DNA of 32,000 bases, from contig CAYHAA010000002.1 of assembly GCA_964354495.1 (NCBI GenBank), positions 1-32,000 on the forward strand, in the 5' to 3' direction. Positions within the stretch are counted from its first letter, which is position 1. The number at the start of each line of letters is the position of its first letter. This DNA is from an uncultured archaeon. Lineage in GTDB: Archaea; Asgardarchaeota; Thorarchaeia; Thorarchaeales; Thorarchaeaceae. Both the position numbers and the translations under genes were made by a program. A model generated the notes under the pieces. It was not told the DNA's origin and made no database searches. It saw only the letters and a program-made list of their open reading frames with translations. Positions 1 to 32,000 of the stretch are shown one piece after another.

Positions 1-1560
1 ATAGTTGTAGTATCGGTAGTTGGCCATGTAGAAGTGAAGTTTCATGGTCCACCACCACTTCATCTCAGGCAGCCATTCGACGGAGCCTCCGTACATCTTA
101 TCACGAGCCTTCACCCACAGTTCCGATATTTTCTCGCCATCAAGGAACTTGCCCTTCTCAATTGCATCATATAGCCTGCTTTCAAACCATACTCTTGTTG
201 ACACCTGATACGCCGTGGCACCGAATCCGTCTAAGACTGCAGATAAGATTGCCTGCTTCTCTTCTCTTTTGTGAGCCTGAGCAAGAAGTCTCTCTGTCAA
301 CAGCAGTTCGCCGAATATTGAACCAGTCTCTGCAATGCAACTGCCAATATCGTAATTCGATGGTTTCTGAGCTCTTGTACCGAGATACGCGTGCATTGCG
401 TGTCCGAGTTCATGGGCTTGTGTGTAGAGATCTCCCATGACTCCGTTGAAGCTCTGAAGTATGTATGCACTCTTTCCTCCATGCCAAGTCGCACAGAATG
501 CGCCAGACCTTTTTCCATCACGTACTTGGCCGTCGATGTGACGCCGCTCGTACATCTCATCAATCCACGCACCTACTTCTTGATCAAAGTCCTTGTAGGC
601 AGCAAGAACGATTTGACGTGACTCATCCCAAGTGTATTTCTTATTCGGAGCGTTTGGCAGGGGCGCATCGATATCCCAATTTCCTAGTTTCCTGAGGCCC
701 ATAGCTTTTGCCTTGAGTTTCAGGTAACGGCGGTAGACATCCACATTTCCCTCTATTGTGTTCATGAGAGCTGTGACGGTTGCTTCATCGACGTCGTTGG
801 CGATGTAGCTCTGCGTCATTGGAGAAGGCCATTTCCTTATATCACACATAGTGAGGTGGTCTGAAAAAACCGAGCGTAGTGCTGACGCCCAGACTATTTC
901 ATCCTTGCCAAGGCCTTCATAGACTATTTGATGTGCTCTCTTTCGTAAATCCCGGTCTGAGTGTTCATAGAGTCCGATGATCTCACCATAAGGAAGAGCC
1001 TTCATCTCACCATCAATCTCTATGTTGTATGTGCGAGTGGCTAGCCAGTCTCCCTGCAACATGGACCATGCCCGAATCCCGTTTTTGTCCTTGGCAATGA
1101 CGACTTGTTCTTCTGCCTCTGTCAACATGTGAGGGATGTTTCTTCGAATCTTTTCGAGACTGTGCTTGTACTCTTCTAGGAGGGGATCATCTATGAGATT
1201 CGGATTCTCTGTTAGCAAGTTCCCCAGTTCGATTTCAAGAAAAGCCATGGCCTGCATAACGAGCGAGATAGCGTTTCTGAACCTGTCATAGAGCAGTTTC
1301 GCTGTGTCATTCCTCATGTCAGCGGTGTACATCAATCGAGCGTAGGCTATCGGGCCATCAAATTGAAGTTCCATTTCATTCATGGCGTCATAGAGCTCGC
1401 GAACTTGCTGTGCATCGTAGTTCTCGATTCTCCCATGATGCCTGTCTCGGAATTCCTCTGCTGCCTTGATAGCGGCAGTAAGACGCTCTTCAATGTAACC
1501 GGAATCATCAAAGTCGACCATCTGAGAGAGGTCCCAACTCATTTTCTCTGACTCGGTCAT
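1..1560 (-). CDS. pepF: M3B-family oligoendopeptidase F (3' end runs off the window)
   Basis: Hand translation of the minus strand from ATG 1560 (MTESEKMSWDLSQMV...) is open to position 1. It contains the zinc motif HELGH (about 404-418), GKRSGAFC, IAETGSIFGE and C-terminal HFYMANYRYYNY. The ORF track misses it because the stop lies outside the window. Confidence 0.93.
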   Translation of the reverse strand, partial: MTESEKMSWDLSQMVDFDDSGYIEERLTAAIKAAEEFRDRHHGRIENYDAQQVRELYDAMNEMELQFDGPIAYARLMYTADMRNDTAKLLYDRFRNAISLVMQAMAFLEIELGNLLTENPNLIDDPLLEEYKHSLEKIRRNIPHMLTEAEEQVVIAKDKNGIRAWSMLQGDWLATRTYNIEIDGEMKALPYGEIIGLYEHSDRDLRKRAHQIVYEGLGKDEIVWASALRSVFSDHLTMCDIRKWPSPMTQSYIANDVDEATVTALMNTIEGNVDVYRRYLKLKAKAMGLRKLGNWDIDAPLPNAPNKKYTWDESRQIVLAAYKDFDQEVGAWIDEMYERRHIDGQVRDGKRSGAFCATWHGGKSAYILQSFNGVMGDLYTQAHELGHAMHAYLGTRAQKPSNYDIGSCIAETGSIFGELLLTERLLAQAHKREEKQAILSAVLDGFGATAYQVSTRVWFESRLYDAIEKGKFLDGEKISELWVKARDKMYGGSVEWLPEMKWWWTMKLHFYMANYRYYNY

Positions 1561-1797
1561 GATAATCGTACCAAGTAGATGTGAATTCTCGTGTCTTATG
1601 AGTACTGTGTAGAAGGCATTAGCACCTGACAATCCATGATTCTTCATAGAATGAACTTGTGCAGAACAAGGTGTGTCTCGTGATTACGCCTCTTCAACCA
1701 ACTAATCCTAAATTGAATGGACGCAAATCCAAGGGGTTGAACGGACGTGAGATTTCTAATACAATTCCGCCAAAAATCAATCAGATATCTAGGCACT

Positions 1798-1806
1798 GGA
1801 ATTTAA
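1798..1806. repeat. Left copy of 9-bp target-site duplication GGAATTTAA
   Basis: Identical to 2806-2814 and abuts the left TIR. Confidence 0.92.
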
Positions 1807-2805
1807 GGCTCTGTGTGAAAAGTCGTTGAAGTGATACAAAGTGATGTGACCAGACTGACTGGGTCACATGGCTCATGACCTACCAGTCAGCATATGACGC
1901 AGCCAAGTCTCGTCACTCTCAGTTCTTGCTTGATGAATTTATCAAGCTTAGCACTATGGTACCACCCGGAACCTCCCCCTTCGGAAGACCTTCAGACTTC
2001 CCACTCCCAGCTCTCTTTGTTCTCCTCGGACTCAAGGTCGACTCGGGACTCAGCTACAGGATCTTTGTGGCTCAGCTCTCCTTCACCCCGCACCTCCTTG
2101 AACAACTCGGTCTTGCACGAGCTCCCAGCTACTCCATCCTCCACCAGGCACTGACGCGCCTGGACACCCACCTCCCCCACAGAATGTACCAGCTTCGTCC
2201 TCGGAAGAGACCTCCTCCCAGGAACCTTGCTGTGGACTCCACCGGGTTCTCTCACTCCACTGGGGGAGAGTGGATGTCGCTGCAGTTCAAGAAGACCTTG
2301 AAACGGCGTTTCACTGCACTTCACGCAGTGGTCGACACTGACACCTTGATGGTCCAGTCTGTCCGAGTGCGGGCACGACCCGGAGGAGATGCAGAAGAAC
2401 TGGTCCCGCTGCTGAGACGAGTACCACACCAGAGTCTTGAGACTGTCTATGGTGACAAGGCCTACATCTCAAGGAGGAATGTCCAGTTCATAGATGAGCT
2501 CGGAGCGTATCCTGCCTCCGAACCAAAGAAGAATCTGGGAGTGAACTCCAGAGGCCACCGAGCATACGGACAGTTGATGCGAGAGTATCGCTCCAATGCT
2601 GAGGAGTGGAAGAGGAGACACACCTATGGAAAGAGAAGCCTTGTGGAGACCGTGTTTAGCATGATGAAAGTGAGACTCACCGGGAGCCTGAGGTCAAGGA
2701 GGTCCAAAGAGCAGAGAAGAGAGGTGCTGATCAAAGTGGTTCTTCACAACATAGGATGCCTGAACTTCTTGGAGTGTGACGGGAGGTGACTTTTCACACA
2801 GAGTC
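1807..2805 (+). mobile_element. Complete IS5-family insertion sequence (IS903-group-like), 999 bp
   Basis: Left TIR GGCTCTGTGTGAAAAGTC (1807-1824) matches the reverse complement of right TIR GACTTTTCACACAGAGTC (2788-2805) at 17/18 positions. It is flanked by a perfect 9-bp direct repeat and carries a single DDE transposase ORF. Confidence 0.93.
1875..2789 (+). CDS. IS5-family DDE transposase
   Basis: 304 aa with AVDSTGF (D), YGDKAY (D) and RSLVETVFSMMK (E) motifs. The stop codon overlaps the right TIR. Confidence 0.92.
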   Translation: MTYQSAYDAAKSRHSQFLLDEFIKLSTMVPPGTSPFGRPSDFPLPALFVLLGLKVDSGLSYRIFVAQLSFTPHLLEQLGLARAPSYSILHQALTRLDTHLPHRMYQLRPRKRPPPRNLAVDSTGFSHSTGGEWMSLQFKKTLKRRFTALHAVVDTDTLMVQSVRVRARPGGDAEELVPLLRRVPHQSLETVYGDKAYISRRNVQFIDELGAYPASEPKKNLGVNSRGHRAYGQLMREYRSNAEEWKRRHTYGKRSLVETVFSMMKVRLTGSLRSRRSKEQRREVLIKVVLHNIGCLNFLECDGR

Positions 2806-2814
2806 GGAATTTAA
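2806..2814. repeat. Right copy of 9-bp target-site duplication GGAATTTAA
   Basis: Identical to 1798-1806. Confidence 0.92.
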
Positions 2815-2820
2815 CCAACG

Positions 2821-2828
2821 CTTAAATA
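2821..2828 (+). promoter_or_regulatory. Putative TATA box (CTTAAATA) of the ABC operon
   Basis: TTAAATA lies about 60 nt upstream of ATG 2889. A similar GCTTAAAT lies upstream of the gene at 15008. Confidence 0.5.
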
Positions 2829-2888
2829 GCGCCTCTGGTGTTGAAAAGATTACATCTCAATTGGAGAGGAGATGAAGGAGACAAATCT

Positions 2889-4274
2889 ATGGAAACTAAA
2901 AAGATCGTTGCCATAGCTCTCATCGTCATAATCATAGCAGGCGTAGGTGCTGGGTTGTATCTAATGCTACCTGCAGCTCCCTATGGTGCAATAGTCATAG
3001 GTCAGCTAGTCACACCTGGCGCTCCTGCTGGCACTCCTCAGAATCGGATCATCGTCGTAGGAATCCTAGATCCTATGACTGAGATCCAAGGCGAAGGAGC
3101 ATGGATGGGAGCTTATTTGGCGTGCGATGAAATAAACACTGCTGGCGGTGTAACCGTTGGCGGTGAAACGTACTACTTCGGGCTTGTCGCAGAAGACACG
3201 TATGAGTCTGAGGCTAGTCTTGATATATCTAAAGGGACTGCAGCTGCAACGAAGATAGTCACAGAAGATGGTGCTCAATTCATAATAGGCGGATTCAGAA
3301 CGGAATCATTACTGGCATATGAAGAAATCATTATGGCCGAGAAGATGCTCCTCTTTGGAACGGGTGCTTCTACTGATATATTCTGTTCACATGTGCTTGC
3401 TAACTATTCCATTTACAAGTACTTCTTCCGTACCATGCCAATAAACTCCACGTCATTAGCACGGTCACTACTGAAGTACATACTATATCTGGATGGCTAT
3501 CTTACCGCAGTAACGGCACAGAATATCTCTAAAGTCGCTATCATCCGCGAAGATCTCACTTGGACAGAGGGTATGAGTGCTTTCCTCAACGGATACCTGC
3601 CGGGGTACGGCCTGTCTATCGTAAAGGAGGTTGCTTACCCAATCACGGCTGAGGCTGCTGACTTTGCAACATACTGGCAGCAGATTGATGCTGCGGGGGC
3701 TCAAATAACAATTCCCATCATCTCTGCACAAGGTGGAATACTCATGACCACCCAGTATGCCTCGGTTCAGCCAAAGACTATCATGGCTGGTATTGACGTG
3801 ATGAGCCAACTTGACACCTACTGGAATGAGACTGGTGGCGCTTGTCAGTATGAGGTCCAAATACAGTCAACGCTCCGGACCAACAAGACAGCACTGACAA
3901 TTCCATTCTGGGATGCCTTTGTTGAGAAGTATGGCTCAGAACCCCTCTATACTGCAGTAGGGAGCTATGACTCCATGTATATACTAGCAGAAGGTATTGA
4001 CCGAGCTCAGTCATTTAACTCGACATTGATTATTCCCTATCTGGAAGCTATGAATGTCACTACTCCGTGGATAGGTGCGGGTGGAAACATTGCTTTCACT
4101 CCAAGCCATGATCTGTTTGAAGGATACATCGGCCCCAAAATCTACAGCGTGACATTGTTCTGTCAATGGCAGGCTGGTGGCCACAAGGAATGTGTGTCAA
4201 CAGGAGGCTTGGTCTATCCGGACTCGATCGTGACAGCACCATTGGTACTTCCGTCTTGGGGCATAAATCCATAG
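2889..4274 (+). CDS. Branched-chain amino acid (Liv)-type ABC transporter substrate-binding protein, N-terminal membrane anchor
   Basis: ATG 2889 follows a GAAGGAG RBS and begins a hydrophobic segment (KKIVAIALIVIIIAGVGAGLYL). Periplasmic-binding-protein type I features include GAYLACDEINTAGG and FIIGGFRTE. It is the first gene of a Liv-like operon. Confidence 0.88.
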   Translation: METKKIVAIALIVIIIAGVGAGLYLMLPAAPYGAIVIGQLVTPGAPAGTPQNRIIVVGILDPMTEIQGEGAWMGAYLACDEINTAGGVTVGGETYYFGLVAEDTYESEASLDISKGTAAATKIVTEDGAQFIIGGFRTESLLAYEEIIMAEKMLLFGTGASTDIFCSHVLANYSIYKYFFRTMPINSTSLARSLLKYILYLDGYLTAVTAQNISKVAIIREDLTWTEGMSAFLNGYLPGYGLSIVKEVAYPITAEAADFATYWQQIDAAGAQITIPIISAQGGILMTTQYASVQPKTIMAGIDVMSQLDTYWNETGGACQYEVQIQSTLRTNKTALTIPFWDAFVEKYGSEPLYTAVGSYDSMYILAEGIDRAQSFNSTLIIPYLEAMNVTTPWIGAGGNIAFTPSHDLFEGYIGPKIYSVTLFCQWQAGGHKECVSTGGLVYPDSIVTAPLVLPSWGINP

Positions 4275-4308
4275 GTCATACGAATATAGACACCAATTGA
4301 TAACAACA

Positions 4309-4340
4309 CCCCCCTTTTTTGAGGGGGGCCTTTCTTGTTT
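4309..4340 (+). terminator. Stem-loop plus T-rich tract after the substrate-binding gene
   Basis: CCCCCCT-TTTTTG-AGGGGGG (7-bp stem) followed by CCTTTCTTGTTT. Confidence 0.6.
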
Positions 4341-4374
4341 CGAAACAACTCCTAGTCATCCGGTGCAATGAAAG

Positions 4375-5268
4375 GTGAACACATTGTTCGAAGAAATACT
4401 GATATTTGGCACGATTCAAGGAGCACTCCTGGCTCTCCTAGCCTTGGGATTCTCTTTGGTATATGGCGTGGGAGGACTGTTGAATCTAGCTCATGGAGCA
4501 TTCTTCCTCATTACAGCTTACATACTCTATTGGACTATCCCCCTCTTGGCGGTAATTCCTGGACTATCCTACTATCCCCTGCTTTTCGGGATAGCAGCAG
4601 CTATCAGTTTGATCTGCGTAGTAGCGATTGGAGCAGTCACGTACCTCGGTCTCATGAAGCCACTACAAAAGTCGCACATCGCCGTCGTAATAGTAACATT
4701 CGCATTGGCTTTTTTTTTTGAGCAGTTTGTTAGATTCGTAGGAGATCCAAAGACTCATTATATTCTGCCGCCTGTTCCAGGAACCGTCACACTCCTTGGA
4801 GTAGCATTTCCAGCTCAGTTGCTGGCGTTGGTGTTTGGATCTGTGATACTTGTCACGTTGGTGACCCTATTCATCAGTAAATCGAAGATAGGGAAGTCAA
4901 TTCGGGCAGTATCTCAAGATCTTGAAGCGGCAAAACTGGTTGGAATTAACACCGATAAGGTCATGATGACTAGCCTAATGATATCAGCATTGCTTGTTGG
5001 GTTTGCTGCAATCTTATACGCTCCAGGGAATTATATCGCCCCAAGAATCGGTTGGGGATATCTTTTACTTGCGTTTTCAGTAACAATCTTTGGAGGTATG
5101 GGCAGTATTCCAGGGAGCATTCTTGGTGCATTTGTAATGGGATATGCGACAACGCTAACTGACTATCTCATAAGCCCGAGTTTCTCTGAGATAGTCCCGC
5201 TTATTGTGATACTAGTAATGCTATTGGTCAGACCACAAGGACTGCTGGGAAAGAAGGGGCTGCAATAA
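4375..5268 (+). CDS. livH: Liv-type ABC permease (LivH-like)
   Basis: GTG start, hydrophobic protein, LGFSLVYGVGGLLNLAHG, IGKSIRAVSQDLEAAKLVGIN and GGMGSIPGSILG motifs. Confidence 0.92.
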   Translation: MNTLFEEILIFGTIQGALLALLALGFSLVYGVGGLLNLAHGAFFLITAYILYWTIPLLAVIPGLSYYPLLFGIAAAISLICVVAIGAVTYLGLMKPLQKSHIAVVIVTFALAFFFEQFVRFVGDPKTHYILPPVPGTVTLLGVAFPAQLLALVFGSVILVTLVTLFISKSKIGKSIRAVSQDLEAAKLVGINTDKVMMTSLMISALLVGFAAILYAPGNYIAPRIGWGYLLLAFSVTIFGGMGSIPGSILGAFVMGYATTLTDYLISPSFSEIVPLIVILVMLLVRPQGLLGKKGLQ

Positions 5269-5271
5269 CCA

Positions 5272-6273
5272 ATGGTGAGACTTCAGTTCGATGGGCAGTC
5301 GCTCGTGAATCGCTTCAGGTCTCTCGTGAGTCGTTTCAGAGTCTGGGCGTTCTCATTTCGAGGAGGCATAACACTGCTCTGCTTAGTGGGATTACTACTG
5401 ATTCCACTTACTGGAAGGGAGTATCTAGCGAAAATCGTTATCACTGCAATGATACTAGCAATCTTTGCTGCCAGCTGGGATCTTCTGGCAGGTTTTGCAG
5501 GACAGACCAGCTTCGGGCATGCAGCCTTCTTTGGCATATCCGGATACTTTACGGCAGCATTCGTGAAATTCTTTGGGGTTCCTTGGTTTGTTGCGATTTT
5601 TATTGGTGCCGGTTGGGCAGTGATATTCAGTCTGTTAATAGGGATTCCATGTCTAAGACTGAAGGGACCGTATTTGGCTCTCGGGACTCTGGCATTTGCG
5701 CTGATTCTCTACAATCTATTCTTGACAGGGACCTGGCTTGGTGGTACAGAGGGCATCTCTGCGTTGCCCAATATTGGAGATGTCTTTGTTGTTTTCTATA
5801 TCATAGCAGCTTTCATGGTCGCTTCATTAGTCATTATGCGTGCCATTGTCGATTCAAGACTTGGTACAATCCTCAAAGCAATTAGAGATGATGAGGTAGG
5901 AGCAGACGCTACGGGGATCAATACGACTGTCTACAAACTTATCGCATTCATGGTGAGTGGTCTATTCGCAGGAATAGCAGGCGCTCTTTTCGTCTTGGAC
6001 ACAACTGCGGTGAATCCCGCTCTCTATCAGCCACTCTACTCCTTCTATGCAATTGTAATGGCCTCTATTGGAGGGATTGCGACAATCTATGGATCAATCG
6101 TTGGAGCATTCCTGTTTACATTACTGGGCGAGTTCCTGAGACCGCTAGCAGCAGCTTCGTTGCTGATATTCGCCACAATTCTGATTCTTATTATCCGTTT
6201 TGCTGAATCAGGTGTTATGAATCCGGTCCTAGGGCGTGTACAGGATCTATGGGATAAGATACGAGGAAGGTAA
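5272..6273 (+). CDS. livM: Liv-type ABC permease (LivM-like)
   Basis: GFAGQTSFGHAAFFG, LRLKGPYLALGTL and LKAIRDDEVGADATGIN motifs. Confidence 0.92.
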   Translation: MVRLQFDGQSLVNRFRSLVSRFRVWAFSFRGGITLLCLVGLLLIPLTGREYLAKIVITAMILAIFAASWDLLAGFAGQTSFGHAAFFGISGYFTAAFVKFFGVPWFVAIFIGAGWAVIFSLLIGIPCLRLKGPYLALGTLAFALILYNLFLTGTWLGGTEGISALPNIGDVFVVFYIIAAFMVASLVIMRAIVDSRLGTILKAIRDDEVGADATGINTTVYKLIAFMVSGLFAGIAGALFVLDTTAVNPALYQPLYSFYAIVMASIGGIATIYGSIVGAFLFTLLGEFLRPLAAASLLIFATILILIIRFAESGVMNPVLGRVQDLWDKIRGR

Positions 6274-6274
6274 G

Positions 6275-7015
6275 ATGGGTCTGATCTTAGAAGTAAAGAA
6301 TCTGACGAAGAAATTCGGCGGACTGACTGCTGTCAATGATGTCAATTTCGAGGTACACCGTGGAGAGATTCTGGGCCTCATTGGACCCAATGGAGCTGGT
6401 AAGACCACGCTTTTTCAATTGATATCAGGCTTTGAAAAATCCAACTCGGGTTCCGTCCGTTTTAACGGAGTGGACATAACGGGAAAAAGGCCTTATCAGA
6501 TTGTCAATCTGGGGATGGCTCGAACTTTTCAATTGGTTCGCTCGTTTCGTTATCTGAGCCTTCTTGACAATATATCAGTTGCTTGCCTCTCACCTCGCGG
6601 AAAGGAGGCATTTGGAGAAATCGGAATAGATGCGGCTGCGAGTTCGATCCTAGCGTCAGTTGGCCTAGTAGACAAAGCCAGACTTCCTCCAGTAATCTTG
6701 CCTCATGGGGATTTGAGAAAACTCGAAATAGGAAAGGCGCTTGGTACAAATCCAGAGTTTCTTCTTCTTGATGAACCATTTAGCGGTCTTGCTCATGAAG
6801 AAAGAGCAGGTATAACTAAACTGATTCAACAGCTAACTGACGAAGGTGTTACTATTCTCATGACTGGACATGTTCTGCATGAGTTAATGACACTAGTACC
6901 CAGAGTCATTGCCATGCATCAAGGAAGGTTGATTGCAGAAGGACCACCCAAGGAGGTCGCAAACAACAGGATTGTTCTTGAGGCATACTTAGGCAGAGGT
7001 GAAGAGTTTGCTTGA
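6275..7015 (+). CDS. livG: Liv-type ABC ATP-binding protein (LivG-like)
   Basis: ATG 6275 is 1 nt after the livM stop. Contains KKFGGLTAVNDV, Walker A GPNGAGKTT and Walker B LLLDEP. Confidence 0.93.
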   Translation: MGLILEVKNLTKKFGGLTAVNDVNFEVHRGEILGLIGPNGAGKTTLFQLISGFEKSNSGSVRFNGVDITGKRPYQIVNLGMARTFQLVRSFRYLSLLDNISVACLSPRGKEAFGEIGIDAAASSILASVGLVDKARLPPVILPHGDLRKLEIGKALGTNPEFLLLDEPFSGLAHEERAGITKLIQQLTDEGVTILMTGHVLHELMTLVPRVIAMHQGRLIAEGPPKEVANNRIVLEAYLGRGEEFA

Positions 7016-7712
7016 GCTGAAGAAAGTCTATCATTATTATGGAAAAGCAAAAGCTCTCGAAGAGATCAATCTCACAGTGGAAGCCAATACACTAGATGCC
7101 GTAATTGGTCCAAATGGTGCTGGAAAATCCACTCTACTTCGAGCTATCTCGGGACTTGAGGAGATAGACCGCGGCAGAATCATCTTCGAGGGAGAGAGAA
7201 TCGATGAACTGAAGGCGCATGAGATTGCTCGAAGGGGTATTGCTCATTGTCCAGAACGTAGGCGATTGTTCTATGATATGACTGTCATGGAGAATATTGA
7301 GCTTGGCGCATACACTTTGAAAGACAAAGCAAAGTATTCAAAGCTCTTGGACTCTGTGTTTGAGATTTTTCCAAGACTCCATGAACGAATCAAACAAAGA
7401 GCTGGTACTCTGAGTGGCGGTGAACAACAAATGCTGGCCATCGCCAGGTCACTGATGGCCAATCCGAAATTCCTGCTTCTGGACGAACCTTCACTGGGCC
7501 TTGCGCCAAGGGTGAAAGACAGGATTTTTGAAGCCATAAAACAGATAAAAGAAGAGGGGACCACGACTCTCTTGGTCGAACAGGATGCAGTATTGGCAAT
7601 GGAAGTCGCCGATACCATTCATGTCCTTGAAGATGGAAAGATTGAGATGAGTGGAACAAGAGAAGAACTCGAAAGGGAGCCTCGAATCAAGAGAGTATAC
7701 CTTGGGATCTAG
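6999..7712 (+). CDS. livF: Liv-type ABC ATP-binding protein (LivF-like)
   Basis: GPNGAGKST, LSGGEQQMLAIA, LLLDEPSLGLAP. Overlaps the livG end. Confidence 0.93.
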   Translation: MKSLLELKKVYHYYGKAKALEEINLTVEANTLDAVIGPNGAGKSTLLRAISGLEEIDRGRIIFEGERIDELKAHEIARRGIAHCPERRRLFYDMTVMENIELGAYTLKDKAKYSKLLDSVFEIFPRLHERIKQRAGTLSGGEQQMLAIARSLMANPKFLLLDEPSLGLAPRVKDRIFEAIKQIKEEGTTTLLVEQDAVLAMEVADTIHVLEDGKIEMSGTREELEREPRIKRVYLGI

Positions 7713-7723
7713 GAGGTATCATA

Positions 7724-9067
7724 ATGTCAGCATCTTTGGAAGACCTTCTGCGTGATGCGAAAGTTGAGCTAGTTGTAGCAAGAGCAGAGAAGGATTCAAG
7801 CATCATAAGTGAGATAGTTAAATGTCTAACTAGCGACATTCGAACAATTCGATTCAATGCAGCACTGTCCCTAGGAGAACTAGGTGAAAAAGCCGCCAGC
7901 AGTGTTTCGGAACTAGTAGACTGCCTAGAGGATAATGATTGGAGTATCTGTCGAGAAGCCACAAAATCGCTTGGAAAAATCGGGGAGGCCGCAGTTGATG
8001 CTACCCCTAAATTATCTTTCCTACTGACTGATCAAGAAATATCAATTAGAAGAGAGGCAGCAATCTCGCTAGGCAAAATAGGAATTGCTTCAGATGAGGC
8101 TATTTCAAGACTGATTGCAGCCCTTGATGATCAGGATGAAGAGGTTCGAACTGAAGCTGCAAAGACCCTAGGAAAAATGGGACATGGTGCACACAAAGCG
8201 GTCCCAAGATTGATACAGAGTCTGAGAGATCCGGGTTGGACCATAAGGACAGCATCGGCTCAAGCTATAGAGAAAATTGGCAAAGGCTCAAGCGAGGCAA
8301 TTCCAACTCTAATCAACACTCTGGAGGACGATGATTGGAGAGTTCGATATAGGTCTATGAACACCCTTGTTCAAATTGGCGAGCCAGCTATCCCATCGAT
8401 TCTAGAAGTTCTTAACCACCCGAATCCCGTTGTCCGGCAGGGGGCAATAGAAGCTTTAGGTGAGATGAAAGTATCTGACAAGAAGATAGTTGGCTCAATA
8501 GCCTCACTGCTGGAAGACAAAGTTGAGAGTGTTCGTGGAAAAGCAGCTGATGCGCTCCGGTCAATTGGAAGAGATGCGATTCCTTCACTAGTGAACTCAT
8601 ATACCTTGGCTAATAACAAAATGAAGATCATAATCATCTCTACGATTGGAGGCATTGGCAAGGAGGCTATAGATGCAATTCCAACTCTAATCGCGATTTT
8701 GAAAGGCGTTGGGACTGACATTCGTGCAGAAGCCGCCAGTGCATTGGGCAGAATCGGAGTTCCAGAGGATTCGGTCGTCCAAGCATTGATGGATGCTCTG
8801 ACAGACAAGGAGAGCATTGTGCGTCGTGAAGCTGCACTGAGTCTTGGAAAACTAGGTGCATCTGCTTCTGCTTCAATTCCTGCCCTTGTGGTTGCATTGG
8901 GCGATAAGAAACCTGATGTTAGATGGCGTGCATCAGAGGCTCTTGGAAAGGTAGGAGCATCAAATGCTAACCTTATTCCAGCTTTAACGAATTTGCTCAG
9001 TGACGAGTATGACTATGTTTCTGAGGCTGCTCAGGAAGCACTTGACTTAATAGGTGGAGAGCAATAA
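7724..9067 (+). CDS. HEAT/PBS-lyase-repeat alpha-solenoid protein
   Basis: Roughly 13 repeats of 31-33 aa of the type VRxxAAxALGxIG...AIPxLIxxLxD. GGAGGT RBS, 11 nt after the livF stop. Confidence 0.9.
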   Translation: MSASLEDLLRDAKVELVVARAEKDSSIISEIVKCLTSDIRTIRFNAALSLGELGEKAASSVSELVDCLEDNDWSICREATKSLGKIGEAAVDATPKLSFLLTDQEISIRREAAISLGKIGIASDEAISRLIAALDDQDEEVRTEAAKTLGKMGHGAHKAVPRLIQSLRDPGWTIRTASAQAIEKIGKGSSEAIPTLINTLEDDDWRVRYRSMNTLVQIGEPAIPSILEVLNHPNPVVRQGAIEALGEMKVSDKKIVGSIASLLEDKVESVRGKAADALRSIGRDAIPSLVNSYTLANNKMKIIIISTIGGIGKEAIDAIPTLIAILKGVGTDIRAEAASALGRIGVPEDSVVQALMDALTDKESIVRREAALSLGKLGASASASIPALVVALGDKKPDVRWRASEALGKVGASNANLIPALTNLLSDEYDYVSEAAQEALDLIGGEQ

Positions 9068-9082
9068 GACAAGTCGAATAAG

Positions 9083-10762
9083 ATGAGAGAAGACCCATAT
9101 GCGGCTAAACCATGGTTGAAACACTATGACCAAGGTGTACCTGAACACATAGACTATCCTGAAATGAATCTATATGAGATATTGGACAATTCTGCAAATG
9201 AATTCGGAGGTAGTACCGCAATCTGGTTCATGAAAAGAAAGATATCATATAAGGAGTTCAAGGACATAGCTGACCGACTTGCTACTGCACTTCGGAATCT
9301 GGGAGTGAAGCAAGGTGATACAGTTGCAATCATGATTCCGAACTTTCCGCAATATCTATTCAGTTTCTATGGGATTCTGAAAGCAGGCGGGACTGTAACG
9401 GCATGCAGCGTGTTATTGACCGAGCCTGAGCTGGCATTCCAGCTCAATGATTCCGGGGCTGAAACCATCATAGCTTGGGATGCCCAGCTTGAGAAGATCA
9501 GCAATATCAAGGACCGTACGCGACTCAGGAACATTATCATTACTAGTGTTATGGACTTTATTCCAAATGCTCCAAGAGACCCCCCTGAAATTGCGGGAAC
9601 GATGCAGTTTCTGAACTTGATAGGCAAGACAAAACCTAGTCCTCCTAAATTCAAAATCGATCCCAGGAAGACAATCGCAGTGCTCCAATATACAGGTGGG
9701 ACTTCAGGACTCCCGAAAGGAGCCATGCTTACACATCGCAACTTGCTTTCAAACTGTATTGCAGTATACACCTTGGTTTCTTCACAAATGCAACGAGGAA
9801 AGGAAACGGGACTTACTAACTTGCCCCTATTCCATATTTACGGAATGACAGTGTGCATGAATGTTTGGATGTACAATGCTTCTCGGATTGCGTTGAATCC
9901 TGATGCTAGAGATCAGAAATCACTGTTCGAGATTGTTCGAGAGACCAAACCATCGATGTTTCCCGGCGTACCCACGATGTACATGAAACTTCTAGAACGC
10001 GATGACCTCGAGGACTATGCAAAGGACCTGAGGTCAATACGATTCTGCAATACTGGTGCCGCAGCTATGCCTCCAGAAGTCTTGCATGAGTTTGAGAAGA
10101 GAACTGGCTGCGTCGTAATTGAAGGATACGGGCTTACTGAATGCTCTCCAGTCACTCACAGCAATCCTATCAAAGGAACACGGAAAATAGGGTCAATTGG
10201 TGTACCACTTCCAGACACAGAGGTAAGAATCGTGGACACCGATGATTACAGGAAAATCATGCCCATAGGAGAGCAGGGAGAGATAATGATTAGAGGTCCT
10301 CAAGTCATGATGGGCTATTGGAACAAACCAGAGGCTACTAATGACCAAATCAAAGACGGATGGCTTCTGACCGGCGACATAGGGAAAATGGACGAGGATG
10401 GCTACTTCTTCATACTGGATAGAAAGAAGGACATGATCGATGTTAGTGGATTCAAGGTCTATCCACGAGAGGTTGAAGACGTGCTGTTTGAACATGAAGC
10501 CGTTGAGAACGCGGCTGTTATTGGTGTTCCAGACCCAAAACTGAAGGGGAGTGAGCTCGTCAAAGCGTATGTGGTCTTGAAAGAAGGATTCAAGGCAAGC
10601 CCTGAGCTTGAAAAGGAAATTCGAGAGTTTTGCCGAAAAAGTGTTTCACCCTATAAAGTTCCCAAGACGGTTGAGTTTAGAAAGGAACTTCCCGAAACAC
10701 TCGTGGGCAAGGTGCTCCGAAGAGATCTGAAAGAGCAAGAAGCCATGAAGGCAAAACGGTAG
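9083..10762 (+). CDS. Long-chain-fatty-acid/acyl-CoA ligase (AMP-forming, ANL superfamily)
   Basis: YTGGTSGLPKG P-loop, EGYGLTE, TGDIG, DRKKDMI and C-terminal VGKVLRR. N-terminal PWLKHYD is typical of FadD-like ligases. Confidence 0.93.
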   Translation: MREDPYAAKPWLKHYDQGVPEHIDYPEMNLYEILDNSANEFGGSTAIWFMKRKISYKEFKDIADRLATALRNLGVKQGDTVAIMIPNFPQYLFSFYGILKAGGTVTACSVLLTEPELAFQLNDSGAETIIAWDAQLEKISNIKDRTRLRNIIITSVMDFIPNAPRDPPEIAGTMQFLNLIGKTKPSPPKFKIDPRKTIAVLQYTGGTSGLPKGAMLTHRNLLSNCIAVYTLVSSQMQRGKETGLTNLPLFHIYGMTVCMNVWMYNASRIALNPDARDQKSLFEIVRETKPSMFPGVPTMYMKLLERDDLEDYAKDLRSIRFCNTGAAAMPPEVLHEFEKRTGCVVIEGYGLTECSPVTHSNPIKGTRKIGSIGVPLPDTEVRIVDTDDYRKIMPIGEQGEIMIRGPQVMMGYWNKPEATNDQIKDGWLLTGDIGKMDEDGYFFILDRKKDMIDVSGFKVYPREVEDVLFEHEAVENAAVIGVPDPKLKGSELVKAYVVLKEGFKASPELEKEIREFCRKSVSPYKVPKTVEFRKELPETLVGKVLRRDLKEQEAMKAKR

Positions 10763-10795
10763 AACCACTGACGGTTTGCCTTCAGCACTTCAGGG

Positions 10796-11611
10796 TCATT
10801 GCGTCTTGAGAGTGGCGTATTCTCTGGCTTCCTCAAGATGTCTTAGTGCGGCTTGCTTATGCTCACTTCTCATCAATTCATCTTTGATTGTTTTTAGATT
10901 GTCGTAGATATGACGATGAAGTTCAGAACTACTCAATGAAGCAAGATCAATGCTCCAGTCTTTGAACTCACGCAGGTAGTCAATGTCTCGTTTGATGAGG
11001 TATGATTCTTTCATGGGGGGATCATGACCAGCGATGATGAGTCTCCAATCAAGCTCGAGATACGACTCCAGACTTCGAATATACTGTTCAAAACTAGCGT
11101 GATTCAGGTAAGGAATTGGGCTCTCCACATTGTCCCCCACAAAGAGAACTCTATCTCTATCATCAAAGCAGGATGATGAATCAAGAGTATGCCCAGGAGT
11201 ATGGAAAAACGTCACCTCTTCATCCTCAAACCTCAAGCTTTCTTGAAATGTACGAGTGGGTGGTAGCAACTCGACTTTGCCTCTCATATGGTCTGCATAC
11301 TTCACGAGAGACGCCTCGCCCTCAGAAAGGATTCTCTGACGACAATGTTCATGCCCTACAATTGACGCATCCTTGAAGGCACCATTGCCCCAGTAGTGGT
11401 CATAGTCAGCATGTGAATTGAAGACGACTAGGGGCATGCCTGCACATCCCTCATCCTCTATCAGATGATGTACAATCTTCATTGGGTCATTACCAAGAAA
11501 TGTGTCAAGCACAAACACATGTTCATTTCCGAATATGATGTAGACATTGGTAGAATACGGATCGTCAAAAGACACCAATATTCCTCTACTACCTGTTCTG
11601 GATGAACTCAT
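10796..11611 (-). CDS. Metallo-beta-lactamase-fold hydrolase
   Basis: NSHADYDHYWGN, TPGHTLDS, FVGDN and IAGHD metal-binding motifs. Start moved to ATG 11611 (uncertain). Confidence 0.88.
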   Translation of the reverse strand: MSSSRTGSRGILVSFDDPYSTNVYIIFGNEHVFVLDTFLGNDPMKIVHHLIEDEGCAGMPLVVFNSHADYDHYWGNGAFKDASIVGHEHCRQRILSEGEASLVKYADHMRGKVELLPPTRTFQESLRFEDEEVTFFHTPGHTLDSSSCFDDRDRVLFVGDNVESPIPYLNHASFEQYIRSLESYLELDWRLIIAGHDPPMKESYLIKRDIDYLREFKDWSIDLASLSSSELHRHIYDNLKTIKDELMRSEHKQAALRHLEEAREYATLKTQ

Positions 11612-11726
11612 GCCTATCTCACATCTCTTTGAAATCAACTCGACGGTAGGGATTCTTGCGAGAATGTGTTTTCTCTAGGTTTCAACATTCGGATGTGGAC
11701 TATTGGATGACATTCACTTTGAAAGA

Positions 11727-13160
11727 CTAGCTATCAGCGATTCCTGCAAGTTTCTTTGCGATTTTCTTCCTCAGTTCTACATCATACCCTTTCAGGATAG
11801 CGACGTCCTCCATCTGAGGGCTCCCTCCACCATGAAGCCCAGCTACTGCCGCTACACCTCCAATCGAGGAACATAGCATATCTGAGAGAGCTCGGTATAG
11901 TCTGTAGACATCTTCAGACGACACGTCTTCTTTTCGTTTGATGTATTTCTGAAGGAGCGGCCCAATCTTCTTATCATAGAAGTCCTCCTCGGTAGGAAGT
12001 GTTGCAGGTAGTCCTCCTGCTAAATCAGCGAGAATCTCAAGCTCGTGGTAGTAGCTCTTCCCAGCATGCTTTCTACCAACATTGCAGAAGACAGCATCTG
12101 GAATCATCGTCCCTGATTCATCTTTTGATGCCTTATATGCCGCAGCAATTCCAGCCGCGTAGACCAGTTCGCTTACGCTAATCAAATCAGCAAGTTTTGC
12201 CTGCACATGCTTTTTGTCCTCCACTCCATTGTACTCACTTGCCAATGCACTGAAGCCGAGTATTATCTCCGAACTTGCTGGCTTGCATCCAGTATAGCTG
12301 TGTCGATGATAGAGTGCGAAGAGCAGTGCGGCATATCCTCCAAACGCATGTTCTCCTTTGCCTCCACTTAGAAAGACACGGTCGTTTGGAATGAAGACAT
12401 CGTCAAAGATGACGAAATTCTCCACATCTCCCATTTCACCCATTGGACACGCGAACTTCTCACGTTTGTGGCTGGATGCACGAGTAACAAGTTTTACACC
12501 GTCCCAATCGCCAGGAACCGCAAACGCAACAGCATATTGGTCTTCCTCAGGAGTGAGCATTCGTGTAGGAAGAACTATGATTTCCTCCGCCACGGCTGCA
12601 GCTGTTATGTGGTTCTTTGCCCCTCGAACAACAATACCGTCATCGCGATGTTCAATGACTCGTAGGTATAGATCAGGGTCTGCTTGTTCATGAGGTCTCA
12701 GGTTTCTGTTTCCCTTGGGATCTGTCTGTGCGCAACAGCCAACAATGTTGTTCTCTTGCCAATAATCCAGATACTTCACGAATCTCTGATTATAGGGTTG
12801 CCCAGTCATTGCTTCAGCTCGATGAGTGATGATTGACAGTGCATTCATTGCATCAATACCCATACACCGAAAAATGCAGCCCCCGGATTCGCGACATAAC
12901 TTCCTCGTCAATTCTTGTTTCTTTAGAAGGTCATCAACATTTTGATGGATATGTGTGAATCGATTGATTGTTCCAAATTTCCGAGATTCTACATTGAGAA
13001 GATCCTTGAACTCCGGGTCCTCGACTTTATCTAATGTTAGTGCCACAATATGAGCAACTGCTTGAAGGCGCGGGTCACTACGTTTGACATTTTTCCCGCC
13101 AATAATTACATTCGGTTTCATCTGAGAGATTTTCTGCAGATATTCGCTTCCGGTCTTCAC
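11727..13160 (-). CDS. 4-hydroxybutyryl-CoA dehydratase/vinylacetyl-CoA isomerase (AbfD)-like FAD/[4Fe-4S] enzyme (HpaB/AbfD family)
   Basis: TINRFTHIHQ, GCIFRCMG (Cx3C), QTDPKGNR, VRGAKNHIT, HRHSYTGCK and LHGGGSPQ. Homology starts at GTG 13160 (VKTGSEYL), so the 40-aa extension in the ORF track is dropped. Confidence 0.88.
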   Translation of the reverse strand: MKTGSEYLQKISQMKPNVIIGGKNVKRSDPRLQAVAHIVALTLDKVEDPEFKDLLNVESRKFGTINRFTHIHQNVDDLLKKQELTRKLCRESGGCIFRCMGIDAMNALSIITHRAEAMTGQPYNQRFVKYLDYWQENNIVGCCAQTDPKGNRNLRPHEQADPDLYLRVIEHRDDGIVVRGAKNHITAAAVAEEIIVLPTRMLTPEEDQYAVAFAVPGDWDGVKLVTRASSHKREKFACPMGEMGDVENFVIFDDVFIPNDRVFLSGGKGEHAFGGYAALLFALYHRHSYTGCKPASSEIILGFSALASEYNGVEDKKHVQAKLADLISVSELVYAAGIAAAYKASKDESGTMIPDAVFCNVGRKHAGKSYYHELEILADLAGGLPATLPTEEDFYDKKIGPLLQKYIKRKEDVSSEDVYRLYRALSDMLCSSIGGVAAVAGLHGGGSPQMEDVAILKGYDVELRKKIAKKLAGIADS

Positions 13161-13470
13161 GATGAACCACTGCAACACACACGAATCCCTAGTACTTAAC
13201 TTCAACGGAATCCCGACTAATGTCAAGATGCTTGTGACGAATTGTAATCCTGATGATTGTATAGAAAACATAGGGCACAACGTGAAAATACAGGGTTAAC
13301 TTTCTAACCATGCGATTTTGAGTGATTTGGCCCTGAGCAGTATGATGAGGTCAATCTCGAAACCACCCATTCTATTGGCCCTAGAGGTCACATACTCGTT
13401 TTCTGAATCAAAGAAATCTGGATTGTCAACTATGGAGAAAGGGTTTCTGCATACTCAGAAATTGAGTACA

Positions 13471-14079
13471 TTACCAATTTTCATCTTCACCAGTTTCTGC
13501 TTGTCCCCAGTCCTCACCTTCGGCAATTCTTACGACGCCTAATTCCAAGAGCCGATCAAAAGCTTTCTCAGCAGCCTCTTGAATCTGGGGCTCAAACTTT
13601 GCGCCTGTAATCACAAGCTTACCAGACCCGAAGAGGAGAATGACAACCTTTGGATCCCGCATTCTGTAGATCAGTCCGGGGAATTGCTCTGGTTCGTAGA
13701 GAGTGTTTTCAAGCTTCATGGTTGCAAGTTCGAGGTTCAACTCTGCTCCGAGGTTCGCACTGGCAACAATATTCTGAACCGTGATTATTGGTTTTCGGGA
13801 CATGTTGATTCCAGCTTCGTTGACAAGCTTCACGATTTTGTGTACTGCTCGCCTCGCCTCTTTTTCGGACTTGGCGCCGGTGCATACCATCTTGCCTGTG
13901 TTGAATACCAAGGTCGCAGTCTTCGGAGACTTCAGTCTGTATACGAGCCCCGGGAATCGTTCTGGGTCGAACTCCACATTTGGCATCGTCGCCGCTATTT
14001 CGTCCAGGTCGAATGACTGATTGAAAACAACAGATGCAACAACGTTCTCAATTCTAGTGGTCGGTGTTGGTCGGGGCAT
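13471..14079 (-). CDS. tbp: TATA-box-binding protein, downstream paralogue (202 aa)
   Basis: Two TBP repeats: IENVVAS/FPGLVYR/GKMVCTGAK and VQNIVAS/YEPEQFPGLIYR/GKLVITGAK. ATG 14079 is preceded by a GGAG RBS. Confidence 0.96.
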   Translation of the reverse strand: MPRPTPTTRIENVVASVVFNQSFDLDEIAATMPNVEFDPERFPGLVYRLKSPKTATLVFNTGKMVCTGAKSEKEARRAVHKIVKLVNEAGINMSRKPIITVQNIVASANLGAELNLELATMKLENTLYEPEQFPGLIYRMRDPKVVILLFGSGKLVITGAKFEPQIQEAAEKAFDRLLELGVVRIAEGEDWGQAETGEDENW

Positions 14080-14096
14080 GGAAAGGTCTCCGATGT

Positions 14097-14693
14097 CTAC
14101 CAATTGTCTTCTTCTTCTTCCTCGACTTGACCCCAATCTTCACCTTCTGGAATCCTAATCACTCCGAGCTCGAAGAGGCGATCTCTGGCCTTAAGCGCCG
14201 CTTCATCGATCTGGTCCTCGAATTTTGCGCCTGTGATGACGAGCTTGCCTGAACCAAAGAGAAGTATAACGACCTTGGGGTCCTTCATCCTGTATATCAA
14301 TCCTGGGAATTGCTCAGGCTCGTACATGGTATTCTCGAGCTTCATGGCTGCCAGTTCAAGATTCAGTTCAGCACCCAGGCTCGCACTTGCCACTATGTTT
14401 TGCACGGTGATTATTGGCTTACCCGTGACCGCGATTCCAGCATCCTTTAGGTTCTGGACAATTCGGTGCACTGCCCGTTTTGCATCTTTTTCGCTCTTGG
14501 CACCAGTGCAGACCATCTTGCCTGTTCTAAAGACAAGCGTGGCGGTCTTTGGTTTCTTGAGCCGGTAGACAAGACCAGGGAATTGTTCTGGATCAAATTC
14601 AACGTTTGGCATTGTGGCTGCTATTTCGTCCAAGTCAAACGGTTGGTTCACAACAACAGATGCAACAACGTTCTCAATTCTGGTATGGGGCAA
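14097..14693 (-). CDS. tbp: TATA-box-binding protein, upstream paralogue (198 aa)
   Basis: Same two-repeat TBP motifs. About 83% identical to its neighbour by hand alignment. Confidence 0.96.
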   Translation of the reverse strand: MPHTRIENVVASVVVNQPFDLDEIAATMPNVEFDPEQFPGLVYRLKKPKTATLVFRTGKMVCTGAKSEKDAKRAVHRIVQNLKDAGIAVTGKPIITVQNIVASASLGAELNLELAAMKLENTMYEPEQFPGLIYRMKDPKVVILLFGSGKLVITGAKFEDQIDEAALKARDRLFELGVIRIPEGEDWGQVEEEEEDNW

Positions 14694-14714
14694 TGGGCGT
14701 GTAATATGAATCTC

Positions 14715-14768
14715 TCCCTTTTATAGTGAATCGAATGATACATGAGTCCCTTTTAAAGGCGCTATAAA
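14715..14768 (-). promoter_or_regulatory. Tandem TATA-like boxes upstream of the tbp pair
   Basis: Minus-strand CTATAAAAGGGA (14715-14726) and CTTTAAAAGGGA (14747-14758), 32 bp apart, plus TTTATA at 14763-14768. Confidence 0.55.
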
Positions 14769-15007
14769 TGTGACGTATTGTCCAGATGGCAGTATAATCG
14801 GGACGACAAACCTGTGAGAGAGCGTTCCTCAGAAGCTTCTTTTGTCACAGAACAGATTCCCGAACTTGGTATTGCATGAACCGTGTTTCACAACTTTTTA
14901 TTGTTTTGCACAACTATACAGATAGCTAGAAAGAACGTAGATGGATATCAGCTGCCGCATAGCTTAAATGACGATGTCTGTTGCTGTATTGCCTTGAGGT
15001 GTTTTCA

Positions 15008-15529
15008 ATGGCATTTCCAGAAGACACAAACTATTTCCCTGCTGGACCGAAGGCAGTTCGAAGGTCATCAATCACTGAGCTCGAATCGTCGACTCTGTTC
15101 GCACTGATACTGCAGATTGGAGGAGGAGTCTTGGCTCTCTATTATGCATTGCCAAGCGTCATTCTTGCCCCGTTCTTGTCAGGTGTTTTTCCTTGGATAG
15201 TATCACAGAGTTCATACTATGGATTCTTGGTCGTCTGGGCGCTACTGTCGATCATGGCTGTTCTTCAGATTTACCTGGGGTACAAATTGTATAAGATGGT
15301 TCCCGATACAATTAGTAGGGCAATACGGATTGACGTAGTAGTGATTATTCTTTACGGAATCGACGCATTCATTTCGGCGTATGAGAACATCCTGATAGCT
15401 TACCCTACAGTCCTCATTTATCTGGCAGCCAATGTTCTATTAGTCTACCTTCTAAACCTGCAGTCTGTACGGAATGAGCTGGGTGGTAGTGAAAAGCTTG
15501 AATCAGAGTATCAATCATACAGCGGATGA
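15008..15529 (+). CDS. Hypothetical membrane protein (about 4 TM)
   Basis: GAGGTG RBS before ATG 15008, followed by several hydrophobic segments. Confidence 0.8.
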   Translation: MAFPEDTNYFPAGPKAVRRSSITELESSTLFALILQIGGGVLALYYALPSVILAPFLSGVFPWIVSQSSYYGFLVVWALLSIMAVLQIYLGYKLYKMVPDTISRAIRIDVVVIILYGIDAFISAYENILIAYPTVLIYLAANVLLVYLLNLQSVRNELGGSEKLESEYQSYSG

Positions 15530-15681
15530 ATCAGACTGGTCTCAAGGTCAGTTCAACCTCTCGAGGCAAGAAAACTATCAAAATAGTCGATATTCGCGCC
15601 AAAACGACACATATTAGCATGACATATATGTGAAACTCGCAAAAGAAAGCACCAACTCCTTATAGCGTGGAGGGTGAAAAG

Positions 15682-16071
15682 ATGGCAGAAATACCAACAC
15701 CAACTACTGGATATTCCGGGTCTTCGGCTGGAAGACCACTGGGTATCACAATACTGGCCATATTGGAAATCCTTGGTGGACTCCTTAGCATCGTAGGAGG
15801 CTTCGGTCTCGTAACGCTTGCTATGATAGAGCCAATCTTTGGAATGCTATGGCTGGCAATCGGTGCAGTCACACTAATCCTAGGAATTGTCGCCCTGATA
15901 ATAGGTTGGGGACTTTGGTCTCTCAAGTCTTGGGCATGGATGGCAGCCTTGATCATCAACCTGATCAACCTGATTTTGAACGTCCTATCTCAATCTTGGC
16001 TATCGGCAATCATCAACCTGATTATCATCTTGTACCTGCAGCAGAAGGACATTAAGAGCAGGTTCAGATAG
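15682..16071 (+). CDS. Hypothetical membrane protein (RPLGITILAIL-type, about 4 TM)
   Basis: GAGGGTG RBS before ATG 15682, hydrophobic helices, basic C-terminus, followed by a terminator. Confidence 0.82.
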   Translation: MAEIPTPTTGYSGSSAGRPLGITILAILEILGGLLSIVGGFGLVTLAMIEPIFGMLWLAIGAVTLILGIVALIIGWGLWSLKSWAWMAALIINLINLILNVLSQSWLSAIINLIIILYLQQKDIKSRFR

Positions 16072-16099
16072 GCAGTGTGTGCGAAGATTAGTATGTAAT

Positions 16100-16136
16100 C
16101 CGGGTCGAGGATACGACCCGGCATCTCCTTTTTTTT
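16100..16136 (+). terminator. Intrinsic terminator
   Basis: CCGGGTCG-AGGATA-CGACCCGG perfect 8-bp stem followed by a run of 8 T. Confidence 0.8.
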
Positions 16137-16205
16137 ATTCTCTTTGAAGCCCAAGGGATAGTGTTATTTCTCTGTCTCTCCGATTGACTTCAGAAGGTTC
16201 TGTTT

Positions 16206-17072
16206 ATGTTATTGCCGACTGTCATTGTGCATGGAGGCGCTGGGGACTGGAAAGATGAGAGAATTCCACTTGGCATGAAATATGTCGCAGAAGCGGCGAG
16301 GGTGGGTTTTCGGGTTCTTAAGAAGAGCAGCTCTGTATTGGATGCCGCAGAAGCATGTACATTGTTTATGGAAAGCTGCGGAGAACTCAATGCAGGGAAA
16401 GGAGCAAGACCGAATCAAGATGACATCATTGAACTTGATGCGATGATAATAGATGGAAGTAGACTTGACTTCGGATCTGTTGCCGCCATAACTGGCATCC
16501 AAAATCCGATATCGCTTGCACGATACATCATGGAGAAGACGGAGTACAAGTTCTTTGCAGGACCCAATGCCAAGAGAGTCTATGACGAGATGATTGCGCA
16601 GGGCTATAGACGAGAAGAGGAAGGAGGGGCAATAAGACCTCCCGGCACTGTGCAGGGCGCTGACACAGTTGGCTGCATCGTTGTTGATCCCAAGGGAAGA
16701 ATCGCAGTAACATCATCGACTGGGGGCATAAGCAAGAAGAGACCTGGAAGGATAGGCGACTCACCTGTAATGGGTTCGGGTGCATATGCCAACAGCCAAT
16801 GCGGCGCGACAGCAACCGGCTATGGAGAACACATCATGCGAGTTGTGCTATGCAGGATGGTGACACTGTATGTTGAAGAGGGTACAGACCCAATGAATGC
16901 AGCGCGAAAAGGAATTGAGATGTTGCAGAAGAAGACAGGAAGCGAGGCTGGCATCATCGTAGCTGATGCTGAAGGGAATATCGGGTATGCCACTAATGCA
17001 AAAGCAATGCCTGTCGCATTCATACAGGGCAAATTGCGGAGCATGATAACAATAGATTGTTTCAGAGAATAG
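16206..17072 (+). CDS. Isoaspartyl peptidase/L-asparaginase (type 2, Ntn hydrolase)
   Basis: VIVHGGAG, NAGKG, ELDAMIIDG, DTVG nucleophile Thr, TSSTGG..KRPGRIGDSP, ATGYGE. Confidence 0.93.
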   Translation: MLLPTVIVHGGAGDWKDERIPLGMKYVAEAARVGFRVLKKSSSVLDAAEACTLFMESCGELNAGKGARPNQDDIIELDAMIIDGSRLDFGSVAAITGIQNPISLARYIMEKTEYKFFAGPNAKRVYDEMIAQGYRREEEGGAIRPPGTVQGADTVGCIVVDPKGRIAVTSSTGGISKKRPGRIGDSPVMGSGAYANSQCGATATGYGEHIMRVVLCRMVTLYVEEGTDPMNAARKGIEMLQKKTGSEAGIIVADAEGNIGYATNAKAMPVAFIQGKLRSMITIDCFRE

Positions 17073-17100
17073 GTAGTTGCGATTCGTTAGACCCGCCCTT

Positions 17101-17125
17101 GTTGCTACGAAGCGACTCCTTTTAT
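17101..17125 (+). terminator. Putative terminator of the isoaspartyl peptidase gene
   Basis: GTTGCT-ACGA-AGCGAC 6-bp stem (one G-U pair) followed by CCTTTTATT. Confidence 0.45.
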
Positions 17126-17170
17126 TCAATCATTGAGTCTCATTACTTGCGTGGTTAGGTCACTAACCCG

Positions 17171-17302
17171 GACCCAGAACGAGGCTACTGAATCATATTG
17201 CATTGAAGATCACAATCCACTTAGCTTTCTCTCGTTCAGTGCTTGCATCTGGCTCTCACGGTACAAGAGCTCGAGATTCAATATATAGCCTTGTTCTGGG
17301 CC
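17171..17302. repeat. 132-bp inverted-repeat element (MITE-like or structured RNA)
   Basis: Arms GACCCAGAACGAGGCTA (17171-17187) and TAGCCTTGTTCTGGGCC (17286-17302) are 15/17 Watson-Crick complementary, and further internal stems are present. Flanks ACTAACCCG and ACTATCCCA match at 7/9. Confidence 0.6.
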
Positions 17303-17321
17303 ACTATCCCAATAGTTCCCA

Positions 17322-17768
17322 CTATACATAGCTGCTCTCGTCCCGTTCCGTGCCCAGAACCTGATTGATTGCCATCTCATAGTCAACGTAACTTCGCAGA
17401 CCTGGCAGCGTTCCCATGACCTTTTGATTCTGGAAGACAATCACCATTGGAACAGACTGCACACCGAATTGGGTCACCGTCATGCGGTTTCTGTCGATAT
17501 CGATTTTTGCAAAATAGACCTTTCCTCTGTAGTCTTTTGCCAATTCAGCAAAAATCGGGGCTAAGACCTTGCACGGACTGCACCATTCTCCGAAAAACTC
17601 AACGAAGGCCGTCTTGGTCTGAGAGATTGTCTGCCAGAAATTGTGGTCATACAGTTGATTCACGAGCCCGTTGGCCATGGGCTCATTTACTTTCGGTTTC
17701 TGTGCATGCTCAATCATAAGCCGCATCTTTCTGCGGCGAATCTCTTCGAGCTCATCATCACTAAGCAT
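17322..17768 (-). CDS. trxA: Thioredoxin with N-terminal charged helix
   Basis: FFGEWCSPCK active site, AKIDID, FGVQSVP cis-Pro loop. GGGGTGA RBS. Confidence 0.92.
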   Translation of the reverse strand: MLSDDELEEIRRRKMRLMIEHAQKPKVNEPMANGLVNQLYDHNFWQTISQTKTAFVEFFGEWCSPCKVLAPIFAELAKDYRGKVYFAKIDIDRNRMTVTQFGVQSVPMVIVFQNQKVMGTLPGLRSYVDYEMAINQVLGTERDESSYV

Positions 17769-17935
17769 GAGATCACCCCATCGGCTGTGTAAGAGTTTTG
17801 CACAACCGCATATGAGTTTTTGGTAAGGTCAATTTCGTAGGAGGAGTCGTAAGGGAATCTCCTGGCCGTTACCTCATCGAAGCTGTTTATATTCCCGGCA
17901 AAACCGAGAGAGAAGTCAAAGGCGGAGAATGCCAA

Positions 17936-18877
17936 ATGACAACCAGCCCCTATAGATACTATGCAATGCTCGTCATCACCATGGTCTTCTGGGGAGGAAG
18001 TTGGGTCTCAGGGAAAATCATAGTCACTCTAGCTCCAGGAATGACAATGACAGTTGGCTTTCTGAGATTCTTGACTGCAAGCGTTTTTTTCGTGATTATA
18101 CTGCTTATTGCAGGGCCTAGACCAATACGCATCTTCCGGAGAGAGAATCTCAGAGTTCTCTTTCTTGTTGGACTCACGGGCATCTTCGGTTATGGTGTCC
18201 TCTTCCTGACTGGAATGAATTTCACGACAGCTGCACAGGGTTCGATCATTGCAGGCATCAATCCTGCGACAGTCAGCTTCGTCGCACATATTGTCCATCA
18301 TGAACGGCTTAGCAAGAAGTGGCAATACTCAGGATTTATTCTGGCATTCGTTGGAGTAGTGTTCGTTGTAGGGATTCAAGCACTGATAGAATTCAACATG
18401 CAGCACCTCATTGGTAATCTATTCATCCTTTGTGCTATGTTCACTTGGGGGCTCTATTCATCGATTGGAAAGGAGGCAATGAAGACTCTGACTCCCCTAG
18501 AGGTAACCACTGGAGGAGCCATTATTGGGTCTGTGCTCTTCGGCCTAGGGGCTATCAATGAGCAATTCTGGGTCCATCCAGCAATGCTTGAGCCAACCTT
18601 TTGGGTGAATATCATCTATCTGGGAATCTTTGTCACAGTGGTCGGTTTTTTCTTTTATTTCGTTAGTATCAAAGAGCTAGGAGCGACCAGAGCTGGAGGC
18701 TTCATTAACCTAGTGCCTGTGTTTGGTATCATAGCTTCTGCCCTCATCATGCCTGAAGATGTTATATACTGGACATTCGGTGTAGGCCTGATTCTAGTCG
18801 TGGTCGGCATCATGCTCATAAACTACCCTGTTAAGCGGGTCGGATTAGCAGAGTTACAGAATGCGGAAGAATCATAA
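17936..18877 (+). CDS. EamA/DMT-family transporter
   Basis: About 10 TM in two repeats; FWGGSWVSGK, GINPATV, HHERLSKK and GATRAGGFINLVPVFG motifs. Confidence 0.9.
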   Translation: MTTSPYRYYAMLVITMVFWGGSWVSGKIIVTLAPGMTMTVGFLRFLTASVFFVIILLIAGPRPIRIFRRENLRVLFLVGLTGIFGYGVLFLTGMNFTTAAQGSIIAGINPATVSFVAHIVHHERLSKKWQYSGFILAFVGVVFVVGIQALIEFNMQHLIGNLFILCAMFTWGLYSSIGKEAMKTLTPLEVTTGGAIIGSVLFGLGAINEQFWVHPAMLEPTFWVNIIYLGIFVTVVGFFFYFVSIKELGATRAGGFINLVPVFGIIASALIMPEDVIYWTFGVGLILVVVGIMLINYPVKRVGLAELQNAEES

Positions 18878-18921
18878 CTCATATGGGTATGAAGAATTCG
18901 TACTGGTCGAGGGTGTCTAAA

Positions 18922-20436
18922 ATGGAAGCCTATGAGAAACTCTCTGAGATTTGCAGAGAATTGAAACTGCTTGATACCGTTTACTCAATTGTGTCATGGG
19001 ACCTTGAAACGTATATGCCCCCGAGAGGCCTCATACTTCGCAGTGAGCAACTTGGGCTAGTGCGTCAAGTCATTCATAGAATGACCACCGATTCCAAAAT
19101 AGGGAAGCTTCTCGACAGGGCTGAGAGCAATGCGAGTTCTCTTAGCAATGTGCAGAATCGGAACGTTTACCTATTTCGTAGAAACTACGATGCGCTCACA
19201 AAGATACCTGAAGATCTAGTTGGTCAATTGGCAAAACAACGGGCCATTAGCGTTGAGGTCTGGAAGAAGGCAAAGGCATCGAATAACTGGAGAATGTTTC
19301 TGCCAGAACTTCAGAAAATGGTGGACCTGAGTAGAAAGCGCTCCGAGATCATCAGCGAGGTACGTGGGATACCCATACTCTATGATTCAATGCTTGATGA
19401 GTTTGAGAGAGGCATTACATCCGCAAGGACATCCCAGCTCTTTGCGACCCTTCGAAAGCGACTTGTTCCTCTGGTGAAGAAGTGCGCTGATGCATCTCGC
19501 GATGTTGACACTTCATTCCTGAACAAAGTTGTTCCAAAGGAAACTCAGCGCAAGATAGCTACGGACCTTACCAAAGTGATTGGCTATGACACAGTTTCTG
19601 AGAGTGCAGGCGGTCGAATAGATGAGGTAGAGCATCCTTTTACCACAGGATACTATGATGATGTTAGAATCACTGTCAAGTACCATGAGGATAATGTCAC
19701 CTCGATGATCTACGCAATCCTGCACGAGAGCGGGCACGCGCTCTATGAGCAGAATCTGAACAAAGAATGGATGTATCAGATGATTGGTGAGGCTGCTTCG
19801 TATGGTATTCACGAGTCACAATCCAGATTCACAGAGAATATGGTTGGGCGTTCCTATGAGTTCATTGAGTTCTATCTTCCAAGACTCAATAGACTTGCCA
19901 ATGGCATCTACTCCGGAATATCTCTGAGTGACTTTGCCAAGGCGATGAACATAGTTCGACCATCACTGATACGCACAGAAGCTGACGAAGTGACATACTC
20001 GCTTCACATCATCATTCGATTCGAAATTGAGAGAGACCTGTTCTCAGACAAGATCACGGTTTCAGAACTACCTCAGGTTTGGAATGAGCGCTATGAAGAG
20101 TATCTCGGAATGAATGTCCCCGATGATACGAGGGGAGTCTTGCAGGACACTCACTGGGCGAATGGATACTACGGATATTTTCCGAGTTACGCCTTGGGAA
20201 ACATTTACGATGGTATGTTGCTTGAGCGAATGAACAAGGATGAACCCCAATGGCTCTCTGAGATAGGAAAGGGAAATCTAAGACCGACAATCGATTGGCT
20301 AGTCAAGAATGTTCATCACCATGCATCATTGTACGATCCGACAGAGCTCATCAAGCACGTGGCTGGTAAGGAGATGACAGCTTCGCCGTATCTAAAGTAC
20401 TTGGAGAGCAAGTACTCGAAGCTCTTTGGGTTCTAG
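18922..20436 (+). CDS. M32-family (Taq-like) metallocarboxypeptidase
   Basis: HPFTTG, LHESGHALYEQ, GIHESQS, LIRTEADE, GVLQDTHW, GYFPSYALG. GAGGGTG RBS before ATG 18922. Confidence 0.95.
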   Translation: MEAYEKLSEICRELKLLDTVYSIVSWDLETYMPPRGLILRSEQLGLVRQVIHRMTTDSKIGKLLDRAESNASSLSNVQNRNVYLFRRNYDALTKIPEDLVGQLAKQRAISVEVWKKAKASNNWRMFLPELQKMVDLSRKRSEIISEVRGIPILYDSMLDEFERGITSARTSQLFATLRKRLVPLVKKCADASRDVDTSFLNKVVPKETQRKIATDLTKVIGYDTVSESAGGRIDEVEHPFTTGYYDDVRITVKYHEDNVTSMIYAILHESGHALYEQNLNKEWMYQMIGEAASYGIHESQSRFTENMVGRSYEFIEFYLPRLNRLANGIYSGISLSDFAKAMNIVRPSLIRTEADEVTYSLHIIIRFEIERDLFSDKITVSELPQVWNERYEEYLGMNVPDDTRGVLQDTHWANGYYGYFPSYALGNIYDGMLLERMNKDEPQWLSEIGKGNLRPTIDWLVKNVHHHASLYDPTELIKHVAGKEMTASPYLKYLESKYSKLFGF

Positions 20437-20491
20437 TGAATGCAATGAAGCATGCATTGAGGTCTAGCTGGAGTCGGCGTAGTCTTCCTCA

Positions 20492-21007
20492 CTAGTACAT
20501 ATCATAACCCGAAGACGCAAGACGCTGCTGATCAAAGCCAGCCCCGCGAAACATACTCGTGCCGCGCATATACTCCCTGTACTCATCGCCGAATCGTTCT
20601 AGCATGACGGATTCATCGTATTTTGCATACATGTACCACATGGCTCCGAAGACGGGTACGATAGGAATCAAGTACAAAGATCTGAAGAAGAATACGAAGG
20701 CAATGTTCAGGTAGATTGCACCCGCGCCGACGGGATGCCTGATTCTTGCGTAGATGCCCTCTCTCGGAATTGAGCTACGGTTGCGTGGACTCACTCGGGT
20801 CAGAGGTTGCTCATGCGCTTTGCTAACACACCGAATGAACTTCATCTCAAAATACACTCCAGCAGCCACAAAAATGAAGTCCCAGAGTCCCGTGCTATAG
20901 CTCATGAGCGGCACTGCTATCGCAAGCAGACTCGCAAAGTTGATGAAACCAAGTATGGCTGGGATGAAGTTGTTTTCCTGGACACGGTCATCATTCTGGC
21001 GGCTCAT
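20492..21007 (-). CDS. Isoprenylcysteine carboxylmethyltransferase/PEMT-family membrane protein
   Basis: GIYARIRHP and DES..LERFGDEYREYM signature, with TM segments. Confidence 0.82.
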   Translation of the reverse strand: MSRQNDDRVQENNFIPAILGFINFASLLAIAVPLMSYSTGLWDFIFVAAGVYFEMKFIRCVSKAHEQPLTRVSPRNRSSIPREGIYARIRHPVGAGAIYLNIAFVFFFRSLYLIPIVPVFGAMWYMYAKYDESVMLERFGDEYREYMRGTSMFRGAGFDQQRLASSGYDMY

Positions 21008-21669
21008 TAGGTTTCCACCTCGATTGCAGGAAGCGGGATTTTCGATACTTCGTATGATGCACCAAGGAACTCCACATAACCCCCAATCTGACTCGGATCG
21101 CCCCCTCGAACGTTAAGGAGGAATTCCTTGGATTGAGATTGACCCGCGAGAATAGACCCGAGACGCTGCATCCTGAAGGATCCAATAGCAGCATCTATTC
21201 CGGCTGGAAGGTCGACATCCACCACAACCATATCGATCTTTGAGTCACTTCCATTATGAACAGTGACTGTTAGCAAGATGGACTCTTGGCTCTTCTTCAT
21301 CTTTGCACTGACTCTCACACCGCTCGCCTTAACCTTGCTCTCACGCTCCTGCCCCTCCTGTTTGGATTTTTCAGCGCTCGTCTTGCGGAGTCTTGCTGAG
21401 TCTGATTGCTGCCTTGTTCTGCTAGTGCCCTTTGAAGATACTGTTGCTGGAAGCGGCGCATTTGCAGAACCGGTGATAAAACCCACAAAAACGCGGCCTT
21501 CGTAGACCAAGAAGACTAGTCCTCCAATAACGAGGAATGACCAAATGACTGCAGATAGAAGCATTGATCTCAGGGCAGCGTCCTGTAGAGCTGCGAAAAT
21601 GGGGTCAAAAATTGGATGAAGTATTGGCCCAAATATCTCGTCTAGTTGATCCCAAATTGACTGAAGCAT
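21007..21669 (-). CDS. Hypothetical membrane-anchored protein with low-complexity linker and C-terminal beta-sandwich-like domain
   Basis: Contains a TM segment, an S/K/R/E-rich linker and an alternating hydrophobic beta pattern (LLTVTVHN...VVVDVDLP...KEFLLNV). Its stop overlaps the next ATG (TAATG). Confidence 0.75.
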   Translation of the reverse strand: MLQSIWDQLDEIFGPILHPIFDPIFAALQDAALRSMLLSAVIWSFLVIGGLVFLVYEGRVFVGFITGSANAPLPATVSSKGTSRTRQQSDSARLRKTSAEKSKQEGQERESKVKASGVRVSAKMKKSQESILLTVTVHNGSDSKIDMVVVDVDLPAGIDAAIGSFRMQRLGSILAGQSQSKEFLLNVRGGDPSQIGGYVEFLGASYEVSKIPLPAIEVET

Positions 21670-21939
21670 CAAGATATCAGCTCCCAGTTCGACAATCTCT
21701 CCACCCTCTCATGTGGAGCAGTTCGTACACACCTATGCTTAGAGATTGTCATGAGCGGTTATTAACCTTGCAACTTGCCTAATGTGTACGTCAGAGTAAA
21801 GATTGATAAAACCAAAACAGGATGTTAGCGCGGAAACAGTGTGGCTTACGGAGATGTACATAGGAAATTCAAACAGTGCACCCACGGGTGGCGTGAGTAA
21901 GAACCATGCAGGCACAGTAGTTCAGAAGGAGATGATTGT

Positions 21940-22821
21940 CTGATTCAGTACGACGGTTCAATTTGGAGGCCTCCAAGCGAGGCAAGATCACTGATACTTC
22001 AGGCCACAGTAGGATGCTCACACAATGGCTGTATCTTCTGCGTGTCTTACAAACAGAAGACCTATCGCGTCAGAGGTGCTGAGGGAATTCTTTCTGACCT
22101 AAACAGACTGCCTGCTCGCTACAAGCAATCGGTTCGGAGAGTCTTTCTGGCCGATGGCAACGCTCTGGCTATGCCAACGACAGAGCTAGTCGAAACTCTT
22201 GATGTGTTGAAGGCTCATCTACCATCTCTAGAACGAGTCGGTGTCTACGGGTACGCCAAAGATGTTCGGTCAAAGAGCATAGCGGACTTGATATCGATCA
22301 GGAATGCGGGTCTGGGAATTGTGTATCTTGGTCTTGAAACCGGCGACGATGCATTGCTTCGATGGGCATGCAAAGGAATCGATTCCGAAGAAAACACCAA
22401 GGCATGTTTGAAGATTAAACACGCGGCCATCCCGCTCTCGCTAACAATAATTCTTGGACTAGGCGGGCTAGGGGGGTCTCTGAGTCATGCACAGAAGACA
22501 GCTAAGGTACTCAACGATATTGACCCGGATTATGTGGGCGCCTTGACATTGATGGCACCACCAGGTACTCGCATCTTTGAGATGGTTCAATCTGGCACGT
22601 TTGTGCCAATGAAACCCATGGACATACTGAAGGAGCTGCGGCTTCTCGTTGAGAACCTGAGCCTCAGTGACTGCGTTTTTCGAACAAACCACGCGTCAAA
22701 CTATCTCGCACTCGGGGGACTGCTGCCTGACGACAAAGATAGGATTCTATCCACCATCGACCATGTGATAGCTTCTGATGATGAATCGAATCTACGCCCG
22801 TCTTATTCTAGAGGCCTCTGA
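21940..22821 (+). CDS. Radical SAM protein (RPPSE..LILQ.T.GCSHN family), probable CTG start
   Basis: The frame of ORF 22042 extends upstream through IQYDGSIWRPPSEARSLILQATVGCSHNGCIFC (CxxxCxxC). There is no ATG/GTG/TTG between the in-frame stop at 21898-21900 and 22042. GAAGGAG lies 8 nt before CTG 21940. Confidence 0.88.
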   Translation: MIQYDGSIWRPPSEARSLILQATVGCSHNGCIFCVSYKQKTYRVRGAEGILSDLNRLPARYKQSVRRVFLADGNALAMPTTELVETLDVLKAHLPSLERVGVYGYAKDVRSKSIADLISIRNAGLGIVYLGLETGDDALLRWACKGIDSEENTKACLKIKHAAIPLSLTIILGLGGLGGSLSHAQKTAKVLNDIDPDYVGALTLMAPPGTRIFEMVQSGTFVPMKPMDILKELRLLVENLSLSDCVFRTNHASNYLALGGLLPDDKDRILSTIDHVIASDDESNLRPSYSRGL

Positions 22822-22905
22822 CGAAAGTGGCGGCCAGTGATTATTCTACTACAACTGAAGCTAGAATGACAAGTGCACGATGACTTCCACAGAACACGAC
22901 TGCAT

Positions 22906-22968
22906 GCCAAGAAGCAAGAAAGAAAACGCAGGAGAAAAAGGGAGGCACGGACTGCTTGACTCGCAGTC
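22906..22968 (-). terminator. Putative terminator of a leftward transcript
   Basis: GACTGC-7nt-GCAGTC hairpin (22950-22968) followed on the minus strand by a long pyrimidine/T-rich tract. Confidence 0.4.
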
Positions 22969-23070
22969 AATGCATCCTTTAGCAAAAAAGATAACACAGT
23001 CTTTTTCCTAGTCCCAAAGAATAGGATTTCGGAGAAAGACTGGTTCCTTTCAGTCGAATTGGACTATGTA

Positions 23071-23217
23071 CTATGCTCCAGCCCAACCAAGGCCTTGCTG
23101 GTCGCCTAGGATCTTCAGTCGACTACTACTCGAGTCATCTCTAGAATGATTCGAGTTATTATGTCGTCCTCTCTTCCTTTCGTGTTCGTGTTTACTAGAG
23201 TGATTATGTCTGCCCAC
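23071..23217 (-). CDS. Small 48-aa His/Arg/Ser-rich protein (below the ORF-track cutoff)
   Basis: Perfect GGAGGTGAT RBS (23221-23229) just upstream of GTG 23217. Translation: MGRHNHSSKHEHERKRGRHNNSNHSRDDSSSSRLKILGDQQGLGWAGA. No overlap with other credible genes. Confidence 0.55.
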   Translation of the reverse strand: MGRHNHSSKHEHERKRGRHNNSNHSRDDSSSSRLKILGDQQGLGWAGA

Positions 23218-23438
23218 TAAATCACCTCCGGACGTGATACAAAAGCGATCAACGCCTTGCCAGTTACAGATGTCATTGAGGATGTAGTCCCTTCTGACAC
23301 TGCGGAGGCAAACAGTCCACCTACACGTGCGGAGGAAATTGCTGAAAACAAACTACAGTCGCTCTCGGAGTCAAGTTCACTTTGACCGACTGCATTCATC
23401 CAGTTTAGTTCGGATTGAGTTAACGTTAGTTTCATGAT

Positions 23439-23453
23439 AAGGCGAATCGCCTT
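23439..23453. promoter_or_regulatory. Perfect 15-bp palindrome, candidate operator
   Basis: AAGGCGA-A-TCGCCTT, located next to an AT-rich TATA-like tract at 23476-23486. Confidence 0.4.
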
Positions 23454-23719
23454 GACATATTTCGCGTATCAAACCATAATAAATATTGACAATGGGCAGA
23501 GCGCCCTCTTCGTGACGTTTCATGGGCGAATGGACAAGCTGCCCTATATCTTTCGATGTGCATCAATTGATTATAGTGTTCATGATGTTCTTGATTATGC
23601 AATCTACAAGTTGCCGGACTATCACACAATGCGGCAGGTTGGTTAACTACTTAAGAGGCAAAGTGTTTCCAGAAATCAAGAATCAGCAAGATTGCCATTT
23701 GAATACAGGGTGTCATGAA

Positions 23720-24127
23720 TTGACAGATAAAATCTATGTCATTAGCTGCGGACAAGACCTTGGAAGTCTTGGAATGGATAGGATGAGGACTTCAGTCGAA
23801 GGGCTAGAAGAAACTAGAGTTTCACTTGACTGGTCGAGAACAAGACTGGTACCAGTTGTCGCGTCAGAGAAGGTGGCGTATCAAGGTGGTGAGACAAAGA
23901 TAGTGCCAATCAAGCCAATCAAGGTTCCAGGATACCACATGGTCTTTCAATCGTTTTATGGCTCTAATGGCATGGGGGATTTGGCATGTATCGGTTGCAC
24001 TGAAATGAAGATGTACTCGGAGGAAAGGACTGCGAATATGTCGATGTTCAACTCTCGAATAAAAGCTTCTGTTCTTCCGGGTGACCTACTTGGCCAAGTC
24101 CTCATTGTTCCTGGGAAGAAAGCATAG
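23720..24127 (+). CDS. DUF22-like archaeal protein (135 aa)
   Basis: GGGTG RBS before TTG 23720. The pattern VVASEKV...GETKIVPIKPIKVP...RTANMSMF...GDLLGQV resembles DUF22 as I recall it. The 66-aa extension in the ORF track looks non-coding. Confidence 0.6.
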   Translation: MTDKIYVISCGQDLGSLGMDRMRTSVEGLEETRVSLDWSRTRLVPVVASEKVAYQGGETKIVPIKPIKVPGYHMVFQSFYGSNGMGDLACIGCTEMKMYSEERTANMSMFNSRIKASVLPGDLLGQVLIVPGKKA

Positions 24128-24167
24128 AACCAGTCAATACGCAGAGGTGAGGTCAACAAATCCCTCA

Positions 24168-24467
24168 TTACAGGGACATTACCTTATCGGATTTCTCCAT
24201 GAGAAGGTCGACGACCGAAGGATAATCAACAAGGTCAACATCAACTGCTAAGCGACCAGAAATTCCTCGCTCATCTACATGGTGTTTGAGCGCATGAACT
24301 CTCAACCCAAGCTCCTTTAGCTCCTTGGATTCAGGACTTCCCTTATCTGCAAGATACACTCCGTCCTGGAGGAGTAGTATCTCAACCTCGATATTCTTGC
24401 TTCTCAGACCCGTGACGACCTCTTTGAAACTTGAGCAATCATTCGAGAGCAAAAGCAAGTACTTCAT
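24168..24467 (-). CDS. dsrH: DsrH/TusB-family sulfur-relay subunit
   Basis: LLLQDGVY, DERGI and DYPSVVDL motifs. GGAGGA RBS. Third gene of the triad. Confidence 0.85.
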   Translation of the reverse strand: MKYLLLLSNDCSSFKEVVTGLRSKNIEVEILLLQDGVYLADKGSPESKELKELGLRVHALKHHVDERGISGRLAVDVDLVDYPSVVDLLMEKSDKVMSL

Positions 24468-24480
24468 GTCTACTTCCTCC

Positions 24481-24831
24481 TCAGAACGTTATGATGACTT
24501 CATTCTCAATGAATGTCTTCGCAACACCTTCTTCATCAAGAACCTCGACTTCATCAAAGACTTCGCTTGCAGTGATGTCCCGTTCATCTAGCGATTTCTT
24601 GCTTGCATAGATATGTCCGTCAAAGCTCTCGAATGTCGACTTGAACATTCTAATGGGTTGAATATCCTGATCCTTCACGAGACCGTACACCCCATCTCCA
24701 ATGAAGAGCATCTGAGACTGATGATCCATCCCGAACATGCCCACTGCTGCTCGCCAGCCTTCCGCCGCTATAATCTTTCCAAATGGCCTACTAGTGACGA
24801 GAACAAGCACTTTTCTTTCTACGAAATCCAT
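24481..24831 (-). CDS. dsrF: DsrF/TusC-family sulfur-relay subunit
   Basis: TSRPFG..AAEGWRAA, LFIGDGVY, SLDERDI. GGAGTGA RBS before ATG 24831. Confidence 0.83.
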   Translation of the reverse strand: MDFVERKVLVLVTSRPFGKIIAAEGWRAAVGMFGMDHQSQMLFIGDGVYGLVKDQDIQPIRMFKSTFESFDGHIYASKKSLDERDITASEVFDEVEVLDEEGVAKTFIENEVIITF

Positions 24832-24842
24832 GCTAATCACTC

Positions 24843-25208
24843 CTATAGCGAGAAGGTGATGAATCGATCGACTTGACCGACCTGTTCAGCAAACTCGGTT
24901 AGGCCGGTCACTTCCACGCCTGGCACAAAGTCGCTGCCTCTTTGACTAAACCCACGAGCCGAAGTGCAGAGGCCGCATGCTTGGAATTCTACTCCCGCGC
25001 TGGCTAGCTCCAAGAACTTATCACTCATTGCTCTGTCGGGGTCAGGCTCCTGATTCAGTTTTGCATTATTAACACCGTCCACGAAAAGGAAGACCTTTAC
25101 ACCATAGCCTTTCTCAAGCATCGCCTTGCACAGGTCGTAGAAGGTGTGACTATTTTGAAAGGTGTATGGTGATGTCATGAGCAAGATGCCAAGCGTCTTC
25201 TTAGGCAA
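24843..25208 (-). CDS. dsrE: DsrE/TusD-family sulfur-relay subunit with active-site Cys
   Basis: TSPY, VFLFVDGV, QACGLCTSARG, TGLTEF. AGGAG RBS before TTG. Confidence 0.87.
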   Translation of the reverse strand: MPKKTLGILLMTSPYTFQNSHTFYDLCKAMLEKGYGVKVFLFVDGVNNAKLNQEPDPDRAMSDKFLELASAGVEFQACGLCTSARGFSQRGSDFVPGVEVTGLTEFAEQVGQVDRFITFSL

Positions 25209-25331
25209 GAGTCCAGTCTCCTGTGTACACTGCTGCTTCTCATCAGAAACCTGTTAAAAAGCATACTCGTCTGGCGAATGCACTTTCGATTTTGGACACC
25301 GTCATTGCAGACAATATGAGAAGCGAACAGC

Positions 25332-25865
25332 CTAACTTTGCAGGGGCTTACGAGGTTCTCTTCGTGCATAGCATCTCCACAAACCAGCGAATACATTCAA
25401 CATAGGAACATCCTGTTGGTACCGAGAATACTCCTGTCCGAATTTGATTTCGTTGAATTCATCCTCTCGATGAATCTCTGTCAGGACCAATGGGAAGATG
25501 ATCCCCGACAAGAAAGCGCTTAGCCAGTACTGGGATACTAACACTAGGGCAAGAGACATCATAATCCAGCCTAAGTAGAGAGGATGCCGTATGATCGCAT
25601 AGGCGCCGCGATTCACAAGGGATATGGTATGGACCCAGGATTCCTCTTCGGGCGCATTTCCATATTTACGCAGAATATTCGCCGGGAGCGTAAGCAGAAG
25701 AAAACTGGGGATGAGAAGAATCCAACCTATTCCCAGTAGTATGACATTAAGCCCTGCATTGAAAAAGAAGAAGAGGAGCAGGAGTTGGAAGAGAAAGAGC
25801 AATCCCGCCACTGATGAGATAAGATAGTCACCCGCCTTCGTCTGTTCATGCAAGTCTGAACTCAT
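25332..25865 (-). CDS. Second isoprenylcysteine carboxylmethyltransferase/PEMT-family membrane protein
   Basis: GAYAIIRHPLYLG and RED..NEIKFGQEYSRYQQDVP. Start uncertain (25865 or 25886). Confidence 0.83.
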   Translation of the reverse strand: MSSDLHEQTKAGDYLISSVAGLLFLFQLLLLFFFFNAGLNVILLGIGWILLIPSFLLLTLPANILRKYGNAPEEESWVHTISLVNRGAYAIIRHPLYLGWIMMSLALVLVSQYWLSAFLSGIIFPLVLTEIHREDEFNEIKFGQEYSRYQQDVPMLNVFAGLWRCYARREPRKPLQS

Positions 25866-26010
25866 CTCTTGTCGCTGTGCCTTCATTATCAGCATGGCCA
25901 TTAAGCCTTTACCCAGCACTCAAAGGACCACGTAGCTATTTCAGCAACATTGAATACATGAATTGTTCGACCGTACTGCAAATCAAACTCCGATTTACGG
26001 AGAAGAGAAT

Positions 26011-27084
26011 ATGGAAGAGGTCATTGTTGAGTATGTAGATAAAGAGAACAAAGAGTGCAGATACGAGGTAGATGATGTAGCAATTACATCACTTGACCTC
26101 TCTCGTCGAGGTATTGCCACCATTCATCTCGAGTCTCTCAAAGGGCTAGATCATCTCCGCAATCTCCAGCTTGAGAACAATGCAATTTCTGACATAGACC
26201 TCAGTCCCCTTGCCAAATTGCCTAGTCTTATGACCTTGAGTCTCTTCAAGAACTCTCTCACTTCGATAGAACTGACACATCTTGCCAGTGTCGCAAATCT
26301 AAAGGAGCTCCATCTGGGTTCAAACAACCTTGAAGAGATTGACCTCAGACCGCTATCCAAATGCAAGAACCTCACAAGACTGCGTCTCTTAGGGAATCGA
26401 CTTACGCACCTAGACGTCTCACCTTTGGTGTCATGCAAAACACTCGCGAGTCTTGAGATTGAGAACAATCAGTTCAGGGATCTTGATATCACCGGCTTGG
26501 CAGGGTGCATAGAATTGCAGCAGCTAAATCTGATGTATAACTCGCTATCGCGCGTGGATCTTAGTCCGCTGGCAAGCTGTACTAATATGAAATTCCTGTA
26601 TCTGCACCATAACGAATTGGAATCGATTGATCTAAAACCTCTTGAGAATTGTCATGACCTCCGCATTCTTAGATTGGGCGGAAACAGGCTCAGAATCATT
26701 GACCTGAATCCACTCGCAGCCTGTACTCAGTTACGCCGTCTAGATCTCGCCATGAATAAGATCAACCAGCTGGACTTGTCACCACTTGCCAACGCTAAGA
26801 AGCTCACAGCGCTTGATATTGCAGGCAACCAGCTCAGCGCGATCGACCTCACATCATTGTCAAAATGCAAAGAGCTAGCTGAGCTTTATCTTCACAGTGA
26901 CCATCCGCAAGAGAACAATTTCAAAGAGATCAACATTACTCCGCTTTTCAAATGTAAGCAACTCGAAGATGTCAGCATCGCCAAAGATACGGTGATTCAT
27001 GCTAAGGCTAGTCTTGAAGATTCTGAGGATATACCTGCGGCGCTTGAAGAATTGGTTCATGATCGTAGGATCAAATGGATTTAG
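26011..27084 (+). CDS. Leucine-rich repeat protein (about 12-13 repeats of 22 aa)
   Basis: Regular LxxLxLxxNxLxxIDLxPLxxCxx repeats. No signal peptide or TM segment evident. Confidence 0.92.
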   Translation: MEEVIVEYVDKENKECRYEVDDVAITSLDLSRRGIATIHLESLKGLDHLRNLQLENNAISDIDLSPLAKLPSLMTLSLFKNSLTSIELTHLASVANLKELHLGSNNLEEIDLRPLSKCKNLTRLRLLGNRLTHLDVSPLVSCKTLASLEIENNQFRDLDITGLAGCIELQQLNLMYNSLSRVDLSPLASCTNMKFLYLHHNELESIDLKPLENCHDLRILRLGGNRLRIIDLNPLAACTQLRRLDLAMNKINQLDLSPLANAKKLTALDIAGNQLSAIDLTSLSKCKELAELYLHSDHPQENNFKEINITPLFKCKQLEDVSIAKDTVIHAKASLEDSEDIPAALEELVHDRRIKWI

Positions 27085-27228
27085 GACCTTCGTACCGGAT
27101 GTAGTAAGAGAGCTCTGCAAGAATTCTATCATGCAAGACGATTGAGTCAACGAACATTCACGCTATGATTGGGTAGGCAAAGGGAATATATTAAAACCTA
27201 CACGACTCCTAGCTAGGATGTGACTAAC

Positions 27229-27873
27229 ATGGTCGTTGAAATGGACGAAGCTACTCGAGAGCAAGTCAGAGAGATGTTCGAGAACCTCGTTAACAAAGTG
27301 ACTATTCACTTGTTCACTGAAAGCGAGAAGTGCCTGTACTGCAATGATACTCGTGATTTGGTTCAGTTAGTCGCAGAATTATCAGACTTGATCAAGGTTG
27401 AGGAGCATCAGGGGTCGCTTGAGAGCAGTCTAGCCAAGAAACTAGGAGTCAAACGACATCCGGCCATAGTACTTCATGGGAAGGATGAGTACAAGGTCAA
27501 ATTCTACGGAATTCCGGCAGGCCATGAATTCGGAGCGCTAATCGGAGGTATCTTGGATGTATCAAATGGAGCAGTCCCTCTCCCACCGGATATAATCGAG
27601 GATATTCGTGCGATAGACAAACCAATTCACATTCGCGTCTTCGTTACTCCTCAGTGCCCGTATTGTCCAGGCATGACCAGGCTTGCTCATCAGGCAGCCA
27701 TACTTAATCCACTCATCGACTCTGAGATGTACGAGTCACTCGAAATGCAGGAAGATGCAGCCAAATTCGAGGTATTTGGAGTACCCAAAACAATCTTCAA
27801 TGATACCGTGACTGTCGATGGGCTAACACCTCCGGAGATGTTCGTTGAGAAACTCTACGAAGCGATTGAGTAG
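27229..27873 (+). CDS. Protein disulfide oxidoreductase (PDO, two thioredoxin folds)
   Basis: CLYC and CPYC motifs, FYGIPAGHEF, GVPKT. Architecture of Pyrococcus PDO/AhpF N-terminal domain. Confidence 0.92.
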   Translation: MVVEMDEATREQVREMFENLVNKVTIHLFTESEKCLYCNDTRDLVQLVAELSDLIKVEEHQGSLESSLAKKLGVKRHPAIVLHGKDEYKVKFYGIPAGHEFGALIGGILDVSNGAVPLPPDIIEDIRAIDKPIHIRVFVTPQCPYCPGMTRLAHQAAILNPLIDSEMYESLEMQEDAAKFEVFGVPKTIFNDTVTVDGLTPPEMFVEKLYEAIE

Positions 27874-27918
27874 CTCAATTGAAAGGATTTATTGATGAGA
27901 GGTGTGGCTCGCCGTATC

Positions 27919-28203
27919 ATGGAAACTCAATCTTACGTTATTGTGCTTAGGCCTGCAGACAAGTATGGAAGTCCGGGAACTGATGAACGTGTCAATGAGC
28001 ATTTTGAGTATCTAAAGGAACTGCTGAAGAAAGGAATTCTCACAATGGCCGGAAGATTGTCAGAAGTCCTGATTGGGCTCGTTATGATCGAAGTTGCTAC
28101 GCGTGACAAAGCTCTCGATTTCATGAGAAATGATCCGGCAGTCAAATCGGGAGTATTTCATGCAGAGCTGTATCCCTGGAGGATTGCACTGAAAGCGACC
28201 TGA
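27919..28203 (+). CDS. YciI-family protein
   Basis: NEHFEYL...LTMAGR...RNDPAVKSG. GAGGTG RBS before ATG 27919. Confidence 0.82.
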   Translation: METQSYVIVLRPADKYGSPGTDERVNEHFEYLKELLKKGILTMAGRLSEVLIGLVMIEVATRDKALDFMRNDPAVKSGVFHAELYPWRIALKAT

Positions 28204-28239
28204 AAGAATGCTAGTGCGATTAGTATGAGTTTCTGTGTG

Positions 28240-29169
28240 CTACTTGCATGCTAAGATGAATTCATGCTCGTTCACATACTTGTAGGCTTGGTAAGCAGCA
28301 TTCACGCCCTCAGCAACACCAGTGATTGCCTGCTTGAATTCGCTATCTACAACATCACCAGCGGCAAATATCCCTTCGACGTTAGTCCTGCTTGATCGGT
28401 CGATCATTATCTCCCCTTTCGCATTGAGCTTGACCCCCAACTTAGCCGCTAGGTTTGAGTATGGAATACCCCCGATAGCCACAAAGACGCCATCAAGATT
28501 CAGTGTGTTCGAACCGTTATGGGAATTGTCAAGTTTGACGCCCGTCACTTTGTTACTGCCCAGTATCTCGATGACGTTAGTCTTCGTGATGACCTCAATC
28601 TTGGGTTCTCTCATGGCCCGTGCACCATTGATGGGTTCAGGATGTATTTTTTCATTACGATAGATGATGTAGACCTTAGGACAGTACTTGGCAAGCAGAA
28701 GTGCCTCCTTGACTGCACTATCGCTGCCACCAACAACAGCGACAACCTTGTCCTTGTAAAGTGGTGCATCACATAGAGCACAATAACTCACACCCTTGTT
28801 CTTCAGCTCATTGTGCCCGGGTACCTTCAACTCTCGATCCTTCATTCCTGTGGCAAAGAGGAGAGATTTCGCCAGAAACGATTTGTTCTCCGTGACAACA
28901 TAGAATATCTTCTCTTTGCTTCTGAAGACGTCCGTCACAGTTCCTGCTTCCATGAAGACAGGGTAGTCAAGTGCATGGGCCTTAACCTTCTCAGCGAGTT
29001 CTTTTCCAGTGAGCTGAATAAAGCCCGGGAAGTTCGCCACATCGTCAGTAAGAGTTATCGTGCCGCCATCGACATTACCAATGACTGCCACGCTCAGATC
29101 AAGCCTAGCTGCATACATTGCTGCGCTGTATCCAGTCACACCAGAACCAATGATTGCTAGGTCGTACAT
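28240..29169 (-). CDS. trxB: Low-molecular-weight thioredoxin reductase-like flavoprotein
   Basis: IIGSGVTG FAD loop, GVSYCALCD redox CxxC, TNVEGIFAAGD, QAITGVAEG. Confidence 0.92.
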   Translation of the reverse strand: MYDLAIIGSGVTGYSAAMYAARLDLSVAVIGNVDGGTITLTDDVANFPGFIQLTGKELAEKVKAHALDYPVFMEAGTVTDVFRSKEKIFYVVTENKSFLAKSLLFATGMKDRELKVPGHNELKNKGVSYCALCDAPLYKDKVVAVVGGSDSAVKEALLLAKYCPKVYIIYRNEKIHPEPINGARAMREPKIEVITKTNVIEILGSNKVTGVKLDNSHNGSNTLNLDGVFVAIGGIPYSNLAAKLGVKLNAKGEIMIDRSSRTNVEGIFAAGDVVDSEFKQAITGVAEGVNAAYQAYKYVNEHEFILACK

Positions 29170-29173
29170 TGTA

Positions 29174-29416
29174 TCACACTCCTACCTGTCGCTTAATTCT
29201 TCTCTCGACACGGCTGTCGAAACCTAGAAAGATGCTGTCCCCGATTACTGTGACAGGTACAGCAAGTTGACCACTGACTCTCTTTAGTTCCTCTAGGGCT
29301 TCAGGTGATGCAAGAATGCACTTCTCCTCAAAATCGATTCTGTTTTGTTTGAGGAAAGCCATGAGTTTTCGCGAATGAGGACACTCTGGTGCTGTGTAGA
29401 CTATTGCCTTGGGCAT
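29174..29416 (-). CDS. Glutaredoxin/NrdH-like redoxin with CxxS (CPHS) motif
   Basis: VYTAPECPHS, SGQLAVPV, FLGFD. AGGAG RBS, 4 nt upstream of the trxB start. Confidence 0.88.
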   Translation of the reverse strand: MPKAIVYTAPECPHSRKLMAFLKQNRIDFEEKCILASPEALEELKRVSGQLAVPVTVIGDSIFLGFDSRVERRIKRQVGV

Positions 29417-29580
29417 ATGTGACGTCTCCTGAATATGCCAAATGAGGTGTAAAACCAGTTACGGTTATCGTTGATATATATTGTGAAGAAGCAATTCGGG
29501 AATTCCTCAGGATGCCCATTAGTGAATAGTCTTAAGTAACAGAGAGCTCTATTGCCTATCATATACGGGAGTGTACTAGA

Positions 29581-30057
29581 TTGAACAAAGAAGAAACTCT
29601 GAAGTTCATCGACAAACAGATTGTTCTAGAACACAAGATCATTGAGATTGTGAAAGAGAATGTGGAGAAACTTGGTAACGTTTTTGTCAAGGATTTGCTC
29701 CTAGCCATCTCAACAGACTCGCAAAAGCACGCAGCGCTCCTGAAGTCTCTAAGAAAAACAGTAGAGGGCCCAACACCCTTCATCAGTGAGACCGAGCGCA
29801 ACAAGATTGCTAAGGGCATAGAGGCACACATCAAGATGGAGGAGCAGGCCGTGCAGACATATGCTGAGTTGATTGCGAAAAGTAAGAGTGAACAGGTTAG
29901 GACCATTGCTAGCATGATTCGAGAAGATGAGTTGCGGCATCATGCTCTTTTGAAGGAGCTTCACAAAGCGGTCATAGAACCGGAAACGCTCACTGAAGAT
30001 ATGATTTGGGACACTATTTGGAAAGACACTCCATGGCATGGCACTCCGGGCGGATAG
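29581..30057 (+). CDS. Ferritin-like (rubrerythrin-type four-helix) protein with Trp-rich tail ending Gly-Gly
   Basis: Two helix pairs with E...DSQKH and E...DELRH motifs. C-terminus IWDTIWKDTPWHGTPGG. GGAG RBS before TTG. Confidence 0.82.
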   Translation: MNKEETLKFIDKQIVLEHKIIEIVKENVEKLGNVFVKDLLLAISTDSQKHAALLKSLRKTVEGPTPFISETERNKIAKGIEAHIKMEEQAVQTYAELIAKSKSEQVRTIASMIREDELRHHALLKELHKAVIEPETLTEDMIWDTIWKDTPWHGTPGG

Positions 30058-30304
30058 TCGCTCCAAGATCTACCATGTTGCGTAGGGTGAGTTGAGAACA
30101 CCATCAGCCTTCTCATTGTATGACAATCACTCATTCATGGAGCCACCTGAGTTCGTGTCGAAGCAGCTCAATACTTCCACATGTCGTGAAAGAGAAGCCT
30201 ACAATCGAATTTGAAAGGATGCAAGAAAGGCCAATTGCTAACGCTTATGTTGGTGCTTGCATTCCTATAAACGGCTTTGAGTTAAGAGATACTGAGGTCT
30301 AGAG

Positions 30305-32000
30305 ATGACAATTGAAGATGTAAAGCGGACCGATACAGGAATCGCTCTCCTACTTGCTAACGAGGCCGTGGTACGCGGAGCTTTAGAGGCAAATGTGAAG
30401 GTAGTGGCATTCTACCCCGGTTCACCCACATCAGAGATCTTGGATACGTTCAGCGAAGTCATTGATCATTTTGGTGACTACAAGATGCATATCTCGTCGA
30501 ACGAGAAAGTTGCGCTTGAGACCGTTGCCGGAGCCTCGATGGCTGGAATGAGGTCATTCACATCTATGAAGAGCGTCGGAATGAATGTCGCAAGCGACTC
30601 AATGTTCAGCATAGCGTATACCGGACTCAATGCGGGTTGTGTGTGTCTCATTGCAGATGACCCACATGCACACTCCTCTCAATCTGAGCAGGATGGACGA
30701 TACTTTGGAGAGGCTGCCTACATACCTATGCTTGAACCATCAACCGCTCAGGAGGCGCTTGATATGACGAAATGGGCTTTCGAGGTCTCGGAGAAGCACA
30801 AGACTCTGGTCATCCTCAGAACTACGACGCGTGTCAATCATCAGCGTGGGATGGTGAAGCTCGGCAAGCTTGAGAGGACTCCATTCAAGAAGAACAAATG
30901 GCAAGACATCAAAGGACCTTACTACACCGTCGGAGCTGTAGCTAGAGCGCTAAAGGCGAAGCTTCTGCAGAAGACTGACGCGATTAAAGCGGATTTCGAG
31001 GAATCTGATTTCAACTTCGTTGTACCAGGTAGCGGCGCTGTGGGGATACTGAATGCAGGCGTTTCTTATGCTCATACGAGAGAAGCAATGCGGAATCTTA
31101 GAGTGAAGCTGCCGATATTCAAGCTTGGCACTCTCTTCCCGCTTCCTGAGAAGAAACTTGGAGAATTCCTGAAGACTATATCTACTCTCATAGTCGTGGA
31201 GGAACTGACACCCTATCTTGAAACACGAGTAATGGCACTAGCACATAGATACAATCCGAGTCTCAATATCGTGGGCAAAAGAAGTGGACACTTCAGTGAG
31301 ATGCTTGAGTATAACGTGCCAATTGTCGAAACCGTGTTGGCTGATGTCCTCGGAAAGAAAGCAAGTATGGACTATGATGCAATCCTGAAGAAAGCTGAAA
31401 AGCTCAAAGACATCCTTCCAGAGAGACCTCCAATCTTCTGTCCTGGCTGTCCACACAGGGGCACGCTATGGGCCTTCCGACAAGCCCTACAGCAATTACG
31501 GATTCAAAGCAAAATTGTGTTCAACAACGATATTGGCTGCTACTCCATGGCTTTCCTTCCACCGAATGAGTTCAGTGATTCAATGCTAGCGATGGGATCT
31601 TCGTTGGGAGTTTCTGCTGGTATGGAGATGGCACTAGAAGACAAAGTGATTGCCATGGTGGGAGATAGCACTCTGTACCATGCAGCTCTTCCTGGCGTTG
31701 TCAACCTCATCCATCACAATGCGAACGTGACACTCTTTGTCCTTGACAACGCAGTCACTGCAATGACAGGACAGCAATATAATCCAAACTCGCCCTATAA
31801 TGCAGGCGGACATGAAGCACGTAAGATCAACATGGAAAAGATGTTCGAGGCGCTCGGGGCAGACTCTGTCACCATAATCGATCCCTACGAAACACGTGAT
31901 TGTGTCGCTCCTATCAAGAAGGCAATCGAGAGCGATGGTTTCAATGTCATAATCTCCCGACGTGACTGTGCACTCTACGGCGACCGTCTCAAGAGAAACG
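30305..32000 (+). CDS. iorA: Indolepyruvate:ferredoxin oxidoreductase alpha subunit (runs off the window)
   Basis: Hand translation: NEAVVRGALEA, YPGSPTSEI, NEKVALE, MKSVGMNVASD, SSQSEQD, FCPGCPHR, DIGCY, TPP motif GDSTLYH..LDNAVTAMTG. Confidence 0.94.
   Translation, partial: MTIEDVKRTDTGIALLLANEAVVRGALEANVKVVAFYPGSPTSEILDTFSEVIDHFGDYKMHISSNEKVALETVAGASMAGMRSFTSMKSVGMNVASDSMFSIAYTGLNAGCVCLIADDPHAHSSQSEQDGRYFGEAAYIPMLEPSTAQEALDMTKWAFEVSEKHKTLVILRTTTRVNHQRGMVKLGKLERTPFKKNKWQDIKGPYYTVGAVARALKAKLLQKTDAIKADFEESDFNFVVPGSGAVGILNAGVSYAHTREAMRNLRVKLPIFKLGTLFPLPEKKLGEFLKTISTLIVVEELTPYLETRVMALAHRYNPSLNIVGKRSGHFSEMLEYNVPIVETVLADVLGKKASMDYDAILKKAEKLKDILPERPPIFCPGCPHRGTLWAFRQALQQLRIQSKIVFNNDIGCYSMAFLPPNEFSDSMLAMGSSLGVSAGMEMALEDKVIAMVGDSTLYHAALPGVVNLIHHNANVTLFVLDNAVTAMTGQQYNPNSPYNAGGHEARKINMEKMFEALGADSVTIIDPYETRDCVAPIKKAIESDGFNVIISRRDCALYGDRLKRN

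Follow-up and report, generated by a model that had tools for sequence, protein, structure and literature searches.

The tandem genes tbpA and tbpB are best read as a conserved operon that adds two TBPs to the canonical one encoded by tbpC, and we put the probability of this reading, in which the two products serve as alternative basal factors differing in the partners engaged on their convex side, at about one half. Both genes are intact and are arranged head-to-tail on the minus strand of the 32,000-nt stretch of DNA analysed here (the window), which belongs to a 3.3-Mb MAG (G000) of 51 contigs with an estimated completeness of 97.7% and an estimated contamination of 3.8%. The names carried by homologues place this MAG in the Thorarchaeota (Asgard archaea), where the operon occurs in a subgroup of one genus. 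An earlier, sequence-only reading of the window had described two full tbp genes 17 bp apart with a ribosome-binding site before the second, and this description was borne out by the interval at 14096-14080 and the GGAG element within it. The features of the locus are collected in Table 1. Counted from the ATT or ATA codon in the case of tbpA, each of the two genes is exactly 202 codons long in all seven variants. The inverted repeat located 3' of tbpB carries one change in the sister species G012 and is absent from a third species, G006; a terminator scan with a bacterial-type rule returned no terminator, and the scan for sigma-70 promoters and rho-independent terminators is inapplicable to archaea.

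Table 1. Features of the tbpA-tbpB locus, in window coordinates
Feature	Position	Strand	Remarks
Upstream block GACAATACGTCAC-ATTTATAGC-GC-CTTTAAAAGGG	14748..14782	-	Probable operon promoter; two adjacent TATA-like boxes
Third TATA-like box TATAAAAG	14718..14725	-	Overlaps the start of the Shine-Dalgarno-like element; in 7/8 variants
Shine-Dalgarno-like element AAGGGAGAG	14712..14720	-	6 nt upstream of the tbpA ATT
tbpA (TBP paralogue A)	14097..14705	-	202 codons + TAG (14099-14097); most probable start ATT 14705-14703
tbpA/tbpB spacer	14080..14096	-	17 nt; Shine-Dalgarno-like GGAG at 14091-14088, 8 nt ahead of the tbpB ATG
tbpB (TBP paralogue B)	13471..14079	-	202 codons + TAA (13473-13471); start ATG 14079
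6-bp inverted repeat TACTCA-5 nt-TGAGTA	13452..13468	-	3 nt past the tbpB stop; weak, possible 3' end signal

At the nucleotide level, tbpA and tbpB are 72.6% identical. The same codon is used at only 70 of the 163 positions with identical residues (57% differ), and the same base occurs at 32% of the 76 four-fold degenerate sites, which is approximately random. With the NG86 method, dN between the two genes was 0.12, and dS could not be computed as it was saturated. These values agree with the earlier statement that the synonymous sites are largely different, for which the VVIL codons had been quoted correctly. In addition, recent gene conversion between A and B was excluded by the 32% identity at four-fold sites. 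The comparison of G000 with its sister species G012 yielded a dN of 0.005, a dS of 0.453 and an omega of 0.011 for tbpA, and 0.002, 0.491 and 0.005, respectively, for tbpB; between G000 and G006, the dN of tbpA was 0.007 at a dS of ~2.4, and tbpB was 95-97% identical to its G012 and G006 orthologues. Purifying selection on either gene is very strong.

The encoded proteins share 163 of 197 residues (83%) in a gap-free BLASTP alignment, matching the figure of about 83% that had been obtained by hand. Two PF00352 repeats were found in each protein (E = 5e-62 and 4e-61; 206 and 203 bits, with a cut-off of 22.9 bits), and the AlphaFold model of TbpA, with a mean pLDDT of 91.8, displays the complete saddle, in which the order S1-H1-S2-S3-S4-S5-H2 occurs twice. 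The nearest solved structures are the archaeal TBPs 1MP9, 2Z8U and 1PCZ/1AIS. When the contact residues were mapped by alignment to yeast TBP (N69...T215), the DNA contacts of the first half (N8, V10, F38, L53, F55, V61 and T63) and of the second half (N99, V101, F129, L144, F146, V152 and T154) proved to be the same in A, B and C. For yeast TBP, we take F99, F116, F190 and F207 to be the DNA-kinking Phe pairs and N69, N159, T124 and T215 to be minor-groove contacts, together with V71, V122, V161, V213, L114 and L205, as presumably defined by the yeast and Arabidopsis TBP-DNA structures. The stirrup YEPEQFPG (residues 124-131) likewise has the same sequence in all three proteins and in almost all of the 45 aligned homologues; we take this C-terminal stirrup to be the binding site for TFB/TFIIB (yeast E186, E188 and L189). 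Thus, the claim that both copies present the same DNA-binding face was confirmed for every DNA-contact residue and extends to the putative TFB-binding stirrup. As TbpA and TbpB keep the residues that would bend DNA and recruit TFB, we read both as alternative basal factors of the type seen in haloarchaea and Methanosarcina.

The differences lie elsewhere on the fold. TbpA and TbpB differ at 28 positions of the 180-residue core, 17 of which fall in H2 (8), the inter-repeat linker (4) and H2' (5), elements that together comprise 43 of the 180 residues (Fisher p = 5e-6); the two helices alone, in which substitutions had been said to cluster, account for 13 of the 28 (p = 2e-4). The limits of these elements were taken from the AlphaFold model of TbpA. 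Following helical periodicity, seven of the approximately ten exposed positions in H2 differ between A and B. The other differences include V15F and P18S in the S1-H1 loop, Q37R and K47S in the N-terminal stirrup, and R56N, S105N, M123L and K137R; Q37R, located at the position of yeast R98, is the Q/R difference previously noticed in the first stirrup. Positions 15/82/89, which are V/L/V in A, F/V/M in B and L/I/I in C, resemble a coupled repacking of the core. Separately, 17 of the 28 differing sites show no variation across 16 intact canonical TBPs from this genus, and the state of each paralogue is fixed across species. As the differing surface sites are mostly invariant in the canonical TBPs and fixed in each paralogue, the likely difference between TbpA and TbpB is in the docking of regulators or other partners and not in the DNA that they bind. 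A functional division between A and B is plausible.

An alternative hypothesis is that A and B are functionally equivalent, being interchangeable TBPs maintained for dosage or robustness, with neutral or compensatory changes in H2 and H2'. We regard this explanation, in which the two copies drifted on a tolerant surface, as unlikely and as the main rival to partner divergence. The identity of the DNA and TFB interfaces fits equivalence well, and so does the apparent core repacking at positions 15/82/89. Furthermore, the clustering itself is shared by orthologues. Since dS is saturated, the per-element dN/dS comparison of A and B was replaced by residue counts and an orthologue control, and in a control pair of orthologues with 85% identity, 52% of the differences were located in H2, the linker and H2' (OR 4.6), compared with 61% between A and B (OR 7.5); more distant orthologue pairs placed 44-48% of their differences in the same elements. 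The sites that differ between A and B are also more variable in general, with a mean entropy of 1.80 vs 0.80 in the 45-sequence alignment (p = 6e-8). Therefore, the clustering alone does not establish cofactor specialisation, and the step from clustering to different cofactors that the sequence-only reading had taken is not supported. On these comparisons, the clustering is real but generic; it mirrors the tolerance of the convex surface and would fit drift there with subsequent fixation. What is particular to A and B is the tempo: the two diverged to the extent seen between separate families of the order, and froze thereafter. Against equivalence stand the derived states fixed across species at the 17 sites invariant in the canonical TBPs, the general observation that fully redundant copies are seldom retained beyond synonymous saturation, and the conserved asymmetry of the start codons (AUU/AUA vs AUG), which argues for distinct expression roles.

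This asymmetry concerns the beginning of tbpA. At the position where tbpB and tbpC have their ATG, six of the eight distinct tbpA upstream sequences (18 loci) read ATT and two read ATA, and one or the other of these codons is found there in all seven gene variants, which share no conserved AUG, GUG or UUG start. An ATG occupies the aligned codon in 18 of 18 canonical TBP genes and in six of eight B-type genes, the two exceptions being the copy of G007 (TTA) and the single TBP on contig L058 (ATT). Along the 26 codons that lead from the ATT/ATA to the first in-frame ATG (Met28), all 21 pairs of variants show between 7 and 17 synonymous differences and no non-synonymous ones, indicating that these codons are translated. 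The start at Met28, which underlies the 171-aa products of several gene callers, was rejected on the same counts. Gene callers place the length of tbpA anywhere from 144 to 220 residues, and the NCBI annotation of the G012 gene, with 202 aa, begins at the aligned codon. Two further candidates were discarded. The end coordinate of 14693 given earlier for the first gene is a TTG, which occurs in G000 and G012 only and is replaced by CAG or CAA in the other variants; an upstream ATG, corresponding to the 218-aa calls, is limited to one variant group, and its frame is broken by a 1-nt indel. Moreover, the Shine-Dalgarno-like AAGGGAGAG is invariant in the eight distinct upstream sequences and lies 6-7 nt ahead of the ATT/ATA. 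To judge from this conservation, tbpA most probably starts at the ATT at 14705. The AUU/AUA start is a practical warning for annotation, and it would be a rare instance, with comparatively good support, of an archaeal core gene that is initiated non-canonically.

Approximately 95 nt upstream of tbpA are conserved, with ATTTATAGC and a TTTAAAAG/TTATAAAAG box at 14768-14750. The longer block, GACAATACGTCAC-ATTTATAGC-GC-CTTTAAAAGGG, can be aligned in eight distinct variants, beyond which the upstream sequence is unalignable, and its pattern matches once in the window vs 0.02 matches expected. Most variants carry one or two extra TATA-like boxes in the ~95-nt block. If the TATAAAAG box acted as a promoter, the transcript would start downstream of the conserved ATT, and this box is therefore more likely to be part of the leader. 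Between the two genes, the spacer is 17 or 20 nt long and contains GGAG or GGGG in the seven variants, with no AT-rich box. Their adjacency is invariant in 14 of 14 contigs with downstream room and in three genomes, and the flanks differ by lineage, with MTTB upstream in the JGI contigs and a membrane protein here. A 174-nt contig from a sediment metatranscriptome library, 98% identical and with a depth of 3.3, covers 14039-14200 and so links 104 nt of tbpA through the spacer to 41 nt of tbpB, with DNA carry-over being possible in this library. In view of the short spacer lacking an AT-rich box, the Shine-Dalgarno-like element ahead of each gene, the invariant adjacency and, weakly, the single bridging contig, tbpA and tbpB are likely co-transcribed as one operon, as the sequence-only reading had proposed. 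The RNA run concerned, X19, covers a small share of the stretch, and a second contig from it, with 36 nt matching, represents another TBP.

The combination of one transcript with two kinds of start bears on the relative amounts of the two proteins. Archaeal aIF1 has been reported to discriminate against non-canonical starts (PMC6237735). If tbpA is translated from AUU or AUA behind the conserved Shine-Dalgarno-like element, TbpA would probably be scarcer than TbpB, making B the major and A the minor product; the lower output expected of AUU/AUA is carried over from other systems. The output of TbpA might additionally respond to the stringency of start-codon selection exerted by aIF1 (PMC6237735).

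A second rival builds on this scarcity and holds that tbpA encodes a low-abundance regulatory or antagonistic form, which would compete for TATA boxes or TFB, or bind the boxes of its own leader in an autoregulatory manner. The conserved AUU/AUA start is in keeping with such a role, as are the three to four TATA-like boxes lying no more than 80 nt upstream in a block conserved across variants, and the A-specific changes at otherwise invariant positions: K80Q, N56R (next to the intercalating F55) and P160D. However, the residues for productive binding of DNA and TFB are all intact in TbpA, with no sign of a defect, and several TATA-like strings are common in AT-rich promoters. We give the regulatory explanation an outside chance, below that of functional equivalence.

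In the preferred reading, that of two alternative basal factors, each TBP would, together with the TFBs of the genome, be able to start the assembly of pre-initiation complexes at ordinary TATA boxes, and TbpA and TbpB would be distinguished by the solvent face of H2, the inter-repeat linker, H2' and the S1-H1 loop. We know of no convex-face partner of an archaeal TBP in this organism, nor of recognised counterparts here of TFIIA, Mot1, TAF1 and Brf1, the eukaryotic partners of the H2 surface.

The tandem pair is not peculiar to one assembly. It is present in three of the 28 species genomes of the genus (G000, G012 and G006) and on a more distant metagenome contig (L060), and among the JGI contigs that contain an A-type gene and sufficient downstream room, the tandem was found in 13 of 13, comprising 8/8 for P0137 and 5/5 for P0138, the latter having six places of which five have downstream sequence. 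The JGI contigs bearing the pair are up to 51 kb in length. It was also recovered in independent assemblies of the public runs X1 and X5, with one contig reaching 20.6 kb at 96.5% identity, and the synteny of G000 and G012 around the pair exceeds 16 kb. Although the source is a MAG in 51 contigs with some estimated contamination, the low DNA identity of the two copies, the recurrence of the arrangement in other species, in many JGI contigs and in the 20.6-kb contig from an independent run, and the synteny with the sister species leave practically no room for an assembly or binning artefact, whether a collapsed or chimeric TBP duplication or a mixture of two strains, and this explanation was ruled out.

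The origin of the pair is less straightforward. Five derived residues at sites invariant in the canonical TBPs are common to A and B (K5R, L19F, I54V, S57T and V169A), and these shared states would favour a common A/B ancestor followed by tandem duplication. In the DNA trees, B is placed beside the canonical genes of G006 and G017, and A elsewhere. The AU test of A+B monophyly gave p = 0.026 with all codon positions, 0.062 with positions 1+2 and 0.157 with the protein. Four-fold sites are saturated and carry no usable signal on the origin of A and B; the synonymous identity between tbpA and one canonical gene was 45% in G000, an excess that was not reproduced in G012 (36%) or G006 (35%). In G007, a B-like gene without A lies beside the same metallo-beta-lactamase-fold gene, although the contig is only 4 kb long and the MAG is fragmented. 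The sequence-only reading had argued for an old duplication kept under purifying selection rather than an artefact. The saturation of dS, the omega values of 0.011 and 0.005 and the recurrence of the pair uphold its age, the selection on it and its authenticity; that A and B are direct duplicates of each other is possible, the trees and AU tests of the protein, all-position and position-1+2 data being in disagreement.

The third TBP gene, tbpC, is unlinked to the pair, lying 193 kb away on the same contig, and both sequence and tree identify it as the orthologue of the single canonical TBP present in most species of this genus. In G000, the frame is broken by the absence of a single base behind codon 33 (L045 2558/2559); in G012, an in-frame TAG lies within the acidic tail. 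The frameshift could be an assembly error, and a search for an intact close allele of tbpC retrieved best matches with just 88-92% identity. A tRNA-type mini-intron at the break was excluded, as the lesion is a single missing base. The tbpC genes of G000 and G012 also carry 10 and 13 private substitutions, some of which (P35S, K140T and I87K) affect deeply conserved sites, whereas the other canonical TBPs have 0-1; omega between the two is still only 0.039. In G006, an intact and slowly evolving tbpC is found alongside the pair; thus, the decay, if real, is recent and confined to the branch of G000 and G012. With the canonical tbpC relaxed and apparently broken in these two species, the bulk of the TBP function there may rest with the pair. 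A bolder version of this idea is that the operon has replaced the ancestral TBP, with the A:B ratio set, and perhaps regulated, at translation through the AUU/AUA start under aIF1-dependent stringency. We consider this version rather improbable; if true, it would mean that a close relative of eukaryotes gates one of its basal transcription factors at translation.

The genome as a whole is of the multi-TBP, multi-TFB type, with three TBP loci, of which A and B are separately conserved, and six TFB genes, the number of the latter ranging roughly from four to eight across the genus. None of the TFBs was seen to accompany the pair: the single lineage-restricted candidate tested, on contig C16, is unique to G000, and the remaining five TFBs belong to genus-wide types.

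In archaea, the counterpart of sigma-factor switching is the use of alternative TBPs and TFBs, work on which has to our knowledge been almost confined to haloarchaea and methanogens. In haloarchaea, multiple sets of TBPs and TFBs are thought to provide a choice of promoters and regulons (PMC7289017, PMC3261711); some of the TBP copies can be inactivated while one stays essential, and the Halobacterium activator GvpE binds TBPs in vitro (PMC4390858). The genome described here resembles those of Halobacterium salinarum, with TbpA-F, and of other haloarchaea in having several TBPs and TFBs, the copy number of which varies among relatives. In contrast to the haloarchaeal TBP copies, which are mostly dispersed and often plasmid-borne, the present paralogues belong to the Asgard/Thorarchaeota phylum and lie in one operon, 17-20 nt apart, one of them with a non-AUG start, and they are known here from sequence. 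In Methanosarcina acetivorans, a primary TBP is accompanied by accessory TBPs, which are expressed in a condition-dependent manner and differ in the effects of their knockouts (PMC5112694 and the study cited therein). The copy number of three (TBP1, TBP2 and TBP3) is similar to that found here. The primary TBP of Methanosarcina is clearly dominant and intact, whereas in the present genome the canonical gene seems to be damaged and the two additional ones are likely co-transcribed.

Two systems from other domains provide further points of comparison. The eukaryotic TBPL1/TRF2 and TBPL2/TRF3 have kept the saddle fold, and their surfaces are altered for other partners; TBPL1 lacks the TATA-contact residues, whereas TbpA and TbpB keep all of them. 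The bacterial infC gene starts with AUU, and non-AUG initiation sets or regulates its output; start-codon stringency that depends on eIF1/aIF1 is a related case. Like infC, tbpA combines a conserved near-cognate start (AUU/AUA) with a good Shine-Dalgarno-like element in a core information-processing gene, infC being found in another domain of life. No publication dealing with TBP paralogues of Thorarchaeota or of any other Asgard archaea turned up in a literature search, which missed most subscription journals. Extra TBPs are a known archaeal theme, and the operon pair is a well-documented new example of it rather than a new principle; current concepts stay as they are unless it is shown that the two copies divide their functions or that the canonical TBP has been replaced. 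Nevertheless, this strongly constrained, operon-encoded pair from an Asgard archaeon provides concrete proteins with which to ask whether the choice of partners on the convex face predates eukaryotes.

The wider distribution of TBP genes places the pair in context. Among 151 sampled Asgard genomes, about one third have at least four TBP-repeat matches, i.e., at least two TBP genes. The suggestion that the two copies might represent a possible early form of TBP specialisation therefore overreaches, as the pair is a genus-level event (3/28) and about a third of the sampled Asgard genomes are already multi-TBP. A divergent fourth clade of TBPs occurs in G007, G024 and G020, and the adjacency of TBP genes was seen only in the tbpA-tbpB clade.

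The probable start codon of tbpA, the first gene of the tandem pair, is ATT; at this position ATG is present in tbpB and in those canonical TBP genes that were examined, and in two other lineages tbpA has ATA instead of ATT. In public gene calls, the length of tbpA varies from 144 to 220 residues, and the majority of these calls are truncated at Met28, the first in-frame ATG codon. The block upstream of tbpA is kept across lineages, and the sequence further upstream is unalignable. Three TATA-like boxes lie within this block, in the 65 nt ahead of tbpA, whose own product is a TATA-binding protein, and it is conceivable that the tbpA-tbpB pair is autoregulated through them.

Coordinates of the features discussed (window positions unless a locus or contig is named)
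Feature	Position	Strand	Remark
tbpA probable start codon ATT	14703-14705	minus	aligned with ATG of tbpB
AAGGGAGAG	14712-14720	minus	ahead of tbpA ATT/ATA; invariant
TATA-like boxes ATTTATAGC, CTTTAAAAG, TATAAAAG	14718-14782	minus	
HpaB-family and metallo-beta-lactamase-fold genes	10796-13280	minus	downstream of tbpA-tbpB
tbpC, third and canonical TBP gene	L045 2460-3070 (source-genome contig C2, roughly 206960-207570)		outside the window
TFB loci of the source genome	C1:666530-668131; C16:17508-18383		outside the window

The HpaB-family gene downstream of the pair has a 4-hydroxyphenylacetate 3-hydroxylase / 4-hydroxybutyryl-CoA dehydratase-like fold. On JGI metagenome contigs from other lineages (L063-L076 and L060), the pair is preceded by an MTTB-family methyltransferase gene and followed by a gene of 223 aa that belongs to none of the known families. 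Thus tbpA and tbpB are kept together amid changing surroundings. The metallo-beta-lactamase-fold gene found downstream of the pair in the window also adjoins the B-like TBP gene of G007, another genome of the genus.

As assembled, tbpC is short of a single base at L045 2558/2559, so that its frame is lost after codon 33, and its orthologue in the sister species (L037 2044-2652) carries an in-frame TAG within the acidic tail. These two genes have 10-13 private substitutions, compared with 0-1 in the canonical TBPs from the rest of the genus.

Three further species belonging to the genus (L040, L041 and L042) have TBPs of a fourth paralogue clade, which is far more divergent, with about 65-72% identity to canonical TBP. 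Across 151 sampled Asgard genomes, about one third have at least four PF00352 (TBP repeat) matches, and thus at least two TBP genes each; some have seven or eight matches. No mention of such multiplicity in about one third of Asgard genomes was found in the literature searched.

The source genome also harbors six TFB genes. A search of the genus's 27 other genomes gave no orthologue for the one on contig C16, its best match having 39% identity, and two of the six are in tandem, an arrangement found genus-wide.
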